A stretch of 64,000 nucleotides of DNA from Escherichia phage JLBYU08. Location: the sequence record OK272482.1; one strand, 5' to 3'. The translations under genes were made by a program, and so were the position numbers. Each line of letters opens with the position of its first letter. Position 1 is the stretch's first letter. This document shows, piece by piece, positions 1 through 64,000 of this stretch. The notes under the pieces were generated by a model. The model saw only the letters and a list, made by a program, of their open reading frames with translations, had not been told where the DNA came from and searched no databases.

Positions 1-2
1 TG

Positions 3-74
3 CTGGCACGAGACGATAGTGAAGACCAGAAATTCCTGGTTATTGAACTGAACGGTATTTTTGTAGAACGTTAA
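3..74 (+). CDS. 3' end of an upstream gene (partial, runs off window start)
   Basis: Frame open from window edge to TAA at 72-74; next gene starts 103 with its own SD. Confidence 0.3.
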   Translation: MARDDSEDQKFLVIELNGIFVER

Positions 75-102
75 TTTAAAACAACATAAGGAGACTCTTA
101 CT

Positions 103-408
103 ATGGCTAAATCTAAAGTTGAACTGTTCACCTCTCTTCCTTCTGACACTGCAGAACGTGATCGCCTTCGCAAAACAATCGAAGAACTGGTGGAACTCCA
201 ACTTCAGATTAAAGATCTGAAAGATGCCATCAAGGATATCATTCTTGTTGAGAAGCAGGATCATCTGTATTCTCCTAAATTCATCAAATCTCTGGTGGCT
301 ACCGAGTTCGATATTCGATATGAGGCTGAAAAACGTCGAGCTAAAATCGAAGAAGAGGTTGAGCACATGTCCGAGGCAGACATTCTGTTCAAACGCTCTG
401 TAGAATAA
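103..408 (+). CDS. hypothetical protein, 101 aa, charged/coiled-coil-like
   Basis: ORF with AAGGAG about 9 nt upstream of ATG; followed by hairpin terminator. Confidence 0.6.
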   Translation: MAKSKVELFTSLPSDTAERDRLRKTIEELVELQLQIKDLKDAIKDIILVEKQDHLYSPKFIKSLVATEFDIRYEAEKRRAKIEEEVEHMSEADILFKRSVE

Positions 409-417
409 TGACAAAGA

Positions 418-441
418 GAGGGGCTTGGGCCCCTCTTTTTA
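418..441 (+). terminator. rho-independent terminator
   Basis: GAGGGGC-TTGG-GCCCCTC stem-loop followed by TTTTT. Confidence 0.7.
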
Positions 442-463
442 CTATCTATGAAGGAGATTTGAG

Positions 464-790
464 ATGGGTATACCGATCACTGTAAAAGAATTGAATGAAC
501 GTGATGCAGGCGGTCTATGGCCTGCACGAAAAATACGCTGTGTCTACATGAAAGAGAATCTTGAACATCTTGATCAACAGATCAAGGTCGGTGATATTTT
601 CGAGGTCTTCTATTCCAATCGTCGCAACTGGGAAACCATTCAACCTTCTGGTTTTGTTCTTGCCAAACTTGACACTGGAGAAGTGATTATCCCAGGGTTG
701 GATATTGTCTTCGAAATTATCCAGGAGTGGGATCCGGATAAGATTAGATACGAAGAGTTATTCGGTAAAGGTATTATCAAACCTGCGTGA
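464..790 (+). CDS. hypothetical protein, 108 aa
   Basis: ORF; GAAGGAG SD upstream of ATG. Confidence 0.6.
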   Translation: MGIPITVKELNERDAGGLWPARKIRCVYMKENLEHLDQQIKVGDIFEVFYSNRRNWETIQPSGFVLAKLDTGEVIIPGLDIVFEIIQEWDPDKIRYEELFGKGIIKPA

Positions 791-1098
791 GGTGGATTAT
801 GTCTACAAAGGCGGCTAAATACTCCTACATGCCATCAACCTCTGCAGAGGTAGACTTTAGTTTCGATGTGTTTCCACTGTTTGAGGTGGTTCTGGCATAC
901 CCAACAATACTATCTACTCCCGAATCACTTGTGCCTGTTAAGTTGCAGAACGCTATGCATTCTATGCACTACAACAATAAATGTAGGCACAGATGGTGTC
1001 AGGACGGGGAAAAAGATCTGGATAGTTTGAGAGATTTTGACAGTCACCTTTTGACACCTTTCAGCTACTCCAACCTTGATAAGCCCTCGTGGGTATAG
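787..1098 (+). CDS. hypothetical protein, 103 aa
   Basis: ORF overlapping stop of previous gene; GAGGTGG SD. Confidence 0.5.
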   Translation: MRWIMSTKAAKYSYMPSTSAEVDFSFDVFPLFEVVLAYPTILSTPESLVPVKLQNAMHSMHYNNKCRHRWCQDGEKDLDSLRDFDSHLLTPFSYSNLDKPSWV

Positions 1099-1122
1099 CA
1101 AAATATCAAATTTAAGACACCT

Positions 1123-1149
1123 AGGACGCTCTGTGGCGTCCTTTTCTTT
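1123..1149 (+). terminator. rho-independent terminator
   Basis: AGGACGC-TCTGTG-GCGTCCT stem-loop followed by TTTTCTTT. Confidence 0.6.
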
Positions 1150-1311
1150 ATCTAGTGCACGATTGCATACCTTGGACAGGTAATCTCATTACAGAGCGTT
1201 TAAGAGCTTTCTGCAAACAACTCCATATTTCGAGCGTAGCGAGAACGCACGTCCGTTTTGACCCAAATCACCATACGCTCGGATTTTAACCAAACCCTCG
1301 CGGCGTTTCTG

Positions 1312-1340
1312 TTGACACATTACCGCCCTCGTGATATTAT
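1312..1340 (+). promoter_or_regulatory. sigma70-like promoter (TTGACA-17-TATTAT)
   Basis: Consensus -35 hexamer and near-consensus -10 with 17-bp spacer, downstream of terminator and upstream of next ORFs. Confidence 0.5.
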
Positions 1341-1372
1341 CCACACATCGTTTAGAGAATATAGGATACACA

Positions 1373-1462
1373 ATGAGAACATTGTCCGAAGTTTTAGTGG
1401 TGATCCTGATGATCATTACGTCCATAGCGGCTGTTGCCGGAATACTCACGGGTGGAACATGA
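1373..1462 (+). CDS. small hydrophobic protein, 29 aa (MRTLSEVLVVILMIITSIAAVAGILTGGT)
   Basis: Short ORF below the ORF-track cutoff; AGGA SD; ATGA overlap with next gene. Confidence 0.35.
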   Translation: MRTLSEVLVVILMIITSIAAVAGILTGGT

Positions 1463-1671
1463 TCAACACACCTGTATCTGAAGAGACATTCAAAGAAGTG
1501 ACCATATGTCCCTTGGCTGAGCCAGGGAAAGAGGAAAACTTCGATTCTGAAGATTCTCCATCTTCGCTACAGGTAGATCCTGAGGCTGATGACCTGACGT
1601 GGGAGGACATCGTAGATATCTGGTTCTCTATTATGCCTGAGCACGAAGAGTTCAGGGGTGGTAGACTATGA
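1459..1671 (+). CDS. acidic hypothetical protein, 70 aa (start trimmed from ORF 1258..1671)
   Basis: In-frame ATG with GGTGGA SD, coupled to preceding small ORF; upstream part of the track ORF overlaps terminator and promoter. Confidence 0.5.
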   Translation: MINTPVSEETFKEVTICPLAEPGKEENFDSEDSPSSLQVDPEADDLTWEDIVDIWFSIMPEHEEFRGGRL

Positions 1672-1791
1672 AGCACCGAGCACACACAGGTTCCTCATGC
1701 TAAAGCATGGCCTGAAGAGGCAAACGTGCATAATTCCTGTGCATTGTGACGTATAAAACCCGTCCACACTCTCATTTTCAGAGGAGATTTC

Positions 1792-2007
1792 ATGAAGATA
1801 GAAATATTTGGTGGAGCTGACAACACTCGTGGCCTGATTTACCTTGAATTCGATGAATCATACCTGCCAGAGGTGTTAAATATAGACTCTGTTGCGGAGG
1901 CTTTGGGAGTAAACCCTAAAGAACTCCACTCTTGTGCTGAGATCGATGGTTGGGAAGAGACCATGAACATTGATTTCAGTGAAGTAGAGGATGAACCGCT
2001 GGACTGA
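1792..2007 (+). CDS. hypothetical protein, 71 aa
   Basis: ORF with GAGGAG SD. Confidence 0.5.
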   Translation: MKIEIFGGADNTRGLIYLEFDESYLPEVLNIDSVAEALGVNPKELHSCAEIDGWEETMNIDFSEVEDEPLD

Positions 2008-2772
2008 CACACAATTAGCTGCCCGGCTAAAGTGCTGGAAGCACCTATAACACATCTTTCAACTAAATTTCCTACAACCACAATCACTTACCTCCCACAC
2101 ATGACTGTTTGCTTGTTTAGTGAGCAGTCATGCCTTGACATTCTTGCCTATCCTGATAAAATTAAGTTCTTCTCTTTTCTTTTACCGAGTAATTCGGGTT
2201 TTCTGTTCTCTTCGGTTTGAAGGGGTATGGAGATACACCTGAGTGAACAGGGTGAACAACCGAACATTTGGCTATGGCATTAGCATGGCGAAGCGGACGG
2301 GTGACGAAAGAGGGGCCGGAGGACACCAGTCACTGCCATATGATATATGGGTGATAACCTGAAGAGTCTGAATAAGTGTTTAAGTACCAGTCAGAGGAAA
2401 AGGTGAATGGTAGCCGAAGGGGGAGGGGGGGTTTCTTGTATCTTTAATTTGTATATTATGTATACACTTGTAAACCAATCTCATTTGAATTTGTTTACCA
2501 CACAAAGGGGATAGAGACAAATATTATCTATTAAACTTGAATTATTTATAGAAAATACCACAACACCACTTAAGTCTTTGATTTTACACACAAATCCTAC
2601 AGATATTCACCCTCCATATTTAACATACCTGTAACATATTCCATACCCTACCTGTCTGATCAATTCACCCAACCACACCCTCCATATTTTCCCTGTCTGT
2701 ACCACCCCTGCCCCGCCGGGAGTCCCGTCATATCTGGCTTTCCAGCAAATATCACACCCACAAATATCATTG

Positions 2773-2900
2773 CCTGAAGAGGGTTTCATCCCATAATACC
2801 TGCCTTACCTGAAGAGCGCTTCATATACCCCGTAAATTTTTTTAATTGACCTCCTCCCCGCCGCCGGAGGGGTCGGCTTTTCCCACACAGGCCTGAAGAG
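2773..2900. repeat. three copies of the 9-mer CCTGAAGAG within 130 bp
   Basis: Exact 9-mer at 2773, 2808 and 2892 in a coding-poor region. Confidence 0.5.
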
Positions 2901-3537
2901 TCAGCCAGAAATATTTGAACAGGTCCAGTTATACCACGATTTTGACCTGACCGACAGGGAGGCCCGAAGGGTCTAGCTTTCAGCTAGAGTCCTTGCAGGA
3001 CCTACAGGAGCGCTGCCAGGCGGACGAAATGGGAATACTTCTCATTCTTATAACAATTCTCAAATATCAAGGCAGTGAGGCAAATTAATAGGTGAGGCCG
3101 TTCACATAGTGGCACAACATTTGCAATCTATTTTGTGTGGGGGAATGAGAATACATATCATTGTGAGAACCATTATCATTACGGGCAATTTAACATAATA
3201 CCCATTATACGCACCACTGACGATACATACAGGGATTGATAACATGGGTTACTGTTTACGCATATAACAATTATATTTCTTACTATTTGTGTGGGATATA
3301 GTTAGCAGCCGATAGATTAGATATTGACCTGCGGACTTCTGACCGTCTAGACGTCTAAACGCCCACACAACAAGGCTTATACATACATCGCTGAATGTAA
3401 ACAGGGCCGCAAAAATGCTACCATACCAGATTGTAAATTTTTCATGCAGCACTTGACAAAGAGGAGAAAAACTTGTCTGACACAATATGACATACTGGGC
3501 ACATTAAACACACTTTAGACTTAATTGACATGCCTGA

Positions 3538-3660
3538 CTGTTTACGCTGTCACTATTCACGCTATTACTATTCACTCCCTTTACTGTTCACGCTCTTACT
3601 GTTTACATGCTTAATGGTTTACATGCTTAATATACTGCATGTCTAATAGTTTACATAGCT
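3538..3660. repeat. iteron-like array of 7-8 short direct repeats (TGTTTAC / TATTCAC / TGTTCAC), 14-16 bp period
   Basis: Directly visible tandem degenerate repeats; no ORF. Confidence 0.6.
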
Positions 3661-3684
3661 AACTATTTATACAGATATGATAAG

Positions 3685-3901
3685 CCATGCCATTCGTTTG
3701 CATGTTAATAATTTATGACATAATATAAAAGCAGGGCAACTATTAGCAGATCTATAGTTGCCTTGCTTGTCATGTCATGATTAACTAAATACAAGGCAAC
3801 TATGATCTGATTAATAGTTTGCAGACAAACTATCACGGGGGTGATGGTTACTGCTTTTATATTATGTCGCGACTCCGTCGCGCCATGCCATTCGTTTGCA
3901 T
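3685..3901. repeat. palindromic element: 19-bp direct repeats flanking an 18-bp inverted repeat pair and inner hairpins
   Basis: CCATGCCATTCGTTTGCAT at 3685-3703 and 3883-3901; GACATAATATAAAAGCAG at 3717-3734 inverted at 3851-3868; inner GGCAACTAT/ATAGTTGCC hairpin around a BglII-like AGATCT centre. Confidence 0.6.
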
Positions 3902-4516
3902 AGTTGCCTTATTGTTACAGATAAAATAATTGTATTGTTAATTATTTCTTATCTTTCTCTTAGTCATCTAATGATTCCAGTTAGTATAGTAATGTACAGT
4001 AAACATTAGACGACTAAAGATTTATATGCTTATAATAACTTACAGTGACAATTTCGGACTGTTTACGAAAAATGTTGACACCTGAGCCGATTTATGTTAT
4101 GCAGTTTACACGAATAATTATTTTATGCAGGTATTGACTATTCCGTTATTCCATGGTTGGAATAAATACTTAGCAGTCTATAGAATGGTGACGCTACGTG
4201 AATTCTGGAATTTAGTGGCTATAGTTATACTCGATTTTTCACGTAGAACACGCTTTTGTTAGTGTGTAAGTGTATGACTTATAAAGATTTTTAGTTGTTG
4301 ACAAGATACTGAAGATATGCATCAGGTTAAATTTTGTGCAATAGCGGCATTACGTGCAATTTTGGGAGAGAAAACGGGCAAAAATGGCCTTGCTACCACA
4401 CAATGAAAAATTATGCAATAGTTATTTTCCATGTATATTTGTACAGTGTGTGGGATTAATGGCTAGTCAATTATTCCACTTGCCAGGTAGGGCCGTTTAT
4501 GGTAGGAGAAGAGCAG

Positions 4517-4543
4517 ACAAAAAGAAAGGGGCCTAAGCCCCTT
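4517..4543 (-). terminator. rho-independent terminator at end of leftward block
   Basis: On minus strand: AGGGGC-TTAG-GCCCCT hairpin followed by TTCTTTTT. Confidence 0.6.
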
Positions 4544-4561
4544 GATAATTCAGTTAAAAAA

Positions 4562-4981
4562 TTATAATGATTCGTATATTTCAAAAATCCGATTTGCCAG
4601 GTCGTTACGGTAGCGGAATTTTTCCTCACGTTTGATCATAAGATCTTTATAGCCGTACTCTTTAAGCACTTCATTAACTTTATGGCGGCATACTTTCATA
4701 TTATCCTGCGCGTCACCAATAAATCTGTTGCTATGGTGCATGGCTTTAATTTCTTCTTCCAGGACCAGGGCAACTATGCGGACCGGATCAAGCTGATAGG
4801 CGGTAACATCCATGCGGCATTGTAGACGGCTTTTAACGTCCGCCACCGGATATACTGCAACCTCTTCCCCGTCAACATTGACAATAATTAGTTTACCATC
4901 GATTTCGAATCCTTTCGCCGCCGGACCGTGACAAAAAGCGTTATCAAAGCTATATGCCGGATTATCAGATTTAATGTTCAT
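4562..4981 (-). CDS. hypothetical protein, 139 aa
   Basis: ORF with GAGAGG SD; terminator downstream. Confidence 0.6.
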   Translation of the reverse strand: MNIKSDNPAYSFDNAFCHGPAAKGFEIDGKLIIVNVDGEEVAVYPVADVKSRLQCRMDVTAYQLDPVRIVALVLEEEIKAMHHSNRFIGDAQDNMKVCRHKVNEVLKEYGYKDLMIKREEKFRYRNDLANRIFEIYESL

Positions 4982-5127
4982 GGTGTTTTTTTACCTCTCA
5001 GTTAATTTTCTTACAACTTCCCTTCAAAAAAGAATATAGCAAAACTGCCGATCCCTGTCAACCAAGGATAGCATAATTTTTATGTGATCAAGGGGCTTTA
5101 TTGCCCCTGACCATGTAACTTGTTGTA

Positions 5128-5391
5128 TTATTTGTTGCTCATCCAGTTTTCCCAAGCTGCCTGATAATCTGCCTCACTACGGCGGATCTCTTCTTGTTCT
5201 TCAAGTCGGATCTCTTCTTCCAGGTACCCCAAGATGTCAGCCTTTTTGGTCTGGCGTAGCATCCAGTCATCTTTTTTGCGGGTAAAGATCTTATAAGCTT
5301 TCTCGCAAACCTCTTTTTTGCTACCTTTCTGGACTTCCAGAACACGATAAGCCATATATTGAACTAGTTTGAGCTGGTCAAGACGTTTCAT
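5128..5391 (-). CDS. hypothetical protein, 87 aa, basic
   Basis: ORF with AAGAGGA SD. Confidence 0.6.
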   Translation of the reverse strand: MKRLDQLKLVQYMAYRVLEVQKGSKKEVCEKAYKIFTRKKDDWMLRQTKKADILGYLEEEIRLEEQEEIRRSEADYQAAWENWMSNK

Positions 5392-5453
5392 GATGTTTTT
5401 CCTCTTTATGTGGTTTTTGTTTAGTGGGCCTTTTGGCCCGTGTCATTATCTTA

Positions 5454-5726
5454 TTACTTACGGCGGCAGAATTCAAGCGTTTTTAATTGATAATCTTCCT
5501 CAGCCTGGAGTACAACCGCCTCGATCATTTCGTTGGCATTGTTGAAGCCATACCCTTTAGCGAACTCATCCGCACCACCTTCGTGATCATGTTCTGCGTT
5601 CATCGCTTCCACGAAATGGAATTCAAGATTATTGAGATAAGGGCTTGATGTTCCGTCCTCTTTTTCGATGAGATCCCAAATAGCATTAAAACGTGATTCG
5701 ACTTCTTGATTAATCCAGCTTGACAT
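5454..5726 (-). CDS. hypothetical protein, 90 aa, acidic
   Basis: ORF with AGAGGAAAA SD. Confidence 0.6.
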   Translation of the reverse strand: MSSWINQEVESRFNAIWDLIEKEDGTSSPYLNNLEFHFVEAMNAEHDHEGGADEFAKGYGFNNANEMIEAVVLQAEEDYQLKTLEFCRRK

Positions 5727-5945
5727 AATGTTTTCCTCTCTTCTGGTTGTTGTGTGGGCACTTTTGCCCCTTCAAGATAAATGTTACCCCACCACCTGGC
5801 AGATGTCAACGGTTTTTATAGTTCTTATATGACAGGCAGGCCCGGTGATTGTCTCCCCCTGTTCCCAAGTGCCGCCCGTTTAATAAGAATAGCAAAAGGG
5901 GCCGAACAAGTCAACCCCCAAAATCAGTACCAAAACACTTTTTAT

Positions 5946-6257
5946 TTATACGGTCCGATCATTGGCCTTTGTCCAGGACCTGGCGATCCGTTTCCCGGTC
6001 ACCTGGAACGGAGACTGCATTGTGTGTAAGGAGTCCAGCGTAAGGGAGGACCGTTTACGGCGTATCTTCAGGATCGCTAACGTATTGTCCATCTCACGGC
6101 CAGGCCCTGGGCGGTATGGTGTGCCTCCAGCGTTAAGGTTGATGATCTCATGTATTGAGATCCGGCGTTGTTTTGCTTCCGCATCTTTGAAGATAGCCAG
6201 CGGAGGAGCTATGCGTTGCCGATACCAATCTAAAACGGTTGGCGTAATAGCGATCAT
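5946..6257 (-). CDS. hypothetical protein, 103 aa
   Basis: ORF; ATGA overlap with upstream gene. Confidence 0.45.
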   Translation of the reverse strand: MIAITPTVLDWYRQRIAPPLAIFKDAEAKQRRISIHEIINLNAGGTPYRPGPGREMDNTLAILKIRRKRSSLTLDSLHTMQSPFQVTGKRIARSWTKANDRTV

Positions 6258-6445
6258 ATTTTACCCCCTATGTAGTCCGGTCGGTTTTTCTCTGTCATGC
6301 GCTTAAGCAATTCTTGCATATGGCTGATAGCTTGTAGCGTGTCTTCTTCCAGGCTTGAATCTACATAATCAGGATCGTCTATGACCTTTCTATGATTATG
6401 ATAACGCAGTACCGCCAATACCTTTCTAACTTGTTCAGTATTCAT
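6254..6445 (-). CDS. hypothetical protein, 63 aa
   Basis: ORF coupled (ATGA) to downstream gene. Confidence 0.5.
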   Translation of the reverse strand: MNTEQVRKVLAVLRYHNHRKVIDDPDYVDSSLEEDTLQAISHMQELLKRMTEKNRPDYIGGKI

Positions 6446-6461
6446 TTTACATCTCCCTTAC

Positions 6462-6752
6462 TTATTGTTGGCGGTTTACGTAAGCTTTACCGTTTACGGT
6501 GATGGGCAGATCTTCCAGGTCTGGATCTTCCTTAAGGTCGCGAGCAAGCTCACCGCACCGGATACCCTCAAATCCGTAGTACTCTGTTGTACCGTCATTA
6601 AAAGTTTTAGTGGCAAGGCATAAGCGATAAGTAACCCCGATTCGATTGACGGCATGAATATCCGTTAGATTAACCTCTTTTGCCAGCTCATTAGCCATTG
6701 CAGGCGCACTAAGTCCAACAACCAGGGCAACCACTGCGATCATCTTTTTCAT
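6462..6752 (-). CDS. secreted or periplasmic protein, 96 aa, N-terminal signal peptide
   Basis: MKKMIAVVALVVGLSAPAMA signal-like N-terminus; AAGAGGA SD. Confidence 0.65.
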   Translation of the reverse strand: MKKMIAVVALVVGLSAPAMANELAKEVNLTDIHAVNRIGVTYRLCLATKTFNDGTTEYYGFEGIRCGELARDLKEDPDLEDLPITVNGKAYVNRQQ

Positions 6753-6843
6753 TGTGTCTATCCTCTTTCTGCTACGTTTAAGGCGGCGGTAACCGCCTGT
6801 TTATGCTTTGTTGGTTAATTTTCGGGTATCGGTATAAATTAAA

Positions 6844-7059
6844 CTATGCTGTACGCTCAACTATAACAACGGTTTGGGGGATCTCCCCTTCCACCACTAG
6901 TAAGGCCTTTTTCTGCGTGATAGATATCTTTACCCGTTGCAGCGTGGCGGTGAAGTCTTTCATTTCGTCACGCGGTGTTTTAGTGCAGTACCAGATCTCA
7001 GGCTTGCCGATCTGTAAGTTGCGTAAAAATTCTGTTTTGCCTGTTTTGTTAGTGATCAT
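6844..7059 (-). CDS. hypothetical protein, 71 aa
   Basis: ORF with GGTGAGG SD. Confidence 0.5.
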   Translation of the reverse strand: MITNKTGKTEFLRNLQIGKPEIWYCTKTPRDEMKDFTATLQRVKISITQKKALLVVEGEIPQTVVIVERTA

Positions 7060-7062
7060 TTG

Positions 7063-7173
7063 CCAACCTCACCCGATACCGTTGGAAGACAAGATCATAT
7101 TAGACATGGTTGCAATCAGGCCAATACCCAGGGCAATAACCAAGATCACTGCATCGATTAATTTCTGTTTCAT
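7063..7173 (-). CDS. small membrane protein, 36 aa
   Basis: Hydrophobic short ORF below ORF-track cutoff, in intergenic gap. Confidence 0.3.
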
Positions 7174-7250
7174 AGTGTTTATTCTCTTCTGTTAGTAACC
7201 TTATTCATGGGGCCGCTACCACAGCCCCAGGGTAAGGCGGCTATGTGCTT

Positions 7251-7496
7251 TTAGTGTTTCATTCCAACCATCGCGGCACGGATCGCCGTAGTGCTGTACT
7301 TGAAGCCGTCCGGGGTCTTATCTTGTCCGGTTAGCTCCAGAAAAAGCATCATATCCCGCGCCGCATCATTACGATCAGCATTAGCGTTAATAAATCCTTG
7401 GGCCAACCGGTACAATGACTCATCGTTATTAATCCAAAGGCTTACATTCCAATGAGTTTTGTTTTTGTAACCGTTATAACCTTTATTGCTTTTCAT
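7251..7496 (-). CDS. hypothetical protein, 81 aa
   Basis: ORF with AAGAGG SD. Confidence 0.55.
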   Translation of the reverse strand: MKSNKGYNGYKNKTHWNVSLWINNDESLYRLAQGFINANADRNDAARDMMLFLELTGQDKTPDGFKYSTTAIRAAMVGMKH

Positions 7497-7587
7497 GGTG
7501 TTTACCTCTTCTTTGTTCCGGGTGGCGGATCATTCCACCACCTTATGTATTATGCTTTGTTAGATGGTTGTTTGTTGTCAAACTATT

Positions 7588-7767
7588 TTAACGATAATCA
7601 TCGTACGCTTTATTAACCTGGCGAATATAACATTCAAAAGCTAGATCAATAGATTCATATTCACGGATATACTCACCATAGGAAACCACATACATTTCTA
7701 TAACTTCCTCATATGCGAGGAGAATAGAATCTAAGCCTACGATCTCGGTCTTTGCAATAATAGCCAT
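7588..7767 (-). CDS. hypothetical protein, 59 aa
   Basis: Short ORF with AAGAGGA SD, not in ORF track. Confidence 0.45.
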   Translation of the reverse strand: MAIIAKTEIVGLDSILLAYEEVIEMYVVSYGEYIREYESIDLAFECYIRQVNKAYDDYR

Positions 7768-7843
7768 GATTTTTTATCCTCTTTGTGGTTGGTGGGGCTT
7801 GTTGCCCCCTTTGATTTATATACTACAGTTTTATATGGTCATG

Positions 7844-8077
7844 TCAACTATTTTCAAAAAATTTTTCTGCTGTAATATTTTTCCCGGTAGGGTTCGCTAC
7901 TTTCAAAATTTTATCATGCACTGGACGCCCAAAAGAATAAGCGCCGTACACAGTGCACCAATAATCGCCGTCAGGCTGTACTATTACAGCCGCATAGGGT
8001 ACGCCTTTTTCGTTTTTGCTGACAAAATAGATCACGTTGCCATTAATAGCCTCGGCGCGTTTAATTTGTTCCATCAT
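7844..8077 (-). CDS. hypothetical protein, 77 aa
   Basis: ORF with AAGAGAGG SD. Confidence 0.55.
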   Translation of the reverse strand: MMEQIKRAEAINGNVIYFVSKNEKGVPYAAVIVQPDGDYWCTVYGAYSFGRPVHDKILKVANPTGKNITAEKFFENS

Positions 8078-8132
8078 GATGATTTGCCTCTCTTTATTTT
8101 CATAATTGGGGGCCTTTTCGGCCCCGCCAGGT

Positions 8133-8417
8133 TTATTTATTGATAGCGTGCAGCGGGAAAGGTACGCCAGGTTGATAGATAACTTTTACAACCTCATCAG
8201 AGCAAAAGAAATTACAAAATTCACCCTGATAAGCCTCATCCTCTTTTAATTCTTCATCAACATACTGGAAAAAGTAGTCAATGCTTGGATAATCCTGACC
8301 GGGATTATATTCAACCATGGTTAATAACAATTCTTGATCATTCCGTATGATATGCATACCAGCTTTTAAGTATTTGGCTTCCATTTCTACTACATCGCCA
8401 ACGGTAACAATAGCCAT
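8133..8417 (-). CDS. hypothetical protein, 94 aa, acidic
   Basis: ORF with TAGGAG SD. Confidence 0.55.
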   Translation of the reverse strand: MAIVTVGDVVEMEAKYLKAGMHIIRNDQELLLTMVEYNPGQDYPSIDYFFQYVDEELKEDEAYQGEFCNFFCSDEVVKVIYQPGVPFPLHAINK

Positions 8418-8622
8418 GGTTTTAACTCCTATCTATCCGGTTAATGATTGGAGGCCTCACCGCCCCCGACACCCTTTATTATCCATATTGTAGGACTTGA
8501 TGCAAGTACTTCTTTAAAAATTTTTTAAGCGCCTTGGGGGCCGCTGTAACGCCAAAATAATAAAGGCTATGCAACCGCATAGCCTTTATGTGATTATATC
8601 GCTGCAGGCCCTGCCAGGGACC

Positions 8623-8973
8623 TTATTTTGCATTCTTTCCTATATTGCCGCTACGGTACCAGCGTTTACGGTGAAAATGGTAATAATCACCATCGGCATT
8701 GAACATCAGATGATTTTCAATAACCAGCTTACGAAGGTGGGCCGGATCTTGTTCCATTCTTGCCAGATTCTGGCGGCTGTTACGTAAGCGGATAAATTCT
8801 ATATTCAGGCCGTTGATTGCAGCATGGATGTCAAAGTAACCACCTTTGAGACGTTCACGCATGGCGTTAAGCTCAACACAATATACAGATTTCTCACAAA
8901 TCAAGGTATTAGCCAGGGCGCGGACCTGGGCAAGGGGGTTAAGCTCATTAAGGTAATATAGTTTTACTTTCAT
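8623..8973 (-). CDS. hypothetical protein, 116 aa
   Basis: ORF; weak SD. Confidence 0.5.
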   Translation of the reverse strand: MKVKLYYLNELNPLAQVRALANTLICEKSVYCVELNAMRERLKGGYFDIHAAINGLNIEFIRLRNSRQNLARMEQDPAHLRKLVIENHLMFNADGDYYHFHRKRWYRSGNIGKNAK

Positions 8974-8990
8974 AAAATCACCTGCTGAAA

Positions 8991-9290
8991 TTAGTTTGAG
9001 AAAACATCGTTCACAATAGCGATCACAATGCCGCCCACCTTGTCACGGTCAACAATGCACAAATCACCATAGATCATGTGGTAGTCTGGATGATCTTTGA
9101 CGGAATAGTCGATAAGTGTTTTCTTGTCATCCAGCTTACTAACTTCCATTCTCATAACGATATGAGAATCATCAAAGGCATTATTCCGAAAAGTCATAAC
9201 CTGACCGCCAGGGCACCCGGTGATTTCCACCTCCACGCCGTCTACGATCTGACCATCAAAGAAATAAAGATTATTAGCCTGGATAAACAT
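8991..9290 (-). CDS. hypothetical protein, about 100 aa (start moved to ATG after AAAGGAG)
   Basis: Track ORF starts at GTG; AAAGGAG SD sits in front of the in-frame ATGs. Confidence 0.55.
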   Translation of the reverse strand: MFIQANNLYFFDGQIVDGVEVEITGCPGGQVMTFRNNAFDDSHIVMRMEVSKLDDKKTLIDYSVKDHPDYHMIYGDLCIVDRDKVGGIVIAIVNDVFSN

Positions 9291-9332
9291 GATCATTACT
9301 CCTTTTTGCACTGATTATTTTAACAAGGTTTA

Positions 9333-9378
9333 AATTTACTTTATTGATGGCCCTGGAGTCAAGGCCATCTAAAAATAA
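9333..9378 (-). promoter_or_regulatory. repeated promoter-hairpin element copy 1 (TTGACT in hairpin loop, then TAAATT)
   Basis: One of three near-identical 44-bp elements; 7-bp stem GATGGCC/GGCCATC; lies upstream of gene 8991..9290. Confidence 0.5.
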
Positions 9379-9381
9379 ATT

Positions 9382-9582
9382 TTACAGGCCTACAATCTCT
9401 TTAATTCGTTTTACTGCTGCCTCAGCGCCTTGAGGGTAAAAATTATGGTAACCAATCACGCGAGTGATACTAATCGCCGTTTGATGATCTTCATAATCAC
9501 CTTTAAAGATTTCTTGACCGTCAATCAGCACGGCAATTTTTTCTTCTTTTTTGAAGTTAATAACGCGGATATTGTTGCTCAT
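9382..9582 (-). CDS. hypothetical protein, 66 aa
   Basis: ORF with AAAGGAGAA SD. Confidence 0.6.
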   Translation of the reverse strand: MSNNIRVINFKKEEKIAVLIDGQEIFKGDYEDHQTAISITRVIGYHNFYPQGAEAAVKRIKEIVGL

Positions 9583-9680
9583 TTTGTTTCTCCTTTTGGA
9601 ACTTTGTCTATGCGGTGGGGAGTGTCTCCCCGTTGATTGTTATTATCCATATTCTGGATCGGATTGCAACACTCAGGGAG

Positions 9681-9720
9681 AAAAAAATTTGAAAAGTTAG
9701 GCCCCCATGATCGGGGGGCC
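9681..9720 (-). terminator. rho-independent terminator
   Basis: On minus strand: GGCCCCC-loop-GGGGGCC hairpin followed by T-rich run. Confidence 0.55.
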
Positions 9721-9723
9721 GTT

Positions 9724-9843
9724 CTTAGTTACTTACAGCGATAAAGTACATCCCTACGCCTAGCAATATTTCAAGGGCGATAATCTCAAGCCATACCATA
9801 ACGCGGCGCACCTTATCGGTGCATGGCTTATCCTTGGTTGTCA
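9724..9843 (-). CDS. small membrane protein, 39 aa
   Basis: Hydrophobic short ORF not in ORF track. Confidence 0.3.
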
Positions 9844-9953
9844 TCGTCTCCCCCTTTCCTTCTGGTAGTAGTGACGCGATCTACAATGGCCCCCAGGAGT
9901 CCTATCCCGACACACACCACAAGAAAAATTATCTCCGCTGTTGTTCGATCCAT
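9828..9953 (-). CDS. small membrane protein, 41 aa
   Basis: In-frame ATG with GAGGAA SD inside track ORF 9828..10010; hydrophobic core. Confidence 0.3.
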   Translation of the reverse strand: MDRTTAEIIFLVVCVGIGLLGAIVDRVTTTRRKGGDDDNQG

Positions 9954-10063
9954 TGTTATAAAATTCCTCAAGATCAGGCCTGAAAATAAAGCGTTCGTTA
10001 TTGAATCCATCCCGCCAGGCGGCTGGCTTCAAATCTTCACTAAAGGGATTAATTAACGTGGCA

Positions 10064-10435
10064 TTATTTAAACGGCTGGTCCACATATTTTCTATTCCTC
10101 TCAAATAGGCGATCCGCCTCAGTTAAACAAATCTCATGGGCGTGATCTCTGGTTTTAGCTTCATCGAAAACCTGTTGTGCAAGGCTGCAACGTAGGGAGA
10201 CTGGAAGATCACTATAATAGGCGTTGACAAACGTTTGAGCGTCGTACAGGTCTGAAAATACTTTACCCTTTCTATTATTCCCCTTGTCAACAATTGCAAG
10301 GATAACCAATACAATAGTTGCAACCACCCCCAGGAAAATAGATATAATAAACCATAAAAAGGCGGATCTTCCCATCTTGCCAGCGATCCAGGCGTTAAAC
10401 AAGGCAACCAATACAGCCAAAATAATAAATTCCAT
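10064..10435 (-). CDS. membrane protein, about 123 aa (start at MEFIILAV)
   Basis: AAAAGAGG SD before internal ATG; two hydrophobic helices at N-terminus. Confidence 0.55.
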   Translation of the reverse strand: MEFIILAVLVALFNAWIAGKMGRSAFLWFIISIFLGVVATIVLVILAIVDKGNNRKGKVFSDLYDAQTFVNAYYSDLPVSLRCSLAQQVFDEAKTRDHAHEICLTEADRLFERNRKYVDQPFK

Positions 10436-10499
10436 TCTATGTACCTCTTTTACAGTTCTGATTAACAATAAGGCGGCAAATATGCCGCCTGCTACCTGA

Positions 10500-10880
10500 T
10501 TAAAAATTATCGCCGTAAATCTTTCCGCTTTCTACCCATACCACCACGCGAGGCATACTATCCCACACGTCTTGTTTTAGATTGAGCGCGTGCAATTCTT
10601 CGGTGGTGCTCATACCGGGCACGGGCTGATTGTATACTGCAAAACGACCGCCTGCATAATCATAGGCCAGGGTTAAATCACACTGGATCATCTTTTTGAT
10701 CATGGTATTAAGCATGGCGTTAGCCGCATATTGATCACGTTTTAAAGGCAACTCTTTGATTAGTTTGCGATAGTTTTCGATATGGTCGCACACTGTTTCA
10801 CGAGGAAGATCTTTCATATCTTCACGGAATGTAACCAGGTTAAACATAACGGTGTCAATAGCCTTGGTAGTGTTTTTCAT
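10500..10880 (-). CDS. hypothetical protein, 126 aa
   Basis: ORF with AAGAGGA SD; own promoter. Confidence 0.6.
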   Translation of the reverse strand: MKNTTKAIDTVMFNLVTFREDMKDLPRETVCDHIENYRKLIKELPLKRDQYAANAMLNTMIKKMIQCDLTLAYDYAGGRFAVYNQPVPGMSTTEELHALNLKQDVWDSMPRVVVWVESGKIYGDNF

Positions 10881-10934
10881 GATGTTATCCTCTTTGTTTT
10901 GTGTTGGGGCAAACGTCTTGCCCCCTTGAGTTTT

Positions 10935-10962
10935 AATATAGCAGGTTTTTAGGTTATTGCAA
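10935..10962 (-). promoter_or_regulatory. sigma70-like promoter (TTGCAA-16-TATATT)
   Basis: Hexamers read on minus strand, 16-bp spacer, upstream of gene 10500..10880. Confidence 0.45.
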
Positions 10963-10970
10963 CACTTTAT

Positions 10971-11594
10971 TTATGAAAAAGTCATCTCACCATATTCATC
11001 GACATCAAACCGCCAATCATTGGCCTCGATAAGGCCGATCAGGTTTTCTGCGGTGAACTGTTCTAGATAGGCCTCCTCCAGGTCTACGTAAACCTTGCGG
11101 GATAGCTCCCGTACCGTCTCGGTGATCAGTTCTTCCAGGTCTTCCACTTTGTTTTCTTGTTTGGCGGTCAGATCTAGCCAAGTGGTATCAATGTACCCGC
11201 TTACAGTGTTTTCATGGCTGTAATGGCTGTACTTGTCGCGTTCAACACTGGCTGATAACTCGCCATCGTGCATTGTGCCGAACAAGTGACGAATTGATCG
11301 GAACTTGGTCAGGGCCTTTACTTTACGCAAAAATTTTTCTAAATCCACGTTTTCAGCACTGATTGACGCGCCGTCACCCTGGCACCAAAAGCCTGACCAA
11401 TGTACTTCGGTATCTTCAAGGCCATACTCTGGAAAAACATATTCTTTATAGTATTCAATTACACTTTCTGCAAAAAAGTTATCCCCGCTGTGTTCTTCTC
11501 TTTCGCGGACCATTTCAACGGCTTTTTCTTTTTGTTCGTCGGTCAGCACGTCGAAAGATAAATTGTAACCTGCGGTAATGTTAACGGTGGTCAT
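10971..11594 (-). CDS. acidic hypothetical protein, 207 aa
   Basis: ORF with TAGGAGAA SD; own promoter. Confidence 0.65.
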   Translation of the reverse strand: MTTVNITAGYNLSFDVLTDEQKEKAVEMVREREEHSGDNFFAESVIEYYKEYVFPEYGLEDTEVHWSGFWCQGDGASISAENVDLEKFLRKVKALTKFRSIRHLFGTMHDGELSASVERDKYSHYSHENTVSGYIDTTWLDLTAKQENKVEDLEELITETVRELSRKVYVDLEEAYLEQFTAENLIGLIEANDWRFDVDEYGEMTFS

Positions 11595-11651
11595 GATATT
11601 TTCTCCTATTTTCTTTGTTAGTGGCGGGAAGTTTTCCCGCCTGTGTGTTTA

Positions 11652-11679
11652 AGTATACTTATTGAGGCTTACTTGTCAA
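11652..11679 (-). promoter_or_regulatory. sigma70-like promoter (TTGACA-16-TATACT)
   Basis: Consensus -35, near-consensus -10, 16-bp spacer; upstream of 10971..11594. Confidence 0.55.
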
Positions 11680-11929
11680 CACTATTTTTTAAATTATTGT
11701 GGCGCAAAATGTTTAAAATCTCCTCAACGTCATCAACACGGCGGCAATTTTTAAACGCTACCAATTGCCCCATGATTTTAATCACTGGGCGGCCTTGCCA
11801 GTGCCCTTGAATAAAGCGCGCCTTAACCTTATCGGTGGAACTATCCCGCCACCAAACGGCTTTATTATTGCAGTAGTAAAAATTATTTAGGACAACATCG
11901 ACTTTATCAAAATTTTTCAATTTACGCAT
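11669..11929 (-). CDS. hypothetical protein, 86 aa
   Basis: ORF with AAGGGGGG SD. Confidence 0.55.
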   Translation of the reverse strand: MRKLKNFDKVDVVLNNFYYCNNKAVWWRDSSTDKVKARFIQGHWQGRPVIKIMGQLVAFKNCRRVDDVEEILNILRHNNLKNSVDK

Positions 11930-11966
11930 GGCGTTTACCCCCCTTACTTCTCGCTTTGATGTGATT

Positions 11967-11994
11967 AGTATAGCTAACCTGTTGACGATGTCAA
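11967..11994 (-). promoter_or_regulatory. sigma70-like promoter (TTGACA-16-TATACT)
   Basis: Same architecture as the promoter at 11652; upstream of 11669..11929. Confidence 0.55.
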
Positions 11995-12152
11995 TGATAT
12001 TTTTAACGCCATGAAACGGCCCTGGGCGATGTTTTCAGGTTAAAGGGGGCGATTGCATAGGTGGGGGCCTTTTTGGCGCTTACAGGGCCAACCAGGGGCG
12101 CTATTCGTAGGATAGAAATAAAAAGCCCCGCACAATGGCGGGGCGTTGGTTG

Positions 12153-12350
12153 TTATTTGTCTTTATGGCGGTATCGTTCTGCCTGTCGTTCACGTTCCAA
12201 AAGTAGGCCGGGCAATTTACGATCATAATGATTACGCCAGATCTTCCCAAACCTTTTTGGCTTATTCAGTTTATTGTTACGCTGGCGGCGTTCTGGCAGC
12301 TCTTCGGAATCATGAGGGCGCTTTACAATTTTCTCGAAATTAATTTTCAT
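12153..12350 (-). CDS. highly basic small protein, about 65 aa
   Basis: Arg/Lys-rich ORF; AGGGGGG SD before internal ATG. Confidence 0.5.
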   Translation of the reverse strand: MKINFEKIVKRPHDSEELPERRQRNNKLNKPKRFGKIWRNHYDRKLPGLLLERERQAERYRHKDK

Positions 12351-12693
12351 ATATTCCCCCCTTGCTAACTTCAATATTGGCCTGAATAGCCCGGATACGG
12401 CGCTTTATAACTTCCTGATCTGTGTGGTCGTATCCCCAAAAGTCTACAATTTTTGCGCCCCCCGCCTCCAGGCGGTATAGTGTTTCCTGCATTTTGTAAG
12501 CCGGGATCGGTCGCGGTGTTACTTGGTCACCTTCTTTATTTTTATACTTTATAATATAATCTTCGTTATCGTTGAATGCCCAAAATGGATATTCTGCAAG
12601 GGCGGTACTTCCTCTTTCCTTTTTATCCTGGATCTTATTTACAATTAAAGCCGTAGCAATAGCGCCAATAATAAAACTTGCCCCGCTGATCAT
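12340..12693 (-). CDS. membrane-anchored protein, 117 aa
   Basis: N-terminal hydrophobic helix; AAAGGAGAAA SD. Confidence 0.6.
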   Translation of the reverse strand: MISGASFIIGAIATALIVNKIQDKKERGSTALAEYPFWAFNDNEDYIIKYKNKEGDQVTPRPIPAYKMQETLYRLEAGGAKIVDFWGYDHTDQEVIKRRIRAIQANIEVSKGGIYEN

Positions 12694-12767
12694 GTACTTT
12701 CTCCTTTCATGGTGTTAATAAATTATCTTTATAGATGGCCCTGCAACCAGGACCACCGAAAAAATAA

Positions 12768-13013
12768 CTATTTCACAATGCCTACAAAACAGATCCCGCC
12801 TTCACCTATATAAGCAATATCGGTCACTTTATAACTTGTCAAGATCTGCTTATTTAGTTCATTAATAAAATCGGTCATTGCGTTGGTGTAGTTGTCTTCC
12901 GTGTCTAAGGCATAATCCCAGGTGTACACCTTTTTACGTCCGAAGCCTTTTACCATGATACGGGCGCTTTTGGTGTTGGTAGGGGCATAATATTTGGTGA
13001 TTAGTGCTGCCAT
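12768..13013 (-). CDS. hypothetical protein, 81 aa
   Basis: ORF with TAGGAG SD; promoter-hairpin element upstream. Confidence 0.6.
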   Translation of the reverse strand: MAALITKYYAPTNTKSARIMVKGFGRKKVYTWDYALDTEDNYTNAMTDFINELNKQILTSYKVTDIAYIGEGGICFVGIVK

Positions 13014-13054
13014 GGTTTTAACTCCTATGCATTAGTTCAGTGTTAACAGTATAA

Positions 13055-13100
13055 AGTTTACTTTATTGATGGCCCTGGTGTCAAGGCCATCTAAAAATAA
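13055..13100 (-). promoter_or_regulatory. repeated promoter-hairpin element copy 2 (TTGACA in loop, then TAAACT)
   Basis: Near-identical to the copies at 9333 and 13676. Confidence 0.5.
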
Positions 13101-13102
13101 GC

Positions 13103-13444
13103 TTACTCGTTTTCTTCCAGCTCCGCAAGCTCTTCTTTTGCTTCTTCTAACTCTGTCTGTAATTCCTGGTATTCTTCATCGTCCTCAATATCCAGGCTGT
13201 CGATGTAGTCGCTAAATCCGCAGCGGTAAGCGATAGGATCTAGCTCCTTGAGGATACGCGACGGAAGAAAAGAAATGTTTCCGATCATAATTTCGCCGTA
13301 GATCTCGTCTAACCATTCATCATAGTTTTCGTCGTACTTGTCCTCGTCGATTTCAAAGTTATCGATCTTATTCTCAAGGTCTGCGATCTGTTTTTTCAGT
13401 TCAGCGATCTGCATAGCTTTTTCTGAGGCGGTCATAGTAGTCAT
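13103..13444 (-). CDS. acidic coiled-coil protein, 113 aa
   Basis: ORF with AAAGGAGAAAAA SD; consensus promoter upstream. Confidence 0.6.
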   Translation of the reverse strand: MTTMTASEKAMQIAELKKQIADLENKIDNFEIDEDKYDENYDEWLDEIYGEIMIGNISFLPSRILKELDPIAYRCGFSDYIDSLDIEDDEEYQELQTELEEAKEELAELEENE

Positions 13445-13495
13445 GGTGTTTTTCTCCTTTTGTGTGTTCTGGGAAGTTTTCCCGTTTATGTGCTT

Positions 13496-13523
13496 ATTAT
13501 ATCGATTTAAGTTAGCTTGTCAA
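13496..13523 (-). promoter_or_regulatory. sigma70 consensus promoter (TTGACA-16-TATAAT)
   Basis: Perfect -35 and -10 hexamers with 16-bp spacer on minus strand. Confidence 0.6.
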
Positions 13524-13643
13524 TTAAAAGTTTAAGAAAAATTTTGCGACACCGTTGGCGCTACCCATCAACATTTGCGCCAGGATGTACCCAATGATGC
13601 AAACGATGATGGTTACCTTTGTGTGCTGGCGTGTAGTGCTCAT
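13524..13643 (-). CDS. small membrane protein, 39 aa
   Basis: Short hydrophobic ORF with AAAGGAGG SD, not in ORF track. Confidence 0.4.
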   Translation of the reverse strand: MSTTRQHTKVTIIVCIIGYILAQMLMGSANGVAKFFLNF

Positions 13644-13675
13644 CTTTAAGCCTCCTTTTCCGCTCAACTGTGGTT

Positions 13676-13721
13676 AGTTTACTTTATTGATGGCCCTGGT
13701 GTCAAGGCCATCTAAAAATAA
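13676..13721 (-). promoter_or_regulatory. repeated promoter-hairpin element copy 3
   Basis: Near-identical 44-bp element upstream of small gene 13524..13643. Confidence 0.5.
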
Positions 13722-13723
13722 AC

Positions 13724-14119
13724 TCAATAAGTTTTTAGTACTTTCCCGTCCAATCTGTCAAGCTGGATCTCGATAGCTGCAGAAAACCTATTGTAAACCA
13801 CATCGCCCAGGGAGTCCAGCCAATCTATGACGTTATATACCTGCTCTTTATTCTTGCAAGTCCGGATCCGTTTCATTACGTAAGACGGATCAATATTAGC
13901 GCTCTCGTTGTTGTGGTCCTGCGCCTGGCCTGCTGCGCTAGTTATAGATTTTACAACCACCTGAAAGGGCTTTAAGGTGCCTTTTGCGTTCATCTCACGC
14001 GCTTTTGCGGCGCGGTTGTTATATGTTACACAACGGCGGCAAATGTTGACCAAATGCATATCAATAATTTTTTCATCGTTTGCCAGTTCGTTCATGATGC
14101 GGCGTACGTTCTTATTCAT
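13724..14119 (-). CDS. hypothetical protein, 131 aa
   Basis: ORF with AAAGGAAA SD. Confidence 0.6.
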   Translation of the reverse strand: MNKNVRRIMNELANDEKIIDMHLVNICRRCVTYNNRAAKAREMNAKGTLKPFQVVVKSITSAAGQAQDHNNESANIDPSYVMKRIRTCKNKEQVYNVIDWLDSLGDVVYNRFSAAIEIQLDRLDGKVLKTY

Positions 14120-14167
14120 GATCTTTTTCCTTTGTGCTGGCGGGAAACATTCCAGCCTTTTGTGTCT

Positions 14168-14195
14168 AGTTTACTTAAATTTTGCAGCGTGTCAA
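14168..14195 (-). promoter_or_regulatory. sigma70-like promoter (TTGACA-16-TAAACT)
   Basis: Hexamers on minus strand upstream of 13724..14119. Confidence 0.45.
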
Positions 14196-14201
14196 TGATT
14201 T

Positions 14202-14600
14202 TTATTCGTGGGCGCATGTTACAATGTGTTTTTTATAGCCCAGGTGGTCAGCAAGTGCCGACAAAAACTCTTCTTCGTAGATCCAGCCGTCGGCAGTGAT
14301 CCCCATAGCATTTAATGCGCTCTCAAGTGCTGCGTTAGCTTTATCGTAACCGTGACCGCTCGCCTTGCCGCCAGTATAACCGTACTTATTGTTCTTGTTG
14401 TCGTGAATCCAAAACACGCAGTAGTGAGTGTTCCCGCTGGCGGCGGCATAATACCGGATCTCAGCTACTTCGTGCAAATTATTGTCATCGTCCAGGCCCA
14501 CCAGATTATAAGCCTTGTAAAATCCACGATCACGGCGGCAGTTCTTGACATCAGAAAAAGAAAAGTCTGCATTATCAAAATTAAAGGTAGTGGTTTTCAT
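14202..14600 (-). CDS. hypothetical protein, 132 aa
   Basis: ORF with AAGAGGA SD. Confidence 0.6.
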   Translation of the reverse strand: MKTTTFNFDNADFSFSDVKNCRRDRGFYKAYNLVGLDDDNNLHEVAEIRYYAAASGNTHYCVFWIHDNKNNKYGYTGGKASGHGYDKANAALESALNAMGITADGWIYEEEFLSALADHLGYKKHIVTCAHE

Positions 14601-14664
14601 GATTTTATCCTCTTAGTGTCTTTTGTGCTTTTAGTGTATTTGGTGTCGGACTGTATGTCAATAC

Positions 14665-14862
14665 TTATTTTTTATTAAACCAGTGGTTGATCTGACCTTT
14701 TGTCAGGGCGCAACGATTAAGCTGTTGCAGGGTATAGCTATGACCGCGACGAAATTTATAAAGGCCTTGCCCGTTGTTGATGGTTACATCCACCCGGCAA
14801 ATCACTTGATTGGTGACCACCTGGCGAGTGTTGCGACGTACTTTGATCCCGTATGCGTTCAT
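14665..14862 (-). CDS. basic hypothetical protein, about 65 aa (start at MNAYGIKV)
   Basis: AAGAGGA SD before internal ATG; upstream part of track ORF overlaps a promoter. Confidence 0.5.
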   Translation of the reverse strand: MNAYGIKVRRNTRQVVTNQVICRVDVTINNGQGLYKFRRGHSYTLQQLNRCALTKGQINHWFNKK

Positions 14863-14912
14863 AAATTTATCCTCTTTACTGGTTAGTGCGGTGTTGTTCA
14901 CCTTGTAGGGTA

Positions 14913-14940
14913 ATAATACCATGATTAACCTTGTTGTCAA
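14913..14940 (-). promoter_or_regulatory. sigma70-like promoter (TTGACA-16-TATTAT)
   Basis: Hexamers on minus strand upstream of 14665..14862. Confidence 0.45.
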
Positions 14941-14948
14941 CGACTATT

Positions 14949-15110
14949 TTAAATTATTTTTATGATAGAATCCACCTGCCGTCCCCGCCAGGTTAACCAC
15001 CATTTTTCGTACTCTTCTTTATGTTCCAACGCTCCCGCCATAGCCTTTTCAACCAGGGCGATAGCCTCAGAGTCATTAATAGCTACATTTTCCAGGGGGG
15101 ATCATATCAT
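14949..15110 (-). pseudogene. small acidic ORF broken by a frame shift at a C6 run (G6 on plus strand, 15095-15100)
   Basis: Strong SD (GAAGAGGAGG) and ATG, then stop within 10 codons; a 50-codon frame resumes after the homopolymer. Confidence 0.3.
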
Positions 15111-15264
15111 TTTTGTACCTCCTCTTCAATTGTTACCTATCCTGTAGCATAGGCCCACCAGGTTTACAAGCCTTCATTCTCCCCTACCTGGTCAGTTAGG
15201 TCCTGCCAGGCTGGCCCCGCCAGGTGGCACAATATACCTATCGAAAGGACGGCAGGCACCGGTG

Positions 15265-15470
15265 ACGGGGGAGACAACCACCGGGGATGGGCGCTGCATA
15301 AAATGAGAACGGTTATCATTATCATTTAAAAATTTATGCAAAAAAAAAAATCCTTGCTTTCTTTGTCCTGTGTGATACTATAATAACAAGCCGGGGCAAC
15401 AGGGGCCGGGAGACAATCACCGGGCCTGCCCGTTATTCTGCAAACGAGAATGATTATCATTCAAAATTCT
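15265..15470. repeat. two imperfect direct repeats of about 65 bp (GGGAGACAA-CACCGGG ... ATGAGAAC ... TTATCATT)
   Basis: Visible by eye at about 15267-15330 and 15406-15467; A11 run at 15340-15350 between them. Confidence 0.5.
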
Positions 15471-15574
15471 AAATGAGAACTCCTCGCATTTAATAAATTT
15501 AATTAGCACGCTAATTACCCTCCGTAACAATTTACTATAAAATAGTATCCACTAAAATATTCCCATATAGAAAT

Positions 15575-15770
15575 TTTAAAAATCCATTTCTGAAAACGAA
15601 AAATCGATTTCGTCCCCAAAAATTTCAGGTTGAGAGCCGGAACGATTTCCAGAAAATCCGATTCAGAAAACGAAAAACAGATCGAGTACTGAGAAATTTA
15701 TCGAGAAAAATTTTCAGAAAATCCAAGCCCTGAAATGAAAAGTAGATCGAGTACCTGGAAAGCTGCACCG
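15575..15770. repeat. A-tract repeat cluster (TCAGAAAA, AAAATCC, AGATCGAGTAC motifs)
   Basis: Several copies of short motifs in a 900-bp non-coding gap. Confidence 0.5.
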
Positions 15771-16066
15771 CAACTTCAAGATAGCGGTTAGATTGTTACC
15801 ATAGAAGGTCAAGGGTAAGTGGAGGAAGTTCTAGTAGAGAGAGGTTAGCATGTGTGGGAAATCTATAATGGTGGCCTGGAATATGGTGCAAACGATAGGA
15901 TGAGTTATTCAGCTTGTCGCGCCTACTCTGAAAAATCCATTTTAGTTTTCGATCCATTTTCTGATTTTCTAAGAATTTTAAAATATCCAGCCCGGTGAAA
16001 TATCAAAAGGAGGAAATCCATTTTAGAAATCCCCCTTATACTTGATATGCCAGAAATTTTCAAGTA

Positions 16067-16396
16067 TCAGTTGTCTTTGTTTTTAGGTTTGTACATGCGC
16101 AGAGGTATGGTCTTTGTAACATTCCATTTCCTCAACCCTTCCCAGCTCCAGTTGTGGGCGTGGTATCCGGTTATGCATGCACTACTGGAGTGATCGTAAG
16201 CATAAGAGAACGCTAAGCGCACCAGGTGGGGCCAGTCCTTCCATGGTTGTGGACCGTAAGCTTTTCTCCAACACCGACACAAACTAAATGTCTCAAGGAT
16301 AGGAAGGATAACAAACCCATACACTGTCACCAAAATAGCCAGTGCAATGATTGTCAGGAATACATACCCTGCAGTTGAAATGATGATCTCTGTCAT
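16067..16396 (-). CDS. membrane protein, 109 aa
   Basis: N-terminal hydrophobic segment; AGGGGAGGA SD; ATGA coupling. Confidence 0.6.
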   Translation of the reverse strand: MTEIIISTAGYVFLTIIALAILVTVYGFVILPILETFSLCRCWRKAYGPQPWKDWPHLVRLAFSYAYDHSSSACITGYHAHNWSWEGLRKWNVTKTIPLRMYKPKNKDN

Positions 16397-16590
16397 TTGT
16401 CCTCCCCTTTCTTACGAATATAGATGTGAGATCCTGCCTGTATATAAATTTCTCGACCATCTTCTGCAAAGATATGAAATACACGATCACCTTCGTACTC
16501 GATACGAGATATTTTCATAATGGTCTTTCCACCTGGGATACGGATCTCGTCCCCCACAGCGATGTTCCATGCAGATTTAAGCTTAAACAT
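16393..16590 (-). CDS. hypothetical protein, about 65 aa
   Basis: AAGGAAGG SD before internal ATG of track ORF. Confidence 0.5.
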   Translation of the reverse strand: MFKLKSAWNIAVGDEIRIPGGKTIMKISRIEYEGDRVFHIFAEDGREIYIQAGSHIYIRKKGEDK

Positions 16591-16828
16591 CTGCACCTTC
16601 CTTTGGGAGCTCGAACTCTGGCATAGCCATATACGCCACAACAGGGTTGTAATCAAAGTAGAAATGACCGTTAATTATCCCAGTTTTGTGAGCATAGTCA
16701 CCAGATCCTGCAAGAACAACCTCGCAAACTCCGAAATCAACCTTGCCATTCTCATCTGCCATGGCTACAATATACTTTCCTAGAGGCATGTTTTTAACGC
16801 CGTCTACAAATGTCCACCCTTTGTTCAT
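16583..16828 (-). CDS. hypothetical protein, 81 aa
   Basis: ORF with GGAGA SD. Confidence 0.55.
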   Translation of the reverse strand: MNKGWTFVDGVKNMPLGKYIVAMADENGKVDFGVCEVVLAGSGDYAHKTGIINGHFYFDYNPVVAYMAMPEFELPKEGADV

Positions 16829-16849
16829 AACTTTATCTCCTGGACTTTC

Positions 16850-17182
16850 TTAAGGTAACCAGTAAACAATTTCGCCTTTCAGTTCCATGTCGTTACCGAC
16901 ATAGATTTTCCAGCCATCCATTTTAGCCACTGCAGGAGTGAAGTCCGAAGAACCACTAACCTCTTTCCAAGTCCCGTAGTCAGGTTGCCAGATATAGAAT
17001 CCACCTTCCTTGTCCCATGCTCCATATACCACATCGAGCAGGTTGCCCATTGCAACAATAGTAGGCCGTGGGAATAATACACCTACAGATGCACCACAAT
17101 TTCGGGTAGATTTTAAATTACAATCCCAAAAGATGTCTGCCAGTGTGGCGGCAATAGCTTTACGTCTTTCCAATGTTACCAT
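16850..17182 (-). CDS. hypothetical protein, 110 aa
   Basis: ORF; weak SD. Confidence 0.5.
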   Translation of the reverse strand: MVTLERRKAIAATLADIFWDCNLKSTRNCGASVGVLFPRPTIVAMGNLLDVVYGAWDKEGGFYIWQPDYGTWKEVSGSSDFTPAVAKMDGWKIYVGNDMELKGEIVYWLP

Positions 17183-17192
17183 GGCACGATAC

Positions 17193-17384
17193 TCACTTGT
17201 TGTTAAGAAGTTCTAAAACTTTCTGTTTTACTTTGTCAAGGTCTGTGGATTCAAAAACTGTACGATATCCCCAACTTTGCCCATAGGAGTGACTGCAATC
17301 CCCGTAGCACCATTGCTCAATTTGATAGTATTCAAGGAAGGGGTGCTGTCTAACTATGATACCATCCCGGTTAAAAATTACCAT
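17193..17384 (-). CDS. hypothetical protein, 63 aa
   Basis: ORF. Confidence 0.45.
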   Translation of the reverse strand: MVIFNRDGIIVRQHPFLEYYQIEQWCYGDCSHSYGQSWGYRTVFESTDLDKVKQKVLELLNNK

Positions 17385-17447
17385 AATACATCACTCTCTG
17401 TTAGTTTATGCATATATTATACACTGCAGTTTTCAGATGTCAATCTT

Positions 17448-17642
17448 TTACAGGTTACTCCAGTATAATCGGCATTTACATTTTGGGCAATGAGGTTCTT
17501 TTATGTAATAACCATCAGTCTTTGGAACACTTTTTGGTGCAGTTTTAAGATTGTACCTGGTAAAACATCGGAAGCAGGTTACCTCTCCCACCTGTTGATC
17601 GTTGATCCACTCACCAGAGTAAAGCTCTTTCTTGTTTCTCAT
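17448..17642 (-). CDS. zinc-ribbon-like small protein, about 64 aa (CxxC...CxxC)
   Basis: Two Cys pairs; GGGAGAG SD before internal ATG. Confidence 0.5.
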   Translation of the reverse strand: MRNKKELYSGEWINDQQVGEVTCFRCFTRYNLKTAPKSVPKTDGYYIKEPHCPKCKCRLYWSNL

Positions 17643-17668
17643 AATTCTCTCCCAAATCCTCTGCAATC

Positions 17669-17839
17669 TTATACCAAAATCTCCAGCCAGAAAGCACACG
17701 GGAACACCTTGAGGATTGAATCTTTACTTGGCTCGGAAGTTCTTTTTCCGTATGGTAGGTAGAAATACCCCCCTGCAGATTCGAATATAGCTCCTTCGGT
17801 TGTATCTACCACAGCAAGAATTAAGATTTTAGTCTCCAC
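17669..17839 (-). CDS. hypothetical small protein, about 56 aa, GTG start
   Basis: GAGAGGAGAG SD before GTG; not in ORF track. Confidence 0.35.
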   Translation of the reverse strand: METKILILAVVDTTEGAIFESAGGYFYLPYGKRTSEPSKDSILKVFPCAFWLEILV

Positions 17840-17893
17840 AGTGCTCTCCTCTCTTAGTTGTTGTGGAAACTATATCACCTCAGAAGATGGTCG

Positions 17894-18352
17894 TCAACAC
17901 TTTTTGTACTCTACTACAACCACATCAATATCTGTGGTTGCAAGATTAATTACATCTTCTACATGTTCCCACTTTAGACCGCCAATACCGCATCCAATTT
18001 TAGGAATGTAGAACGGCAATGACACACCTTTGAATACCTCGTTGACTCGCTCAAAACCTTTCATTATTGAGAAGTATTCAGCATTGGGCCCTGGGTAGAA
18101 CTGGGTATACAGGTTGATTCCATATACGACCCTGTTCTTGGCAAAATGCTCCCAACAAGAAAACATACCCAGCTTGTCCAGATTACCATAGGCAGTCTCT
18201 TTGTCGGCTGCCAGTGCTTGAGGGAACTCACGGGCAATATCTTTCGCTATGCCTGCACCCATTGTATGAAAGCAGTTACAACCGTGGATCAGGTGACCAG
18301 CACCGCTCTTAAAAAGGGAGATTAAATCTCCCGCTACAGTATCAATAATCAC
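17894..18352 (-). CDS. macro-domain protein (ADP-ribose binding/hydrolase-like), 152 aa
   Basis: GDL...HGCNC...MGAGIAKDI and IGCGIGG motifs match macro-domain signatures; GTG start coupled to upstream gene. Confidence 0.7.
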   Translation of the reverse strand: MIIDTVAGDLISLFKSGAGHLIHGCNCFHTMGAGIAKDIAREFPQALAADKETAYGNLDKLGMFSCWEHFAKNRVVYGINLYTQFYPGPNAEYFSIMKGFERVNEVFKGVSLPFYIPKIGCGIGGLKWEHVEDVINLATTDIDVVVVEYKKC

Positions 18353-18767
18353 GGTATGTTAGCTCCTCTTCCGCAATTTCAAAAAACTCATCCCAACCTT
18401 GTGGCATATTTGAGTTGCCGAAGTGGCTTTCATAGTAAAGGTTCTCACCACTTGGGAGATAGAAATCTGTTACCTCGTAGAATCCACAATCGTCGCACTC
18501 GCCTTCTTCAAACTTGGCCTCAACCTTAATACCTAGGAAGGTGAAAAGTTTATGGATATCTTCAGTTTCGAACTCCCAGAAGATATTGTTTTCCGCATCG
18601 GTGTAGAACTGGATCAGCAGACCATTATCCAGTTTACCAAAATATTCTGTGAAGTAACTACCTTCCCAGAAATCTTTATGACAAATAATATCCATGCGCT
18701 TGCCCATGATAAAGGTGTGGGCGTTTTGGGCATCGTCACGAATCAGTTTTGGCATTTCATAGATCAT
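18342..18767 (-). CDS. hypothetical protein, 141 aa, acidic; coupled to macro-domain gene
   Basis: ORF with GGAGAA SD; 11-nt overlap with macro-domain gene. Confidence 0.6.
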   Translation of the reverse strand: MIYEMPKLIRDDAQNAHTFIMGKRMDIICHKDFWEGSYFTEYFGKLDNGLLIQFYTDAENNIFWEFETEDIHKLFTFLGIKVEAKFEEGECDDCGFYEVTDFYLPSGENLYYESHFGNSNMPQGWDEFFEIAEEELTYRDY

Positions 18768-18835
18768 CTTAGTTCTCCGGGTTCAACAGGTGGGGGTGCT
18801 ACAGGAAGATCATAAAACATAGCTATCACAGTCTC

Positions 18836-19033
18836 TTACACAGGAATTGCTTCAAACAGGCCGTTATCTATACCGTCCTTCAGATAGAGATTATATTCTA
18901 TGTCGGTATCTGTATAAAGGGCAGCATCCAGCATTCTATCTGTGAGTCCATCCATTGGGTGGAGAAACCACCACCCACGCCAGTCAAAGTAACAGCCTGG
19001 TGCATCTTCTCTTACACGGATTCGATAAATCAT
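18836..19033 (-). CDS. hypothetical protein, 65 aa
   Basis: ORF with CAGGAGG SD. Confidence 0.6.
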   Translation of the reverse strand: MIYRIRVREDAPGCYFDWRGWWFLHPMDGLTDRMLDAALYTDTDIEYNLYLKDGIDNGLFEAIPV

Positions 19034-19129
19034 GGGCAGTGGCCTCCTGTTAGTTATACATCCCAGTTTTCTTCGTTCATCACGTCCTCCCGTTCTATGA
19101 AGTTATAATTGCACACCTTTCCACCTGTG

Positions 19130-19546
19130 TCAACAGAAAACTTCAACAAACTCTTCCACAGTTTTAATGTCGTGGGAAAAAGGTTTACGGCTATAACGGG
19201 CAATAGCACTATCAACCACCGCCCGGTACTCCAAATCTTCAGAATATTTCATGAAGCATTGCAGCGTCTCTGGGCAGATAGCTAAATAGCTCCACCACCC
19301 TTCTTCAGATTGGTAGTCGAATCCCATACTTTCCAACCATGAAGCATATACTCCTGCACCCTCAAGCCAGTGAGTATTTTCATCCAGAAACTTGTTAATA
19401 GACATGTGAGCTTCTAAGCATTTATCCAGCTCTTTTCCGTTAACCAGCCACGCACTGACCGTGGCGCATCCAAGGTCTACAGATTGAGTTGACAGGTTGT
19501 ATTGGTCATAGTTCTCAGGTTTAACAATGATATCTTCTAATGTCAT
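19130..19546 (-). CDS. hypothetical protein, 138 aa
   Basis: ORF with AAGGAG SD just after terminator. Confidence 0.65.
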   Translation of the reverse strand: MTLEDIIVKPENYDQYNLSTQSVDLGCATVSAWLVNGKELDKCLEAHMSINKFLDENTHWLEGAGVYASWLESMGFDYQSEEGWWSYLAICPETLQCFMKYSEDLEYRAVVDSAIARYSRKPFSHDIKTVEEFVEVFC

Positions 19547-19565
19547 TTTTTAGATCTCCTTATAC

Positions 19566-19593
19566 AAAAATGCCCCACCCTTTCGGGCAGGGC
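19566..19593 (-). terminator. rho-independent terminator (copy 1 of an identical hairpin)
   Basis: Minus strand: GCCCTGCCC-GAAA-GGGTGGGGC followed by ATTTTT; identical hairpin at 30031-30057. Confidence 0.7.
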
Positions 19594-19608
19594 TATGTTA
19601 ACTAAATG

Positions 19609-20835
19609 TTAAAATGGGATGTCATCATCAAAGACGTACTGTGCTGGATTCTGATCCATTGGGTCATCTTCCGCATCATTTACAGGAGGAGCGTCTACAG
19701 TGTTTTGCTGTGGAGCTGCTTCCTGTTTGGCAGCCTGAGGTTCTTGATGGTCAGTGGACTCAGCACCGTTCTTGATCCAATCGTACAACGGCTCAGCTAG
19801 ATTAGTCAAGACATCTTTTGCTTCTGCAGTAATTGCCACTGCAAAATCATCAACTTTCGTTTTCTTGTCAATACGGCGACAAGCGTTCAACACCGCATTA
19901 CCGACACTGGCACCTACTTCATCTTCAGTTCGGTTGGTGGCTTGAGCATACTCTTTCTTAAGCTCAATGGTGACTACGTGCAGTGTTTTAGCCACGCCCA
20001 GTGGGTCGTCTACCTTAAACCCGCGATCCAGGATGATCTGCAACGCATTGATGCTATGCCCCGTTTCCACACCGATAGGGTCGTAAGAGGATTTACGCTT
20101 GCCACCAGAGCCTTGAGTGCCGTTCTCTGCCTTAGGGGGATAGGCCTTGAAACCACTGATAATGTTTCCGGTGTCTTTGTCAACAATGGCTGCAACACGA
20201 CCACCTACCACCAGGTCTTTAAGCTGCTCATCAGTTACAACCATAGCACCTTCGCCAATCTTGTGGTCATTAACAGTAACCACGTTGCCAACAATCTGAG
20301 TCACATCACCATAGATGCGTAAAACGTCCTGATTGGCATTCTGCTGAGGTTTCTGCTTCTGGCCTTGTGATTGTGCACCTTGTTGCTGTTTTTGCTGCTG
20401 AGTCGCTGCTGGAGCCTCTCCTGCACCCAGCTTAACCATCTTAGCCAGTGAGCCCTTGTAATAGGTCTTACCGTTATGCTCGTTTGCCTTCAAAGGGATA
20501 TTTACGATCCATCCTGGCGTTACGGTTTCCCACTTGTCATCAATCTTAACAGAGACAGAGTCTTGATGACCTGGTTTAAGCAGCTTATCACCCATGCTGA
20601 TCCAGACTTCTTCACCACCTTGAAGCAGGTTATCAGAGGAATCCAGTTCAGAAATCAGTAAAGAGATGGTGTGGCTGGATTCAATTTTCTTACCTTGCCA
20701 CACAGTGGTTTTAATACCTGTTGTAGGATCAGCACCTTTGATAGGCTTAATGCTAACACGTTTAATCATGCCGTGAGCCAGTAAAACAGTTTCACGCGGA
20801 TTCATTGGGTTAGCGAATTGTTGAATAACGCTCAT
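19609..20835 (-). CDS. single-stranded DNA-binding protein-like, 408 aa, Gln-rich linker, C-terminus DDDIPF
   Basis: Last six residues identical to E. coli SSB tail; Q-rich linker; position beside replication genes; AAGGAG SD. Confidence 0.6.
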   Translation of the reverse strand: MSVIQQFANPMNPRETVLLAHGMIKRVSIKPIKGADPTTGIKTTVWQGKKIESSHTISLLISELDSSDNLLQGGEEVWISMGDKLLKPGHQDSVSVKIDDKWETVTPGWIVNIPLKANEHNGKTYYKGSLAKMVKLGAGEAPAATQQQKQQQGAQSQGQKQKPQQNANQDVLRIYGDVTQIVGNVVTVNDHKIGEGAMVVTDEQLKDLVVGGRVAAIVDKDTGNIISGFKAYPPKAENGTQGSGGKRKSSYDPIGVETGHSINALQIILDRGFKVDDPLGVAKTLHVVTIELKKEYAQATNRTEDEVGASVGNAVLNACRRIDKKTKVDDFAVAITAEAKDVLTNLAEPLYDWIKNGAESTDHQEPQAAKQEAAPQQNTVDAPPVNDAEDDPMDQNPAQYVFDDDIPF

Positions 20836-21200
20836 TATTTATCTCCTTGTTCTTCGTTAGTGTTTGCCGTGTGTGCAAACCCTGCTTGAATTAATTTGTC
20901 CTGAACTTGAGCCAACAGGCCCATTGCAAAACTTGTGGTCCCAGAGAGGGCCATTAGCATATCTCGTTGTTGAGCTACCCAACCTAAGGCATAGTCCAAA
21001 CGACGATATTTTTCTTCTTCGCGCAGAGCCTGAAATAATTGTTCAGCCTCCGGTTGTTGTGTGAGCTCCTGAAGTCTTCCCATGAAAGAAGAAAGCACTA
21101 GCAAAAGAGACACTTGATCTTTACTTAACCCTAAGAAAAATTCTTGAGGTTGTTCTTGCTCGTTCATCGCAACCGACTCTTGATCGTTCATTTGTTCCAT
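20835..21200 (-). CDS. hypothetical protein, 121 aa, acidic
   Basis: ORF with GGAGAT SD; TAATG coupling to SSB-like gene. Confidence 0.55.
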   Translation of the reverse strand: MEQMNDQESVAMNEQEQPQEFFLGLSKDQVSLLLVLSSFMGRLQELTQQPEAEQLFQALREEEKYRRLDYALGWVAQQRDMLMALSGTTSFAMGLLAQVQDKLIQAGFAHTANTNEEQGDK

Positions 21201-21283
21201 TATGGAATCTCCGATTTTATTTGAACAACATAGAAGGAGACACTATTTTAGCATCCCCTTCTGTAAATTACAATAGGTATTTG

Positions 21284-21529
21284 TTAGTCAATCACTTCAA
21301 AAGTTCCCCAATTCCCGTCCAGCAGGCAGGTGATCGGATCCCCATCGTCGTCAAAGATTTCAAAGTTCTCAGCATCCAGGATGTGGCCCTCGAACACAAT
21401 ACTTTCGTCGCCACCACCAGAAATAACAGCGTATTCCTTACCTTGAGTCAAGTTTTGACATCCTTTGCCACCAAAACCTACTTCAACACAACGTACTTTC
21501 TGTCCTGCGCGAGCAACTACTTCAGTCAT
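21284..21529 (-). CDS. hypothetical protein, 81 aa
   Basis: ORF with CAGGAGA SD. Confidence 0.6.
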   Translation of the reverse strand: MTEVVARAGQKVRCVEVGFGGKGCQNLTQGKEYAVISGGGDESIVFEGHILDAENFEIFDDDGDPITCLLDGNWGTFEVID

Positions 21530-21546
21530 CTTAAGGTCTCCTGATA

Positions 21547-21849
21547 TTAATCGTCAAGTTCAAAATAGATTTTAACAGCTTCATCAAAGATTGGAATCCC
21601 GATGTTGTTGATAAGCTGCCAAACTACCATATCTTTGCCTGGGTCTGGGAGAATGTCAACCTTTCTCCATGCGCTGTATATCCAGTTTGGACCACCTTCT
21701 GCACTAACTGGCAGATTTTCACCAGCCTCCTGCAGATACTTATACAGCAAAAGATATTCTGGATACTCTAGAACACTGTCCTCTGTAGTATATAGCAGTT
21801 CACGGTATACTTTTAAGAACCCTGCTGGGGTGATGTTTTCAGTCTTCAT
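21547..21849 (-). CDS. hypothetical protein, about 100 aa
   Basis: GGGAGAAG SD before second ATG. Confidence 0.55.
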   Translation of the reverse strand: MKTENITPAGFLKVYRELLYTTEDSVLEYPEYLLLYKYLQEAGENLPVSAEGGPNWIYSAWRKVDILPDPGKDMVVWQLINNIGIPIFDEAVKIYFELDD

Positions 21850-22231
21850 TTGCTGCTTCTCCCGCATTCATCAGATCTGCCATAGCGTCACCCACGAAGA
21901 GAACAACCACATCGTTTACCGCGTCAGCATCATCTTTGTTGACGTTGCTGAATTTAGGACACACAGCAATAATCATATAGACACCGTTACCAACCTGAAC
22001 TGTCCGTGTGGTGCACATCATGGTGGTATTTGTGCCTTCTTTGAAGGCGAAGCCTTGAAGACGCTCCTCTAAAGTGTTACCGGTAGATTTCAGAAGCGCC
22101 AGCTCGTCCAAGGCATAGATGATATCTCCGGAAGTTAGTGTTGCCTTGCCATCAGACACCATAATAACTCCATCAGCACCGTCAAGCTTAGAGGCTTCAA
22201 AGATATCAATATCCCAAATATTTTTCATCAC
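21839..22231 (-). CDS. hypothetical protein, 130 aa
   Basis: ORF with GAGGAAG SD. Confidence 0.55.
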   Translation of the reverse strand: MMKNIWDIDIFEASKLDGADGVIMVSDGKATLTSGDIIYALDELALLKSTGNTLEERLQGFAFKEGTNTTMMCTTRTVQVGNGVYMIIAVCPKFSNVNKDDADAVNDVVVLFVGDAMADLMNAGEAANED

Positions 22232-22488
22232 GCTTCCTCGTCGTCTAAAGAGTTGAAGATTTCACCGAAGTATTCTAAGACTTCTAGCTCCCGTGTGGTG
22301 CAGAAAACACAGTCACCGTTGTCATCCTCGATAACGGCCTCTTTACCCAGCACATCTACTTCAAGTTTATCGTTCAACAGGACAGCCCCTGTGTAAACTT
22401 TGTCGGCTGTGCAGTCCCGAAAAGCAGAGTCTTTCTCCAGATAGTCTGGCTTAACCTTGGCTTTAATTCGTTGGTATTGTTTGGTCAT
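22228..22488 (-). CDS. hypothetical protein, about 86 aa
   Basis: AAAGGGGA SD before internal ATG; track ORF begins at TTG. Confidence 0.45.
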   Translation of the reverse strand: MTKQYQRIKAKVKPDYLEKDSAFRDCTADKVYTGAVLLNDKLEVDVLGKEAVIEDDNGDCVFCTTRELEVLEYFGEIFNSLDDEEA

Positions 22489-22551
22489 TGCTGTGGTCCC
22501 CTTTCGTTTTGATAGGGCCATTATATTAGGCTCCATCACTGTTGTCAAGTA

Positions 22552-22773
22552 TTAATGTTCAGGTTTTACAAAAACTACTTCATTAACAGTGCACCAGACA
22601 GAGTCTCCTTCATCATCTTTAAAGGTAAGGCACTGTGCTGAGTTTTCCAGCTCATCGATCTCTTCTTGTGATAAAGGGGCCCCTTCTTCCAGGAGGGCTT
22701 TTACCAGGGGGGTTCTCACAAAACTCTGCTTCATAAATTGCACCGACTGTGCAATCTTTAAAAGCTCGGTCAT
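22552..22773 (-). CDS. hypothetical protein, about 73 aa
   Basis: ORF; no clear SD. Confidence 0.4.
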   Translation of the reverse strand: MTELLKIAQSVQFMKQSFVRTPLVKALLEEGAPLSQEEIDELENSAQCLTFKDDEGDSVWCTVNEVVFVKPEH

Positions 22774-22883
22774 TTGCAACGCATTCTGACTTCAAAGTAA
22801 TTTTCATCTTGGCAGTCTCCTTAGTTATTTAAAAATCAACGCTCTGTTTGTGTGAAACATCTTATATCTAATCTTACTTCTTG

Positions 22884-23255
22884 TCAATGACTATTTTCAA
22901 TCAGCCACACAGGGTCGAGGTAAATTTGTTGGCGTGTTGCCCAATGACAAACTTCATTGTACATCTGAACCTCTTTGTCTGTCAATTCACGAATAGGCTC
23001 ATCTATACCCTCATTTTTGTGGTAATCCCAGTCGGCATCGATTTCCCACAGCCATGACTTGTTGTCACCACGCTTACGCACACAGAAGTCACCAGGACGG
23101 CCTGCCAGTGCATTTAAGAACTCGTTCTCTGCTCGCTCCTGAAGAATGCTAAGGAGCAAAACGTTAGAACATGACCGTAGAATATGCTTCAGCTCACAAT
23201 CATCAATCTCAACTTCAATACGCTGTTTGACTGTGTGAGTACCTTTTACTAACAT
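22884..23255 (-). CDS. hypothetical protein, about 123 aa
   Basis: GGGGAGG SD before internal ATG. Confidence 0.55.
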   Translation of the reverse strand: MLVKGTHTVKQRIEVEIDDCELKHILRSCSNVLLLSILQERAENEFLNALAGRPGDFCVRKRGDNKSWLWEIDADWDYHKNEGIDEPIRELTDKEVQMYNEVCHWATRQQIYLDPVWLIENSH

Positions 23256-23265
23256 CCTGCCTCCC

Positions 23266-23460
23266 CTATACAAACTCTGCAAGTGTTGTGTTGTTCACTG
23301 CACCGCAGTAAATGGAGTATCCCAGCCCATTAAAGTGCAGAAACCACGGCGTGCCGGAATTATCTTTCACGTAGACATCGCCGTTGCTTGTAAAGGGCCA
23401 ATATTCTTCACCAAGGGTGAAATACCTACTCATACCCTCAGCCAGATACTTTACTTTCAT
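23266..23460 (-). CDS. small protein, 64 aa; member of a three-gene tandem paralogue set
   Basis: Shares pattern F..G..Y.V...D..G..W(F/Y) with the two upstream genes; ATGA coupling. Confidence 0.55.
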   Translation of the reverse strand: MKVKYLAEGMSRYFTLGEEYWPFTSNGDVYVKDNSGTPWFLHFNGLGYSIYCGAVNNTTLAEFV

Positions 23461-23684
23461 AGGCCCTCTTCAACAGCTACAAACTTGGCAAGCAGGGTGG
23501 TTCCGTAGATATGATACTCACCGTTTGCCAGATGGGAGATAAACCAGGCAATCCCTTCCTCGTCTTTAATCATCTTGTTTGCACGATTTTTATCGTAATA
23601 AACCTCGTAGGTCTTTCCTTCTTTAAAGAATGACAGGTCTGTCATCTTTTCTTCTACAAAGGTAGCTTTAACCAAAGTCGTCAT
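23457..23684 (-). CDS. small protein, 75 aa; tandem paralogue
   Basis: AAGGAG SD; ATGA coupling; shared motif. Confidence 0.6.
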   Translation of the reverse strand: MTTLVKATFVEEKMTDLSFFKEGKTYEVYYDKNRANKMIKDEEGIAWFISHLANGEYHIYGTTLLAKFVAVEEGL

Positions 23685-23965
23685 TGATCGGTCTCCTTCT
23701 TGTTAAGTCTGAATACTGCAATAATAGCATTCCCAAGGTGCAGTGTCAAGTCATTTCCAAGATACCACAGCATCCCACGGTCATCTTTAATGAAAGGGTA
23801 ACAATCTGGTGCCTTCCAGACATTGTACACTTTCCCAACCTGAAAGAAATCAGGCCCTGTTGGGATTTTGGTGCCAGGCCACACTTGAGATACCTGAACA
23901 CACTCCACCTGCATAATAACAGGAATGGTCATGGATGTAAATGTTTTTGTTGGCTCTACTACCAT
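23681..23965 (-). CDS. small protein, about 94 aa; tandem paralogue (start at MVVEPTK)
   Basis: AAAGAGGAGA SD before internal ATG; track ORF N-terminus would overlap polymerase exon 2. Confidence 0.55.
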   Translation of the reverse strand: MVVEPTKTFTSMTIPVIMQVECVQVSQVWPGTKIPTGPDFFQVGKVYNVWKAPDCYPFIKDDRGMLWYLGNDLTLHLGNAIIAVFRLNKKETDQ

Positions 23966-24014
23966 AAAAGTCTCCTCTTTGCTCAACAACACTTCCATGT
24001 GTTGATAGTTTACA

Positions 24015-24368
24015 TTAGTGACAATCACCCCAATTACGACCACACAAGTATTCACCTGTGATCTGGAACGGGACTCCCATCATTTTAGAAGCTTGCCAGA
24101 AGCAATGTACCACCATTTCGCCCACAGGACTCCAGATAAGTTCAAGCTTTCCGTCATCGTTCAAGATAGGATCGTACACCGTGTTTCCGTCTCTGTCAAC
24201 CACTTCGTTTCCGTTTTCATCCTTGCGTGCCTTTTTGTACTTATGACCGTCGAACACATGAAGTTTGGCCTCCTGCTCTGCCTTAAATGCTTCCAATTCT
24301 TCAATTGTGTCGAAGGTGTACACAGTCTTATACTTCGGTGTGTCAGGTACTTGAAGCTGATATTCATC
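24015..24368 (-). CDS. DNA polymerase (family A) exon 2: motif C (H|DEYQLQV) and C-terminal end ...NWGDCH
   Basis: Supplies the HDE motif and terminal His absent from the upstream 809-aa ORF; follows the omega-G of the intron. Confidence 0.75.
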   Translation of the reverse strand, partial: DEYQLQVPDTPKYKTVYTFDTIEELEAFKAEQEAKLHVFDGHKYKKARKDENGNEVVDRDGNTVYDPILNDDGKLELIWSPVGEMVVHCFWQASKMMGVPFQITGEYLCGRNWGDCH

Positions 24369-24697
24369 CATCTGTTCAGGTAGGTCGTTAAGCTACCCCG
24401 CACCATTACGTGCATAGCCATACAGTTTCCTGTATGGATCGGACTACCTCACTGCCTTGGTAACAAGGCACCTCCCATTTCGACCGCACTTGCTGGCCTA
24501 CTCTACTCGCTTCTTCACACCAACCTATGTTGGAGCTATGCTTTCGATAGTCTCTGAACGTTCATCCTCTCGGATGCTTCGCTGCGGATTAGCATATTGA
24601 GCTTTTACCATACTCAGGTGTAAAAGTCAACTTAGCTTTCCCGTCAATTAAAGAGGTTATTCGACATAGATCACTCTATGAAGCCACAATGTTATTT
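24369..24697 (-). mobile_element. group I self-splicing intron, 329 nt, no internal ORF
   Basis: AAUUGACGGGAAAG, GUUCAGAGACUA and GGUAGUCCGA elements; exon 1 ends in U, intron ends in G; in-frame TAA just inside intron. Confidence 0.8.
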
Positions 24698-27121
24698 ATG
24701 GTAATAGATAATACGACGGACACCTTCATCGTACCACCCACGCTTCACCATTTGGTGGTGCATGAGTATCCCAACTAAGTCACACAACGATGCACCACCA
24801 TTTTGTTGGTATGCATTAAGTAAAGAGTGTTTAGATCGGGTCCAGATGGCATGACCATCAAAAGAGTATATAAACTTCTTACCAGTTGCTTCCCAGAATT
24901 TCTCCAGATCCTCTTTACGCCCCTTAAGACCAGGGTTGGCATCCCAAAGCGCATCGATTACCCTTTGCCCCAACTCTGGAGAGATATCCAGCATGTCTGC
25001 AACTTTATCTTTTTGTGCCCCGTACATAACCCCATACGTGATAGGTTTACCGTCGTTACGGGACACCTCTCTGCCTGCTACTTTTGTATATGCCTCAGCA
25101 TTGTTTTGGTGTGCGTCCCCGTTACTTACAACATCATAATACAAGCCGTTGTCGAACTCAAAGGCACCCCAAGCCCCGATAAGCTGCTCTAAGTTGGACC
25201 CGTCAATACCGATCTCAAAGTATCCTGGAGGAACACCCCACAGACTACGCATCTCTTTACCCATAACCACTTTAGGAGATGGTTTAGGCATGTTTGCACA
25301 AATACTGTGTTTCTGTCGGGAAGTGTTTGTTAGCCCAGAACTTTTAGCAGGAAGCTTATGGTCAATCTTCAAACGTGGGTGATTAAGAAGACCAGTATCA
25401 ACCTTATCCTCCTTGATTGGATCAAGGACCGATCTGCGGTTTCGCAATGATAACCACAAGACGATATCTTTAGCCATCTCTCCGTTCAATTTTTCAAGAT
25501 TTGGGCATAGGTGTCCAAACGTATCTTTCAGCTGCGGAGAAGTAATAAGTGCTCTGGCTTTTCTACGTATTTTCCCGAATACTTCCTTTTTAATCCTTTC
25601 GGAGTTAGGAAAGCTTCGGAACTTGTGCACGGTTGTCTGAAACTTAGCATCAGTTTTGTTCCAGAAGTTGATAATCAGGTCACAATACTCTGACTCTAAA
25701 AGCTCGTCCATGTATGCATATACTCGTGCATCAACATCTGCATCAGGTAGAGCTTTCTTCTTGCTGTCTTTAGTTACATCCTTAGTTCTCCACATTGTCG
25801 GAAGCCAACCAGCACTGATCAGGTATCGCTTAATGTCGTCCTGATTGCTGATTTTCATAGGTATCTTGCAGTCCGGCATTCGCTTCTGCTGTAGATCACT
25901 TATTGCCTGATCCATCAGCTCTTTAGGTAAAGGTTGTGGTGTGGAAGTGCCCTTAATATAGCCTCTCAAGAAATCAGCCATCTTATCAGGGTCTTTGCAG
26001 CCCATCTCTTCACACCATTTTATCCCCATCTTGCTGACATCTCCTGTGGAGGTAAATGCTCGCTTAGGCGGGGCTTTGAACTCCAAAGCACTCATGTCCA
26101 CAGGATAGCCAAGCTTATCTTTTAACCATTTCCAACCATTGTTGGAGATTGTCCCATCTTGGTTAAACGGCTTTTCAGGGAACTTGGGCCGCTGAGACAT
26201 TGACAGCTCTTTTAAAGGAAGTTGAGGTTCAACACGATCAGCGATTTCTTTCATCCACGCATCGCAACGGTCACGTAAAGCAATAGCTCCATCTATGTCG
26301 AAGTATACACCCTGACGGGCCTGCAGCTCCATCAGGAAGTGCTGCAGCATGCCTCGACGTAGTGCGTTCTTCCAGGTGATCTTCTTGAACCCTTTCGGCT
26401 TCTCTTTGGCTGGATCGTACATAAAGTTCTGCATGTCAGATTTGCCGTAGAATACACCTTTTGATTCCGCTACCAGCTCTTTCCAGAGCAGCTCCTGGAT
26501 GATAACGTCCTCGAATACACGATCCACATACTTCCACAACGGAAGATCGCGCCAGTCATCAATTTGAACTTTCTGGTTACCAAGGGCGTAGCCCCATGCC
26601 ATAAGGCCGTGAGGACCAACAGGCTGCATTTTCTTAGTAACCGGGTTGAATACAGAGTCCGGACAACCTTTTGGTAAAGGGCGATCAGGCCACAAGATTC
26701 GGCTCATCGCCAACGTATCAAACAGGTTAACCTGGTGGTCGTTGATAGTCCCCATACATTTAGGATCACGGAACATATCAAAATGAATACCGGATAATCT
26801 CTCCATCAGCATAAAGTCATAACTGTAGCAGTTATGGCAGTTCAAAGCTGTTGGTGACCAGTCGGAATTGCCTGTAAGCCAACCCTCCAACTCTGAAAAA
26901 TCTGCTATGCGAACTTCAAAATCTTTATAAAAAGTTTTCTTTGCCAGAATAAAGTTCTTAGCCTTCTCTATATCCTCTTCGGAGTAGTGTGTGCGGTCAT
27001 TTAGAGGAAGGAACAGCATAAAACGGTTCTTATTCAGCTCTTTAAACAGGCCGCAGTGATAATAAAGATCTGGGTCTTCCAGCAAACCGGATGACTCAAA
27101 ATCGAACGACCACATGCTCAT
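24698..27121 (-). CDS. DNA polymerase (family A) exon 1: 3'-5' exonuclease and polymerase domains through motif B
   Basis: N-terminal WSFDFESSG exo motif; IGIDGSNLEQL (motif A-like); KPITYGVMYGAQ (motif B); AAGGAGAA SD. Confidence 0.9.
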
Positions 27122-27179
27122 ATACAGTTCTCCTTAAAGGGGAGGTGGTTGTACTACCCCTCCCACTCTTTGTTAAACA

Positions 27180-29258
27180 TTAAAAAGGTGTTTCATCATC
27201 CTCAAAACCAGGGACCGGATCAGAGGATGGATCATCGTATTGGAGGTCTTCCTGCGTGTCAATAGGCTTGACAGTGGGTGTTACAACCTTATCAGCCACA
27301 ACCTTGCCCATAGGTGTTTCTACAACTGCATGCTCCTGATCCTCAAACATAGCCTGAGGTCTCCAAACAACCTCCCCACCTTCTCCGTCTGTGAACATCT
27401 GCATTTCTTTGTCCCAGTACCAATTACTGGCATCATAGAACTTACCTGTATGCGGATCCATAACTAAAGTGTCAGCAATACCTAAAGTTTTTGCTGGACG
27501 GTTTTTAAGACCTACCAGACGGACACGTCCACGAGAACGATCCACCATTTCTTCGGCCTCGACACCTATGACTACCCAACTCAACTGTTCAAGCCCAGCC
27601 GATCCTCGCAAATTCTCTTTTCGCACAGGATACCAGAAAGGTAATGGGTTACCATCCTTGTCCTTAGGGGGCACAATCTCTGTACGTTTGAGGTGAGCGA
27701 TCACCAAGATAAACACGTTAAACTGCTTACAAAACGCAGCCAGTTGGGTCATAGCCATGTCCAGTTCTTTTCGCTCATCCTTAACATTAAGCCCTGAAAT
27801 TACCATGGACAGGTGATCCAGCACAATATAACGACAATGGTACAGGCAAACCATTTGCTTAAGCTTGGTAATCAACTCGTCCACTGGAATAGACCCGAAA
27901 TGTTTGAACACTTTGATTTTTCCAGCTTTTGCCCATGATTGGTGAATCTCTGCGTGTTCTTGATCAGTTAAAAACTGGCTAGGATCTTCAACAAACTCTT
28001 TAACATCAAACCCTAACTGGTTTGCATACAAGGAGTTAATTGCTTCCTCTGGGTCCTCCTCAAGATGAATCATGCATAGACGATCATCCTCTTCATAGTC
28101 ATCGGCCTTCGGGCATGTCGGGTCCATTAGGTATCTTGCAATACAGTGTTCCAGTTTTTTAGCCACGGTTGTTTTACCGCCGCCTGATGGACCTGTAAGC
28201 ATTACAAGTGTCCCTTTGTGCAAGCCTTTTAGCATTTTTTGCAGTTTTGGGAACTCTGCACTGATATCTACCCCGTTGGAAGTCTTTTTCCGCAAAGACT
28301 CGATAGAGAAGTCTTCTAAATCCGACACAGCATCAGGCACATATTTAACAGGGTGCCGGAACATGTTGACAATATCTTCCAGCTTTTTAGCCTTCAGCAT
28401 GTCTCGGATATCTTTTACACCGTCAGGGTCATTTACTTCACCAGGGTATTCTACGTGGTAAACGTTATCAGCCATCAAAAATGCTGCGATATTGTGCGTG
28501 GCCTCAACACCTTTAATGACGTGTTTTTGCTTCTCTACCTCGTTAGCTGCATCGTTATCCATTGCCAGCACAACTGTTCCATAGCTACGGATAAACTTCT
28601 CATTGTTTGCAAAAGTATCTACTGCGTTTGCACATCCACAGTTAATTCCAACAAAAGGCAGGCAGGGTTTTCCTGCCAGATCACCACCGTTGATAACTGC
28701 GTCGATCCCGTCCTGGACCTCTTTAGCCCACTGCTTCACCTTTGCCGGGGCTTTAGCGTTGGTGAGAATCCCTTTTACTTGTATCTGATATGCAGCCTGC
28801 CATGCTGCAATAACATCACCTTCTCCCTCACAAACGTTAATCTGCTTACGGTTGTTGGAAGATGCACACAGCTTTTGACCAAACATCTGGGAGTTGGCCT
28901 TTACGATACCAACAACGGAGAAATGGCCCCTTTGCTCTTTAGGAATAGTCCAGTCACGCTTTTTGAAACCAGACAGATTTCCGTAGCGGTCGTAATATGG
29001 GAAATATGTTGCAGTGACTGTCACACCGTCTTCTTGGGACAATGCTGATCGCACACCAAAATATTGTGCAGCCATCAGACCGATATTTTGTTGTGGGACA
29101 GGGACAATTTTAGTATTTTCTAAAACAGTCTCTACAGTTTCAACTTCTTTTTCATCACGATAGTCTCGTTTCACACTTCCCCCACTTTTATACTTAGTTT
29201 CTTTCGGGTTTGGCTCACCGAAACGGTTGTATGCAGATGCCATAAATTTACTTCCCAT
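27180..29258 (-). CDS. primase-helicase (T7 gp4-like: TOPRIM primase plus DnaB-like helicase), 692 aa, acidic tail ending in F
   Basis: VCEGEGD and LAMDNDAANE TOPRIM motifs; Walker A TGPSGGGKTT; Walker B IVLDHL; C-terminus EDDETPF; AAGGAG SD. Confidence 0.85.
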   Translation of the reverse strand: MGSKFMASAYNRFGEPNPKETKYKSGGSVKRDYRDEKEVETVETVLENTKIVPVPQQNIGLMAAQYFGVRSALSQEDGVTVTATYFPYYDRYGNLSGFKKRDWTIPKEQRGHFSVVGIVKANSQMFGQKLCASSNNRKQINVCEGEGDVIAAWQAAYQIQVKGILTNAKAPAKVKQWAKEVQDGIDAVINGGDLAGKPCLPFVGINCGCANAVDTFANNEKFIRSYGTVVLAMDNDAANEVEKQKHVIKGVEATHNIAAFLMADNVYHVEYPGEVNDPDGVKDIRDMLKAKKLEDIVNMFRHPVKYVPDAVSDLEDFSIESLRKKTSNGVDISAEFPKLQKMLKGLHKGTLVMLTGPSGGGKTTVAKKLEHCIARYLMDPTCPKADDYEEDDRLCMIHLEEDPEEAINSLYANQLGFDVKEFVEDPSQFLTDQEHAEIHQSWAKAGKIKVFKHFGSIPVDELITKLKQMVCLYHCRYIVLDHLSMVISGLNVKDERKELDMAMTQLAAFCKQFNVFILVIAHLKRTEIVPPKDKDGNPLPFWYPVRKENLRGSAGLEQLSWVVIGVEAEEMVDRSRGRVRLVGLKNRPAKTLGIADTLVMDPHTGKFYDASNWYWDKEMQMFTDGEGGEVVWRPQAMFEDQEHAVVETPMGKVVADKVVTPTVKPIDTQEDLQYDDPSSDPVPGFEDDETPF

Positions 29259-30012
29259 TAATTCTGCTCCTTACTGCAGGCTCGTTTGCTAAGAATACGG
29301 CTTTTGCCCAGCCACGTGGTGTGAGGCTTCGGATCATCTTCGTTCTTGCACTCTTTCCACCCAGCTTGGCGTGTTGCATGGAATACCCGCTAACCGCGTC
29401 AACTATTTGCTGGACAGGTTTTGTGGCCGGGATTATAAATCCATTACCTATCCAGCCGCAAGTTATTTTTGGATAGGCATCACGTGGAGCTATAAATTCA
29501 GGAAACCAGGGGTTTACATCATCCTCCGGTAAATACCCGCCATAGTCAGAAGGGTGAAAACGGTAATCAGGTTTGCGCCACAGTGTGGACATAACACCCA
29601 CAGGATTCTCTACATGCCACGGGCAATCGTAAATCTCTCCCAACTCTTCTGCAACCCGAGCATCCTTTACAGCATTAATCTGGATCAGCGGGTCCTTAGC
29701 CAGCTTCTTCTTAAAGTGTGCAGCACCTGACACCGCTAAGTGGGTGCACGGAGGAAATGCAAGAACAAAGTCCGGAGCTGGGTACATGCAGAAAGTTTCC
29801 TGAGGGAACCATGGATCAATCCAATAATCTACATAGTGAATATTTGGATGATCGGTGATCACCTCTGCATAACTGCCGTGGTCAGCACCTTCTGCGTTAA
29901 AGCACAGGCACAGATATCCAGCTTTTGCCCAGTCAATGACTGCACCGCCAGATCCGTCAAATAGACTCCACACAACACCTTTGTGGTAGTGTTCTTTATA
30001 GATAAATTTCAA
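29248..30012 (-). CDS. DNA (cytosine-5)-methyltransferase-like protein, about 254 aa, probable TTG start
   Basis: Motif I LFDGSGG, motif IV FPPCTHLAVSG, motif VI HVENPVG; AGGAGA SD before TTG; small and lacking an obvious target-recognition domain. Confidence 0.6.
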   Translation of the reverse strand: MKFIYKEHYHKGVVWSLFDGSGGAVIDWAKAGYLCLCFNAEGADHGSYAEVITDHPNIHYVDYWIDPWFPQETFCMYPAPDFVLAFPPCTHLAVSGAAHFKKKLAKDPLIQINAVKDARVAEELGEIYDCPWHVENPVGVMSTLWRKPDYRFHPSDYGGYLPEDDVNPWFPEFIAPRDAYPKITCGWIGNGFIIPATKPVQQIVDAVSGYSMQHAKLGGKSARTKMIRSLTPRGWAKAVFLANEPAVRSRINGK

Positions 30013-30030
30013 TTTGCTGTCTCCTAATGC

Positions 30031-30057
30031 AAAAAGCCCCACCCTTTCGGGCAGGGC
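30031..30057 (-). terminator. rho-independent terminator (copy 2 of identical hairpin)
   Basis: Minus strand: GCCCTGCCC-GAAA-GGGTGGGGC followed by TTTTT. Confidence 0.7.
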
Positions 30058-30063
30058 CTAGTG

Positions 30064-30546
30064 TTAAACCCGGATACCTATTGTATACTCGGTGGATACC
30101 AATGTCAAATCTAAATTTAAAATTTCTTGCATCTCATAGTATGCATCCAGGGTGAGATACATTTCCCCATCCTTTTCTACATACTTGTCAAGGTGTTTGA
30201 GGCACTTTGGATAACTATTAAGGGCAGCCTTTAGGCACTCAAACTCTGTGCTGTTGATGAATCCTTCCATCTTGGCTACCCGTTCTGGGGTAACGATAGC
30301 ACTGTAGTGAGATTTAGCTTCCTGAATGCAATGGGTCCAAGCATCAACTTTCTCTTCGAAAAGTCCGAAGAACTTCTTTTTGGTGAGCTTCAGATTCTTT
30401 AAGTGCTTAAGCACTCGGTTGCCGATCACAGATACATCACGAAACTTAAAGATCACTTTGTCAATATCCTCGCGGCCTATTTTTACAAAGCAAGCCTCGC
30501 ACATTTCAGGAGAGGCATAACCTACTTTCCACATAAAATCTGACAT
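30064..30546 (-). CDS. hypothetical protein, 160 aa
   Basis: ORF with AAGGAGAG SD. Confidence 0.6.
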   Translation of the reverse strand: MSDFMWKVGYASPEMCEACFVKIGREDIDKVIFKFRDVSVIGNRVLKHLKNLKLTKKKFFGLFEEKVDAWTHCIQEAKSHYSAIVTPERVAKMEGFINSTEFECLKAALNSYPKCLKHLDKYVEKDGEMYLTLDAYYEMQEILNLDLTLVSTEYTIGIRV

Positions 30547-30558
30547 AACACTCTCTCC

Positions 30559-30954
30559 TTATTCCTGAAAAGCAACGATATCATATGCACTTACCAATGA
30601 TTCCGGTGAAGAATGACTCCAGTCCAGGTTATCAGAGTATCCAGCGTGCTGTGCACCGCTACGTAGTTTGTATTTTACCCACTTACCTGGTGCAGGGTTT
30701 TCACCACCTTCCCATGCTTCCCAGTCTTCTGACAGGCCGTCCTGAGAGCAGTCATCCACTTCACTGATAATCTTAGGGTTTGGCACCAAGATCCCTGCAG
30801 GCTCCTCCTTCCGGATAAGTGTCCACACAGCGTAGGTGTCTGAGCAGGCGCATGATAGCAAAGTATATCCACTATTTAGAACTTCTGCAAGCTCTTTTTC
30901 AGCATCTTCCAATTTGGTTAAGTGGTATTGGATAATCTTCACACCTGTAATCAT
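30559..30954 (-). CDS. hypothetical protein, 131 aa, acidic
   Basis: ORF with GGGAGG SD; TGATG coupling. Confidence 0.6.
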   Translation of the reverse strand: MITGVKIIQYHLTKLEDAEKELAEVLNSGYTLLSCACSDTYAVWTLIRKEEPAGILVPNPKIISEVDDCSQDGLSEDWEAWEGGENPAPGKWVKYKLRSGAQHAGYSDNLDWSHSSPESLVSAYDIVAFQE

Positions 30955-31259
30955 CAGAAACCTCCCACTTCTTCAGCAAATGCAGCTGCTGTCGTCGCTG
31001 CATCCAGATAGGACTCTAGTTCACGAGCTGCACGTTTGTAAATTGAGTGGCGAATATCGTTTGGCAGTTGGTGGAAGTCCACCTCTTCACCGTTGCGGTA
31101 AACATGCACATCAGTGATCTGTCTAAATCCGTAATAGTCAACATCAGAATCACGGCACTCCGGGTCTGGCAACTGGACAACTGCCTGAGCTTCTACAGTG
31201 AACATATCGTCAAGTTCGAAATCGATTTCAAAAGTGTATGGTTTATAACGTTTCATCAT
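30954..31259 (-). CDS. hypothetical protein, about 101 aa
   Basis: AAAGAG SD before internal ATG. Confidence 0.55.
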   Translation of the reverse strand: MMKRYKPYTFEIDFELDDMFTVEAQAVVQLPDPECRDSDVDYYGFRQITDVHVYRNGEEVDFHQLPNDIRHSIYKRAARELESYLDAATTAAAFAEEVGGF

Positions 31260-31272
31260 TTGATTGTACTCT

Positions 31273-32598
31273 TTATTGATCAGACTTATCTTTCGCAATT
31301 AAGGTCGGGGCAAGTTTGTAATAACGGAAGCCACCACCACCTTGCCAGTTTACAGACTTAGAAATACCACCTTGATCTTCACCGTCGATCACTTTTTCCA
31401 AGCGCGGAATAATATGGGTATGACAATGATCACCTAGCTCGATTGAGATCCAACATCTTTTCATCTTGTGAGCTACAGCGGCGGTAGTTCCCGAACCACC
31501 GAATGAATCCAATACCAAATCACCTTCTCGCGTACACATTTCGAAAATCCGCTTCAAAAGCGCTTCCGGTTTTTTCCCATTTTTGAAACTAACGCCGCCT
31601 TCATTTGCTATTCCATTCCAACTAATGTCTGTCCAAACATCAGTTATCAGTTCCGCAGGTTGCATCTCACCATCAATTTCCAAAAGCCTGTTGGAGTAAA
31701 AGACCATTTGCCTACCATTTGCGATATAAAATCCTTCAACATCCTCATTTGGATGTACATAAACCTTATCTCTATCTTTCTTTGACTTCTCTATAGTTTC
31801 TTTTCTCTTTATTTTAGCACCACCACCAATTGCAACAGATTGAAATACACGTTCTGCATTATCAATTGCGAATTGTGCTAATTCATCATCGAATGTATTA
31901 GGCAGTTTTTTCTTGGCTTCTTTTGCATCTTTATAGCCATTGGCCTTTGCAAACGCATCGGCAATACCGCACCACGTCCAATTTTTATAATGGTCGTCCG
32001 GGTTTAATAAGTATTTGTTATACCCTGTATCATACCCTTTAGGTATATAGATTTTGTTAAGCGGTTTCTGGGTGCGATCTTTTGCATATACAAGCAAAAA
32101 GTTTGCTGTGGAGAAAACTGTAGCTCCTGTTGCCTTAAATCCTGAAGGGGAGTTTGTGGTCATCGATATGGTATTTAACTGATTTGCACGACCAAAAATC
32201 TCGTCCATCAAAACTTTTAAATACGCCATTTCGCAATCATCTAAGTGAACGAATATTACCCCATCATCACTTAGAAGATTACGAATTATTTCTAACCTAT
32301 CCCTCATTAAGCCCAGCCAAATGGAATGCTCCAGGCTATCATCGTAGTGCTCAAAAGCCCTTCCGGTATTGAATGGTGGGTCGATGTAAACACACTTCAC
32401 TTTGCCTGTATACTCTTGCTCTAGCGCCTTCAATGCTAATAAGTTATCTCCAAAAATCAGTTTATTATCAAAAATACCGTTTTCGGTCACTTTCTGGCTG
32501 CGGTAAGACTTGCTCGAATCTTCTAACAAAATGTGCGGCTCTAGCTTTTTGCGCTCGTTTTTACCTATCCAGGTAAGTTCTAATTTAGTTTTGCTCAT
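31273..32598 (-). CDS. DNA methyltransferase, beta-class amino-MTase (N6-adenine or N4-cytosine), 441 aa
   Basis: Motif IV DPPF near N-terminus and motif I DSFGGSGTT near C-terminus (beta-class order); AAGGAGAG SD. Confidence 0.8.
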   Translation of the reverse strand: MSKTKLELTWIGKNERKKLEPHILLEDSSKSYRSQKVTENGIFDNKLIFGDNLLALKALEQEYTGKVKCVYIDPPFNTGRAFEHYDDSLEHSIWLGLMRDRLEIIRNLLSDDGVIFVHLDDCEMAYLKVLMDEIFGRANQLNTISMTTNSPSGFKATGATVFSTANFLLVYAKDRTQKPLNKIYIPKGYDTGYNKYLLNPDDHYKNWTWCGIADAFAKANGYKDAKEAKKKLPNTFDDELAQFAIDNAERVFQSVAIGGGAKIKRKETIEKSKKDRDKVYVHPNEDVEGFYIANGRQMVFYSNRLLEIDGEMQPAELITDVWTDISWNGIANEGGVSFKNGKKPEALLKRIFEMCTREGDLVLDSFGGSGTTAAVAHKMKRCWISIELGDHCHTHIIPRLEKVIDGEDQGGISKSVNWQGGGGFRYYKLAPTLIAKDKSDQ

Positions 32599-32659
32599 CG
32601 TTTGGTGCTCTCCTTAGTTTTTGTGGGGAGGAGTGCCTCCCCTTTATACTCACATCTTA

Positions 32660-33001
32660 CTACTCAAGGTCTTCAGAGTCAAGCTCAAAAAGAATCAAAC
32701 TGTGCATGCCTGCAGAGAGATTAACACACCCTGCAACAATAAGGGTTTGATAGTAAGGTTCAGCACCCTCAATGTCTTCGTTAAAATCCACAACAAGGTA
32801 GTCACCTTTGTTAAAGGTGTATTTGTCCGATGTAAACGCAAAACCTGCCCAGTCCCCTACTGCAGGATCTTTATCAGTCACCTTTGTTAGCAGTAGATCT
32901 TTTTCACGAGATCTTTTAGTAAAATCGTGAATCACAACATCCTTCTCTTCAGGAGTCGAATTGCCACACACGTAGTTAACGATATTTCTCCACAAACTCA
33001 T
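32660..33001 (-). CDS. hypothetical protein, 113 aa
   Basis: ORF with GAAGAGGGGG SD; ATGA coupling to helicase gene. Confidence 0.6.
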   Translation of the reverse strand: MSLWRNIVNYVCGNSTPEEKDVVIHDFTKRSREKDLLLTKVTDKDPAVGDWAGFAFTSDKYTFNKGDYLVVDFNEDIEGAEPYYQTLIVAGCVNLSAGMHSLILFELDSEDLE

Positions 33002-34368
33002 ACGTCCCCCTCTTCTGCTCTGGTTTCAAAATCTTTCCTGACAATTTTGTCTAAGTCAGGGAATGTTGTATTGTAAAACTCTACTACTCGCGGGTCAACA
33101 ATAATGTCAACTTCTCTTAGGGGACGCAACAAGTTTATTCCTTGTATTGTCTTAACTCTACTCAAAGCGACATACGTCATCCCAGGGGAGAAAGCTCCGT
33201 TCTTTCCAAGGTCTAGGTTGTAACAATCTAGCGTAAGTCCTTGACTTTTATGAGATGTTACGGCGTACCCAGATTTCAGAGGAAGTTGCTTGTATGACCC
33301 AATCACTACCCTCTCTATAAACTTCTCCATCTTCCTTTCTGCAATGTTGTATCTCTGAGAGGGCTTATACTCGTTATTCTCCCACAACCTCTGCTCTATG
33401 TCAACCTGTGTTCCATCTTCAAGCTCTACCACCACCGCCTTGTTCTTAAATTTAACAATTGTGGCACGTGTTCCGTTAACATAATAAGGTACTTTGTGCG
33501 TCGGGTCAACATCGTTGGCGGTTATCATAACTTTCATGCCAATTTTCAACCTCATCTCCTGCTCAACTGGCAGGGTGGAGGGAAACTTACCCTTCATTTC
33601 ACCAGTGTATACCTTCTCTGGGGCGTTGATGGCATCATAGAACCTTCTGTTTACTTCCTCTGCTTGTTTGTTGGTGGCGCAAATTGTGAGAGCATCTGTT
33701 GGTACACCACCTTTGTAACAGCGAGCATTGAGTTCTGCTACAACCTCTTTTATGCGACGACCCTCACGAACACAGTTGAGCATTGTGGCAAATCGAATAG
33801 AATCCTGTCGGAACTGATCTATTAGGGCTATGTTGTGGAGGTCAAGCTCTTTCCAAGATTCGGTGTAGCAACACAGGTCCGTATGGTAGAAGTTGAAGTA
33901 GGCTTCCTTCTCCATAGAAGAGACAACAGGAGGTGCCTGGTAAAAATCGCCAAACAATATGACCTGTATGCCTCCGAAAGGTTTGTCATTTTTTCGAAGG
34001 AAGCGGAGTTTCCTATCCATCTCTATAAACTTATCAGCACGGATCATAGAGATTTCATCGATAATTAGGATGGTAAATGCCTTGCTTTTCAAAGGCTTCG
34101 CTGTTTTTGCCCTTATTGCGGTCCAGTCCGACTCCATGCTCACACCTGCTGCAAGATCGAATGTTCGGTGTGCTGTTGCTCCATTAACGTTTAAAGCGGC
34201 TACCCCTGTCGGGGCAACCGTTATGCAAGAGTCTCCATACATTGACTGGATCATGTTGATGAGATACGTCTTCCCACAACCTGCAGGTCCTGAAACGAAG
34301 ACATTCTCACCACTCATGATTGCAATGAGGGCAGCATCTGTGCCTACGTCATACTGCCCTTTTTCCAT
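32998..34368 (-). CDS. Dda/PIF1-like superfamily 1 DNA helicase, 456 aa
   Basis: Walker A GPAGCGKT, TGVAA motif, Walker B IIDEISM; GAGGAGG SD; TAATG coupling to rIIB. Confidence 0.8.
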   Translation of the reverse strand: MEKGQYDVGTDAALIAIMSGENVFVSGPAGCGKTYLINMIQSMYGDSCITVAPTGVAALNVNGATAHRTFDLAAGVSMESDWTAIRAKTAKPLKSKAFTILIIDEISMIRADKFIEMDRKLRFLRKNDKPFGGIQVILFGDFYQAPPVVSSMEKEAYFNFYHTDLCCYTESWKELDLHNIALIDQFRQDSIRFATMLNCVREGRRIKEVVAELNARCYKGGVPTDALTICATNKQAEEVNRRFYDAINAPEKVYTGEMKGKFPSTLPVEQEMRLKIGMKVMITANDVDPTHKVPYYVNGTRATIVKFKNKAVVVELEDGTQVDIEQRLWENNEYKPSQRYNIAERKMEKFIERVVIGSYKQLPLKSGYAVTSHKSQGLTLDCYNLDLGKNGAFSPGMTYVALSRVKTIQGINLLRPLREVDIIVDPRVVEFYNTTFPDLDKIVRKDFETRAEEGDV

Positions 34369-35573
34369 TACGCCTCCTCGTAGATAATGTCGATGATGTT
34401 ACCATCACGGTCAACTACGTATTCAATCGGATCGCCATCTTTGCGTGATTCCGGTGCTGCTACGATTTCGTAGCGGCATGCACGGCACTTAGCACTGTTG
34501 TGTTGGTATGGCACACTAACCACATCCGCAGGGTCAACCATAACCATCATTACAGTGCCATAGCCCGCTGCATACTCTTTGCTGGCGCAGTGCAGGCCAT
34601 AAGAACACGCAGCTTCCGGATCATCTTCTACAAAGTTACGAGGCATGGACACAAAAGCACCCTGGTATTGTGGAACTTTACCGCTGTGCCAATCCACCCA
34701 CCTGCTCCCGTTAAACTGAACCCCCTTATAGCAAATGATTCGACCATCTTCTGCAACCTGGATGTCATTAGCCTGCATGAAATCGTAGAGCATGTTCACA
34801 GATTTTGCAGACGGGTTGCGTAGCAGACGGACAAGGAATTTAACATATCGGTCGTCCAGTGTTCCATCTACATAATCTTCCTCAATTTTCTTTGCAATGG
34901 TGGATCGCATCTCTACACCGTAGTAGTAGAGCTTACCATCTTTCATGATCAGGTTGTCTGCAAGTGTGGTGAACTCATTCTTGCGTTCCAGCCAGACAAG
35001 GATTTCACCAATTGCCTCATCATATTCCTGAACAGAAATATGGTCGAAGACTTTCTGGTAAACTTCCTCACTTTCGCTGCGGCGAATTTCAAAAATGCCT
35101 TCGTTGCAGGTGATCTGGAGGAGTTCCCCGCAAATAACTACCAAAGGATCGATGCTTCGAGACTGTTGCTGAGACACACTGCTCACCACTTCCAGCACCG
35201 GATCTTTGACTTCTACTAAAGGTTCTTCTGACTTGATTGCTACCCCAGTGAACCCCACACCGTGAACAACACACAGTGGGTATACCACGCCCCAACGTTT
35301 AACGGAACCTTCACCTGAATCTAAGATCATGGCGTACTTACCGTTGTCTTCCAGTCCGTAGCGGAATAAACGGGCCTCTTCGCGGGTTTCAAAATCCTCA
35401 CGGGTATAGCAGACACTGTCTCGGTCAGGATCAAACAGCTCTGGGGCACCTACTGCCAGTGTCCATGTTGTAGTACCTTTCTCAATAGCACATGTGAAAC
35501 CCTTCTTCTCAAGTTCTGCACGGCGGTCGCGTGCTTCTTTACGAGTTTTGAAATGTTCGTAGATGAAAATCAT
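34368..35573 (-). CDS. rIIB: rIIB-like protein, 401 aa
   Basis: C-terminal region resembles T4 rIIB as recalled from memory (NDIQVAEDG..., MPRNFVEDD...SYGLHCASK, VDPADVVSVP...CRYEIV); directly downstream of rIIA-like gene; AAGGAGA SD. Confidence 0.65.
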   Translation of the reverse strand: MIFIYEHFKTRKEARDRRAELEKKGFTCAIEKGTTTWTLAVGAPELFDPDRDSVCYTREDFETREEARLFRYGLEDNGKYAMILDSGEGSVKRWGVVYPLCVVHGVGFTGVAIKSEEPLVEVKDPVLEVVSSVSQQQSRSIDPLVVICGELLQITCNEGIFEIRRSESEEVYQKVFDHISVQEYDEAIGEILVWLERKNEFTTLADNLIMKDGKLYYYGVEMRSTIAKKIEEDYVDGTLDDRYVKFLVRLLRNPSAKSVNMLYDFMQANDIQVAEDGRIICYKGVQFNGSRWVDWHSGKVPQYQGAFVSMPRNFVEDDPEAACSYGLHCASKEYAAGYGTVMMVMVDPADVVSVPYQHNSAKCRACRYEIVAAPESRKDGDPIEYVVDRDGNIIDIIYEEA

Positions 35574-35583
35574 AGCTGTCTCC

Positions 35584-37566
35584 TTATTTGGTGTTATTCT
35601 TTGCGTCGATCAGTTCACGGTATTCAATCATAGCAGGAGTGTCCCAATATTTCAAGCCCACATGCTTCAAAAGTGGATATTTCTTTTCCAATCTTGCAAT
35701 ATAGGCCTTCCCGCACTTGACTCGGTTGGCGATTAAGATTTTGGCACGATGATTTAGCTCACTGTGCTTCCACGCGGTGTTACCTTCCCACTTGTGGAAA
35801 TGTGGCCGATAATTTCCAAAATCTTGCATGGGGATAATTTTCCCTAATTGTCTATACAGGCTGTCATATGAAGTTTCATTTGCTGCGCGAGTCAGTAAGA
35901 ATTTCCAGGCGTCCTCTTTCAACAAATGTTCCACATTTTTCTCTGTAACATACTGGCAATCAGGATCAGTCCAAAGCAGACGAGATTCTGATACCAGGTA
36001 CAGATCTTCCCCTTCAGGAATCTGGAGTGCCGCACGCACACGGTCATAATTTTGCTGGTAGATGTTACTTAGCTGTCCCAGCCAACAACTTCCACGTTGG
36101 ATATCACCCTCATAAGGAATGCAGTGCTTAATCTTCTTGAACTCTGCCTTAGTAATACGCTCACGACGGAAGTAACCATCTTTCTCAAGTTTTTTAACCC
36201 AATACCCTGGCTCATAGTGAGTTTTTGTTTCACCTTTCTTTACAGGACGGCGAGGGAGCTCTGATAACAATTTGACCGTATCTGCAAAGAACGGGTGGTG
36301 TGCCGCTTCTTTAAACTCTTCCATCAGATCCGTGTTACGGCAATAGAAAACGTTGCGTCCGGTGATCTCGCTTAAGTAGTTACACTTATTTCGGTTATAT
36401 TTGCCGTCTCCGTCGTTAAATACAAGGTATACACCTCGTAAGAACTCCGACTTTCCGTAACGAGCATAGCCTATGCGGCCTTTATTTAAGCCGCCAGCGA
36501 AAATTTCACAATCGCCTAAGTCGCCAAGCCCTGTTTCTTCCCAACGGTTCCACATAAAGTTTTTGCCGAAGATGTGTCCGAACACTCCACTGTTCTTCAT
36601 CATCTCACGTGCTTCTGAGGATGTTTTTGCTGTCTCCAATTCCGCAACAACTTCTGCCCCACGAAGACGTATACCTTCTTTGACAAAGGCCTCCAGGCGA
36701 TCCTGGAATCCACCGTCGTCATGGCCCTCTATGGTCCATTCACGCCCAGGGTTAATATTGCAATCCCCAATAGGAATTTCCACGCAGATTGCAGGGTAAT
36801 CGGTCAATGTCTCCAGGAACTTAGAGCGGTAAGGTTGGTGACCCATCACAACACGGCTCTCATCAGAACTGGTATAACCTTTCAGGATAGTCATTTTCCA
36901 ACCATCTTTCTCGTAGCGATACTGCGCCTCAACCTTGTCACCTTCCAGCATCTTACTGGTCATAGGGTCGGTAACGGTAAACGGAAACTTTGCATAGCGT
37001 AGGCATGACGCAATAGCAGTGCGATATTTCAGAACATGCTCTTTCTTAACATGGAACTGAACTTTTACCCCGTTGTGCTCTTCAGTCTTCCGCTCGCGGA
37101 TCTTGGTAACGTTTGGGATACCCTGATCCAAGAACAATAGATATGTGCTTTCAACACCGTTGTGCACACTAATCACATCGAAAGTGTCCACCATGCTGAA
37201 CGGGGCCTTTGAACCTACACCTTTATTACCTACCAGAGCGTTGCTGTTGCGCTTGGTTGACTCCCCGAGGTTCATGAAAGTGTTGCGGACCATCTCTTCT
37301 GACATACCCAATCCAACGTCCTGCACAAAGAAGTATGGTTCAAGGTCTGTAGGGGAGTGAATGATGATCGGTACATCACCCCGTCCAGACTCAACATGGG
37401 AGTCCACAGCATTGAAGATTGGTTCACGGCAGCTTGCCAGCACCTTATCTTCGTAAATCCCTTTAATGATTAGCCCAAAAGTCTCTTTGTTCAGAGAAAT
37501 TGAGCCCCTGGTGACCTCCATATTTCCGGTTAGCACTGCTTTAGTTTCATTACTGTTTACAATCAT
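35584..37566 (-). CDS. rIIA: rIIA-like protein with N-terminal GHKL/histidine-kinase-like ATPase domain, 660 aa
   Basis: GHKL motifs (VQDVGLGM, GNKGVGSKAPF); size and pairing with rIIB-like gene; AAGGAG SD; ATGA coupling. Confidence 0.75.
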   Translation of the reverse strand: MIVNSNETKAVLTGNMEVTRGSISLNKETFGLIIKGIYEDKVLASCREPIFNAVDSHVESGRGDVPIIIHSPTDLEPYFFVQDVGLGMSEEMVRNTFMNLGESTKRNSNALVGNKGVGSKAPFSMVDTFDVISVHNGVESTYLLFLDQGIPNVTKIRERKTEEHNGVKVQFHVKKEHVLKYRTAIASCLRYAKFPFTVTDPMTSKMLEGDKVEAQYRYEKDGWKMTILKGYTSSDESRVVMGHQPYRSKFLETLTDYPAICVEIPIGDCNINPGREWTIEGHDDGGFQDRLEAFVKEGIRLRGAEVVAELETAKTSSEAREMMKNSGVFGHIFGKNFMWNRWEETGLGDLGDCEIFAGGLNKGRIGYARYGKSEFLRGVYLVFNDGDGKYNRNKCNYLSEITGRNVFYCRNTDLMEEFKEAAHHPFFADTVKLLSELPRRPVKKGETKTHYEPGYWVKKLEKDGYFRRERITKAEFKKIKHCIPYEGDIQRGSCWLGQLSNIYQQNYDRVRAALQIPEGEDLYLVSESRLLWTDPDCQYVTEKNVEHLLKEDAWKFLLTRAANETSYDSLYRQLGKIIPMQDFGNYRPHFHKWEGNTAWKHSELNHRAKILIANRVKCGKAYIARLEKKYPLLKHVGLKYWDTPAMIEYRELIDAKNNTK

Positions 37567-38063
37567 TTATTGCGCTCCTTGTAGTAGATATGACTCCCGA
37601 ATTGAGCTGTCCTCTGCATCTTTTTTGCCCATTTCGGTCGTACTTTGGTTGTATGGTAGTGTGTTGCTCCACCTGTTATGTCCATAGCCATGTATGCAAC
37701 ATGGTTGTTATTATAGACCTTTAGAAGCATCTTTGCAAGACTTTTAGCGTGATCCCATGAATCTTTTTCTGTCACCTTAAAAGTTTTGCCGTGGTTTGTC
37801 CACGAAAACTGGTTAGGTTGGTAGACAATCTTTCTTATAGTGTCTGGGTATTTGGGGTGAGATTTCCTGTTTAGTGTGGCAAACCCTGATGCCAGCATAC
37901 CCATCGTGCCATCCCCTCTAGCCTCCCTGTAGATATTGCATGCCAGAATGTTTTCCTTAGTATCTGATGGCTTGCAAGTATGATATACTTTTTGTTTTGG
38001 TGCTGCAACAACAGGCAGCGATAAAAGTGCGCTCAAAATAATAGCAAAGATCTTAATTTTCAC
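37563..38063 (-). CDS. secreted cell-wall hydrolase, SleB/Hydrolase_2-like, 166 aa, signal peptide, GTG start
   Basis: N-terminal signal peptide; NIYREARG...YQPNQFSW motif; GGAG SD; sits just after a terminator. Confidence 0.65.
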   Translation of the reverse strand: MKIKIFAIILSALLSLPVVAAPKQKVYHTCKPSDTKENILACNIYREARGDGTMGMLASGFATLNRKSHPKYPDTIRKIVYQPNQFSWTNHGKTFKVTEKDSWDHAKSLAKMLLKVYNNNHVAYMAMDITGGATHYHTTKVRPKWAKKMQRTAQFGSHIYYKERNK

Positions 38064-38070
38064 AATGACT

Positions 38071-38100
38071 CCAAATAGAAAATCCCCGCCGAAGCGGGGG
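38071..38100 (-). terminator. rho-independent terminator
   Basis: Minus strand: CCCCGC-TTCG-GCGGGG hairpin followed by ATTTTCTATTT. Confidence 0.6.
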
Positions 38101-38112
38101 AGGTCTTAGAAA

Positions 38113-38493
38113 TTAATCGTAGTGTGCCAAAATCTCTCCATCGTTGCAAGTTCCCTCTACAAAGTTATGAAGATTCATGCACTCATCTTGATAGAAGAAT
38201 TTACCGCTTTTCAGCCGTAGGCCAAACAACTCCGCATCTCCACGATGGCAAGCCTCTACAAGTTCATAGATTTCATACGGCAACTCTCCGTCGTCATGGA
38301 AGAATCCAGCCTTATCGTTGACATAAATGAAGAAATAATCACTGCTATCGCAAGCGTCCAATATTTTAAACCAGACTTCATCTACATCTTTTTCTCGGAT
38401 ATCGATCACGCAAGTGGAGCTGCATTCGTACTCCTTCTCCGGCTCCTCGGTCAATACCACCAGGTAGTTTCCCCGCTTACCTACTTTAGCCAT
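38113..38493 (-). CDS. hypothetical protein, about 126 aa, Cys-rich
   Basis: AAGGGGGG SD before internal ATG (MAKVGKRG). Confidence 0.55.
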   Translation of the reverse strand: MAKVGKRGNYLVVLTEEPEKEYECSSTCVIDIREKDVDEVWFKILDACDSSDYFFIYVNDKAGFFHDDGELPYEIYELVEACHRGDAELFGLRLKSGKFFYQDECMNLHNFVEGTCNDGEILAHYD

Positions 38494-38503
38494 ACAACCC
38501 CCC

Positions 38504-39688
38504 TTAAGCTTTAGCCAAAATGGCGCTAAACTCTTCACCAAACTCTTTTACAATCTTCATCAGGTTTGGGTATGCTTTGATCAGCTGAGCAACAATCTTG
38601 TCACGCCCTTTACCGATAAGCAAGGCATTTCCTAAGGCATTAGGTTTCATCATCGCCATAAAGACTGAGAATACAAAATCTCGGTTCTCGTCCTTGAAGT
38701 TTTCCCAAAGGAAATCGAGGAAGTTTGCCACGCAGCTGACAAGATCTTCGTCTGAGATACTTGCATTTTCCATCATATTACGAATAGCGATACAACCTTC
38801 AGATCCAAGAATCCACAAAATGTCTGGCTGCTTAGGACCTACGTATTCTTTGCAGCCACCTGCCATAATCCGACCGATTTCCGGTAAATTGCGTTTCTTG
38901 GTGTGGTATGTCCAGATCTCTACCGCTGCAGTGTGACCAATAGCACCTTGCAGAAGAACACGGGCCATAGCGTCAGAAATAATACCGCTGTCAAAATCGT
39001 GCAAGATGTCAGATGCAGCAACCCAAGATCGTGGTGTGGCAAAAGATGGACAATTAATCTCAGCCATAGCCTCATAATTATCAATAGCTGATGGAACTCT
39101 TTTCAGATACCCAATTACAGAGGAGTGAACCCCGTTGAGGAATGCGTAGTCCTCAATAAACACCTCTGCATTGCTTGTAACCTCTACAATGATAAAACGG
39201 TTAGCCAGAGGGGCTTCGAGCGCCGAAAGAACCGCACCATCTGTAGAACGGTTACCCGCAGCCACAAAAACAGAACCCTTAGGGAATGCATAGGTGCCGC
39301 ACTTGTGGTCAAGCATAATTTGCATTGCAACCTTTTGCAGGTAGTTATCTGCATGAGTGAGCTCATCCAGAAAGATAATTCCGCTCCAGTCAGGATCCGC
39401 AGGCCAAAATTCTGGAATTGCAAACACTGTACGTGTAGTTCCATCCGCTTCTACAGGGATAGGTAGCCCAGATAAGTCGGCAGGATCTTTATCTGACAGT
39501 CGCACGTCAACAAGGTTGTCATCTCGCTCACCGAACATATTATCAGCGATCTGCTTCATCACCTGGCTTTTACCCACACCCATTGGTCCCAAAATTAGGA
39601 CAGATCGGCTATGACGTTGGGCAAACTGAATAATAGCTGGCAACTCACGGACAGTGATTTGACCACTTTCGAATACGTTTCTTGACAT
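38504..39688 (-). CDS. MoxR-like AAA+ ATPase, 394 aa
   Basis: Walker A GPMGVGKS, Walker B IFLDEL, MoxR/AAA_5-like spacing; TAGAGGA SD. Confidence 0.8.
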   Translation of the reverse strand: MSRNVFESGQITVRELPAIIQFAQRHSRSVLILGPMGVGKSQVMKQIADNMFGERDDNLVDVRLSDKDPADLSGLPIPVEADGTTRTVFAIPEFWPADPDWSGIIFLDELTHADNYLQKVAMQIMLDHKCGTYAFPKGSVFVAAGNRSTDGAVLSALEAPLANRFIIVEVTSNAEVFIEDYAFLNGVHSSVIGYLKRVPSAIDNYEAMAEINCPSFATPRSWVAASDILHDFDSGIISDAMARVLLQGAIGHTAAVEIWTYHTKKRNLPEIGRIMAGGCKEYVGPKQPDILWILGSEGCIAIRNMMENASISDEDLVSCVANFLDFLWENFKDENRDFVFSVFMAMMKPNALGNALLIGKGRDKIVAQLIKAYPNLMKIVKEFGEEFSAILAKA

Positions 39689-39957
39689 TAGTAAAAGTCC
39701 TCTACTTGTGTGTAAGTGTTTTCAAAGTTTTCCAAAACAGATATCACATCGAATCTGTCAATATCATACGTGACTCTCCAGTTGTACGCAACCCTTTCTG
39801 CTGTTGCCTCTTCTGGCGCTAGTCGTCTGCTGGCATAAAAGAGTGTTGGAGTACACTTTCTTGCTTGCCCTCTAACTTTCCCATAATAATATCTGTGAAT
39901 ATCTTTGTCAAAATTTAACTCTTTTTCTGCACGAAGTTCATATTGCTGGTATAACAT
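39688..39957 (-). CDS. hypothetical protein, 89 aa
   Basis: ORF with AAGGAG SD. Confidence 0.6.
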   Translation of the reverse strand: MLYQQYELRAEKELNFDKDIHRYYYGKVRGQARKCTPTLFYASRRLAPEEATAERVAYNWRVTYDIDRFDVISVLENFENTYTQVEDFY

Positions 39958-40001
39958 CTCTACTACTCCTTAAGCAGCATCCTTGCCGCCATTCCTGCCC
40001 A

Positions 40002-40382
40002 CTAAAATGCAGTCCGAATCCAGACAAGGTTCTTATCTGCCCAATCATAGAGGCAAGTCATTGCACTATTGAATTGCTCACACGGAGGATAATCTTCTTC
40101 CATCTGGCGCATAGCAGAGCCTTGTGGGTAAAGCTCCCGTGCTGCAAACCACGCGTCGTAGTCATCAACGGTGTCGAAGTAGTATACAACATCCTCTAAC
40201 TCAGGATCGAACTTTGAACTATCAGGATCCAGTTGTTCAGGGAACTTGGAGCGTAACTTGCCAGCCACAATACTTGCCAACTCGCTAACATGCTTATTGT
40301 CCCACTCCACTAGCTTCCCGTCTTCAGTGATGCGTCCTAACCACTGATCATGAAGGTCAACTGTTGTCTTCCACTGAGCCAT
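40002..40382 (-). CDS. hypothetical protein, 126 aa, acidic
   Basis: ORF with GAGGTGGA SD. Confidence 0.6.
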   Translation of the reverse strand: MAQWKTTVDLHDQWLGRITEDGKLVEWDNKHVSELASIVAGKLRSKFPEQLDPDSSKFDPELEDVVYYFDTVDDYDAWFAARELYPQGSAMRQMEEDYPPCEQFNSAMTCLYDWADKNLVWIRTAF

Positions 40383-40384
40383 TA

Positions 40385-40642
40385 TCAGTCCACCTCTTCT
40401 TCTCGTTGTAGTTCAAGATACCCGTAGGTCTGGACATCTTGAAGGGTGTGGAACTCCCCCTCTGCCGCTAAGGCACGAACAACTTGGCACAAAACCTTAT
40501 GAGGAACTTCATCCAAACCTAGATTCAGTGCAGGAAACACCTTATCTAAGTCAACAAAATAAACGAACTGTAGCTCACCAGCTTCAAAAGGTGTATCTTC
40601 AATAAACATCTTCTCGGCATTAGTCAAGATCTGCACTTTCAT
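40385..40642 (-). CDS. hypothetical protein, 85 aa
   Basis: ORF with GAAGAGGGGG SD; TAATGA coupling. Confidence 0.6.
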   Translation of the reverse strand: MKVQILTNAEKMFIEDTPFEAGELQFVYFVDLDKVFPALNLGLDEVPHKVLCQVVRALAAEGEFHTLQDVQTYGYLELQREEEVD

Positions 40643-40998
40643 TATTCTACCCCCTCTTCTTTTTCTTCGGCATTAGTTTCATGGCTACCCCACTCGGGAG
40701 TTTCCACCTCGATAGTAAACTCACGCACTACACGGTAATTGCCCATGAAGCGCTCTACTTCGTCAAGGCTTATGGAGAGGCCATTGGCAACCAGGTCTGC
40801 AGCACCCTCTTCTACCAGGTAGTCCAGATTGGCTTCCAGAGCCTCAGGTTCAAACCCTGTCAATGCAATCAGATAACCTTCCCCTTCATCAGGGAGGACA
40901 ATACAGCCCAATTGATTTTCTTTAAAAAGGCAGTGACCATCATTATTGATTGGGTGTTCATTGCAGTAAATAGCTGCACGATAAGTAACTTTAGACAT
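40642..40998 (-). CDS. hypothetical acidic protein, about 118 aa, starting MSKVTYRA (start lies in the 29-bp inverted repeat)
   Basis: AAGGAG SD 9 nt before ATG; first 8 codons identical at nucleotide level to an internal restart of the rightward gene at 42842. Confidence 0.55.
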   Translation of the reverse strand: MSKVTYRAAIYCNEHPINNDGHCLFKENQLGCIVLPDEGEGYLIALTGFEPEALEANLDYLVEEGAADLVANGLSISLDEVERFMGNYRVVREFTIEVETPEWGSHETNAEEKEEGVE

Positions 40999-41003
40999 CG
41001 GTA
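40975..41003. repeat. 29-bp perfect inverted repeat, left copy (TACCGATGTCTAAAGTTACTTATCGTGCA read on minus strand)
   Basis: Exact reverse complement of 42837-42865. Confidence 0.85.
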
Positions 41004-41011
41004 AGGTCTCC

Positions 41012-41290
41012 TTAGGCAATTGTCATTTTACATTCTTGAAATTTTAACACAAGACGGTGATTGTGTCTAGTGTCTAAAAAGATTTTTTCAACCATCAGGC
41101 ACACGGTATAACCGTCCATCTTGTTGACAACAAAATCTCCAGGATGAGGGAGGATGTCTCCCGGATTGGGGAAACATAGTCCACTCAGAAAGGCATCGTC
41201 AGTGGTGGACTTAATAGATTTCCACACACTGTCTGCCTGAACATGTTCACCGACGTAATATACATTACCACATGCCTTCATCATAGTCAA
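41012..41290 (-). CDS. hypothetical protein, 92 aa
   Basis: ORF with GAGGG SD; inside the inverted-repeat-bounded segment. Confidence 0.5.
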   Translation of the reverse strand: MTMMKACGNVYYVGEHVQADSVWKSIKSTTDDAFLSGLCFPNPGDILPHPGDFVVNKMDGYTVCLMVEKIFLDTRHNHRLVLKFQECKMTIA

Positions 41291-42186
41291 ACCCTCGCAT
41301 AAATTAAACTTGTATCAGTATACTTCTTTAATGGGTAAATATCCTGTCCATAGATGCAATCATTAAACACCTCATCTACCCAAAGGCTACACTTATATCC
41401 CATCATTTCTAAAACACCCATCTCTTCTTCTGTAAACTTATCACCGCTCTTGCAAGATGTCAATACCTCATTCTGAACTCTTGCTACCTCGAAGCGGTTA
41501 TTGGCAATATCGCTATTGGCGATCAAATACTCACCTAGAGGGTGTGCGGCATTAAAGATGCACAGTGGACGGCTGACGTAATAGTCTCCGGGTGTATAAA
41601 AATTGTTGAGGTCTTTCACTAGAACATTCTTATCAGTCACTTCATTTATAACATCATGCATATCGCACATCTTTATATGTTTGAGGATTCCATCCCCCAT
41701 CACAAAATAAAAACTTGCTGAGACACTTTCGGCATAGATCTTACTAGATCCGTTGTAGTTGTATTTTACTCGGATGCTAACGGGGGTTTTTCCTGTCGCG
41801 TTAGCCATCATCCAAAGAAATGGCAGCTCATACTTCTCCTCTGAGGAAACAAAAGGTGAGGTAGCCAGAGATCGAAAACCTCCAGAGAAGTTGAAAGTTA
41901 CAGAACCGCTCCGGCGGTATGATACCGCGTATTCTACTTTTATATCGACGTACCCATTGGAATAGGTGTGTCCTTCATTATCTAAATATGTCCACTTATC
42001 AGACCCAGATACCAATCTACGCTCGATAACCTTCATCACTACAGGAATTAGTGGGTTGGTACAAACCGCTTTTGAAGTAGCTTTATCATCTAAAGCCTCG
42101 TAAATTGCAGAAAGGATGTCCCCAGCTGAAAGATTGGTTGTTATGTCCTGTTTCCACCGCGTACTAAAACTGTTAAGATTTGCCAT
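41287..42186 (-). CDS. hypothetical protein, 299 aa
   Basis: ORF with TAGGAGCA SD; inside the inverted-repeat-bounded segment. Confidence 0.6.
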   Translation of the reverse strand: MANLNSFSTRWKQDITTNLSAGDILSAIYEALDDKATSKAVCTNPLIPVVMKVIERRLVSGSDKWTYLDNEGHTYSNGYVDIKVEYAVSYRRSGSVTFNFSGGFRSLATSPFVSSEEKYELPFLWMMANATGKTPVSIRVKYNYNGSSKIYAESVSASFYFVMGDGILKHIKMCDMHDVINEVTDKNVLVKDLNNFYTPGDYYVSRPLCIFNAAHPLGEYLIANSDIANNRFEVARVQNEVLTSCKSGDKFTEEEMGVLEMMGYKCSLWVDEVFNDCIYGQDIYPLKKYTDTSLIYARV

Positions 42187-42265
42187 AAGTAAGTGCTCCT
42201 ATGTTAGTTTTCTTTCGAATGGGTGCACTATATTGTGGAGTTAGAGTAAAGTCAACACGTTTTTG

Positions 42266-43306
42266 ATGTTGACATCTGTTGAGACAATTGATACGATTTC
42301 TTCACTTACAGAGCACGAGAGACGACTCATGAATCTTGAAAAATATTATACACCAGAAGAGTTAGAGCGCTTGCTCAAAAAATATAGACGCAAACAGAAT
42401 AACGCACGGAAACGAGATATAGAGTTCGACCTGTCATGGGAAGAATACCTCCTATTTGGTAAAAAACTTTTAGGAGATGGAGTATGCGACTATACCCTTA
42501 TACCTTTTGACATGCACACAGATGAAAACGGGCTGGGAAATCCTTTCTACCCATCTCTGGAGCGGATAGATGATGAAGGTCCTTATGCGGTTGATAACTG
42601 TTGTGTGGTGGGATTGAGATGCAACTCTCTAAAGGACTGTCTGGTAGATAAAAAGACTGCAGTCTTGATTAAAGACGAAACTGATCGAAAAATTGTCCAG
42701 CAGATGATGCTCCACCTGAGCGAAGAGCGTATGGAGAAATTGAAAGGTGATTATACTTTTGAAGATTTCATCTTACAATATGGAACGGAAGAGGATAAAC
42801 TAGCACTCTTTGACGAAGAAGAGGAGGAAGATATGCTACCGATGTCTAAAGTTACTTATCGTGCACCCAAGAAGCACATTTCCGACATTGTAAACGAGCC
42901 TATCACAGAAGAGATTGAAGAAATGACGCAACAGGTGCATGAAGAGGAAAAAGAGACTCAGGAGGTCGAAGAGGAGCTTACAGAAGAGGTTCCTGCACTA
43001 CCTGATGATGTTGAGATTGCCAAAGCTTACACTTTCTATTGTCAAACGTTCTACGATGTAGGTATGAAAGTTGATCTGTCGTTCAGCCAATTTAAGAGTT
43101 CGTATATTCGCAAATGCTGTGCTTTAACTGGTGAACGTCTTGGAGCTGGACTTAAACCTCTGTTGGTGACCGACTGGAATAAAGGTTTCACTAAAGGAAA
43201 CTTTATGGTAGTATCTCCAATTATGGAGAAAGCTATGACAGATCTTATGAAGACCACCCGCATGACAATGACCGAGTTGGCAGGTATTTTCAAACACGTT
43301 AAATAA
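42266..43306 (+). CDS. ORF with two tandem copies of a Cys/Asp-rich domain, 346 aa; possibly two in-frame genes, second starting at MSKVTYRA (42842)
   Basis: Both halves carry C-x-(Y/A)-T...(R/T)(I/D)D...G(Y/F)..GN(c/f).V motif; GAGGAGG SD before internal ATGs; no clear SD at annotated start. Confidence 0.5.
   Translation: MLTSVETIDTISSLTEHERRLMNLEKYYTPEELERLLKKYRRKQNNARKRDIEFDLSWEEYLLFGKKLLGDGVCDYTLIPFDMHTDENGLGNPFYPSLERIDDEGPYAVDNCCVVGLRCNSLKDCLVDKKTAVLIKDETDRKIVQQMMLHLSEERMEKLKGDYTFEDFILQYGTEEDKLALFDEEEEEDMLPMSKVTYRAPKKHISDIVNEPITEEIEEMTQQVHEEEKETQEVEEELTEEVPALPDDVEIAKAYTFYCQTFYDVGMKVDLSFSQFKSSYIRKCCALTGERLGAGLKPLLVTDWNKGFTKGNFMVVSPIMEKAMTDLMKTTRMTMTELAGIFKHVK
42837..42865. repeat. 29-bp perfect inverted repeat, right copy
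   Basis: TACCGATGTCTAAAGTTACTTATCGTGCA on plus strand. Confidence 0.85.
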
Positions 43307-43310
43307 TAAC

Positions 43311-43335
43311 AGGGGCCAATGGCCCCTTCTGGAGT
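43311..43335 (+). terminator. possible weak terminator hairpin
   Basis: GGGGCC-AAT-GGCCCC followed by TTCTGGAGTTTT; short loop and interrupted T-run. Confidence 0.35.
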
Positions 43336-43339
43336 TTTA

Positions 43340-44800
43340 ATGGATAGCAGAAGTTCAGAAATCATTGCCTCGCAGAAAGATGATGCCCTGAGAATGTTGC
43401 AGGCTGCACGTATGTATCTCCTTGAAAAGCTGCCGTTCTATGGCACACTACTGTCAGGGTTGCAGTTCGTAGAAAACCACACATGGTGCTCCACCATGGC
43501 AACCGACCATAAACGCATCTATTACAGTCCTGAGTTCATTATGGGATTGGCTGATGAACGCAAGGCTATTCTTAAGGCTTCTCTAACTGACGAGCAGTTT
43601 GAGATGGCTGAAGTTTTCTATTCCCCAAAATCTGTGAAAGAGGTGGCCTTCCTTCTGTCACATGAGGTGGGGCATATTATCTGTGATCACCTAGTCCGTG
43701 GTAAAAGCTTTGAGCCGGAACTGTTCAATATTGCTTGTGATCACGTTATCAACACAGGCCTTGTGGTTGACTTTAGCAAACCTCCTTGTGTTTTCTTCCC
43801 GAAGGGGAAAAGCACTACGTTCGTGAAAGGTAAGCCTTTTGGCTTCTTAGCCAGCTGCTACTGCGACATGAAGTTTCATGGATGGATTGCTGAGAACGTT
43901 TATGCAGTTCTTGATAAGCAAAGAGATCAGAATAACGGTAAAAGTAAGAACGGTAAAGGTGAGAACTCTCAAAGTGATAAGCGACAAACCGATGATCACA
44001 TGAGTGGGAACGGTGGCACCAGTGATAATCTTGGAAAGGCTATGGGGTATGATCAGCCACAACCTGTAATCAGCCAATCTGATAAAGATCAGGCCATGCA
44101 GGACTCTGGTGATATGCTGGAGGCAGCAATGCAAGCGTCCGGAGGCCGTTGCCCTGAGGCGGTGCGTGAGTTTGTCAAGAACAGAGGTAAACCTGTAATC
44201 AACTATATAGACATCATTAAGCAACGCATGTTGTCTAAAAGAAAGGCCGAACTGACCTACAGAAAACCTGGTCGCCGATCTGGGTCTTTGACCAGCACAA
44301 TGCGAAAAGTTGGGGCTATAAACAAGAACCAGCACGTTATTGTTCCTGGTCGTAATCCGGAAAACACTATAGATATTGTGGTGGCTTTAGACGTTTCTGG
44401 CTCGATCTCTCAAAGAACTTTAAAGAAAATGTTCAATGAAATCACCGGATTGTGCAATCTGTATAAAGAGTTTAAGGTTACAATGTTCTGTTGGTCAACT
44501 GAGGTTGGAGAGGTTAAAGTATACACTCGCGGCAACATAGACGAGATGATCAACTATGAGGTCCACTCAACATGGGGCACAACAGCTGCTTGCGTGTTCG
44601 AGCATCTGGATGCCAACATACCTAATGCAAAAGATGTCATCGTCCTGACCGACCTATACTTTGAGCATAACTTTGAACAAAAGGTTGTTGACAACAAGTG
44701 GAAAAAGTACGATACTCTATGGGTCCTCACTGAGGGGTATAATAAAAATTATATCCCGAGCTTTGGGAAAACTGTGGAATTAATCGAGTACGCTAAGTAA
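43340..44800 (+). CDS. putative metallopeptidase (HExxH) plus von Willebrand A domain protein, DUF2201-like, about 486 aa
   Basis: HEVGHIICDH zinc-binding motif in N-terminal half; MIDAS-like VALDVSGSIS in C-terminal half; GGAG SD before internal ATG. Confidence 0.7.
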   Translation: MDSRSSEIIASQKDDALRMLQAARMYLLEKLPFYGTLLSGLQFVENHTWCSTMATDHKRIYYSPEFIMGLADERKAILKASLTDEQFEMAEVFYSPKSVKEVAFLLSHEVGHIICDHLVRGKSFEPELFNIACDHVINTGLVVDFSKPPCVFFPKGKSTTFVKGKPFGFLASCYCDMKFHGWIAENVYAVLDKQRDQNNGKSKNGKGENSQSDKRQTDDHMSGNGGTSDNLGKAMGYDQPQPVISQSDKDQAMQDSGDMLEAAMQASGGRCPEAVREFVKNRGKPVINYIDIIKQRMLSKRKAELTYRKPGRRSGSLTSTMRKVGAINKNQHVIVPGRNPENTIDIVVALDVSGSISQRTLKKMFNEITGLCNLYKEFKVTMFCWSTEVGEVKVYTRGNIDEMINYEVHSTWGTTAACVFEHLDANIPNAKDVIVLTDLYFEHNFEQKVVDNKWKKYDTLWVLTEGYNKNYIPSFGKTVELIEYAK

Positions 44801-44815
44801 GAGAGGAGGTTATTT

Positions 44816-45079
44816 ATGGCAACAGAGTTAAAATTTGCATCAAACCGTAAAACTAAGAAGTATCTGTCCTCAGTAGCTCCAGGCACTGTGGTGATGTTTG
44901 TTGATGAACTTGGGGATGTGAATACAGCACTTGTTGTAAAATCACATCCTGCAAACATATATGTTGGGGTATTTGACCTGTTCAGAAAGGTGTTTGTAGA
45001 ACTACCTCACAGTTTGGTTGTTACAGAAATGGATGCCTGCATAGAAATTCTTGGCGAAGTTATGGTGGAGGAACAATAA
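44816..45079 (+). CDS. small protein, 87 aa; paralogue 1 of a four-gene tandem array
   Basis: Shared pattern MAT..kF.s..k.K.....GtVV...D.......mvvk...fdl...L...kVtE.d..I.iLGE; GAGGAGG SD. Confidence 0.6.
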   Translation: MATELKFASNRKTKKYLSSVAPGTVVMFVDELGDVNTALVVKSHPANIYVGVFDLFRKVFVELPHSLVVTEMDACIEILGEVMVEEQ

Positions 45080-45342
45080 TGGCTACCAGCATTGTATTCA
45101 ATTCTAAGGTGAAGAACAAAAAGCGTGCAGACAGCTTTCCGTGTGGGACCGTGGTAAGTTGCGACGGAGACGGCATTCAAAACATAGTTATGATTGTCAA
45201 AACAGGAGAACATTGTGTGTGGGGGTTCGATTTAGAAAATAATGAGTTGTACGATCTGCCACCAAACATGAAAGTTACAGAGCTTGACACCAAAATTACC
45301 ATCCTTGGAGAGACAAGCTATTCAAAAGAAGGAGGAGAATAA
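45079..45342 (+). CDS. small protein, 87 aa; paralogue 2
   Basis: TAATG coupling; same length and motif pattern. Confidence 0.6.
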   Translation: MATSIVFNSKVKNKKRADSFPCGTVVSCDGDGIQNIVMIVKTGEHCVWGFDLENNELYDLPPNMKVTELDTKITILGETSYSKEGGE

Positions 45343-45605
45343 TGACCACAAAAATCACTATCGCAGAACCGAAAGCTAACACTCAACCTATCGAAAAGTT
45401 TAAGTGCGGTGAGGTGGTAACATTCACACCAGATAATGAAGATGCTAAGATTTTCGCAATGGTCACAGCTGAGTGGATGTGTGACAACACCACACAGGTT
45501 CTGCGTTTTGACACCTATCTTACCGATGAAATCAGGAACGACAAGATTGTGACTGGTGTGGATACTGAGATTGTTTTCTACAAGAGCTTTTTAGAGGGTT
45601 TCTGA
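45342..45605 (+). CDS. small protein, 87 aa; paralogue 3
   Basis: TAATG coupling; same length and motif pattern. Confidence 0.6.
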   Translation: MTTKITIAEPKANTQPIEKFKCGEVVTFTPDNEDAKIFAMVTAEWMCDNTTQVLRFDTYLTDEIRNDKIVTGVDTEIVFYKSFLEGF

Positions 45606-45606
45606 T

Positions 45607-45840
45607 ATGGCAAAAATTCGTAAATTATCTAGCAATCAGGTTGTGAAAGACTTTGAATCTGGAGAGATTCTTTATGTTCGTGATGCAGATGACGAAGGTG
45701 AAGATCTCGTTATGTTGGTGGGGCACGCTGAGGACGGATGCATCCAAGCTGTTTTTCTTGAAACAGCTATGGTGCACTGGATAGAGCTGGACCTGAAAGC
45801 ACGAAAACCTAAAGCAGAAATCCTGATTTACGAAGATTAA
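45607..45840 (+). CDS. small protein, 77 aa; divergent paralogue 4
   Basis: Coupled start; similar size; weaker motif match. Confidence 0.5.
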   Translation: MAKIRKLSSNQVVKDFESGEILYVRDADDEGEDLVMLVGHAEDGCIQAVFLETAMVHWIELDLKARKPKAEILIYED

Positions 45841-45855
45841 TAAAAGGAGAGAGCC

Positions 45856-46305
45856 GTGTTGAGCAAACGTGAATGCGACAGCATTAGCCTGAATTCTTAT
45901 AAGAAACAATGGTTTGGGGTAGAAGTTTGCCGACTGCGGCTAGGCTCCTACCTGAACTTCGTTTATTATGAGAGTGACAGTCGTATCGTTTCTTATGAAG
46001 TGTTCTACACTAAGAACACCTTCGAACTGCGCCGTAAAGTGGATGGCGGGAGAACTACCGCCCAGAATAATTGGGAAACTATTCTGCCTCCAGATGTTAT
46101 AGGAAGCCCCCTGAATGTATCTGAAGATGAAAATCTTATGGTTCATGCTATGATGGGACTTGACAGCTTAGAGCTGGCGATCTATGATATGTCCATAGAA
46201 GCAGTTAAGCTGGACTACATCGAAAACACTTTAGAGGAAGGTATCAAGAAGTTTCTCAGTGAGAAATTAAAAGACCACTTTCATAAGGAGCTATATCTGT
46301 TATGA
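45856..46305 (+). CDS. hypothetical protein, 149 aa, GTG start
   Basis: AAAGGAGAGAG SD before GTG. Confidence 0.55.
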   Translation: MLSKRECDSISLNSYKKQWFGVEVCRLRLGSYLNFVYYESDSRIVSYEVFYTKNTFELRRKVDGGRTTAQNNWETILPPDVIGSPLNVSEDENLMVHAMMGLDSLELAIYDMSIEAVKLDYIENTLEEGIKKFLSEKLKDHFHKELYLL

Positions 46306-46547
46306 AGACCCGTAAAGAACGTAACAAAATTTTACCTGGAGCTCTCGAACACCTGATGAAGTGCAGATCTATTTGGCACTCTGCCAAGGAAGGGCAGAAG
46401 GTGGTTGTGGTTAGTGACAATACCAACCCGTTTGGAGATTATACCACCATGATGGCCCCATATGTCCGTGATGGCGTTGTAGAAGTGGTCCCTTACAACG
46501 GTTTGCATGAACGGCACTTTGAAAGCACTTTGCTAGTGGAGCTATAG
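46302..46547 (+). CDS. hypothetical protein, 81 aa
   Basis: ATGA coupling. Confidence 0.55.
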   Translation: MKTRKERNKILPGALEHLMKCRSIWHSAKEGQKVVVVSDNTNPFGDYTTMMAPYVRDGVVEVVPYNGLHERHFESTLLVEL

Positions 46548-46549
46548 TC

Positions 46550-47116
46550 ATGGCGGTCAATGTGGCTTACAACACAGGAAAGCTTGACAGAGACATTGGG
46601 TGTCTTGTCCTTTCAGATACAGAAGAGTATTGGGGTTATGGGTTGCTGTCAGACCCACACCCGAGCAACCTTGTATCAACAGTGCTATACCGCTACGACC
46701 CTGTGCCAACGGTACACGACAAAGACATTCACGACCTTCGGATCAAGTGTCTGGAAGATCTGCTGAACAATGGTTGCAACGATCTGCGGGTAGCCAAGGA
46801 GAAGCTTACAAACATTCACAAAGAGGAAGTGATGAGTACCCTCAGTAAAAGATCAGTGCACAAAAAGACGATGCTGAACTTTGCAATGGGTATCTACATG
46901 GATGGGTATAAGGGAGGGGATCCGATCCTCAAGCTTCGCTGCCCGACACTGTGGGAAAGAGTGGTTGACAGTAAGGACGGTACTGCCCTGCTCGAACTCC
47001 ACACTGCAGGTTGGATTTGGAGGTATGTAGACGGATACCCTCTGTGGGCATGTGGACCTGGGGAATTTGTTGACAGACCTAGCGCTGTGGTGGACTTACT
47101 ATTGCAGTTTGAATAA
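46550..47116 (+). CDS. hypothetical protein, 188 aa
   Basis: ORF with GGAGCT SD. Confidence 0.6.
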   Translation: MAVNVAYNTGKLDRDIGCLVLSDTEEYWGYGLLSDPHPSNLVSTVLYRYDPVPTVHDKDIHDLRIKCLEDLLNNGCNDLRVAKEKLTNIHKEEVMSTLSKRSVHKKTMLNFAMGIYMDGYKGGDPILKLRCPTLWERVVDSKDGTALLELHTAGWIWRYVDGYPLWACGPGEFVDRPSAVVDLLLQFE

Positions 47117-47173
47117 AAAGGTGAGTTATAAGGTATTCATACACCTACCAACAATACAACAGGAGAGACTAAG

Positions 47174-47449
47174 ATGACGAAAGAAGAGGCCGACGTATTA
47201 GATTTTGCACTAGAGGCTACGCAGGAGGCTTTGGTGTTAGCTTGGAAAATGAACCAGCGTGCTGCAGAATGCAACCGCCGCATCAATGAGATCTTGGGCA
47301 TGTCTATGTATGATTTCACCATGCATGCCGGAGAGATTCCTGAATTAACTGCCGAGATGAATGATCTTGACGATAAAATTAATATCATTCTGAAGACAGC
47401 AGAAACAACTCACCAAACCGCCCGTAAATTTATCAACGAGAAGGTGTGA
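47174..47449 (+). CDS. hypothetical protein, 91 aa
   Basis: ORF with GGAGAGA SD. Confidence 0.55.
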   Translation: MTKEEADVLDFALEATQEALVLAWKMNQRAAECNRRINEILGMSMYDFTMHAGEIPELTAEMNDLDDKINIILKTAETTHQTARKFINEKV

Positions 47450-47918
47450 ATATGGACTACAGCTACTGCGGGGAAGAAGTCCCTTTTAATTACAGCAATC
47501 TTACCACGAGCAATCCATATGAGACTCGCCACGGCACGCACATCATTGCCATCGACTTTGATGGAACGTTTAATGCGAGCCCTTTCATCTTCTCCCGCCT
47601 GATCAGGGATCTGAAGAAGGAGGGGGGTGGACAGTCTACCTTGTGACTTTCCGATTCATTACTCAAGACAATGTAGACATTGAGTATTGGCGCAAGGAGC
47701 TCGATGTTGGTGTGTTCTACACAGGTGGTGTTCAGAAGGCAGCCTACCTGGCGCAGTTTGATATCTACCCAGATATCTGGATTGATGATTCTCCGGCATG
47801 TATTCCGGCTAAGAATCAGTTAGAGTTTGCAATGAAGGAGATTGAGTATAAGTCTGAGGCTAAGCGGAACGGATGGCCCTTTATTATTGAAGATTACCCA
47901 GATCCTGAACCGGAGTAA
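47446..47918 (+). pseudogene. HAD-like phosphatase/nucleotidase gene split into two frames at a G6 run (47622-47627)
   Basis: N-terminal ORF carries HAD motif I (IAIDFDGT); downstream -1 frame carries K and DD motifs (DIWIDDSP); the two frames overlap only across the homopolymer. Confidence 0.5.
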
Positions 47919-47923
47919 GAGCC

Positions 47924-48094
47924 ATGAGGCGAAGATATCATTACCTGATGTGGAAGTTATATCAAAATGCTGCCAAAGCCTATCATACCATGTTTGGCAA
48001 TGACGATCACTACATCATGTTACATCTCACCGCTATTGAGCATCACAATGAGTGGATTCATGCAATCGTGGCAGGTGATAAAGACTTTAAGTAA
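47924..48094 (+). CDS. hypothetical small protein, 56 aa, His-rich
   Basis: ORF below track cutoff with GGAGTAAGAG SD. Confidence 0.35.
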   Translation: MRRRYHYLMWKLYQNAAKAYHTMFGNDDHYIMLHLTAIEHHNEWIHAIVAGDKDFK

Positions 48095-48144
48095 AGTATA
48101 CCTCAAAAACGTATAGTGCGGCTTTCTAGACGGAGACTGATTAA

Positions 48145-48525
48145 ATGTGCAAGTGTAAATCCTATAATTGGAAAGTGAAAGGTGCCAAGCATCCAAATGT
48201 TATCGTTGATGTGCCTAAAAATCTTCGTGACGGCAAAAAACGTGTGTGCCTTGATAAGTGTATGGCTAAGCCTATCATGAGTTTGTGGGCAGCAGGTTTG
48301 AAAACGCTAAACTGCTGCTGTGGTCATAACAAAGATATTCCAAGCATCATTATCCCAGAAGATGCAGATCCTAAAGCTTATGCCAAAATACTGACCCGCT
48401 ATCCCAGCACCTTCCTGATCGGAAAATGGTGTCACGATGAACTCCAATGGTGGATAGCCTATGGTAGTATAGGCACTACTTTTGGCTTCCCAGCTTTGTC
48501 AGAGCGCTATGTCAAAGTGTCATAA
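48145..48525 (+). CDS. Cys-rich hypothetical protein, 126 aa
   Basis: ORF with GGAGA SD. Confidence 0.55.
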   Translation: MCKCKSYNWKVKGAKHPNVIVDVPKNLRDGKKRVCLDKCMAKPIMSLWAAGLKTLNCCCGHNKDIPSIIIPEDADPKAYAKILTRYPSTFLIGKWCHDELQWWIAYGSIGTTFGFPALSERYVKVS

Positions 48526-48686
48526 TAGAATTTAAGGCCTCAAACGAGGCCTGTGCCTTCATAAATTTCCCCACCCTGTGCGATTGCCTTCCTGAATAAA
48601 ATACCCTCTCAGATCTCTTAAAATTAAGCTTGACACCACCACCAGATCTATATATAGTTCTCACCAACCAAACAGAGGAGATCGTC

Positions 48687-49094
48687 ATGGATAATCTTGC
48701 AGATGTAAATGTCGAAATTGTTAAACTAAAGTTCTTGGGCTTTCGAGACCCTTATTCTTTAACAGCCATACTAATGGATACTCACTTCACACCAGGTAAA
48801 GAGTACACTGCCTTCCGTTATATTTGCGGAGATCACGAATCAGCTTACAGTGTGAATACAAACCTCGGCGAGGGATATTTCATCAGAGATATCACAGATC
48901 ACTTGTGGGGTATGTGGGAGTTGGTGGAGGAAGAGAATAAATCCCTTCCTAAAGAGATTTGGGTGCACACCTTCCACACAGGTAAGTTTGGAGGTACGGA
49001 ACATAAGTCTATCCACTATGATGAAGAAAGTGCCATCAAACAACAAGCTGTGCTTGGTGGATCTATAGAAAAATTTGTTAAATGCGAGGACTGA
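48687..49094 (+). CDS. hypothetical protein, about 135 aa (start at MDNLADV)
   Basis: GAGGAG SD before internal ATG. Confidence 0.55.
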   Translation: MDNLADVNVEIVKLKFLGFRDPYSLTAILMDTHFTPGKEYTAFRYICGDHESAYSVNTNLGEGYFIRDITDHLWGMWELVEEENKSLPKEIWVHTFHTGKFGGTEHKSIHYDEESAIKQQAVLGGSIEKFVKCED

Positions 49095-49097
49095 GAA

Positions 49098-49298
49098 ATG
49101 GCTGATTTTTGTAAAGATTGCTCTGAAGAGTTGTTTGGCTTTGACTGCAAAGATTTGGAAGGTCTGATCACTGAGGATCAGTGGAAGGAAGGCTATGCAG
49201 CACCTGTTATTTGTGAAGGTTGTGGCTATACCTATGTTGACCATAAAGGTAAGCGCGTCAAGCCGTCTGAAGATGGGGCATGTTGGGAGTATTACTAA
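49098..49298 (+). CDS. small Cys-rich (zinc-ribbon-like) protein, 66 aa
   Basis: CxxC ... CxxC; GAGGA SD. Confidence 0.55.
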   Translation: MADFCKDCSEELFGFDCKDLEGLITEDQWKEGYAAPVICEGCGYTYVDHKGKRVKPSEDGACWEYY

Positions 49299-49302
49299 CT
49301 AT

Positions 49303-49333
49303 AAAAAGAAAGGGGCCGTTTGGCCCCTTTTTA
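49303..49333. terminator. bidirectional rho-independent terminator between convergent blocks
   Basis: GGGGCC-GTTT-GGCCCC hairpin flanked by an A-run upstream and a T-run downstream. Confidence 0.75.
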
Positions 49334-49345
49334 TTTACCCCCTTG

Positions 49346-52300
49346 TTAACGAGAAAAGGTTGCGTAGGCTTCTAGACGATACTGCTGGTCACCAGGGAAC
49401 ATAACACCTATAGAGGCTGTCCCTAGAATCCTGCCTTCCTTTCCAGACTCCATTCTGAACCCTACCCATCCTGAACTCCTTGCAGCCTCGATGTTGTCGC
49501 TATACCCGAAAGTGGCAAGATCGTCAACACCAGCCCCAAACAGCAACTGAAGCTGACTTCTCGGAAGACCTATAATTTCAGGAATATACGCACCAAAGTA
49601 CACCATCTGCCCTACCTTAGGACCGCTGCCGTACTCCATCGGTTTGCTTGTAGAGAAAGTCTTCATACCAGAAGTACCTGCCGGATTAGGGTATGCCCCG
49701 TTTGTTGCTGTACCTATCCACATTCTCCACTGTGGTGCCATCTGTTTGACAGTAAAAGATGTTGAAGACGTTTTGCGCCCTGCATCATCTGTAACTACAA
49801 ACTTTATGGTGACATTCCCAGTAGCTTTAAATGTTACCAGTCCTGTGGTGGCATCCACTGTTGCAATGTTGGTATTACTACTTTCCCAAGTCTTTCTAAT
49901 CCCGGATACGTTGGAAGGGGTAATAGAAGGTTCCTGCATCTGCAGTTTACCACCAACAATCCCTATGCCGTTGCCCGGATTATACAGCGCACCAACCTCG
50001 TCTATAATGTTCCCTGCTTTGAGACTATACTTCCTTGAGAAGTTGTAGGTTCCGTTATAAGTGTGTGTCCCTGAGAAGGTGACATCTGCCTTCCCGTAAG
50101 AGATGCAAACCAAAGCATACTTCCTGTCAGGCAACGTTGCTCCAGTCTCCGGGTGAGTTTTACCCACCTGAAACACACTCGGGTCAGTGGAGTCGTGGCT
50201 ATCACTAACGGAGCTTGGACCACCCATCAGTTGTGACAAGCAATTCCTTACCCATGTCCAGTTATTATCGCTGGAGAAGTCCACAGTCAAATCAAACACA
50301 ACCCACTCATTTGGCTTCCACACAGGTGTTGTAATGGACTTGCCTACACCACCTCCTTGGAGTGTTGCCGACTGTTCGGTGATCAGGGCCGCATAGGCCA
50401 GAGTTCCTAAACTCAGAGTCTGGCTTGCTGTCCTCACTACCTTAGAATCAGCATCTGTGAAGTTGTTGATGATTTGGAATGTGCCATAAGTGTTTTTACA
50501 GGTAATTCTGGCGTTCAGCGTGTCAATCTTCCTCACATCTGCCATAGCAGTGTTAGACACAGAGAAGTCAGAAGCTTTAGCTGAGTTTGCCGCAACAGCA
50601 GGATCAACGTTAAGAGTTGCGTTGAACTGACAGGCAGGGGTAACCAGCAGCTTGTTATCACCTATTTGCTTCCATGAAATACTTTGGACAGGTAGATTCC
50701 ATTTAATACCTGAGAAAACTTTAGCAACCCTTGGCCCCAAAGCTCCAGTCCTGTTGTCTTTACAGCACATAGACATGGTGATCGTTGACGGAGTTGCCTG
50801 ACCAAATAATTGCTGTGCTTTTGCAGAGGACATAGTGTAGAAATTGTCCTTAACAAACTCATCAGCGGCTAAAGATCCGTCAGCCCTCCACCATTGAACC
50901 TGATACCCTGTTTTGTCCCAACCACCGACCTGCTTCAGGTCTTCCCAGGAGATTTCCAGATCCCCAGTGGTAGGGTTGATTGCAGCAGTTCCCGGTGTTC
51001 CTGGTGACCACAATGGAATATCGAACCACGCTGGTTTAACCGACTGCACTGCGCTGGGACCTATTGCGGCAGCAAGTTGCTGGCCCATCAATACGCGAGC
51101 ATCTTTCACCAGACCCCACTCGATCATAGACCCAGAGTAACCTTCTTTCTTGTAGGCTGAGGATCCGTTCAAATGGATGAGTCGGCTTGTGCCAAAGTTA
51201 TGTGCTCCACCACCGTTATCGTCTGCAAAATTGGTTATGATTCTATCCCTGATATTTTTCCATGCCCTGCCCCCAATCTCATAGTCATGGTCATAACATC
51301 TTTGCAGTGTTGTCCAGCAAATGATCGCCATCCTTCTACCATCGCTGAATCCAAAGGCCTGATCGTTAAGCTCTCTCCACAAGTAGCAGTTAGTGGTCCA
51401 CATGGCCCTATGAATGTTAAACCAGTTTATAGATTTGGCTGAGTTGTCCCACTGAGTCCCAGGTAATTCAGGCCATACTGCATTAACCAGCATGTCTTCT
51501 GTTCCTGCATCAACCAAGAACCCTCTTACCTTCTTACCCATGCCTACCCTATCTTTTGCAATCCAGCTGCCAAACAATCTCAGTTTTGGACCGTAGACAA
51601 CATCTTCCGGATGCTCAAAAGAAACATATTTTAGGTATATTGTAGGGTCACCATAGGTGCCATCACAAACAGCTTTGTGCATGTTCTCGCCAAGGTCTAG
51701 ACGAAGTCCTGTTACAACTTTAGACGTGTCGGTGAATTTGTCTGTTAAATCAAACTCATACCACCACCAACCTGCACCCAACAATACTTTCTTACAACGC
51801 TGTGCGTCTGTATCAGATATTCTCTTATCCCCTGCAAAAGGTGAGTCAGCAAACTGATAGTGCAGAGCGATCTCAAAAGGATGTGTGGATGTCCCGTTTT
51901 CTGCAAGAACTTGTTTACCTATCAGGTCGCACTTAATGATCATCACAACACGTTTGTATCCGTTTGTTACCGGAATTTGCATGGACATGGGTGTCCCATC
52001 CATGTTTGATCTCAGTGCAGTCATGATGATATAAGGGTCAACTGCATTGCCCAAAGTCTCAGGACCGGGGATTATCTTATACTTCTTGACCTGCCCCATG
52101 ATGTAGTCACTTGCGTAAGTTGCCTCATTCAAGCAAGATCCCCCACCAGGTAACTCACCAGGTCCCCAGAAAAATGCGCCGTAACAGTTGTAGAACCACT
52201 TGTTAGGATCGTATTTATTCTTGAAGGTCTGAACCTCGTTGGCCTGTTTTGTCAAGAAAACCTGCGTGTCTGTGAAGATTGCAGGGTTTACTCTCGCCTG

Positions 52301-54982
52301 TCTTGGAGGGTAACCTGTAGTTTGGTTAAACCACAAATTACAAGAGTAATCCCTCATATAGTCATAATCAGAGTATTTGTTTACATCTTCGTTCCAACAC
52401 ATGTTTAGGTTGGTACCGCCCATGCATACAATATATTCTGCGACATACTTATCACTTCTGGTAGGAATACCTATGAACCATCTGTTAACAGGCTCATCCC
52501 AAGCTGTGCGCTCATCTTTAACGCAGATAGCAATCCAGTCATGTGTTCCTGTTTTCTTGCACACATCTCGCTTCATACCATAGTAGAACTCTTTAGTATT
52601 CGGCTCAGGTGCATTTATCAGGTAACTCCATGCCTGATTTGCATAAGTTCCATTGGTGCGAGGATCATGGTCAAAGGCATACATGATGATCCTTTCTCCA
52701 CCAAGATGTTCACCGAGGGTAACTTTGATGTTTACATCACCGTAACCGTTACGAACTATATCCATATTGTCAATAGAGATGCCTCTAGGGGTGTAGGCAA
52801 TTTTCAGAGAACTATCTTCACTGGTACCACCCAGAGTAATACCTATATTGTTTGTTGTTCCATCAACATATTTTACTGTAGCTTCCCAACGTATCCCGAA
52901 ATACCCTGCGTTGTGGCTAACAACTTTCAGTGTGCGAGCACCTGGGTGAGGCTTACCAGGATCAGGCCATGGATCAGCATGCTCGTGCACTGTTAACGAT
53001 GTTCCGTTCTGCTCGTTAACCTGCAGCATCTTCCCGCCTTTGCCGTTAGGGTTGAACTCCCACAAGGCTTGTGTTTTCACAATATTGTCATACGTGGCGC
53101 GTCTTTGATCGTAGATCTCTTGGGTCACATCATAAGTGACTGATCCAGCATCCATTCTGTGGAGTCTGACCATATACGATGTATCCCCTTCTACTGCAGG
53201 CTGGGTCCCATTCAGCCCAAAGTATACAGTATCGTTAACATGGAACTGCTTGTTTCTACCAACGGTATGCCACTTGCCGTTGGACGGATACGCAGGAACT
53301 ATGGTGTTCCAGTTCAAAGTCCTTGTCGTGTGAGTTCTGCCTGTGCCATGCTTGTCATGATAGGTTATTTTTACAGAGTACAGGCCACGTCTGTTAACAT
53401 TTCTGTTATACTGGGTAACAACAACTTCGTTGGCCCCGCCGTGGTTCCAGTTGGTGGAGAATTGGTAATTTGCATCTGTAACAACCGTACCTGCAGCATT
53501 CACCAGTTCAATCTTGTCAATGATGAACGTAGCTCCCTCTGGCTGAGGCTTCAATTTCATCTTGACCGTGTCACCAATGTAGATATTGCTAACACTGCTA
53601 ACACCATTAACGTCGAAAATATCATCAACGCCCCAACTGTCTACTGGGACATTTTTATACCAATTCTCAGGAACCTCTGTGAACCCCTGACTATTAAGTC
53701 TGCCGCCAAACAGGTTATTAGAGCCTGTAAAACTTCCCCTTGGGATACCTGACCACCAAAGTTTACCATTAACAACAGTAAAGGTCCCTAAGAAACCTTC
53801 TCTGTGGATGCCTTGGAAATAAACACTCTCTGTCCAGCTGACTGGCAGGCGTTGCTCAACATATTTAGCTGTAGCAAGAGCTTGATAGTGGATAAAATCG
53901 GCCCTAGGACTATTGTTTGCAGATTGTGCACCAATATCATTACATAAGTTGCGAGAGAACCCACGATACTGCTTAGTGCCATTATTGAAGAAAATGCCAC
54001 TTGTGCCGTACCCACGAGCCATCATTACCTCATGGGTGTAGGTGATATTCAGTTCCCGCCATGTATCATCTCCCCAAATGTTTTGACCATAAAATACGTT
54101 AACAAGCTGCTGGTCATCGGGTCTATGCATCCTCTGTGTAGCAATTACTGCCCCGTTAGGACCACACATAAACCCTTTCCACTCCTCATCTGCAGGAATG
54201 CCCCTCAAATCGTTACGAGTAATCTGCACAGGAGGCCAAACAAGGTCGTTTCTACTGTTATTTCTCAGAAAGTCGTATCCAGCAATCCAGAAACCCCTAG
54301 GACCACCGAAAATAACAGAGTTGTCATGCACCTCACAGTTGATGCTTGGGTTTTTCCAAGGGCCTGTTTCAGGATTTTCCGATGTCTCACCAATCTTTAC
54401 AGGGGTTGCATGCTGATTTTTATCTACATGCAAAGATCCGTAGGTGTTGTTACCAGATCCATACAGGTTAAGTATGCCAGTACCTTCTGCCTCTGCAATA
54501 ACCCAGACAGTGTTGTTAATACCGCCCATCACCTCAATAAGGCGTTCTGGGTGGGTGTCAAGGTGCAATCCTTTAACAATCTGCTCTGGGAGTGGTGTCC
54601 ACTCGTTTACGCAAACATCATTACCGCCTGCCGCAGTGGATCCGATAAGACCTGCAGTGCAGCCGATGTAGAAAAACTGGTTATCAAAAGTCCGGATCAC
54701 AAACGCGCGGTCTGCTCTCCACACATGATCAACATTCCAGGCTGTTTCGCTCGGATAGTTTATAGGGCTACGATCCCCAGTGCGGCACTCTCCGAACTTG
54801 TTATAGCCAGTAATATTAAGCTGACCATCATCAAAAAGTATAGCTAAGCTATTTACATAGGATACTGTGTTGCTTGTACCATCACTGTTGTCTATTGGGT
54901 ATGACAGAACAGCAAGTTCCTTAATTCCACCCCTCTTATCGAGGAAATGACGACCAAGTTTTAGCAAAGGGATTGGAAGCAT
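49346..54982 (-). CDS. large tail fibre or adhesin-like structural protein, 1878 aa, with an Ig-like (Big_2-like) segment
   Basis: Single uninterrupted 5.6-kb ORF in the tail module; Gly/Asn/Thr-rich beta-type composition; Ig-like stretch near C-terminus. Confidence 0.75.
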   Translation of the reverse strand: MLPIPLLKLGRHFLDKRGGIKELAVLSYPIDNSDGTSNTVSYVNSLAILFDDGQLNITGYNKFGECRTGDRSPINYPSETAWNVDHVWRADRAFVIRTFDNQFFYIGCTAGLIGSTAAGGNDVCVNEWTPLPEQIVKGLHLDTHPERLIEVMGGINNTVWVIAEAEGTGILNLYGSGNNTYGSLHVDKNQHATPVKIGETSENPETGPWKNPSINCEVHDNSVIFGGPRGFWIAGYDFLRNNSRNDLVWPPVQITRNDLRGIPADEEWKGFMCGPNGAVIATQRMHRPDDQQLVNVFYGQNIWGDDTWRELNITYTHEVMMARGYGTSGIFFNNGTKQYRGFSRNLCNDIGAQSANNSPRADFIHYQALATAKYVEQRLPVSWTESVYFQGIHREGFLGTFTVVNGKLWWSGIPRGSFTGSNNLFGGRLNSQGFTEVPENWYKNVPVDSWGVDDIFDVNGVSSVSNIYIGDTVKMKLKPQPEGATFIIDKIELVNAAGTVVTDANYQFSTNWNHGGANEVVVTQYNRNVNRRGLYSVKITYHDKHGTGRTHTTRTLNWNTIVPAYPSNGKWHTVGRNKQFHVNDTVYFGLNGTQPAVEGDTSYMVRLHRMDAGSVTYDVTQEIYDQRRATYDNIVKTQALWEFNPNGKGGKMLQVNEQNGTSLTVHEHADPWPDPGKPHPGARTLKVVSHNAGYFGIRWEATVKYVDGTTNNIGITLGGTSEDSSLKIAYTPRGISIDNMDIVRNGYGDVNIKVTLGEHLGGERIIMYAFDHDPRTNGTYANQAWSYLINAPEPNTKEFYYGMKRDVCKKTGTHDWIAICVKDERTAWDEPVNRWFIGIPTRSDKYVAEYIVCMGGTNLNMCWNEDVNKYSDYDYMRDYSCNLWFNQTTGYPPRQARVNPAIFTDTQVFLTKQANEVQTFKNKYDPNKWFYNCYGAFFWGPGELPGGGSCLNEATYASDYIMGQVKKYKIIPGPETLGNAVDPYIIMTALRSNMDGTPMSMQIPVTNGYKRVVMIIKCDLIGKQVLAENGTSTHPFEIALHYQFADSPFAGDKRISDTDAQRCKKVLLGAGWWWYEFDLTDKFTDTSKVVTGLRLDLGENMHKAVCDGTYGDPTIYLKYVSFEHPEDVVYGPKLRLFGSWIAKDRVGMGKKVRGFLVDAGTEDMLVNAVWPELPGTQWDNSAKSINWFNIHRAMWTTNCYLWRELNDQAFGFSDGRRMAIICWTTLQRCYDHDYEIGGRAWKNIRDRIITNFADDNGGGAHNFGTSRLIHLNGSSAYKKEGYSGSMIEWGLVKDARVLMGQQLAAAIGPSAVQSVKPAWFDIPLWSPGTPGTAAINPTTGDLEISWEDLKQVGGWDKTGYQVQWWRADGSLAADEFVKDNFYTMSSAKAQQLFGQATPSTITMSMCCKDNRTGALGPRVAKVFSGIKWNLPVQSISWKQIGDNKLLVTPACQFNATLNVDPAVAANSAKASDFSVSNTAMADVRKIDTLNARITCKNTYGTFQIINNFTDADSKVVRTASQTLSLGTLAYAALITEQSATLQGGGVGKSITTPVWKPNEWVVFDLTVDFSSDNNWTWVRNCLSQLMGGPSSVSDSHDSTDPSVFQVGKTHPETGATLPDRKYALVCISYGKADVTFSGTHTYNGTYNFSRKYSLKAGNIIDEVGALYNPGNGIGIVGGKLQMQEPSITPSNVSGIRKTWESSNTNIATVDATTGLVTFKATGNVTIKFVVTDDAGRKTSSTSFTVKQMAPQWRMWIGTATNGAYPNPAGTSGMKTFSTSKPMEYGSGPKVGQMVYFGAYIPEIIGLPRSQLQLLFGAGVDDLATFGYSDNIEAARSSGWVGFRMESGKEGRILGTASIGVMFPGDQQYRLEAYATFSR

Positions 54983-55030
54983 TGTGTTCTCCAGATAAGA
55001 AAACCGCCCCGTCAGGAGCGGTTAGATATA

Positions 55031-56776
55031 TTAACGTTGTGCAATTACTACGTCTACGATATCACCAACACCACAATACGTTAATTGCAGCAAGGTAACA
55101 CTGTTAGCCTTGTTGTTAATAACAGGTGTTGCCGACAGGATAGCATACTTATCGTGCAAAGTCACGTTGTGACCTACAGCATCCTGAATTACATAGATAA
55201 CCGCAGTGAATGGATAAGGTTTATCTTCCGCTGATGTCCCAGGCCACTGTCCTATTGTAAAATCCCCTTTCGCGTGAACAACATACATACTGGCCTGCCC
55301 GTTAGGTGTCCATGTCCCACTGGACGCGTCAACCTCCTCTAAATCAAAATCTACCTTTCCTGCGTGGAAAGTAGGGGCAGTAATGGTTTTACCCGCCTCA
55401 ATTTCTTGAGAGGTGGTTATCTTGCCACTGGAGTTAATGCCATTACAGACAAAGTTGACATTAGAGAAGTCAGGCAACCACCCAGTCACCGTGCCGGATA
55501 TTTCAAGGTTGTGAACAGAGGTGGTGCCAGTCCCTGCTGCGTTTAAACTGACATCTCCATTTACCTGCAAGTTGCGGGTAACGTTGCAGTTTTCAGAGTT
55601 TGCAGTTGTTGCAGTTAAAGTGGTTGTTGTCAGCTCGGTAATTACACCTTTGTTGGCTGTAAGCCCTTCTCCTTCAAAAGTTGCACGCTCATTGACTCTT
55701 AAGGTATTCAGAGCTATGTTTTGGATAGAGGCCGTACCTCGAATAACTACAGACCCGCCAACCTCCAAATCGCCATTTATCAATGCATCACCAGTGCTTT
55801 CAATATAGCTAGGGTAGATCATGGTGCCATCGACAGAGTATGTTATCCCTGTAACGGTACCTGTCACCTCAAGGTTCTTAACCCTGGTGGTCCCATCTAC
55901 CTGCAATGTCGGTTCGGTTGCTGCCTTCATGGCATTACCACGAATGTACACGTAGTCAAAAAAGTTATTACCCAGACCATCAAAATGCACATCGTTATTA
56001 TTAGCCACTGGTTTCCCAGAAGTTATAGTGTCAGCTATAACCCTGTGGGTGGACACTTCATGAGGTTGCAGCTCTGTACTTCTCCAGTCTGCATGCTTAG
56101 GATCGCTCCACGCAAAAGTAAGTGTAGAAGTATTTGCCGTGAGGATTAGATTCCTAAAGCGTGCAGTAGAATCTGCCCCATTAACAGGTCCATGTAAGGT
56201 AAGGGTGCCACCAACTATAGTGTTAGCGAGTTCTGTAAGACCTTTTACCACCAAAGACCCTACAGTAACTTTCATCCCCTCCATGGCTTTAAATATGCTA
56301 TCAACATAGTCAACAACAAACTCTGTGTTTGCTATGGACTCTGACTTATCGTCCATTGGAGGTGTAGGTACTCGTGGGTCACCTTCGAACCTCGGGCTGT
56401 TAAGTTTTGCGTAGTATTTTGCCATTACTGCAGAGTCGGTATATAATCTCCAGTTTGGAGATTGTGAAGGATCTGCTGGCATTCTAACCGGGTTAGATTT
56501 TGATGCTGCGGGAGCGTACCACCACTGAGGGCCTGTGTCCCCTTTAAACTCGTACAGCTGGTTAAAAACTGTTGTGGATGCACCATACGCCCAAGGGATC
56601 GGTGGCGTTTTAAAATAAAGGTTGTCAAGCATGGCTTTTCGTACCGTAGGGATGGTGGTCCCATCCTCTACGACAACTTCATCCACAGCGTTACCGTTGA
56701 CAACCAAGTGCAAACGTTCAGAATCAACAATTACTTGATCTACCGCCTGCTCAAAGCTTGTCATGTCTTGCGCCAT
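55031..56776 (-). CDS. tail fibre or tail spike-like protein, 581 aa
   Basis: Thr/Gly/Asn-rich repetitive beta-type composition; position in tail module. Confidence 0.6.
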   Translation of the reverse strand: MAQDMTSFEQAVDQVIVDSERLHLVVNGNAVDEVVVEDGTTIPTVRKAMLDNLYFKTPPIPWAYGASTTVFNQLYEFKGDTGPQWWYAPAASKSNPVRMPADPSQSPNWRLYTDSAVMAKYYAKLNSPRFEGDPRVPTPPMDDKSESIANTEFVVDYVDSIFKAMEGMKVTVGSLVVKGLTELANTIVGGTLTLHGPVNGADSTARFRNLILTANTSTLTFAWSDPKHADWRSTELQPHEVSTHRVIADTITSGKPVANNNDVHFDGLGNNFFDYVYIRGNAMKAATEPTLQVDGTTRVKNLEVTGTVTGITYSVDGTMIYPSYIESTGDALINGDLEVGGSVVIRGTASIQNIALNTLRVNERATFEGEGLTANKGVITELTTTTLTATTANSENCNVTRNLQVNGDVSLNAAGTGTTSVHNLEISGTVTGWLPDFSNVNFVCNGINSSGKITTSQEIEAGKTITAPTFHAGKVDFDLEEVDASSGTWTPNGQASMYVVHAKGDFTIGQWPGTSAEDKPYPFTAVIYVIQDAVGHNVTLHDKYAILSATPVINNKANSVTLLQLTYCGVGDIVDVVIAQR

Positions 56777-56785
56777 GATTTCTCC

Positions 56786-57052
56786 TTAAGCTTTTTGCTC
56801 TTCGTTTTTAACGTGGTCAGGGTGCTGGCAACCCCATCGGAGCGAGATGAATTTGCTAATAAGCTGGGGGCAAGCTACTGAAGGCGCGTATATCCACGCA
56901 TACCATTCAGGAAGCGTATCATTATACCCCATATGAATAAACACCCCAGTCATCACCGCCATGCCTATGTTCGACCATAGCTTATTTTGGGACACTTTCG
57001 TAGGGTCATCAGATGCCGCAACCAGTCCCCATAAAAACTGAGTTAGTTTCAT
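56786..57052 (-). CDS. small membrane protein, 88 aa (holin-like features: hydrophobic core, charged C-terminus)
   Basis: Hydrophobic segments and charged tail; function not established. Confidence 0.45.
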   Translation of the reverse strand: MKLTQFLWGLVAASDDPTKVSQNKLWSNIGMAVMTGVFIHMGYNDTLPEWYAWIYAPSVACPQLISKFISLRWGCQHPDHVKNEEQKA

Positions 57053-57063
57053 TTACCCTCTTT

Positions 57064-58110
57064 TTAAGCATAAGATATAGTGATCCATTGACCATTTACA
57101 AGTTTTTGGATAGCACCTGTCCAGTAATCACCTTGATAAGGGTGTTTATAAGCGTAGTTACCAGAGCACATCACATGTCCAGGGTAGACTCTTGACTCTC
57201 TGTAGGTGGTTTTGAAACGGTTTGCTATCCTTACATCATCAACCCCTCTGCTGGGCATAGGGATAGTAAGGTTACCACTACTGTCTGCGCCGTTACCATT
57301 TACCCTGCGGACCACGTTTCTTCCGCCAACTGTTGCATATTGACCCCTGACTGTTTCATCGTTACAATCAACTCTTCCACCTATTTGAGCGCTTCCGCAG
57401 GATTGTTGTCCGTTAACAGTGGCTCTTGGTATCGTGACCGCATTGGCATTTGCAGAGTAACTTTTTGCATCGTTGCATTCAAGATTTCCTTGGATAGCCA
57501 GTCTTGCACGGTTGGCAGTTATAGCATTGAGCTTCATAGCCGAAAACACAGGCTGCCCACCAGAAGGTTGAAATCTCCAACGGAACCCGTCTATTTGGTG
57601 AGAAGGATCATCAAGGTCTGTGCCGTCAGCACCACCGATGTTGTCCATAATCCAGAAGTCCATCGTCGTCTTGTCTGGAGTTATGGTGGTATATATTGCC
57701 GCATTGTCTGTTGACGCAGATGCAAACTCGATTCTTTGAATGCCTAAAGTTTGAGTCTGAGTCATTATGTCTCCAGACTTGTCAACATACAGATCGTCCA
57801 TTTCTTCAGGCGAGTATACATTGAGAACTTGACGTGCAGCAGCTTTGTCTGGAACGTCTGCTAGATTATTAGTGACCCTTAAGAATCTATTATCCCATCC
57901 TGGGACAACATCTTCTGTTAAATGCTTTAACCACGCAGAAAGCATGTGAAGTTCAAAGTTAACAACTTCACATGCCACTCTTTGTGTCATATCCCAACCT
58001 TTCAATCTCTCTTCTTTTTTTGGTTGAGACTTATTCAACTCTCCCGTATTTTCAAGCACAACATCCTGATTGGCCCAAATATCAAGAGGGATAACTGGTT
58101 TAGTCATCAC
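57064..58110 (-). CDS. tail fibre / receptor-binding protein, paralogue B, 348 aa
   Basis: N-terminus (PLDIWANQDVVLENT) and C-terminus (QKLVNGQWITISYA) shared with 59122..60162; central part divergent. Confidence 0.7.
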   Translation of the reverse strand: MMTKPVIPLDIWANQDVVLENTGELNKSQPKKEERLKGWDMTQRVACEVVNFELHMLSAWLKHLTEDVVPGWDNRFLRVTNNLADVPDKAAARQVLNVYSPEEMDDLYVDKSGDIMTQTQTLGIQRIEFASASTDNAAIYTTITPDKTTMDFWIMDNIGGADGTDLDDPSHQIDGFRWRFQPSGGQPVFSAMKLNAITANRARLAIQGNLECNDAKSYSANANAVTIPRATVNGQQSCGSAQIGGRVDCNDETVRGQYATVGGRNVVRRVNGNGADSSGNLTIPMPSRGVDDVRIANRFKTTYRESRVYPGHVMCSGNYAYKHPYQGDYWTGAIQKLVNGQWITISYA

Positions 58111-58196
58111 GTTCTCCTGAGAAAATTCCTTAGGACTATTTTAACACTTTAGGGAACAAAATGCAAGAACGGAGTCCTTTCCGTTCTGACCTTTGT

Positions 58197-58511
58197 TTAC
58201 CTTTTACTATGCTCTACGAGCATGTGCAAAATCTTTTGTACATCGGCTCTGATGCCGGAGACATCTGTCCTGACATCCTGCTTAAGGTCGTTAATATCGG
58301 CCTCTAGCTTGCTTAACCGGGTCTCTATAACGGAATCAAGTTTATCTTTTGTAACCATACTGTTTTTCACTAAGATGAGGTCTTTCTCCAGCTCTTCCAA
58401 CCTCTTGGAAATGCCTTTCCATTTGGTGTGCCACTGGTTGAAAGCCCATACACAGATCGGGACAACGGTACCCATGCAGATACCGTACAATGCCGCCAAA
58501 TCCAACTCCAC
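58197..58511 (-). CDS. membrane-anchored coiled-coil protein, 104 aa
   Basis: N-terminal hydrophobic helix followed by heptad-like charged region. Confidence 0.5.
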   Translation of the reverse strand: MELDLAALYGICMGTVVPICVWAFNQWHTKWKGISKRLEELEKDLILVKNSMVTKDKLDSVIETRLSKLEADINDLKQDVRTDVSGIRADVQKILHMLVEHSKR

Positions 58512-58522
58512 AACACCTCCTC

Positions 58523-59107
58523 TTAGAGGGTAGGTCGCTCCGGGAAGAAAATGTCAGGGGCTTTAGATGTATCTATTTCAAGAAGTTTTACCCTGTACAT
58601 TTTCAAATCTCTGATGTTACGTTTCTGGTCATCAGTAAGATCATATTCAAGGTCAATCATGTCTTGATAGGCACCAATTCTAGCAGTAGCCCAAGCAAGT
58701 TCTGTCTCTATGACACCCTCTGCCTGTTGAACAAAGAATTCATTGTCTGTGACAAATTCATCACCAACTAAACGCAAAGCGTCGTGGTGAAGCATAATGT
58801 TTTCTGGTACCTCTTCTTTTTTGGCGATAACCACACGAAGACCTGGAGCAGGCCATAAGGCATCAGGTTCTTCTGTAGATGTCTTAAGAATTCCCTTCTC
58901 GTCAACAAGTAGGAAGATACACCCTGGATTTTCTTGTCGTAATGTTCGTGACTGCACATACCAATCACCATCATCATTACGTAAAAAATACCCAGTGTAT
59001 GCGGTGTAATCCTCGACCTCTTGAGGGGTCAGCTCCTTGGTTTCCTTGTTGGAGTGGTATTCGCCAGATCCCGGTTGGTAAAGTTTAAACTCTTGAAGTA
59101 TTTTCAT
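58523..59107 (-). CDS. tail fibre assembly chaperone (Tfa-like), 194 aa
   Basis: C-terminal ...YRVKLLEIDTSKAPDIFFPERP resembles the conserved Tfa C-terminal motif; immediately downstream of a fibre gene. Confidence 0.6.
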   Translation of the reverse strand: MKILQEFKLYQPGSGEYHSNKETKELTPQEVEDYTAYTGYFLRNDDGDWYVQSRTLRQENPGCIFLLVDEKGILKTSTEEPDALWPAPGLRVVIAKKEEVPENIMLHHDALRLVGDEFVTDNEFFVQQAEGVIETELAWATARIGAYQDMIDLEYDLTDDQKRNIRDLKMYRVKLLEIDTSKAPDIFFPERPTL

Positions 59108-59121
59108 GCTAGTCCTCCGAT

Positions 59122-60162
59122 CTATGCATAATTAACAGTGATCCATTGACCATTTACAAGTTTTTGTAAAGGTCCTGCCCAGTAGGTTGAACCACGCATC
59201 TCTTTTTTGTCACCGAAACGCCAGCCTGTGACAACGTATCCGTTGCGGATTGGAGATTCAGAAACGCCGTCCACAAGTCTTGCACCGATTCTGATGTCTT
59301 GCACACCTGTCTGCGGGATAGTGATCGTTACATCACCGTTACCGTTAGCCGTCACTCCATTCACGGAGCGCACCACATTTCTGTTACCGACAACACAGTG
59401 CTGGCTTCTTACAACCATACTGTCACAACTTGCACCACCATTAACATATACTGACCCAGCCGTCAACTGACTGGCCACATTACAGTTGGTGAATGTTGCT
59501 GTATTGCTGATAGTAAGGTTATTGCACCTCATGTTATCGACAACTTCAACATTGCCTACCACTTTCAACAGCGCACGATTAGCCGTGATCGCGTTAAGGT
59601 ACATCAAAGTGAACTCTGGATTAATATCCGGCTGAGTTGGCTGGAATCTCCAACGAAACGCATCTACTGTAGATGTACCACCATCATCAAACGACCCGGT
59701 ATTATCACTTAACCCAAAGTCGAGGGTTGTCTTATCTGGGCCAATAGTTGTCTCTATCCAAGCCTTATCTGTCTCGGCAGCTTTAAAGTTGATACGTTGC
59801 AACCCCAAGGGGCCTGTCATTGTATCACCTGTAACTTTTACATACCTGGCGTCTGCCTCTTCCTTAGTGATAATCCCAAGGTTTCTACGGGCAACAGGAA
59901 TGTTCAAAAGATCGCTCAAGTTATTATCACGTACCAGATAACGGCCTTCTTGAGCTGGGATCTGCTCGTCAGCAATGTATTTTGCCCAAGTCCCGAGCAT
60001 ATTGAAAATATAGTTAAGTTCTTCACATGAGGGCTTTTGACCAAGATCCCAACCTTTTCTCCACAAATCATCAATCGGGCGTAGCCTGTTCTGTCTGTGG
60101 GTGTTAGGCAGAACCTGATCCTCCTCTGCCCAAATCTCTAATGGAAAACTAGGTTTTGACAT
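59122..60162 (-). CDS. tail fibre / receptor-binding protein, paralogue A, 346 aa
   Basis: Shared termini with 57064..58110 (ends QKLVNGQWITVNYA). Confidence 0.7.
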   Translation of the reverse strand: MSKPSFPLEIWAEEDQVLPNTHRQNRLRPIDDLWRKGWDLGQKPSCEELNYIFNMLGTWAKYIADEQIPAQEGRYLVRDNNLSDLLNIPVARRNLGIITKEEADARYVKVTGDTMTGPLGLQRINFKAAETDKAWIETTIGPDKTTLDFGLSDNTGSFDDGGTSTVDAFRWRFQPTQPDINPEFTLMYLNAITANRALLKVVGNVEVVDNMRCNNLTISNTATFTNCNVASQLTAGSVYVNGGASCDSMVVRSQHCVVGNRNVVRSVNGVTANGNGDVTITIPQTGVQDIRIGARLVDGVSESPIRNGYVVTGWRFGDKKEMRGSTYWAGPLQKLVNGQWITVNYA

Positions 60163-60174
60163 TTTATCTCCTGA

Positions 60175-62247
60175 TTATGAGAAGTCTGGCGGGACAACAT
60201 CTTCTACATACCCTTTCAGAGCAACCTGCCCCATATGAAGCACGGTAGAATCTCTAGCGGTAACAGTGATGCTGTCAGACATTACTTGCGGGTATGCCCA
60301 CACATACTGTTTTACCTCAGGATATCTATACTCTATAGTTGCCATGTTTCCGCAAATACATCTCCATAAAAATTCTTGGTAATTCCTGGTTGGGTCGTAA
60401 CCATATACCGGAGCAAGCTCTTTACTAGGAACGAACCCTGCAAGGTATTGTATTTCAGACGGTTGCCAACCTAACTTAACGATAGGTATGTTTACAGACT
60501 CTTTTGCCTTTTCAATACCTCCCTGCATCACCCAATCGTAGCACTCGGTGCAGAAGAAATCAAGAGCACCTGCTTCCTTTTTATATTGGTCAGCAAGGTT
60601 AAGCTTTTGCGTAAGCTCGGTTTCCATAATGGTTGGGAAAAACAGCAGAGCTGTCATCTGAGCTGATGCAGCGTGTGCCTTTATTGCCTTTGAAATAGCC
60701 GCAATACGAGCGCCAAGCTTACCACGACAAAATGCTACATACTTATCGTAAACACCGCCAGTTTTAGGATCGTCAATAGTCCCAATATCTAATGCATACT
60801 CGCCTGTCTCATCATAAAACGCCTGTTTTGTAGGGTAATCATAAATACAAGGTCTACGAGTATCGGTATTGTACCACCACCACGGTTCACCAACCTGCAT
60901 AATCACTGGCAGGTTGTTTCTCATAGCGGCTGATGCAAAATTCTTAAATACTGCAGTAAGGAAATTCATACCCTCTTCAATGGTTGGAGACAGGAGGTAG
61001 CTACAAGGTGTATACCCTGTTTTAGCGTAGTTATCGTTCCAGTCTCTTTGGGTCCATTCCAACGGGCAGGCATCGCTGAAAAGCTCAAAACTTACAGATT
61101 GCATAACGTCGAAGTTATGTCGTTTGGCATTGTACATAAAATCATCATGCCATTTATAAGCTGCAGCGTTTAGCGCTCCTGTTCTGTTTATAGACCATTG
61201 GGTTCCTGACCATGTGTAGTCATAATAATGACTCATACCAACATAATGGTTTATGGTTCCGGTATAGCCCAGACGCTTGATATTGTTCAACACCCTTAAA
61301 GGAGACACGTTCCACATATCGTCATATGCGGTGCAGATCCCAACATCGTGCTCTCTCACCTGGATATTGTTAAGTTGCATCATTTTCCAGCCTGTGTCTG
61401 GCTGAAGCAGATCTAGGCGCAACTCACACTCTACATTTTCCGTTCTCGGGTCTGTGCTATTACTTACCCAGTCTTTAGGCATAAGCGGTATTAAAATCCT
61501 TCTCACCTGCCGAGGATCAACACCCATCATGTTGTTGTTCTGGTCCATCCCGACGCAGTCCTCAAAATCAATATGAATTTCTGCAACATTCTTATCCTCT
61601 GAGATGCTGACAGCATATTGAGCTAAAGGAACATAGATGATTGTGCCATCAACAAGGTCTACAGTCATAATCATCTTTTCAGGAGTGGAGAAGTTGCTGG
61701 CGTTGGTTATTGACATTCTGAACCAAAGCTTGGTGTTTCTCATCTCATAGTGATCATCAAACCCAATACCGAAATGGTCATACTTGTCAACTGTTTCCCA
61801 AATGCACCCAGCCATACCTCCATATGTTCTTGACACTAAACGGTTAATACAACAGTTGTTATCTGCAACAATACAGGTACTTTCAGTCTGCTGAGTGGTT
61901 GTAACCCAATATCTTGGGTGAAACATTCTCTCCTCAACAGTATCCCAAGATATCCTGTCAAGATTCTCATCTGAAACTATTGTACATTTCGCCCTTTGTG
62001 TTCCAATCATCACCCCTTGAGATTTTGATGAAAACTCCATAAAGAAGCTTCTTGGCAACCTGTTGGGTAATTTGTCAACAATTTCCACGGGGATCTCAAT
62101 ACTGGTTGCCCCAACTGGGATAGTTACATCGCCCTCAACATGATCATAATCCCTACCAGGAACGGCAGTATCCTGAACTGTTCGGTAATGAAACCGTGCA
62201 GCCATTGTAGAGTAATCACGGTAAGGTTTAAAAACAGCTGTTGCCAT
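60175..62247 (-). CDS. tail or baseplate structural protein, 690 aa
   Basis: Large ORF in the tail module; TAATG-style coupling to upstream gene. Confidence 0.65.
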   Translation of the reverse strand: MATAVFKPYRDYSTMAARFHYRTVQDTAVPGRDYDHVEGDVTIPVGATSIEIPVEIVDKLPNRLPRSFFMEFSSKSQGVMIGTQRAKCTIVSDENLDRISWDTVEERMFHPRYWVTTTQQTESTCIVADNNCCINRLVSRTYGGMAGCIWETVDKYDHFGIGFDDHYEMRNTKLWFRMSITNASNFSTPEKMIMTVDLVDGTIIYVPLAQYAVSISEDKNVAEIHIDFEDCVGMDQNNNMMGVDPRQVRRILIPLMPKDWVSNSTDPRTENVECELRLDLLQPDTGWKMMQLNNIQVREHDVGICTAYDDMWNVSPLRVLNNIKRLGYTGTINHYVGMSHYYDYTWSGTQWSINRTGALNAAAYKWHDDFMYNAKRHNFDVMQSVSFELFSDACPLEWTQRDWNDNYAKTGYTPCSYLLSPTIEEGMNFLTAVFKNFASAAMRNNLPVIMQVGEPWWWYNTDTRRPCIYDYPTKQAFYDETGEYALDIGTIDDPKTGGVYDKYVAFCRGKLGARIAAISKAIKAHAASAQMTALLFFPTIMETELTQKLNLADQYKKEAGALDFFCTECYDWVMQGGIEKAKESVNIPIVKLGWQPSEIQYLAGFVPSKELAPVYGYDPTRNYQEFLWRCICGNMATIEYRYPEVKQYVWAYPQVMSDSITVTARDSTVLHMGQVALKGYVEDVVPPDFS

Positions 62248-62933
62248 TAACCCTCCTGTCTAGTTGCGTTTACTGTAATACTTTCACAATAAATGGTTGT
62301 GGTGTCCCAATCAGGTCTTACGTCAGGAACATACAGCAAAGTAGCCAGCCCACCAACTCCAAACTGGTTTTCTTCCCATACTGATCCGAAGCCAAGAGCT
62401 GTAGAGTCCCCTTCAAAACCAAAAGCTTGCCCTTGCGATTCTGTAAGACGCAAATGACAAGGCAATGGTAGCATATCTAAGATCTGATCGATAGACTGCA
62501 ATATGTCAAAGCAAGTTTTTCTAATATTTATGTCAAACCTGAAGTTGTCTCCTTTCCACGTATCGAAATTGTCTCTTCCGAACAATTGTCGCAAGGTGGA
62601 GATGACATCTTCGCGAGTCCCGCCCCTTGATGCTGCGGCCTGCTGAATAATTAGTGTGGCACGAAAATCAGCATCTGAAAGTCCATTCCTAAGAATACCA
62701 AGTTGATTACCAACTTCGTCAAGGTATCTTCCGCTGGCATTGTTAAGCAATCTTCCTTCAGCCAAACCTACCAGCATCTTATCAACATCCTCCAACCTTT
62801 TAAGGTATACGGTTAAGAATGTGACTAAATTAACCTTCTCAGCCAGAAAATCTCCAGGCAGGTAGTCAAGACCTCCCTGAACAAAATCTGGCAGAGTGTG
62901 GATGTGGTTAACATCCGACTTAATCTCTGCCAT
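62247..62933 (-). CDS. putative baseplate component, 228 aa
   Basis: Position between the baseplate-like gene and tail proteins; coupled start. Confidence 0.5.
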   Translation of the reverse strand: MAEIKSDVNHIHTLPDFVQGGLDYLPGDFLAEKVNLVTFLTVYLKRLEDVDKMLVGLAEGRLLNNASGRYLDEVGNQLGILRNGLSDADFRATLIIQQAAASRGGTREDVISTLRQLFGRDNFDTWKGDNFRFDINIRKTCFDILQSIDQILDMLPLPCHLRLTESQGQAFGFEGDSTALGFGSVWEENQFGVGGLATLLYVPDVRPDWDTTTIYCESITVNATRQEG

Positions 62934-62944
62934 ATCTTGCCGCC

Positions 62945-64000
62945 TTAAATAGTTTGTTGGAAAGTTATATTACTTTCGTCGAGGTCAAACACCTCGGTCA
63001 TGTTCGCAACAATATCGTTTGTAGTGTAAGCTTCATCAGAAGCTCCTACGGATTTAACTTGAATTACCAGCCTATTAAATCTGCCTATTGACACAGCAGC
63101 AGATGCAGCACCTACCAATTGGATATTATACAACGTATCTGCAACATCCAGTCCGTTAACAACCTGCAAAAGAGCCTCTATAATGGCATCTTTTTCGGTT
63201 GTAGAAAGCGCAGCACCGGAGTAGGTAATTCTTACATCTAGGCGGTAGGTGTTTGCCTTGGAGTAATAAATTCTTTCAGTTTGACCGTCAGATGTAGTCA
63301 CATCGTAGAAAATATTACCATAAGTCCTGTTCGTACAGGCTATAGTTTGGTAAAGTGCTTGGCAAATGTCTTCCGTTGCACCACCAAACACAACCACTTG
63401 GAACTTGTAAGGAGGTATACCTTTAGCATCAGTTTTATCGGTGTTGTTGGAGAACACTCTCACTTTCTCAACACCTTTCACCTCGCTTACAGCGCTAAGG
63501 ATTGCAGGACGGGTAGTCTTAGATGTTAACTGTTTTGTGCTGGAAGCTCTTAAGCGATACTCTGAGTCTTTCTCAACATCCCTGCCCTCATTGAATCTTT
63601 CTCGGTTGGTAAGCTTGATAAATCCACTAGGAGTAGGTGACATTGTTGTCACGGTTTCTGCTTCTCTTGACAGCTCACCAGCCTCGTTAGCGATAACATC
63701 CAGTGTGATAGTTCTTTCCCCTACAATCGGGGATACTCTGAAATCTACCCTACTGTTAAGTCCAACTTGATCAAGATTCGAATTGTACCCTATCCACAAC
63801 GTTCCTGTCAACATATCGATCTGAATCAAATCGTCGTTCAACAGGGTTGTATTATCGACAATGAATTGCTTAATCTCTCCGTAAAAGCTTGGCAAATCAG
63901 AAGAGTCCAGAGATTTATCTGTTAAAACTAGGCTTTTTGTTTTGATACTTCCATCTGTCTGGTTGGTAATTTGGAAGTTGTATTTCCCAATCCTTAGGTC
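62945..64000 (-). CDS. putative baseplate protein (possibly Baseplate_J-like), 5' end beyond window
   Basis: Reading frame stays open from the track TTG start (63895) up to the window edge with no stop and no SD at the TTG, so the gene probably begins upstream of the window. Confidence 0.55.
   Translation of the reverse strand, partial: DLRIGKYNFQITNQTDGSIKTKSLVLTDKSLDSSDLPSFYGEIKQFIVDNTTLLNDDLIQIDMLTGTLWIGYNSNLDQVGLNSRVDFRVSPIVGERTITLDVIANEAGELSREAETVTTMSPTPSGFIKLTNRERFNEGRDVEKDSEYRLRASSTKQLTSKTTRPAILSAVSEVKGVEKVRVFSNNTDKTDAKGIPPYKFQVVVFGGATEDICQALYQTIACTNRTYGNIFYDVTTSDGQTERIYYSKANTYRLDVRITYSGAALSTTEKDAIIEALLQVVNGLDVADTLYNIQLVGAASAAVSIGRFNRLVIQVKSVGASDEAYTTNDIVANMTEVFDLDESNITFQQTI

What the first reader, a model, noticed from the sequence alone, without database searches (positions are those of the whole stretch)
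2220..4350. 2.1-kb coding-poor region packed with iterons, short repeats and a palindrome flanked by direct repeats
No convincing gene lies between the convergent blocks. The region contains three CCTGAAGAG 9-mers (2773-2900), an array of seven or eight TGTTTAC/TATTCAC-type repeats at a 14-16 bp period (3538-3660), and an 18-bp inverted repeat pair with inner hairpins bracketed by 19-bp direct repeats (3685-3901). This looks like a replication origin, packaging site, genome terminus or non-coding RNA locus. The direct-repeat plus inverted-repeat layout also resembles a small transposable-element footprint.
Basis: seen in the sequence. Interest (0 to 1): 0.65.

Follow-up and report, generated by a model that had tools for sequence, protein, structure and literature searches.

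The report
Genome-end region of rV5-like phage

Summary
Window 2008-4561 has no conserved ORF. All three repeat sets exist, with small corrections to their coordinates.

The window is a Vequintavirus (rV5-like myophage). The region is the "non-coding" gap between rV5 ORF163 and ORF164. Records from several labs start at 3019 or end at 3477, matched to the base.

- The 15/16-bp array (3537-3677), and a TGACAY array that starts exactly at the DTR edge, lie just inside the left end. Their copy number varies between isolates.
- The palindrome (3717-3868) folds very strongly and carries two facing terminators. It is missing in phage FV3, which keeps a single 20-bp direct repeat.
- The CCTGAAGAG copies lie in a conserved C-rich block before the right end.

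Two non-coding islands are more conserved than the neighbouring genes: 2102-2432 (a sigma-70 promoter plus a ~260-nt G-rich stretch ending in G5AG7) and ~3790-3915.

Best reading: a T7/ICP1-like concatemer-junction and packaging region. An origin role and a new RNA are not excluded. A transposon footprint is unlikely. Interest is moderate, because the kind of element is known.

The parts
2099..2131 (.). 8-bp perfect inverted repeat CATGACTG...CAGTCATG just upstream of the promoter -35. Possible operator, or end-of-operon hairpin for the ORF163-like gene.
   Evidence: Read from the sequence. Lies in the block that is nearly invariant in 21 genomes.
2135..2162 (+). Sigma-70-type promoter: TTGACA, 16-nt spacer, TAAAAT, with a TG extended -10. 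Predicted start near 2169.
   Evidence: 11 of 12 consensus match. Both hexamers are invariant in 21 genomes, while one genome carries 7 changes confined to the spacer.
2169..2432 (+). Island A: an ultraconserved G-rich non-coding stretch of ~264 nt. It starts with a pyrimidine-rich leader and a small hairpin (2185-2197) and ends with GGGGGAGGGGGGG followed by TTTCTT. Candidate ncRNA or transcription-coupled DNA element.
   Evidence: 0-5 variable sites per 100 nt in 8 genomes, against 13-35 in the flanking genes. At least 97.6% identity in 118 records. Conservation stops at the G-run, and 3 genomes carry unrelated sequence downstream. An ATG of an 18-aa ORF is lost in 2 genomes. No Rfam match. 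Folding z-score -1.65.
2433..2530 (.). AT-rich variable spacer, replaced by unrelated sequence in MiataMamis, Mangalyan and A135.
   Evidence: Alignment.
2540..2915 (+). Conserved C-rich block (GC skew down to -0.54). Contains CCTGAAGAG at 2773, 2808 and 2892 and a hairpin with a T-run at about 2847-2882.
   Evidence: Variation at 2855-2860 falls in the hairpin loop.
2916..3005 (.). Hypervariable right-subterminal zone. It holds a variable number of CAGGAG(Y)GCT-type units and small GC hairpins and ends at the conserved cut-site context GGAGYGCTGCCA|GGCGGACG.
   Evidence: Alignment. Conservation falls to 0.35-0.6, with up to 56% gaps.
3019..3477 (.). Direct terminal repeat (459 bp), present once in the window, as in a concatemer junction or a collapsed assembly. 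The virion left end starts at 3019 and the right end stops at 3477.
   Evidence: The Gotham repeat_region 1-459 is identical to its last 459 bp and maps here. YN3, HdK5 and Gotham start at 3019. HdK5 and Gotham end at 3477. ECP2303 starts at 3478. Publications.
3478..3535 (+). TGACAY array: 2-6 units at 9-11 bp spacing, about one helical turn. The first unit starts exactly at the DTR/unique-sequence junction. The cut lies in the palindrome TGTC|T-GACA.
3537..3677 (+). Array with a 15/16-bp period, unit A-Y-T-R-T-T-Y-A-C-R. About 9 units here and 1-8 strict units in relatives.
3684..3703 (+). Left copy of the 20-bp direct repeat GCCATGCCATTCGTTTGCAT.
   Evidence: Present in all 21 genomes.
3717..3868 (.). 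Y-shaped palindrome. An 18-bp base stem encloses a long imperfect hairpin built from GGCAACTAT/ATAGTTGCC units and a second hairpin (3828-3849). It contains a - strand terminator (stem 3768-3729, tail 3728-3717) and a + strand terminator-like site (3828-3849 plus CTTTTATATT).
   Evidence: Annotated as a terminator in Murica and Alma. Absent from FV3. Present at one locus in 117 records.
3869..3881 (.). Small GC hairpin GCGAC-TCC-GTCGC between the palindrome and the right direct repeat.
   Evidence: Sequence. Folds.
3882..3915 (+). Right copy of the 20-bp direct repeat plus AGTTGCCTTATTG. Invariant in all 21 genomes, and retained in FV3 as its single copy.
3916..4525 (.). AT-rich conserved non-coding stretch (GC 0.28 at 3901-4100). 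It contains promoter-like sites (for example + strand 4007-4036, TAGACG-18-TATAAT) and scattered GTTTAC and CCCACACA motifs.
4526..4543 (-). Intrinsic terminator ending the ORF164-like gene (4562-4981, - strand).
   Evidence: Annotated in Murica and Alma.

Best explanation
Identity. This is the chromosome-end (concatemer-junction) control region of a Vequintavirus.

Shown: the 459-bp direct terminal repeat occupies 3019-3477. Everything left of it is the right subterminal region of the virion DNA, and everything right of it is the left subterminal region.

Inferred mechanism:
- Replication yields concatemers, or a circle, with one repeat copy per junction.
- Terminase cuts at two fixed sites, GCTGCCA|GGCGG and CTTGTC|TGACA. 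The repeat is duplicated by synthesis, so every virion carries it at both ends, as in T7-type phages.
- The phased TGACAY units that begin exactly at the right-hand cut, and the 15/16-bp array behind them, are the most likely binding platform for the recognition subunit. That subunit is unidentified in this lineage. The variable CAGGAGYGCT-type units play the same role before the left-hand cut.
- The palindrome at 3717-3868 acts mainly as a pair of facing intrinsic terminators. It would stop transcripts from either arm of the genome running across the junction. This is the bidirectional terminator the rV5 authors expected between genes 163 and 164 but did not find. It is dispensable, because FV3 lacks it.
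- The promoter at 2135-2162 drives a ~260-nt G-rich transcript toward the junction. Its extreme conservation suggests either a functional RNA or transcription-coupled marking or priming of the junction.
For: Identity of the region:
- 121 Vequintavirus records match at 86-96%.
- rV5 labels this gap 'non-coding'.

Terminal repeat:
- Gotham's two annotated 459-bp repeats are identical and map to 3019-3477.
- Record ends from five phages deposited by different labs coincide to the base.
- Published values are 459 bp and 458 bp.

Cut-site contexts are invariant in 21 genomes, while the sequence just outside them is hypervariable.

Arrays: the motif and its phase are kept although the flanks and the copy number change.

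Terminators: with independent annotation. The rV5 authors expected such terminators here.

FV3 lacks the palindrome.

Promoter: the hexamers are invariant and the spacer is free to vary. Island A is more conserved than the flanking genes.

Precedents:
- ICP1, whose DNA polymerase is 46% identical, has its termini in a 1.3-kb ORF-less region with strand peaks 460 bp apart, next to the inferred late rolling-circle origin.
- In T7, RNA polymerase pausing at the concatemer junction is coupled to packaging.
Against: - No read-end or coverage data exist for this isolate.
- One paper reports PhageTerm calling a Vequintavirus headful/pac, as PhageTerm also did for ICP1.
- No protein has been shown to bind any of the arrays.
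- FFH2 and HeinrichReichert keep only 1-2 strict units of the 15/16-bp array, so a long array is not required.
- A 15-16 bp period puts successive sites on alternating helix faces, which is unusual for a wrapping terminase subunit.
- Island A has no covariation and only a weak folding signal.
- The extreme conservation of 3790-3915 is more than a terminator would need.
Confidence: 0.6

Rival explanations
1. Replication origin. The 15/16-bp units would be iterons for a phage initiator, the AT-rich stretch at 3900-4100 would be the unwinding element, and the palindrome would be a loading or priming structure. Alternatively, a late rolling-circle origin is coupled to the terminus. This is not mutually exclusive with the packaging reading.
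For: - Iteron-like array.
- GC content 0.28 at 3901-4100.
- The rV5 authors saw a GC/AT-skew change at the homologous place.
- In ICP1 the late rolling-circle origin is inferred next to the terminus.
- Some units resemble relaxed DnaA boxes, for example TTATTCACG against TTATNCACA. This is my own reading.
Against: - Copy number ranges from about 1-2 to 9 between viable isolates.
- The 15-16 bp phasing is atypical for iterons.
- There is no adjacent initiator gene.
- The palindrome is absent in FV3.
- The rV5 skew changes all coincide with switches of transcription direction.
- ICP1's early theta origin maps about 60 kb from its terminus.
Confidence: 0.2
2. Non-coding RNA locus. Island A (2169-2432) would be a stable ~260-nt phage RNA with its own promoter. 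The palindrome could be a second structured RNA.
For: - Strong, conserved promoter.
- Conservation above that of the neighbouring genes.
- No conserved ORF.
- The 5' pyrimidine-rich leader can pair with the 3' purine-rich end.
- Palindrome folding z-score near -9.5.
- Related phages express abundant ncRNAs (ICP1, PAK_P3).
Against: - No Rfam family matches, even at E<=10.
- Folding z-score is only -1.65.
- No compensatory changes.
- No canonical terminator at the 3' end.
- No similarity to the ICP1 ncRNA region.
- No expression data were found in the literature I could search.
- The palindrome folds equally well on both strands, as any DNA palindrome does.
Confidence: 0.3
3. Footprint of a small mobile element. 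The segment 3704-3881 would have been inserted with a 20-bp target duplication, and the 18-bp arms would be its terminal inverted repeats.
For: Direct repeats flank inverted repeats. FV3 has a single repeat copy and nothing between, which looks like an empty site.
Against: - One locus only, in 117 records.
- No copy in 5,426 E. coli genomes or elsewhere in IMG/VR.
- The inverted repeats lie 13 bp or more inside the direct repeats, and the left spacer varies from 13 to about 100 bp.
- 20 bp is long for a target duplication.
- Deletion by recombination between the 20-bp repeats explains FV3 equally well.
- There is no transposase.
Confidence: 0.07
4. Overlooked small protein genes. Several depositors annotate 30-90-aa ORFs here.
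For: MiataMamis, Mangalyan, Murica, FFH2, JEP1 and others annotate small CDS in this gap.
Against: Most ORFs are broken in most relatives, and none shows third-position bias. The annotated ORFs differ from record to record.
Confidence: 0.03

Closest known systems
T7/T3 concatemer junction (short direct terminal repeat with pac signals)
   Same: Fixed ends and a short DTR present once per junction. Transcription toward the junction is linked to maturation. A plasmid carrying the junction plus an origin is packaged (citing Chung and Hinkle 1990). From my own memory of Dunn and Studier 1983, not checked here: arrays of short repeats (SRL/SRR) lie directly outside the T7 repeat on both sides, as they do here.
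   Different: This is a myovirus that uses host sigma-70-type promoters rather than a phage RNA polymerase. The DTR is 459 bp against 160/230 bp. There is no sequence similarity. The direction of packaging and the recognition subunit are unknown.
Vibrio phage ICP1 gp1-gp2 ORF-less terminus region
   Same: A related replication module (DNA polymerase 46% identical). The termini lie in a 1.3-kb ORF-less region, with strand-specific end peaks 460 bp apart at positions 431 and 891. The small terminase has not been identified.
   Different: The flanking genes diverge in ICP1 and converge here. PhageTerm called ICP1 headful/pac. No sequence similarity was detectable.
Terminase-recognition repeat arrays (lambda cosB, P1 pac, SPP1 pac)
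   Same: Several short direct repeats lie within about 200 bp of the cut and are presumed to seat the small terminase subunit. This comparison rests on textbook knowledge.
   Different: Those systems give cohesive or headful ends, not a DTR. Binding has not been tested here. Copy number is unusually variable here.
Iteron-type origins (lambda ori, theta plasmids)
   Same: Tandem direct repeats with AT-rich DNA nearby.
   Different: 15-16 bp phasing, variable copy number, no initiator gene next to it or overlapping it.
Pakpunavirus PaP1 fixed ends
   Same: A myovirus of the wider Felix O1/rV5-like assemblage with experimentally mapped non-permuted ends.
   Different: Its 1190-bp redundancy contains two genes.

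Membership tests
Short direct-terminal-repeat (T7-type) genome terminus | The same sequence is present at both ends of the virion DNA | tested here: met
   In the homologous record Gotham, bases 1-459 are identical to the last 459 bases, and both map to window 3019-3477. The window itself holds only one copy.
Short direct-terminal-repeat (T7-type) genome terminus | Fixed, non-permuted boundaries shared by independent isolates | tested here: met
   YN3, HdK5 and Gotham start at 3019. HdK5 and Gotham end at 3477. ECP2303 starts at 3478. bov10K2 and bov22_2 also start at 3019.
Short direct-terminal-repeat (T7-type) genome terminus | Read-start peaks at both boundaries and ~2x coverage between them in virion DNA of this isolate | not testable with these tools
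   No reads are available. Published for Gotham as a region of doubled coverage. One other study reports a PhageTerm 'headful' call for a Vequintavirus.
Short direct-terminal-repeat (T7-type) genome terminus | Large terminase belonging to a DTR-type clade | not tested
   No TerL phylogeny was made.
Iteron-type replication origin | Three or more direct repeats phased with the helix (about 11 or 22 bp) and a stable copy number | tested here: not met
   The period is 15-16 bp, and there are 1-8 strict units per genome.
Iteron-type replication origin | Adjacent AT-rich unwinding element | tested here: inconclusive
   GC is 0.28 at 3901-4100, but this lies more than 220 bp from the array, beyond the palindrome.
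Iteron-type replication origin | Initiator gene adjacent to or overlapping the iterons | tested here: not met
   No conserved ORF in 2008-4561.
MITE/IS-like mobile element | Terminal inverted repeats abutting a short target-site duplication | tested here: not met
   The inverted repeats lie 13 bp or more inside 20-bp direct repeats, and the left spacer varies from 13 to about 100 bp.
MITE/IS-like mobile element | Multiple copies or other insertion sites | tested here: not met
   One locus in 117 phage records. None in E. coli genomes. Only the same two IMG/VR contigs.
MITE/IS-like mobile element | Empty site in a relative | tested here: met
   FV3 has one direct-repeat copy and no element. This is equally explained by deletion between the repeats.
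Intrinsic (rho-independent) terminator | GC-containing hairpin followed by a U-tract | tested here: met
   On the - strand: a 15-bp stem at 3768-3729 with tail TTTTATATT. On the + strand: 3828-3849 with a CTTTTATATT tail. Annotated as terminators in Murica and Alma. Function was not assayed.
Any Rfam RNA family | Covariance-model match | tested here: not met
   No match in 1900-4700 even at E<=10, apart from a chance miRNA hit at E=7.2.

The most novel reading that the evidence does not exclude
Island A (2135-2432) would be a new, genus-wide, nearly invariant phage element: a sigma-70-driven ~260-nt G-rich RNA ending in G5AG7-U-run. It would either act as a stable regulatory or anti-host RNA, or form a persistent R-loop or G-quadruplex that primes late replication or marks the concatemer junction for terminase. 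The second option is functionally reminiscent of ColE1 RNA II and of mitochondrial CSB II (G6AG8). That comparison is from my own memory and was not tested.
Probability: 0.2. Interest if true: 0.65.

Novelty: new member of a known kind. Interest (0 to 1): 0.4.

Why it matters
Vequintaviruses are widely used as E. coli O157 typing and therapy phages. Many deposited genomes are opened at arbitrary points, and annotation pipelines fill this gap with spurious small ORFs.

Placing the true ends at 3019 and 3477, and knowing which flanking elements are conserved, variable or dispensable, has practical uses:
- Correct genome orientation and annotation.
- A defined candidate packaging signal for engineering and transduction assays, in a lineage whose small terminase is unknown.
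- Two sharply defined ultraconserved non-coding targets for experiments.

It also supplies the bidirectional terminator that the rV5 authors predicted here but did not find.

Tried and rejected
- Rfam at gathering and at E<=10 thresholds: nothing in the region. tRNA scan: none.
- Small ORFs: rejected by intactness and codon-position tests.
- One large structured RNA spanning the G-rich and C-rich blocks: z = +0.34. The C-rich block alone gave z = -0.5 and -1.4.
- Covariation in island A and in the palindrome: only one-sided changes, so uninformative.
- Distant homologues: blastn in distant mode finds only Vequintavirus. IMG/VR holds only 2-3 contigs. No hit in E. coli genomes.
- Homology to the ICP1 terminus region or to ICP1's abundant ncRNA region: nhmmer found nothing significant, and local alignment was no better than shuffles (17 of 300). 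Eye-catching shared 8-11-mers such as CACCTGAGTGA are therefore treated as chance.
- Synteny-guided search for the equivalent region in PVP-SE1: the gene order differs and the attempt was abandoned.
- A promoter formed by the left direct repeat (-35) and the left palindrome arm (-10), at 3697-3724: rejected, because the spacer between them varies by up to ~100 bp among relatives.
- Literature: no Vequintavirus transcriptome, origin mapping or description of these repeats was found.
Full report
WHAT THE WINDOW IS. Window 2000-4600 matches 121 phage records at 86-96% identity. Apart from 19 records labelled Campylobacter phage (the one inspected is marked UNVERIFIED), these are Escherichia or Shigella Vequintavirus records, that is, rV5-like myophages. 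In rV5 itself the homologous stretch is the 2.6-kb gap between ORF163 (+ strand) and ORF164 (- strand). The rV5 genome paper draws it as a grey box labelled "non-coding". It notes a GC/AT-skew change there and says that bidirectional terminators were expected between genes 163 and 164 but were not found (PMC3606486). Other depositors leave the gap empty or fill it with mutually inconsistent 30-90-aa ORFs.

CHECK OF THE OBSERVATION. All three repeat sets are real.
- The direct repeats are 20 bp (3684-3703 and 3882-3901), not 19.
- The array has about 9 units and runs to 3677.
- CCTGAAGAG also occurs at 2358 and 1711.
- The palindrome's predicted folding energy is far outside its shuffles, with z = -9.4 to -10.7 as RNA on either strand or as DNA.
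- I aligned 21 genomes. No ORF of 30 aa or more in 2008-4561 is both intact in the relatives and biased toward third-position change. The region is genuinely non-coding.

THE ORGANISING FEATURE: THE GENOME ENDS. Some GenBank records begin or end inside the region.
- Phage Gotham carries an annotated 459-bp repeat_region at both ends of its record. Its paper reports 459-bp terminal repeats and the same start sequence for the packaging of all virions (PMC7471380).
- HdK5 and EdH4 were reported with 458-bp terminal redundancies (PMC6563267).
- The two Gotham copies are identical and map to window 3019-3477.
- At base level, YN3, HdK5 and Gotham start with GGCGGACG (window 3019). HdK5 and Gotham end with AAAACTTGTC (3477). 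ECP2303 starts with TGACAC (3478).
- The window therefore contains a single-copy junction: right unique arm, then the DTR, then the left unique arm.
- The two cut positions lie in small palindromes, GCC-A|GGC and TGTC|T-GACA. This is read directly from the sequence.
- One study reports a PhageTerm 'headful' call for a Vequintavirus found in a phage cocktail. I weigh that below the concordant fixed ends from several labs.

ANATOMY AROUND THE REPEAT. The conservation profile is strongly structured.

1. Directly outside both DTR boundaries the sequence is hypervariable and repetitive.
   - Left of 3019 there is a variable number of CAGGAG(Y)GCT-like units and small GC hairpins.
   - Right of 3477 there are 2-6 TGACAY units at 9-11 bp spacing, the first starting at the junction itself.
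Its core RTTYAC and its 15/16-bp phase are kept (69 of 84 spacings, the rest being multiples), although the flanks differ and the copy number ranges from 1-2 (FFH2, HeinrichReichert) to 8-9.
   - The cut-site contexts themselves are invariant.
2. Two islands are more conserved than the neighbouring protein genes. The counts below are variable sites per 100 nt among 8 genomes; the flanking genes score 13-35.
   - Island A (2102-2432) scores 0-5.
   - The block from about 3790 to 3915 scores 3.
   - Island A is at least 97.6% identical in all 118 records that hold it.
3. Island A begins with an inverted repeat and a near-consensus sigma-70 promoter (TTGACA-16-TAAAAT with TG).
   - The promoter hexamers never vary, while one genome has seven changes in the spacer. 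That is the pattern expected of a working promoter.
   - The downstream ~264 nt are G-rich and stop at GGGGGAGGGGGGG plus TTTCTT.
   - Conservation ends exactly there, and three genomes carry unrelated sequence beyond it.
   - The ATG of a possible 18-codon ORF is destroyed in two genomes.
4. The C-rich block at 2540-2915 holds the CCTGAAGAG copies and a hairpin with a T-run whose variable positions fall in the loop.

THE PALINDROME.
- Positions 3717-3868 fold into a Y shape. An 18-bp base stem encloses a long hairpin made of GGCAACTAT/ATAGTTGCC units and a second hairpin.
- Read as transcription signals, it holds a good - strand terminator (15-bp stem at 3768-3729 followed by TTTTATATT). Murica and Alma independently annotate this as a terminator.
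- It also holds a + strand terminator-like site (3828-3849). The 18-bp arms are the two U-tract tails.
- This is what the rV5 authors expected between genes 163 and 164.
- FV3 has a single copy of the 20-bp repeat and nothing between, so the element is dispensable. The other 117 records keep it, always at this one locus.
- In rV5 and A135 a 33-bp insertion sits in the apical loop, and the spacer between the left repeat and the left arm varies from 13 to about 100 bp.
- These facts, together with the absence of copies in 5,426 E. coli genomes and in IMG/VR, argue against a mobile element. Recombination between the 20-bp repeats explains FV3.
- The right repeat plus the adjoining AGTTGCC is invariant and is retained in FV3, so that short sequence may be the truly constrained site. 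Its ligand is unknown.

HOW IT MOST LIKELY WORKS.
- Shown: the position and boundaries of the DTR, the non-coding nature of the region, the conservation pattern, and the dispensability of the palindrome.
- Inferred: T7-type maturation of concatemers, in which terminase recognises sites flanking the single junction copy of the repeat, cuts at the two fixed positions, and the repeat is duplicated by synthesis.
- The phased TGACAY units at the cut and the array behind it are the best candidates for the recognition platform.
- The palindrome insulates the junction from convergent read-through transcription.
- Transcription from the island A promoter toward the junction may be coupled to maturation, as RNA polymerase pausing at the T7 concatemer junction is, or may yield a functional RNA.
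- The nearest experimentally studied relative supports the general picture. ICP1's DNA polymerase is 46% identical. Its termini lie in a 1.3-kb ORF-less region with strand peaks at 431 and 891, which is 460 bp apart, close to the inferred late rolling-circle origin. Its small terminase is still unidentified.
- I found no sequence similarity between the ICP1 and Vequintavirus regions.

RIVALS.
- An origin function is not excluded and could coexist with packaging, given the AT-rich DNA at 3900-4100 and the ICP1 precedent. However, variable copy number, 15-16 bp phasing, the lack of an initiator gene and the loss of the palindrome in FV3 make a classical iteron origin unlikely.
- An ncRNA at island A is plausible but unproven. 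It has no Rfam match, a folding z-score of -1.65, no covariation because there is almost no variation, and no similarity to ICP1's abundant ncRNA region.
- Hidden protein genes and a transposon footprint are rejected as primary explanations.

NOVELTY AND VERDICT.
- The kind of element is known: a short-DTR terminus with subterminal repeats and terminators.
- The Vequintavirus DTR length is already published, and the 'non-coding' gap is already noted.
- I found no description in the searchable literature of the following:
  - the mapping of the ends into this gap;
  - the two copy-number-variable arrays abutting the cuts;
  - the facing-terminator palindrome and its absence in FV3;
  - the two ultraconserved non-coding islands.
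- I rate it a new member of a known kind with moderate interest (0.4). The most novel surviving reading concerns island A.

Noticed in passing
window 24015-27121 (- strand); intron at 24419-24707: A group I intron (Rfam RF00028, 72.5 bits) splits the family-A DNA polymerase gene inside motif C. Exon 1 ends ...RRIIYYH. After the intron the frame continues DEYQLQVPD...CGRNWGDCH*, a typical Pol I-family C-terminus. The rV5 record annotates the two parts as 'DNA polymerase' and 'hypothetical protein', and the rV5 paper mentions introns only in the terminase gene.
   Followed up: partly
window ~4550-5120: The ORF164-like gene (4562-4981, - strand, 139 aa) next to the non-coding region is missing in Gotham, whose alignment jumps from window 4549 to 5121. 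FV3 and Alma have no counterpart annotated next to the gap either. It is therefore an accessory gene.
   Followed up: partly
window 2094-4454: The 8-mer CCCACACA (TGTGTGGG on the other strand) occurs 6 times in this 2.4 kb, in both orientations, three of them inside the DTR. The whole 64-kb window has 10 copies against 2.4 +/- 1.6 in shuffles. Meaning unknown.
   Followed up: no
phage collection records MG0656xx: 19 records named 'Campylobacter phage' are 86-95% identical to E. coli rV5-like phages across this region. The one inspected (A135) is marked UNVERIFIED and unannotated. The host label looks doubtful.
   Followed up: no
L002 (rV5) and L021 (A135), inserted between window 3768 and 3769: A 33-bp insertion (TTAACATCCTCGAGACGAAGGCTATGCCTGAGT) sits in the apical loop of the long hairpin of the palindrome. 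Several genomes carry an extra GC hairpin (GGTGACCTTTGGTCACCCCTTCGGGTG) between the left 20-bp repeat and the left arm. This is a local indel hot spot.
   Followed up: partly
L023 (ICP1_2011_B) 425-434 and 887-895: Both PhageTerm end positions reported for ICP1 (431 and 891) lie on a shared TGTTAAGC motif in this ICP1 record. Seen by eye and not tested statistically. The coordinates assume the same numbering as in the paper.
   Followed up: no
L027 (ICP1_2011_B) 16379-17389: [quoted passage not shown] On the - strand it ends in a clear hairpin terminator followed by TTTTCTTTT, then a TTGACA promoter for gp139. There is no detectable similarity to the Vequintavirus region.
   Followed up: yes

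What the first reader, a model, noticed from the sequence alone, without database searches (positions are those of the whole stretch)
9333..13721. Three near-identical 44-bp promoter-hairpin elements upstream of early genes
The element TTTATTTTTAGATGGCC-TTGAC(A/T)-CCAGGGCCATC-AATAAAG-TAAA(C/T)T (minus-strand reading) occurs at 9333-9378, 13055-13100 and 13676-13721. A perfect or near-perfect -35 hexamer sits in the loop of a 7-bp GC stem, 18 bp from a -10-like hexamer. It may be a promoter whose activity is modulated by hairpin extrusion, a nuclease processing site, or a binding site for a phage regulator.
Basis: seen in the sequence. Interest (0 to 1): 0.5.

Follow-up and report, generated by a model that had tools for sequence, protein, structure and literature searches.

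The report
Repeated promoter-bearing RNA hairpin cassette
An rV5-like coliphage carries four copies of a 49-base element that folds in the messenger RNA into a conserved two-storey hairpin just after early genes; three copies also look like host promoters, and the copies are points where related phages have gained or lost genes. It is a variant of a known kind of phage regulatory cassette, not a new principle.

Summary
The three repeats are real and at the stated coordinates. The description is incomplete in three ways.

- **Fourth copy.** A diverged copy (69% identical) lies at 12721-12769.
- **Structure.** The whole 49 nt folds on the sense (window minus) strand into a 10-bp AU-rich lower stem, a 2x3 internal loop, a 10-bp upper stem and a tetraloop.
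- **Promoter placement.** TTG of the '-35' is in the upper stem and ACA in the loop. The '-10' is the 3' arm of the lower stem.

The fourth copy has lost the -35 but keeps the same fold through G.U and compensatory changes. It folds this way only as sense-strand RNA, so selection acts on an RNA structure.

Every copy starts at the stop codon of an upstream ORFan. No copy is followed by a U-tract.

The geometry matches the T7 early intergenic hairpins, which are known RNase III sites. I infer an intercistronic processing or 3'-stabilising signal.

Three copies also carry TTGAC(N)-18-TAAA(C/T)T. A hairpin of this composition reaches that match by chance about 1% of the time, so they are probably also sigma70 restart promoters.

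Related phages have deletions whose junctions lie inside chimeric copies, which shows recombination between the copies.

The closest concept is the PeSL of T4-like phages. My verdict is a new variant of a known kind, of moderate interest.

The parts
13676..13724 (-). Copy 3: two-tier hairpin with embedded TTGACA (13705-13700) -18- TAAACT (13681-13676). It begins at the A of the TGA stop codon of the 131-aa ORF 13724..14119. The next ATG is at 13643.
   Evidence: -25.1 kcal/mol, z -7.4; 77.3 bits
13055..13103 (-). Copy 2: two-tier hairpin with TTGACA (13084-13079) -18- TAAACT (13060-13055). It overlaps the TAA stop codon of the 113-aa ORF 13103..13444. The next ATG is at 13013.
   Evidence: -21.1 kcal/mol, z -4.9; 78.3 bits
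12721..12769 (-). Copy 4 (not in the finding): same two-tier fold, 69% identical. The '-35' position reads CTGGTT, so there is no credible sigma70 promoter. It overlaps the TAG stop codon of the 81-aa ORF 12768..13013. The next ATG is at 12693.
   Evidence: -22.4 kcal/mol sense strand vs -8.1 antisense; 68.4 bits
9333..9381 (-). Copy 1: two-tier hairpin with TTGACT (9362-9357) -18- TAAATT (9338-9333). It follows the TAA stop codon of the 66-aa ORF 9382..9582. The next ATG is at 9290.
   Evidence: -23.6 kcal/mol, z -5.8; 81.6 bits
13104..13675 (-). Gene cassette between copies 3 and 2: a small ORF (ATG at 13643), the consensus promoter TTGACA-16-TATAAT at 13523-13496, and the 113-aa ORF. Together with one copy of the element it is missing from phages ECP26 and ime and from IMG/VR contig L008, which retain a single chimeric copy.
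12770..13054 (-). The 81-aa ORFan between copies 2 and 4. It is missing from phage 241Ecol014PP, where a chimera (copy-2 5' half joined to copy-4 3' half) remains.

Best explanation
The unit is a 49-nt cassette that works at three levels.

1. Shown: RNA structure. In transcripts read through from upstream early promoters, it folds into a conserved two-tier RNA hairpin that starts at the stop codon of the preceding ORFan. The fold has a 10-bp AU-rich lower stem, an asymmetric 2x3 internal loop, a 10-bp GC-rich upper stem and a tetraloop.

2. Inferred: RNase III-type processing. About two helical turns interrupted by an asymmetric internal loop, placed between early cistrons and lacking a U-tract, is the architecture of the T7 early RNase III signals. 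I therefore propose that host RNase III makes a single cut on the 3' side of the internal loop. The upstream message would keep a protective 3' hairpin and be uncoupled from the downstream message.

3. Inferred, for copies 1-3 only: promoter. The same DNA carries TTGAC(N)-18-TAAA(C/T)T behind a T-rich upstream stretch. Host sigma70 RNA polymerase would restart transcription about 7 nt past the hairpin, giving RNAs that lack the hairpin. Copy 4 is a hairpin-only version.

4. Shown: recombination. Because the copies are near-identical direct repeats, they recombine, deleting or exchanging the ORFan cassettes between them and homogenising each other.
For: Structure:
- All four copies give the same minimum-free-energy fold on the sense strand, at -21 to -25 kcal/mol with z of -4.9 to -7.4. 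The antisense strand folds worse, and for copy 4 hardly at all (-8.1).
- With DNA parameters copy 4 loses the lower stem.
- Across 24 distinct sequences from 10 Vequintavirus loci, 98.1% of pair positions are paired, against 35-57% when partners are slid.
- Four lower-stem pairs change on both sides, including the series A-U / G.U / G-C. Four upper-stem pairs change on one side through wobble only.

Placement:
- Stop codons overlap the base of the lower stem in all four copies.
- No U-tract follows any copy, and none is listed by the terminator scan.

RNase III analogy:
- The T7 early intergenic regions fold into a 9-10-bp upper stem, a tetraloop, an asymmetric internal loop and a lower stem. 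In the gene 0.7 / gene 1 gap the internal loop is 2x3, as here.
- RNase III substrates typically span about two helical turns. Internal loops limit cleavage to one strand, leaving a protective 3' hairpin (PMC1540722 and PMC3867540).

Promoter:
- The match is 10/12, on the coding strand, in a promoter-dense early region.
- The chance of such a match is 0.5-1.3%.
- The sequence after the -10 of copy 3 (AACCACA) equals that of rV5 promoter P186, and the hexamer TAAACT equals the -10 of P194.
- The canonical copies keep a U.G pair where copy 4 has C-G. That U is the first T of TTGACA.

Recombination:
- Junctions of the 621-bp deletion in ECP26, ime and L008, and of the deletion of the 81-aa gene in 241Ecol014PP, lie inside chimeric copies.
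- In phiWec193, copies 2 and 3 share a derived U-to-C change. In rV5, copies 1 and 2 share the loop ACUU.
Against: - No transcript-end data exist for any rV5-like phage, so neither cleavage nor initiation has been observed.
- The 18-bp spacer and the GC-rich stretch directly upstream of the -35 differ from the other 30-odd promoters of this phage group. Those use 16-17 bp and an A-rich -45 to -38 region.
- The three promoter-like copies are paralogues, so the promoter match counts as one event.
- The sixth -35 base varies A/T/C/G among phages.
- RNase III has no strict sequence consensus, so the assignment rests on geometry alone. I did not evaluate proximal-box or distal-box antideterminants.
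- PeSL stem-loops were reported to lower downstream expression like terminators (PMC2839356). Attenuation of RNA polymerase rather than RNase III cleavage cannot be excluded.
Confidence: 0.5

Rival explanations
1. PeSL-type promoter plus attenuator. The hairpin acts on RNA polymerase, by termination or pausing of read-through from upstream promoters, not on RNase III. The embedded promoter restarts transcription, so each ORFan cassette is insulated.
For: - PeSL stem-loops, some of which overlap the -35 or -10, reduced lacZ expression like a strong terminator (PMC2839356).
- The context is the same: an AT-rich upstream stretch, intergenic placement in an ORFan-rich early region, and indels bounded by the repeats.
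Against: - The hairpin is followed by A-rich rather than U-rich sequence on both strands, and it is not picked up by the terminator scan, whereas neighbouring canonical terminators are.
- A simple terminator gives no reason to conserve the asymmetric internal loop and the AU-rich lower stem through compensatory changes.
Confidence: 0.2
2. One reading: a sigma70 promoter whose activity is tuned by extrusion of a DNA hairpin or cruciform around the -35.
For: - Copies 1-3 are 49-bp imperfect palindromes with AT-rich arms.
- Both strands fold with DNA parameters, at -12.3 and -10.7 kcal/mol.
Against: - Copy 4 keeps the fold on one strand only and has no -35.
- G.U pairs make up 61 of 480 scored pair positions. 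They are A.C mismatches on the other strand, which a cruciform would also need to fold.
- Relatives in other phages keep the fold without any TTGACA.
Confidence: 0.07
3. Operator for a dimeric DNA-binding regulator of phage or host, which binds the inverted repeat GATGGCC-N10-GGCCATC over the -35 to shut off early transcription.
For: Copies 1-3 have perfect 7-bp half-sites that are invariant in all Vequintavirus genomes sampled.
Against: - In copy 4 only the 5' arm changed (A to G and C to U), and every change preserves RNA pairing rather than half-site symmetry.
- The half-site centres are 17 bp apart, which is not a whole number of DNA turns (inference).
- The lower stem co-varies, which a -35 operator does not explain.
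Confidence: 0.05
4. Binding site for a phage-encoded RNA-binding protein, such as a translational or stability regulator, or a plain exonuclease barrier without cleavage.
For: - Sense-strand RNA conservation.
- The internal loop and its neighbouring pairs (UUUUUA-G...C-AAUAAAG) recur in unrelated phages.
Against: - No candidate protein is identified. The flanking genes are ORFans with no Pfam match.
- The hairpin sequesters neither the Shine-Dalgarno sequence nor the start codon of the next gene.
Confidence: 0.12
5. Selfish miniature palindromic mobile element (REP- or MITE-like) with no function for the phage.
For: - It is a small palindromic repeat in intergenic DNA, associated with indels.
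- Sporadic look-alikes occur in unrelated phages, one next to an HNH endonuclease gene.
Against: - There are no target-site duplications at any copy.
- The copies sit at fixed positions in about 120 genomes, at about 3 per genome.
- There are none in 5,426 E. coli genomes or in the GTDB species genomes.
- Orientation and placement relative to stop codons are constant.
- Compensatory evolution indicates selection on the fold.
Confidence: 0.04

Closest known systems
PeSLs (promoter-early stem-loops) of T4-like phages RB49/phi1, PST/T4 and nt-1/KVP40 (Arbiol et al. 2010, PMC2839356; Comeau et al. 2014, PMC4122927)
   Same: - Both are repeated composite intergenic cassettes: an AT-rich stretch, sigma70-like -35 and -10 hexamers, and a stem-loop that may overlap the -35 or -10.
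- Both are concentrated among early ORFans.
- In both, recombination between copies deletes or exchanges the intervening genes and leaves a chimeric copy.
   Different: - The host lineage is different (Vequintavirinae, not T4-like), and there is no sequence similarity.
- There are only four copies per genome.
- The whole promoter is embedded in one 49-nt two-tier hairpin with an internal loop, not next to a short G(n)-loop-C(n) stem.
- The spacer is 18 bp and the -10 is TAAACT.
- One paralogue is a hairpin without a promoter.
- RNA-level covariation is documented here. Terminator activity and mini-circles were not tested.
RNase III processing signals of the T7 early polycistronic mRNA (R0.3, R0.5, R1, R1.1, R1.3; Dunn and Studier 1983, recalled from memory; five signals stated in PMC3867540)
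   Same: - Both are repeated near-identical hairpins in intergenic gaps right after stop codons of early genes of a coliphage.
- Both have a 9-10-bp GC-rich upper stem with a 4-5-nt loop, an asymmetric internal loop (2x3 in the 0.7/1 gap) and an AU-rich lower stem.
- Neither has a U-tract.
- In T7, promoters also lie in the same gaps.
   Different: - There is no sequence homology.
- Cleavage is not demonstrated here.
- In T7 the promoters lie beside the hairpin, not inside it.
Sigma70-type promoters catalogued for phage rV5 (Kropinski et al. 2013, PMC3606486, Table S4)
   Same: - The -35 is a perfect TTGACA.
- TAAACT is also the -10 of P194, and the AACCACA start region is also that of P186.
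- The strand and genome region are the same.
   Different: - These sites are absent from that catalogue, which allowed only N15-17 spacers.
- The spacer here is 18 bp.
- The stretch just upstream of the -35 is GC-rich stem, not A-rich.
Intrinsic (rho-independent) terminators
   Same: A GC-rich stem-loop placed directly after a stop codon.
   Different: There is no U-tract. U-rich sequence lies 5' and A-rich sequence 3' of the GC stem, on both strands.
Hairpin promoters of coliphage N4 virion RNA polymerase (recalled from memory)
   Same: Promoter information is associated with a DNA hairpin in early genes.
   Different: - N4 promoters are small hairpins (5-7-bp stem, 3-nt loop) read by a phage-encoded virion RNA polymerase.
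- Here the hexamers are sigma70-type, and the rV5 paper's account of transcription describes only host-type (sigma70) and T4-late-like promoter motifs. I did not search the proteins for a phage RNA polymerase.

Membership tests
PeSL (promoter-early stem-loop cassette) | Sigma70 consensus-like -35 and -10 with an AT-rich region upstream | tested here: met
   TTGACA-18-TAAACT scores 10/12 and TTTATTTTTA lies upstream. The match is weaker than the near-perfect consensus of PeSLs, and copy 4 fails.
PeSL (promoter-early stem-loop cassette) | A stable stem-loop within or next to the promoter | tested here: met
   The fold is -21 to -25 kcal/mol and overlaps both the -35 and the -10.
PeSL (promoter-early stem-loop cassette) | Repeated in intergenic regions of an ORFan-rich, variable early region | tested here: met
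   There are four copies within 4.4 kb, all between ORFans with no Pfam match.
PeSL (promoter-early stem-loop cassette) | Indels between close relatives bounded by the repeats, leaving a chimeric copy | tested here: met
   ECP26, ime and L008 lack the copy 3-copy 2 cassette. 241Ecol014PP lacks the gene between copies 2 and 4.
PeSL (promoter-early stem-loop cassette) | Measured promoter and terminator activity; mini-circle formation | not testable with these tools
   This needs reporter assays and inverse PCR.
PeSL (promoter-early stem-loop cassette) | Described in T4-like myoviruses; sequence related to known PeSLs | tested here: not met
   The window is a Vequintavirus. Blastn with the element finds only Vequintavirus records.
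E. coli RNase III single-cleavage processing signal (T7 type) | About two helical turns of double-stranded RNA, possibly as coaxially stacked helices | tested here: met
   The fold has 10 + 10 bp across a 2x3 internal loop. The criterion comes from PMC1540722.
E. coli RNase III single-cleavage processing signal (T7 type) | An asymmetric internal loop at the prospective cleavage site, about 10-11 bp below the apical loop | tested here: met
   The loop is UA/AAU, or UC/UAU in copy 4, 10 bp below the tetraloop. It is conserved in all copies and in the relatives from other phages.
E. coli RNase III single-cleavage processing signal (T7 type) | Absence of proximal-box and distal-box antideterminant base pairs | not tested
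   The box positions depend on the unknown cleavage site, so I did not evaluate them.
E. coli RNase III single-cleavage processing signal (T7 type) | rnc-dependent cleavage in vivo or in vitro | not testable with these tools
   No transcript-end data were found for rV5-like phages.
Sigma70 promoter | Hexamers at 16-18 bp spacing, on the coding strand, upstream of a gene | tested here: met
   (chance 0.5-1.3%). The 18-bp spacing is at the edge of the allowed range.
Sigma70 promoter | Primary transcription start downstream | not testable with these tools
   This needs dRNA-seq or 5' RACE.
Intrinsic terminator | A U-tract immediately 3' of a GC-rich hairpin | tested here: not met
   AAUAAAGUAAA follows the GC stem, and the sites are absent from the terminator scan.
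Any Rfam family | Score at or above the family's gathering threshold | tested here: not met
   The only gathering-level hit in the window is a group I intron elsewhere. Weak hits over the element score 15-25 bits against thresholds of 55-80.

The most novel reading that the evidence does not exclude
The Vequintavirus element may be one branch of an undescribed, horizontally spread family of phage intercistronic RNA motifs. The family would have a two-tier hairpin with a conserved core (UUUUUA-G[A/G]NGG ... CNUC-[A/U]AUAAAG), a 2x3 internal loop, and a freely variable apical stem of 7-13 bp.

Five further instances occur in four unrelated AT-rich uncultured phage contigs (L006/L016, L010, L022 and L044). 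Each lies right after a stop codon, some lie behind structural genes, and none has a TTGACA.

Such a core would be read by a common factor, either RNase III or an unknown phage protein. In rV5-like phages the motif would have been converted secondarily into a portable promoter-plus-processing cassette that drives ORFan shuffling outside the T4-like phages.
Probability: 0.2. Interest if true: 0.6.

Novelty: new variant of a known kind. Interest (0 to 1): 0.4.

Why it matters
- **Reach of cassette-mediated shuffling.** Shuffling of early ORFans through regulatory cassettes, so far described only for T4-like phages, would also operate in the rV5-like phages that are widely used for therapy and biocontrol.
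- **One sequence, two jobs.** The same 49 nt can encode a structured RNA signal for transcripts arriving from upstream and a promoter for transcripts leaving downstream. This gives a compact way to insulate single-gene modules.
- **Annotation.** These sites are missing from the published promoter and terminator lists of rV5 and from GenBank records.
- **Testability.** The hairpin-only paralogue and the natural chimeras amount to ready-made mutants for separating the two functions.

Tried and rejected
- **Known RNA family.** The Rfam gathering scan of the window and the E-value scan of the locus gave no credible family.
- **Intrinsic terminator.** There is no U-tract and the sites are not in the scan.
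- **More copies in the window.** A covariance model with filters off found only the four. The next best match scores 13.9 bits, E = 4.
- **Host origin or a REP-like element.** There is no match in 5,426 complete E. coli genomes and no exact core match in the GTDB species genomes.
- **Deep orthology through flanking genes.** The 99-aa downstream ORF exists only in Vequintavirus, so there are no distant orthologous gaps to compare.
- **Published transcript maps for Vequintavirus.** None were found. The rV5 paper lists neither a promoter nor a terminator at these sites.
- **More copies in the unrelated phage contigs.** A second covariance model found none in 310 kb of fetched loci.
- **Identity of those contigs.** They have no cultured relatives. 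The best-covering blast hit of the L044 element is the Vequintavirus chimera, but at E = 6 it is not significant.
- **Loose-pattern IMG/VR hits.** Most of the 29 + 10 hits to the loosened flank patterns are chance matches without any hairpin.
- **Search error.** My first IMG/VR pattern had the gap one base too long. That is why it missed the Vequintavirus contigs and found L006 by accident.
- **N4-type hairpin promoter.** I considered this from memory and rejected it, because the hexamers here are sigma70-type.

Full report
**1. What is in the sequence**

Read on the minus strand, the element occurs at the three stated places. A 37-nt core allowing up to 3 mismatches is found exactly three times, against none in 100 shuffles.

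The repeat finder adds a fourth, 69%-identical copy at 12721-12769 in the same orientation.

The window is an rV5-like coliphage of the genus Vequintavirus, 99.3% identical to phage EdH4 over this stretch. All four copies lie in intergenic gaps of a run of small minus-strand ORFs. The flanking ORFs have no Pfam match.

**2. Anatomy**

On the sense (window minus) strand every copy gives the same minimum-free-energy structure:

- lower stem of 10 bp (AGUUUAUUUU / AAAGUAAACU, with one U.G pair);
- internal loop UA / AAU;
- upper stem of 10 bp (GAUGGCCUUG / CAGGGCCAUC, with one U.G pair);
- tetraloop ACAC or ACUC.

The energies are -21.1 to -25.1 kcal/mol, with z-scores of -4.9 to -7.4.

TTG of the '-35' is therefore paired and ACA sits in the tetraloop. 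The '-10' TAAACT is the end of the 3' arm of the lower stem.

Copy 4 differs at 15 of 49 positions and reads CTGGTT where the others read TTGACA. It still folds into the same architecture at -22.4 kcal/mol (z -6.7). Its complement reaches only -8.1 kcal/mol. With DNA parameters it loses the lower stem.

**3. Comparative evidence for the fold**

The element occurs in 120 phage records, all Vequintavirus, at about three canonical copies per genome. Seventeen of these records are labelled 'Campylobacter phage'.

I collected 30 distinct versions from ten loci and scored 24 of them against the two-tier structure. Results:

| Measure | Result |
|---|---|
| Pair positions that are paired | 98.1% |
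| Same measure with partners slid by 1-3 columns | 35-57% |
| Shuffles (of 500) reaching the observed pairing or covariation score | 0 |
| Lower-stem pairs changed on both sides | 4 (U-A/C-G; A-U/U-A; the series A-U, G.U, G-C among orthologues of copy 4) |
| Upper-stem pairs changed on one side | 4, always through wobble (A-U to G.U, C-G to U.G, U.G to C-G, G-C to G.U) |
| G.U pair positions (A.C on the other strand) | 61 of 480 |

This is the signature of selection on a single-stranded structure of the sense strand, most simply the mRNA.

A covariance model built from these sequences finds only the four copies in the 64-kb window.

**4. Context**

In all four copies the stop codon of the upstream ORF overlaps the base of the lower stem. 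The next start codon lies 27-42 nt downstream, behind a Shine-Dalgarno sequence that is not sequestered.

What follows the GC stem is A-rich on both strands. None of the sites appears in the terminator scan, although canonical terminators nearby do, for example at 12144-12125, 10490-10471 and 9720-9700.

The same scan shows that the minus strand here is packed with consensus sigma70 promoters: 13523, 14940, 14661, 14195, 11994 and 11679, roughly one every gene or two.

The rV5 genome paper lists 33 promoters and 20 terminators.

**5. Is it a promoter?**

For:
- The match is 10/12 on the right strand at the right distance from genes.
- Hairpins of the same composition and pairing reach 10/12 in only 0.5-1.3% of randomisations.
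- TAAACT is the -10 of rV5 P194, and the AACCACA that follows copy 3 is the start region of P186.
- The canonical copies tolerate a U.G pair exactly where the first T of TTGACA lies, whereas the promoter-less copy 4 has C-G.

Against:
- The spacer is 18 bp.
- The 7 bp upstream of the -35 are GC-rich stem, unlike the A-rich stretch in the other promoters.
- The last -35 base varies A/T/C/G among phages.
- The three copies are paralogues, so they count as one observation.

I rate promoter function at about 0.6. Transcripts started there would begin after the hairpin, so the RNA structure and the promoter act on different RNAs.

**6. Recombination (shown)**

Phages ECP26 and ime, and IMG/VR contig L008, have a single copy. 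Its upstream flank is that of copy 3 and its downstream flank that of copy 2. The 621 bp in between, holding two ORFs and a consensus promoter, are gone.

Phage 241Ecol014PP lacks the 81-aa gene. It carries a chimera made of the 5' part of copy 2 and the 3' part of copy 4, which incidentally creates TTGACA-17-GATAAT.

Shared derived changes point to gene conversion between copies within a genome:
- in phiWec193, copies 2 and 3 share a U-to-C change in the internal loop;
- in rV5, copies 1 and 2 share the loop ACUU.

**7. Outside the genus**

There is no Rfam family, no copy in E. coli genomes and no exact core match in the GTDB species genomes.

Pattern scans of IMG/VR that fixed only the lower-stem and internal-loop flanks returned mostly chance hits without structure. 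They also returned five clean two-tier hairpins in four unrelated AT-rich contigs:
- L006 and L016 (the same 190-kb contig);
- L010;
- L022;
- L044.

Their apical stems are 7-13 bp long and entirely different in sequence. The internal loop is the same 2x3. Each starts at or within about 6 nt of a stop codon.

None has a TTGACA, and none has a hexamer pair at promoter spacing. Some lie behind structural-looking genes, and one lies in front of an HNH endonuclease gene.

The flanks were imposed by the search, so only the hairpin geometry is independent evidence. Homology with the Vequintavirus element is possible but unproven (E = 6).

These relatives nevertheless support the view that the hairpin is the primary element and the promoter a local addition.

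**8. How it most likely works**

E. coli RNase III substrates typically span about two helical turns, which may be built from stacked helices. Internal loops restrict cleavage to one strand, leaving a 3' hairpin that protects the upstream RNA (PMC1540722 and PMC3867540).

The T7 early precursor carries five such signals (PMC3867540). Folding the T7 early intergenic gaps gives a 9-10-bp GC-rich upper stem, a tetraloop, an asymmetric internal loop and an AU-rich lower stem. In the 0.7/1 gap the internal loop is 2x3. These hairpins also lie right after stop codons and form a repeated family. That these T7 hairpins are the R sites is from memory of Dunn and Studier 1983.

The element here has the same design. 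I therefore propose host RNase III processing between early cistrons, combined in copies 1-3 with a restart promoter. The RNA structure and the recombination are shown. Cleavage and initiation are inferred.

The main rival is PeSL-style attenuation of RNA polymerase. It fits the experimental precedent of PMC2839356, but it does not explain the missing U-tract or the conserved internal loop.

**9. Comparison and novelty**

Functionally the element behaves like a PeSL. Both are composite promoter/stem-loop repeats among early ORFans that mediate modular shuffling.

It is not a sequence relative of any PeSL, and it sits in a different phage subfamily. It also differs in three respects:
- the promoter is nested in a two-tier hairpin that resembles the T7 RNase III sites;
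- a hairpin-only paralogue exists;
- RNA-level covariation is documented.

Interestingly, several rV5 early ORFs are annotated as similar to proteins of RB49, the phage in which PeSLs were discovered.

It is a new variant of a known kind, of moderate interest (0.4).

Noticed in passing
window 24419-24707 (-): A group I intron (Rfam RF00028, 72.5 bits, full-length model) sits between an 809-aa ORF (24692..27121) that looks like a family-A DNA polymerase and a 118-aa ORF (24015..24371) that may be its second exon.
   Followed up: partly
window 11614-11651 and 13459-13496 (-): A second repeat family: a consensus promoter (TTGACA-16-TATACT or TATAAT, at 11679-11652 and 13523-13496) is followed immediately by the hairpin GGCGGGAA-NNN-TTCCCGCC, which would sit at the 5' end of the transcript. 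It may be a 5' stabiliser.
   Followed up: no
window 8098-8131, 8440-8473, 12053-12086 (-): A third repeat family: a GC hairpin (GGGGCC-GAAA-GGCCCC on the minus strand) ends a few bases before the ATG of a small ORF, with no obvious Shine-Dalgarno sequence between them. This recalls the split Shine-Dalgarno hairpins of T4 (from memory).
   Followed up: no
window 15566-15761: Three degenerate copies, about 57 nt each, of an A-rich repeat (GAAAATCC...GAAAACGAAAA), spaced 65-74 bp apart in an ORF-poor stretch. They may be iteron-like, and may correspond to the 'non-coding' box of the rV5 map.
   Followed up: partly
window 19567-19593 and 30031-30057: Two nearly identical strong terminators (GCCCTGCCCGAAAGGGTGGGGC) lie 10.5 kb apart. 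They correspond to t213 and t232 of rV5 and are another pair of direct repeats that could recombine.
   Followed up: no
window 17894..18352 (-): An early-region ORF with a Macro domain (PF01661, 25.9 bits), the Tk.4 homologue shared with RB49. The E. coli macrodomain protein YmdB is a known inhibitor of RNase III (abstract of PMC4329070). That would be relevant if the hairpins are RNase III sites, but the link is pure speculation.
   Followed up: partly
phage collection records MG0656xx (e.g. L004, L005): Seventeen GenBank records named 'Campylobacter phage' (UNVERIFIED) are 92-100% identical to E. coli Vequintaviruses over this region. They are probably mislabelled or contaminant genomes.
   Followed up: no
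L006 896-951 and ORF 952-1500: In an uncultured 190-kb AT-rich phage contig, a look-alike two-tier hairpin lies directly in front of a free-standing HNH (NUMOD4-like) homing endonuclease gene. A second copy lies elsewhere in the same contig (L016 368-433).
   Followed up: partly

What the first reader, a model, noticed from the sequence alone, without database searches (positions are those of the whole stretch)
15150..16060. Second repeat-rich non-coding gap inside the early block
About 900 bp without ORFs holds two imperfect direct repeats of roughly 65 bp (within 15265-15470), an A11 run, and a cluster of A-tract motifs (TCAGAAAA, AAAATCC, AGATCGAGTAC; 15575-15770). An SD-like AAAGGAGGAAA at about 15990 has no start codon after it. 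The region could be a regulatory hub, bent-DNA origin or non-coding RNA locus separating two early transcription units.
Basis: seen in the sequence. Interest (0 to 1): 0.55.

Follow-up and report, generated by a model that had tools for sequence, protein, structure and literature searches.

The report
Conserved Fur-box and iteron non-coding module
The 900-base gap is a real non-coding control region, conserved across a wide group of large virulent phages, that combines promoter-driven hairpin units, binding sites matching the host iron regulator Fur, and three phage-specific repeats; the same Fur-site array sits in the unexplained repeat region of T5-like phages.

Summary
The window is an rV5-like phage (Vequintavirus). 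The gap at 15150-16066 is real and non-coding: every candidate ORF is broken in relatives.

It is an ordered module, kept in the same order and orientation in at least seven related lineages, including Aeromonas and Vibrio phages:
- Two tandem sigma-70 promoter plus GC hairpin units with a conserved loop GGAGACAAnCACC. A third copy lies near 5.85 kb.
- Palindromes that behave as Fur boxes. A matrix built only from phage copies picks out the fepA-fes, fepD-entS, fepB-entC and ryhB promoters in 100 kb of E. coli K-12. The boxes are phased 29 bp apart.
- Three iterons of about 57 nt.
- A G-rich, C-poor patch.
- AAATCCATTT and AAATATC repeats.

The hairpins, Fur boxes and iterons are more conserved than the flanking genes.

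A Fur-box array followed by AAATCCGA-type repeats and a G-rich patch also lies in the terminal-repeat "Repeat Region 3" of T5-like phages, where Fur is not mentioned.

Best reading, inferred: a Fur-gated, transcription-activated DNA site, probably origin-like. No experiment supports the function. RNA covariation is weak, and evidence for bent DNA is weak.

The parts
15228..15233 (+). -10-like CACAAT, the remnant of the copy-1 promoter. The TTGACA -35 present in EdH4/FFH2 is missing here because of a 65-bp deletion between GGCCCCGCCAGGT direct repeats.
15252..15297 (+). Hairpin unit copy 1: an outer stem enclosing an inner stem-loop with loop GGGGGAGACAACCACC.
   Evidence: MFE -20.1 kcal/mol, z -2.57; 100% invariant in 7 genomes
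15300..15328 (.). Fur-box cluster 1: two overlapping sites offset by 6 bp. GATAATGATAACCGTTCTC is 16/19 to the Fur consensus.
   Evidence: 24.8 bits
15340..15350 (+). A11 run just upstream of the copy-2 -35 element; A6-A7 in relatives.
15354..15384 (+). Copy-2 promoter: TTGCTT, 19-nt spacer, perfect TATAAT.
   Evidence: 100% invariant; equivalent TTGCAA/TTGATC-N16-17-TATATT/TATTAT in other genera
15394..15431 (+). Hairpin unit copy 2, loop GGGAGACAATCACC. This is the stretch still recognisable at DNA level in distant genera.
15435..15464 (-). Candidate leftward promoter TTGAAT-N18-CAGAAT with Fur box 2 in its spacer. It would make an antisense of hairpin copy 2.
   Evidence: read; 8/12 to consensus, below the scan threshold; conserved in Seuna-, Mydo- and Certrevirus
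15441..15463 (.). Fur box 2 (28.5 bits; 7-1-7 core CGAGAAT-G-ATTATCA).
15470..15492 (.). Fur box 3 (18.6 bits), 29 bp after box 2.
15500..15517 (+). AT-rich hairpin TAATTAG-CACG-CTAATTA, kept in contigs L015/L003 with a G:U-compatible change.
   Evidence: z -2.2 on + strand, -0.1 on - strand
15531..15558 (+). Promoter-like site TTTACT-N16-TAAAAT facing the iterons. The equivalents in Mydo- and Seunavirus are stronger (TTGACT/TTGACA-N17 with an extended -10).
15566..15622 (+). Iteron 1.
15640..15696 (+). Iteron 2 (GAAAATCCGATTCAGAAAACGAAAAACAGATCGAGTAC).
   Evidence: 97% invariant core
15705..15761 (+). Iteron 3.
15762..15925 (+). G-rich, C-poor patch (49 G, 20 C). Its sequence is poorly conserved but its composition and position are conserved.
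   Evidence: 47-60% invariant; skew +0.42, 99.8th percentile of the window
15927..16035 (+). Right repeat block: AAATCCATTT at 15933 and 16014, GATCCATTTT, AAATATC twice, and the SD-like AAAGGAGGAAA.
   Evidence: 93-97% invariant at 15930-15990
16035..16070 (-). Inverted repeat overlapping the stop codon of the upstream minus-strand gene; possibly the end of that transcript.
   Evidence: I23; not tested further
5826..5914 (-). Third hairpin unit, with its own TTGACT-N17-TATTCT promoter. It runs in the same direction as the genes and has no Fur box.
   Evidence: -18.3 vs -11.7 kcal/mol sense vs antisense
3026..3182 (.). Three further Fur-box-like sites in the other large non-coding region of the window.

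Best explanation
The gap is a cis-acting, multi-part non-coding module shared by rV5-like phages and their relatives.

Shown:
- It is non-coding and conserved.
- It contains sigma-70-type promoters that point rightward, against the flow of the surrounding early genes.
- Those promoters sit in front of GC-rich hairpin units.
- The palindromes that follow have the sequence specificity of E. coli Fur boxes and are phased 29 bp apart.
- Next come three same-orientation iterons, whose 3' half differs between genera but is uniform within a genome.
- Next is a G-rich, C-poor patch, then further short repeats.

Inferred:
- Fe2+-Fur occupies the box array and gates rightward transcription from the hairpin promoters and the promoter-like site at 15531-15558.
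- A phage-encoded protein binds the iterons.
- Transcripts entering the G-rich patch are prone to form RNA-DNA hybrids.
- The module would then work as a transcription-activated, origin-like site for replication initiation, tied to host iron status.
- The hairpin RNAs are by-products or modulators of that transcription.
For: Non-coding status and constraint:
- All candidate ORFs are broken in relatives.
- Hairpin and Fur blocks are 87-100% invariant; flanking ORFs are 67-93%.

Module order:
- The order hairpin, palindromes, three iterons, right-hand repeats holds in Vequinta-, Seuna-, Mydo- and Certrevirus; the Aeromonas and Vibrio phages show the hairpin units, palindromes and repeat units, and Phapecoctavirus ESCO5 has differently arranged A/T repeats in place of the three iterons.

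Fur specificity:
- The consensus matches are far above chance: 1 vs 0.00 expected and 4 vs 0.08 expected.
- A matrix built from 68 phage sites gave its top 7 hits in 49.9 kb of E. coli K-12 only in the fepB-entC, fepA-fes and fepD-entS intergenic regions.
- In a second 49.9 kb its single strong hit (24.7 bits, next best 8.9) was the ryhB promoter.
- Secondary hits offset by 6 bp match the overlapping-site clusters described for Fur (PMC2189734).
- 29-bp phasing is seen in 8 loci.

Rightward promoters:
- They are conserved at a fixed distance from the hairpin.

Strand of the hairpin RNA:
- 17 G:U cells against 7 A.C cells in the outer stem.
- Better fold z-scores on the promoter-defined strand for all three copies.

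Iterons:
- Three per genome. The 3' half (GATCGAGTACC, GATCGAGAACC, GATCGAGACCC, CTCAAGTCCCC, CTTTGGTGCT) differs between lineages but is uniform within each.

G-rich patch:
- It lies in the same position in Vequintavirus, two related contigs, ESCO5 and BF23, and more weakly in three other genera.
Against: - There is no experimental evidence of any kind: no Fur binding, no transcript mapping, no origin mapping.
- GC skew follows transcription and does not switch here (the rV5 paper reached the same conclusion).
- There are no good DnaA boxes in the window; the best is 7/9, at 15546.
- GATC is not enriched, and A-tract phasing is weak.
- There is no similarity to plasmid origins.
- No adjacent initiator gene was identified.
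- In T5-like phages, which share the Fur, repeat and G-patch arrangement, electron microscopy placed replication origins near mid-genome (as cited in bioRxiv 10.1101/866236).
- RNA covariation for the hairpin is weak: 2 double changes in 13 sequences, and a partner-swap test was not significant.
- Some inner-stem changes would pair better on the opposite strand (phiTE and PhAER-3).
- In this particular phage, copy 1 has lost its -35 element.
Confidence: 0.42

Rival explanations
1. Iron-responsive transcription boundary. The Fur boxes repress a leftward promoter (TTGAAT-N18-CAGAAT, 15464 to 15435). When iron is low, this promoter makes an antisense of the hairpin RNA and drives the downstream early genes. 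The convergent rightward promoters insulate the two early units. The iterons would bind a phage transcription factor.
For: - The Fur box lies exactly in the spacer of a leftward -35/-10 pair, the classical layout seen at ryhB.
- That pair is conserved in Vequinta-, Seuna-, Mydo- and Certrevirus.
- The module sits inside a 38-kb co-directional early block.
- Some inner-stem variants pair better on the minus strand.
Against: - The leftward promoter is weak: 8/12 with an 18-nt spacer, and below the threshold.
- In the Vibrio phage and in BF23 the Fur array is not adjacent to a hairpin unit.
- G:U counts and z-scores favour the rightward strand.
- This reading does not explain the conserved G-rich patch or the three phased iterons.
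Confidence: 0.2
2. Genome-end or packaging recognition site. The iterons and short repeats would be binding sites for terminase or an end-processing protein, as suggested by the position of the equivalent T5/BF23 array next to the right boundary of the long terminal repeat.
For: - In BF23 the Fur boxes, the GTGCAAATCCGACA repeats, the G-rich patch and TTGAGATAA x2 lie 60-650 bp from the terminal-repeat end at 9743.
- phiTE, an rV5-like phage, is terminally redundant and circularly permuted, with a possible pac fragment (PMC3475682).
- Arrays of short repeats are typical of terminase recognition sites (general knowledge).
Against: - The module lies in the early block, far from the structural and terminase genes.
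- Record start points of more than 100 related genomes do not cluster at it.
- The sigma-70 promoters, Fur boxes and G-rich patch have no obvious role in packaging.
Confidence: 0.12
3. Trans-acting elements. The hairpin units are small-RNA genes whose conserved loop pairs with or binds a host or phage target. The Fur boxes would act as a decoy that titrates Fur from the replicating phage DNA. The other repeats would be unrelated.
For: - There are three promoter-hairpin copies, one away from the module.
- An unrelated viral contig has at least 5 copies, each between a TATAAT and a U-run.
- The window holds at least 6 high-scoring Fur sites. With hundreds of genome copies, that number would be comparable to the cellular Fur pool (my estimate from general knowledge).
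Against: - No terminator follows the hairpins in the window.
- No enriched complement to the loop exists in the window: 3 extra one-mismatch hits against 1.3 expected.
- No Rfam match.
- The strict order and spacing of all parts across genera argues for a single unit.
Confidence: 0.12
4. Non-functional leftovers: decayed genes and duplicated promoter fragments.
For: - The neighbouring small ORF is decaying.
- The stretch 15000-15200 is absent in FV3 and ECP26.
- The A-run length and a 65-bp indel vary between strains.
Against: - The core blocks are more conserved than the flanking genes.
- They are retained, in order, in at least seven related lineages on different hosts.
Confidence: 0.03

Closest known systems
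E. coli Fur boxes, e.g. the Fur-repressed ryhB, fepA-fes and fepB-entC promoters
   Same: The same 19-bp palindromic specificity (GATAATGATAATCATTATC, or 7-1-7 TGATAATnATTATCA), including overlapping sites offset by 6 bp. The phage-derived matrix finds exactly these host promoters.
   Different: - The sites are in a strictly virulent phage.
- They form arrays of 2-5 boxes at a fixed 29-bp phase.
- They are not clearly over a strong promoter.
- Binding is untested.
Repeat Region 3 of the T5/BF23 left terminal repeat (the injection-stop-signal region; Davison, bioRxiv 10.1101/866236)
   Same: An untranslated region with the same order of parts: an array of the same palindromes (by position these correspond to the 'DRC/palE-J' elements, which is my inference), then many copies of a repeat with an AAATCCGA core and A5T5 tracts, then a G-rich patch. 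A closing TTGAGATAA x2 motif is shared with ESCO5 and Mydovirus but was not found in this window.
   Different: - T5-like phages have paired DnaA boxes and a terminator, and no hairpin units.
- Their array lies inside a long terminal repeat.
- It is linked to A1/A2-dependent two-step DNA transfer. rV5-like phages show no A1 or A2 homologues.
Transcription-activated or R-loop-primed origins and iteron origins (ColE1 RNA II, T7 phi1.1A/B origin, T4 oriF/oriG, lambda ori)
   Same: Promoters fire into an A/T-rich repeat region followed by a G-rich non-template stretch. Same-orientation iterons evolve in concert within each genome.
   Different: - No sequence similarity.
- No adjacent initiator gene.
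- No GC-skew switch.
- No DnaA boxes.
- Nothing has been mapped experimentally. The comparison rests on general knowledge of those systems.
phiTE pseudo-ToxI non-coding RNA locus (PMC3475682)
   Same: A repeat-containing non-coding locus in an rV5-like phage.
   Different: It is a different locus with a different sequence. In DU_PP_IV the ToxI-like repeats are at about 144.0 kb and this module at about 74.7 kb. There is no similarity to the 36-nt ToxI unit.

Membership tests
Fur box (Fur-binding site) | Match to the 19-bp consensus or the 7-1-7 inverted repeat | tested here: met
   15305-15323 is 16/19, with 0.00 matches expected. Four sites within 3 mismatches of the phage consensus, 0.08 expected. 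P8734 has a perfect TGATAAT-G-ATTATCA.
Fur box (Fur-binding site) | Same positional specificity as proven host sites | tested here: met
   The phage-site matrix ranks only the fepB-entC, fepA-fes and fepD-entS intergenic regions (top 7 of 49.9 kb), and ranks the ryhB promoter first in a second 49.9 kb.
Fur box (Fur-binding site) | Clusters of overlapping sites 3 or 6 bp apart (PMC2189734) | tested here: met
   Secondary hits at +6 bp at 15302/15308, 15443/15449 and in ESCO5, Mydo and BF23; the paper text is.
Fur box (Fur-binding site) | Binding of Fe2+-Fur in vitro or in vivo | not testable with these tools
   Needs EMSA, footprinting, ChIP or a Fur titration assay.
Fur box (Fur-binding site) | Overlap with a promoter that it represses | tested here: inconclusive
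   The only overlap is with a weak leftward TTGAAT-N18-CAGAAT. Relative to the rightward promoters, the boxes lie downstream of the hairpin promoters and upstream of the 15531-15558 site.
Iteron-type replication origin | Several same-orientation repeats, regularly spaced, specific to each replicon | tested here: met
   Three units spaced 74 and 65 bp. Three units in each of the genera examined, with a lineage-specific 3' half.
Iteron-type replication origin | Adjacent A/T-rich unwinding region | tested here: inconclusive
   15500-15770 is 65% A+T against 56% for the window, with A5T5 tracts between units in other genera. No discrete unwinding element was identified.
Iteron-type replication origin | DnaA boxes, or an initiator gene next to the iterons | tested here: not met
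   The best DnaA-box match is 7/9 (15546-15554, read). Neighbouring ORFs are small hypothetical genes.
Iteron-type replication origin | Strand-composition switch at the origin | tested here: not met
   Cumulative GC skew is monotonic across 4-42 kb.
T5-type injection-stop region | Location in a long terminal repeat, with paired DnaA boxes in IRD'/IRC' | tested here: not met
   No DnaA-box pairs in the window. The rV5-like phage phiTE is circularly permuted.
T5-type injection-stop region | A1 and A2 DNA-transfer proteins | tested here: not met
   No tblastn hit in the window. The listed A1 relatives and the organism counts show no ~137-kb Escherichia Vequintavirus record among 1135 matching phage records.
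Described RNA family / typical trans-acting small RNA | Match to a curated covariance model | tested here: not met
   No Rfam hit at the gathering score. The best E-value in the gap is 0.73. Nothing was found in 9 related loci.
Described RNA family / typical trans-acting small RNA | Own promoter, conserved structure with covariation, intrinsic terminator | tested here: inconclusive
   Promoter: met. Outer stem: 86.5% paired against 27-55% in slid controls, but only 2 double changes. No U-run after the hairpin in the window, although one exists in contig L012.
Type III antitoxin mimic (pseudo-ToxI) | Tandem units of about 36 nt similar to ToxI | tested here: not met
   ToxI-like repeats map elsewhere in Certreviruses. 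The units here are 57-74 nt and unrelated.

The most novel reading that the evidence does not exclude
Large virulent phages of two unrelated groups (rV5-like myoviruses and T5-like siphoviruses) carry phased arrays of high-affinity binding sites for the host iron regulator Fur inside an essential cis-acting DNA region. Fur would then be a host factor that couples an early step of infection (DNA entry arrest in T5, replication or early transcription in rV5-like phages) to cellular iron. Alternatively, the arrays would titrate Fur as the genome replicates. Either way, this would supply the missing host factor for the long-unexplained T5 injection-stop and repeat region.
Probability: 0.2. Interest if true: 0.85.

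Novelty: new variant of a known kind. Interest (0 to 1): 0.66.

Why it matters
- If Fur binds these arrays, strictly lytic phages read the host's iron status through a host repressor. In the literature I could search, such control is described for host and prophage promoters, not for virulent phage genomes (searches found nothing).
- It turns the T5 terminal-repeat "Repeat Region 3", known for decades and still without a function, into a testable problem: try a fur mutant, iron chelation and Fur footprinting.
- It gives rV5-like phages, which are used in typing and therapy collections, a candidate cis-acting origin or control region.
- It shows that the small ORFs annotated across this gap in many GenBank records are probably spurious.

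Tried and rejected
- **Protein-coding gap.** Rejected. The ORFs are broken in relatives. The two PHROG hits only reflect annotation of near-identical genomes.
- **Known RNA family, tRNA or tmRNA.** None found.
- **Host-derived DNA.** No match in 5,426 E. coli genomes.
- **pseudo-ToxI locus.** It is a different place and a different sequence.
- **T5-type two-step injection.** No A1 or A2 homologues.
- **Bent-DNA signature.** Only one of eight periods reached p about 0.01, uncorrected.
- **Dam-site clustering.** GATC is not enriched.
- **Partner-swap covariation test for the outer stem.** Not significant, because the arms are G/C-rich and similar across lineages.
- **Short-pattern scan of the viral collection (GGAGACAANCACCGG).** It returned mostly chance matches inside a prophage gene.
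- **Targets complementary to the hairpin loop in the window.** Not enriched.
- **Literature searches.** Searches for Fur boxes in lytic phages, and for Vequintavirus small RNAs or transcriptomes, gave nothing relevant.
Full report
**What the window is.** The region 14900-16200 matches 121 phage records. The best is Escherichia phage EdH4 at 98.7% identity, and nearly all are Vequintavirus, the rV5-like phages. Records labelled "Campylobacter phage" are unannotated and otherwise indistinguishable from these. From the coordinates of the rV5 match and the skew change points reported for rV5, the window covers about rV5 101.6 kb onward. The gap lies inside the long early block that is transcribed leftward on the minus strand.

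**Checking the observation.** The flanking minus-strand genes end at 16067 and resume near 15111.
- The two direct repeats, the A11 run, the cluster of A-tract motifs and the orphan SD-like sequence are all present.
- Two coordinates need correcting. The A-run is at 15340-15350, and AAAGGAGGAAA is at 16006-16016.
- The gap is non-coding. Six annotated relatives carry different small ORFs on different strands.
- All four candidate ORFs I tested acquire frameshifts or stop codons in at least two of six Vequintavirus genomes.
- Two PHROG matches exist only because such ORFs were annotated in near-identical genomes.

**Conservation.** I aligned seven Vequintavirus genomes and scored 30-nt windows for invariant positions:

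| Stretch | Invariant |
|---|---|
| 15210-15330 | 87-100% |
| 15360-15480 | 90-100% |
| Iteron cores | 90-97% |
| 15930-15990 | 93-97% |
| 15750-15930 | 47-60% |
| Flanking ORFs | 67-93% |

A more sensitive DNA search found window 15393-15497 at 72-86% identity in Phapecoctavirus, Seunavirus, Mydovirus, Certrevirus and Pantoea, Aeromonas and other phages, almost always unannotated. Reading those loci shows the whole gap is one ordered module in one orientation.

**Part 1: promoter-hairpin units.** Each unit is a sigma-70-type promoter followed 6-8 nt later by a GC-rich outer stem. The stem encloses a short inner stem with the conserved loop GGAGACAAnCACC.
- Promoters seen include TTGCAA-N17-TATATT, TTGATC-N16-TATTAT and TTGACA-N16/17-TATTAT. 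In the window the copy-2 promoter is TTGCTT-N19-TATAAT.
- The window has two tandem units on the plus strand. A third, at 5826-5914 on the minus strand, has its own TTGACT-N17-TATTCT promoter.
- Copy 1 has lost its TTGACA in this phage through a 65-bp deletion between GGCCCCGCCAGGT repeats.
- In 13 sequences from other genera the outer stem is 86.5% paired, against 27-55% when the partner strand is slid.
- Most variation there is G:C to G:U. There are 17 G:U cells against 7 A.C cells.
- All three window copies fold better, relative to shuffles, on the promoter-defined strand.
- Full compensatory changes are few, and a partner-swap test was not significant.
- Two inner-stem variants would pair better on the other strand.
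- No Rfam family matches.
- I therefore treat an RNA role as plausible, not shown.
- An unrelated viral contig carries at least five such hairpins, each after a TATAAT, before a U-run and ahead of a gene.

**Part 2: Fur boxes.** After each hairpin come palindromes with consensus AAATGAGAATnATTCTCATTT.
- The site at 15305-15323 is 16/19 to the Fur consensus, with none expected by chance.
- Four sites in the window lie within 3 mismatches of the phage consensus, against 0.08 expected. All four are in non-coding DNA.
- As an independent test I built a weight matrix from 68 phage sites only and scanned E. coli K-12.
  - In 596,000-645,900 the top seven hits all fall in the fepB-entC, fepA-fes and fepD-entS intergenic regions. 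These are Fur-regulated enterobactin promoters and make up about 1.5% of the sequence.
  - In 3,560,000-3,609,900 the only strong hit (24.7 bits, next best 8.9) is the ryhB promoter.
- Secondary hits offset by 6 bp match the overlapping-site clusters described for Fur (PMC2189734).
- Successive boxes are exactly 29 bp apart in eight loci.
- Binding itself is untested.

**Part 3: iterons and what follows.**
- Three units of about 57 nt lie at 15566-15761. They correspond to three units in every genus examined.
- The shared plan is GAAAAT(A/C)CGAT, then AAAAyGAAAA, then a 3' core. That core is uniform within a genome but differs between lineages: GATCGAGTACC, GATCGAGAACC, GATCGAGACCC, CTCAAGTCCCC or CTTTGGTGCT. 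This pattern is expected of sites that co-evolve with a phage-specific DNA-binding protein.
- A promoter-like site faces the iterons at 15531-15558. Its equivalents in Mydo- and Seunavirus are stronger.
- Directly after the iterons lies a G-rich, C-poor patch at 15762-15925, with 49 G and 20 C. Its skew is in the 99.8th percentile of the window.
- The patch varies in sequence, but its position and composition recur in related contigs, ESCO5 and BF23, and more weakly in three other genera.
- The right end carries AAATCCATTT and AAATATC repeats that are again conserved across genera. The orphan SD-like motif is part of this block.

**The T5 connection.** A search with the Certrevirus module hit many T5-like phages inside the left terminal repeat.
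- In BF23 the order of parts is: DnaA boxes, four to five of the same palindromes (29-31 bits), a terminator, about eight GTGCAAATCCGACA repeats with A5T5 tracts, a strongly G-rich patch, TTGAGATAA twice, and then the repeat boundary.
- By position, the palindromes correspond to the "DRC" and "pal" elements of Repeat Region 3 in Davison's analysis. That analysis links the region to the injection stop signal and DnaA, and never mentions Fur.
- The rV5-like window has no A1 or A2 homologue. A1 relatives in the phage collection show no sign of Vequintavirus among the listed records. The shared module is therefore not tied to T5-type two-step transfer.

**How it most likely works.**
- Shown: the anatomy, the conservation, the Fur-type specificity, the promoter orientation and the composition.
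- Inferred: Fur occupies the array when iron is available and gates rightward transcription. A phage protein binds the iterons. Transcripts entering the G-rich patch tend to stay hybridised to the template. The module would then work as a transcription-activated, origin-like site, by analogy with ColE1, the T7 primary origin and T4 oriF/oriG (general knowledge).
- Against this: no skew switch, no DnaA boxes, no initiator gene, no plasmid-origin similarity, weak curvature signal, and the mid-genome origins reported for T5.
- Alternatives that remain open:
  - A Fur-repressed leftward promoter, TTGAAT-N18-CAGAAT at 15464 to 15435, making an antisense and driving downstream early genes.
  - A packaging or end-processing site.
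  - Trans-acting small RNAs together with a Fur decoy.

**Literature.** The rV5 genome paper only marks a "non-coding" box and could not define an origin. The phiTE pseudo-ToxI locus is a different locus. Searches for Fur boxes in lytic phage genomes, or for Vequintavirus small RNAs, found nothing relevant. The searchable library does not cover subscription journals.

**Verdict.**
- The region is a conserved non-coding module. Its most solid new feature is a phased Fur-box array shared with T5-like phages.
- I rate it a new variant of known kinds (Fur-controlled sites; iteron or transcription-activated cis elements), not a new category.
- I rate interest at about 0.66. The Fur link is unexpected for virulent phages, and it makes the old T5 repeat-region question directly testable.

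Noticed in passing
window 2800-4100: A second large ORF-poor region, at the convergence of the late plus-strand unit and the early minus-strand unit. It holds Fur-box-like sites at 3026, 3142 and 3160, and a run of TACTGTTTAC/TACTATTCAC-type repeats at about 3530-3660.
   Followed up: partly
window 24419-24707 (-): A group I catalytic intron (RF00028, 72.5 bits, complete model) inside the early block.
   Followed up: no
window 14949-15122 (-): The small gene next to the gap (homologue of EdH4_00028, 57 aa) is disrupted in this phage: a 7-bp deletion just after the ATG, and a C6 run instead of C5. The stretch 15000-15200 is absent from FV3 and ECP26.
   Followed up: partly
L017 2290-2440; L018 2290-2420; L019 1290-1430; L016 2340-2470: In Seuna-, Mydo-, Certre- and Phapecoctavirus a second conserved element lies just upstream of the hairpin unit. 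It has its own promoter (...GCCACCCCACGGCGAAAAGGCGGGGCTAAC...GGAAGGTGGATCGCCGGTAG) and is followed by TTGTAAAGA twice, often after a small plus-strand ORF. It is absent from this window and has no Rfam match.
   Followed up: no
L009 and L012 (IMGVR_UViG_3300027123_000194): An unrelated 46.8-kb viral contig has at least five hairpins with the same GGAGACAAnCACC loop. Each follows a TATAAT, precedes a U-run and TGTAA repeats, and sits in front of a gene.
   Followed up: partly
phage collection: Sequences about 90-100% identical to the 36-nt ToxI antitoxin repeat occur in 200 phage records, 163 of them Klebsiella phages, mostly unannotated.
   Followed up: no
window 5800-5815, 14913-14940, 15210-15233: Early promoters of this phage share a CCAGGTGG-type motif in the spacer between TTGACA and the -10 element, on either strand.
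   Followed up: no
L026 (BF23) 1835-1910 and 2098-2122: In the T5-like phage the Fur-box array is preceded by two TGTGGATAA DnaA boxes and followed by a strong GC hairpin terminator. The published estimate of the first-step-transfer shear point (T5 9618) falls about where the palindrome array lies.
   Followed up: partly
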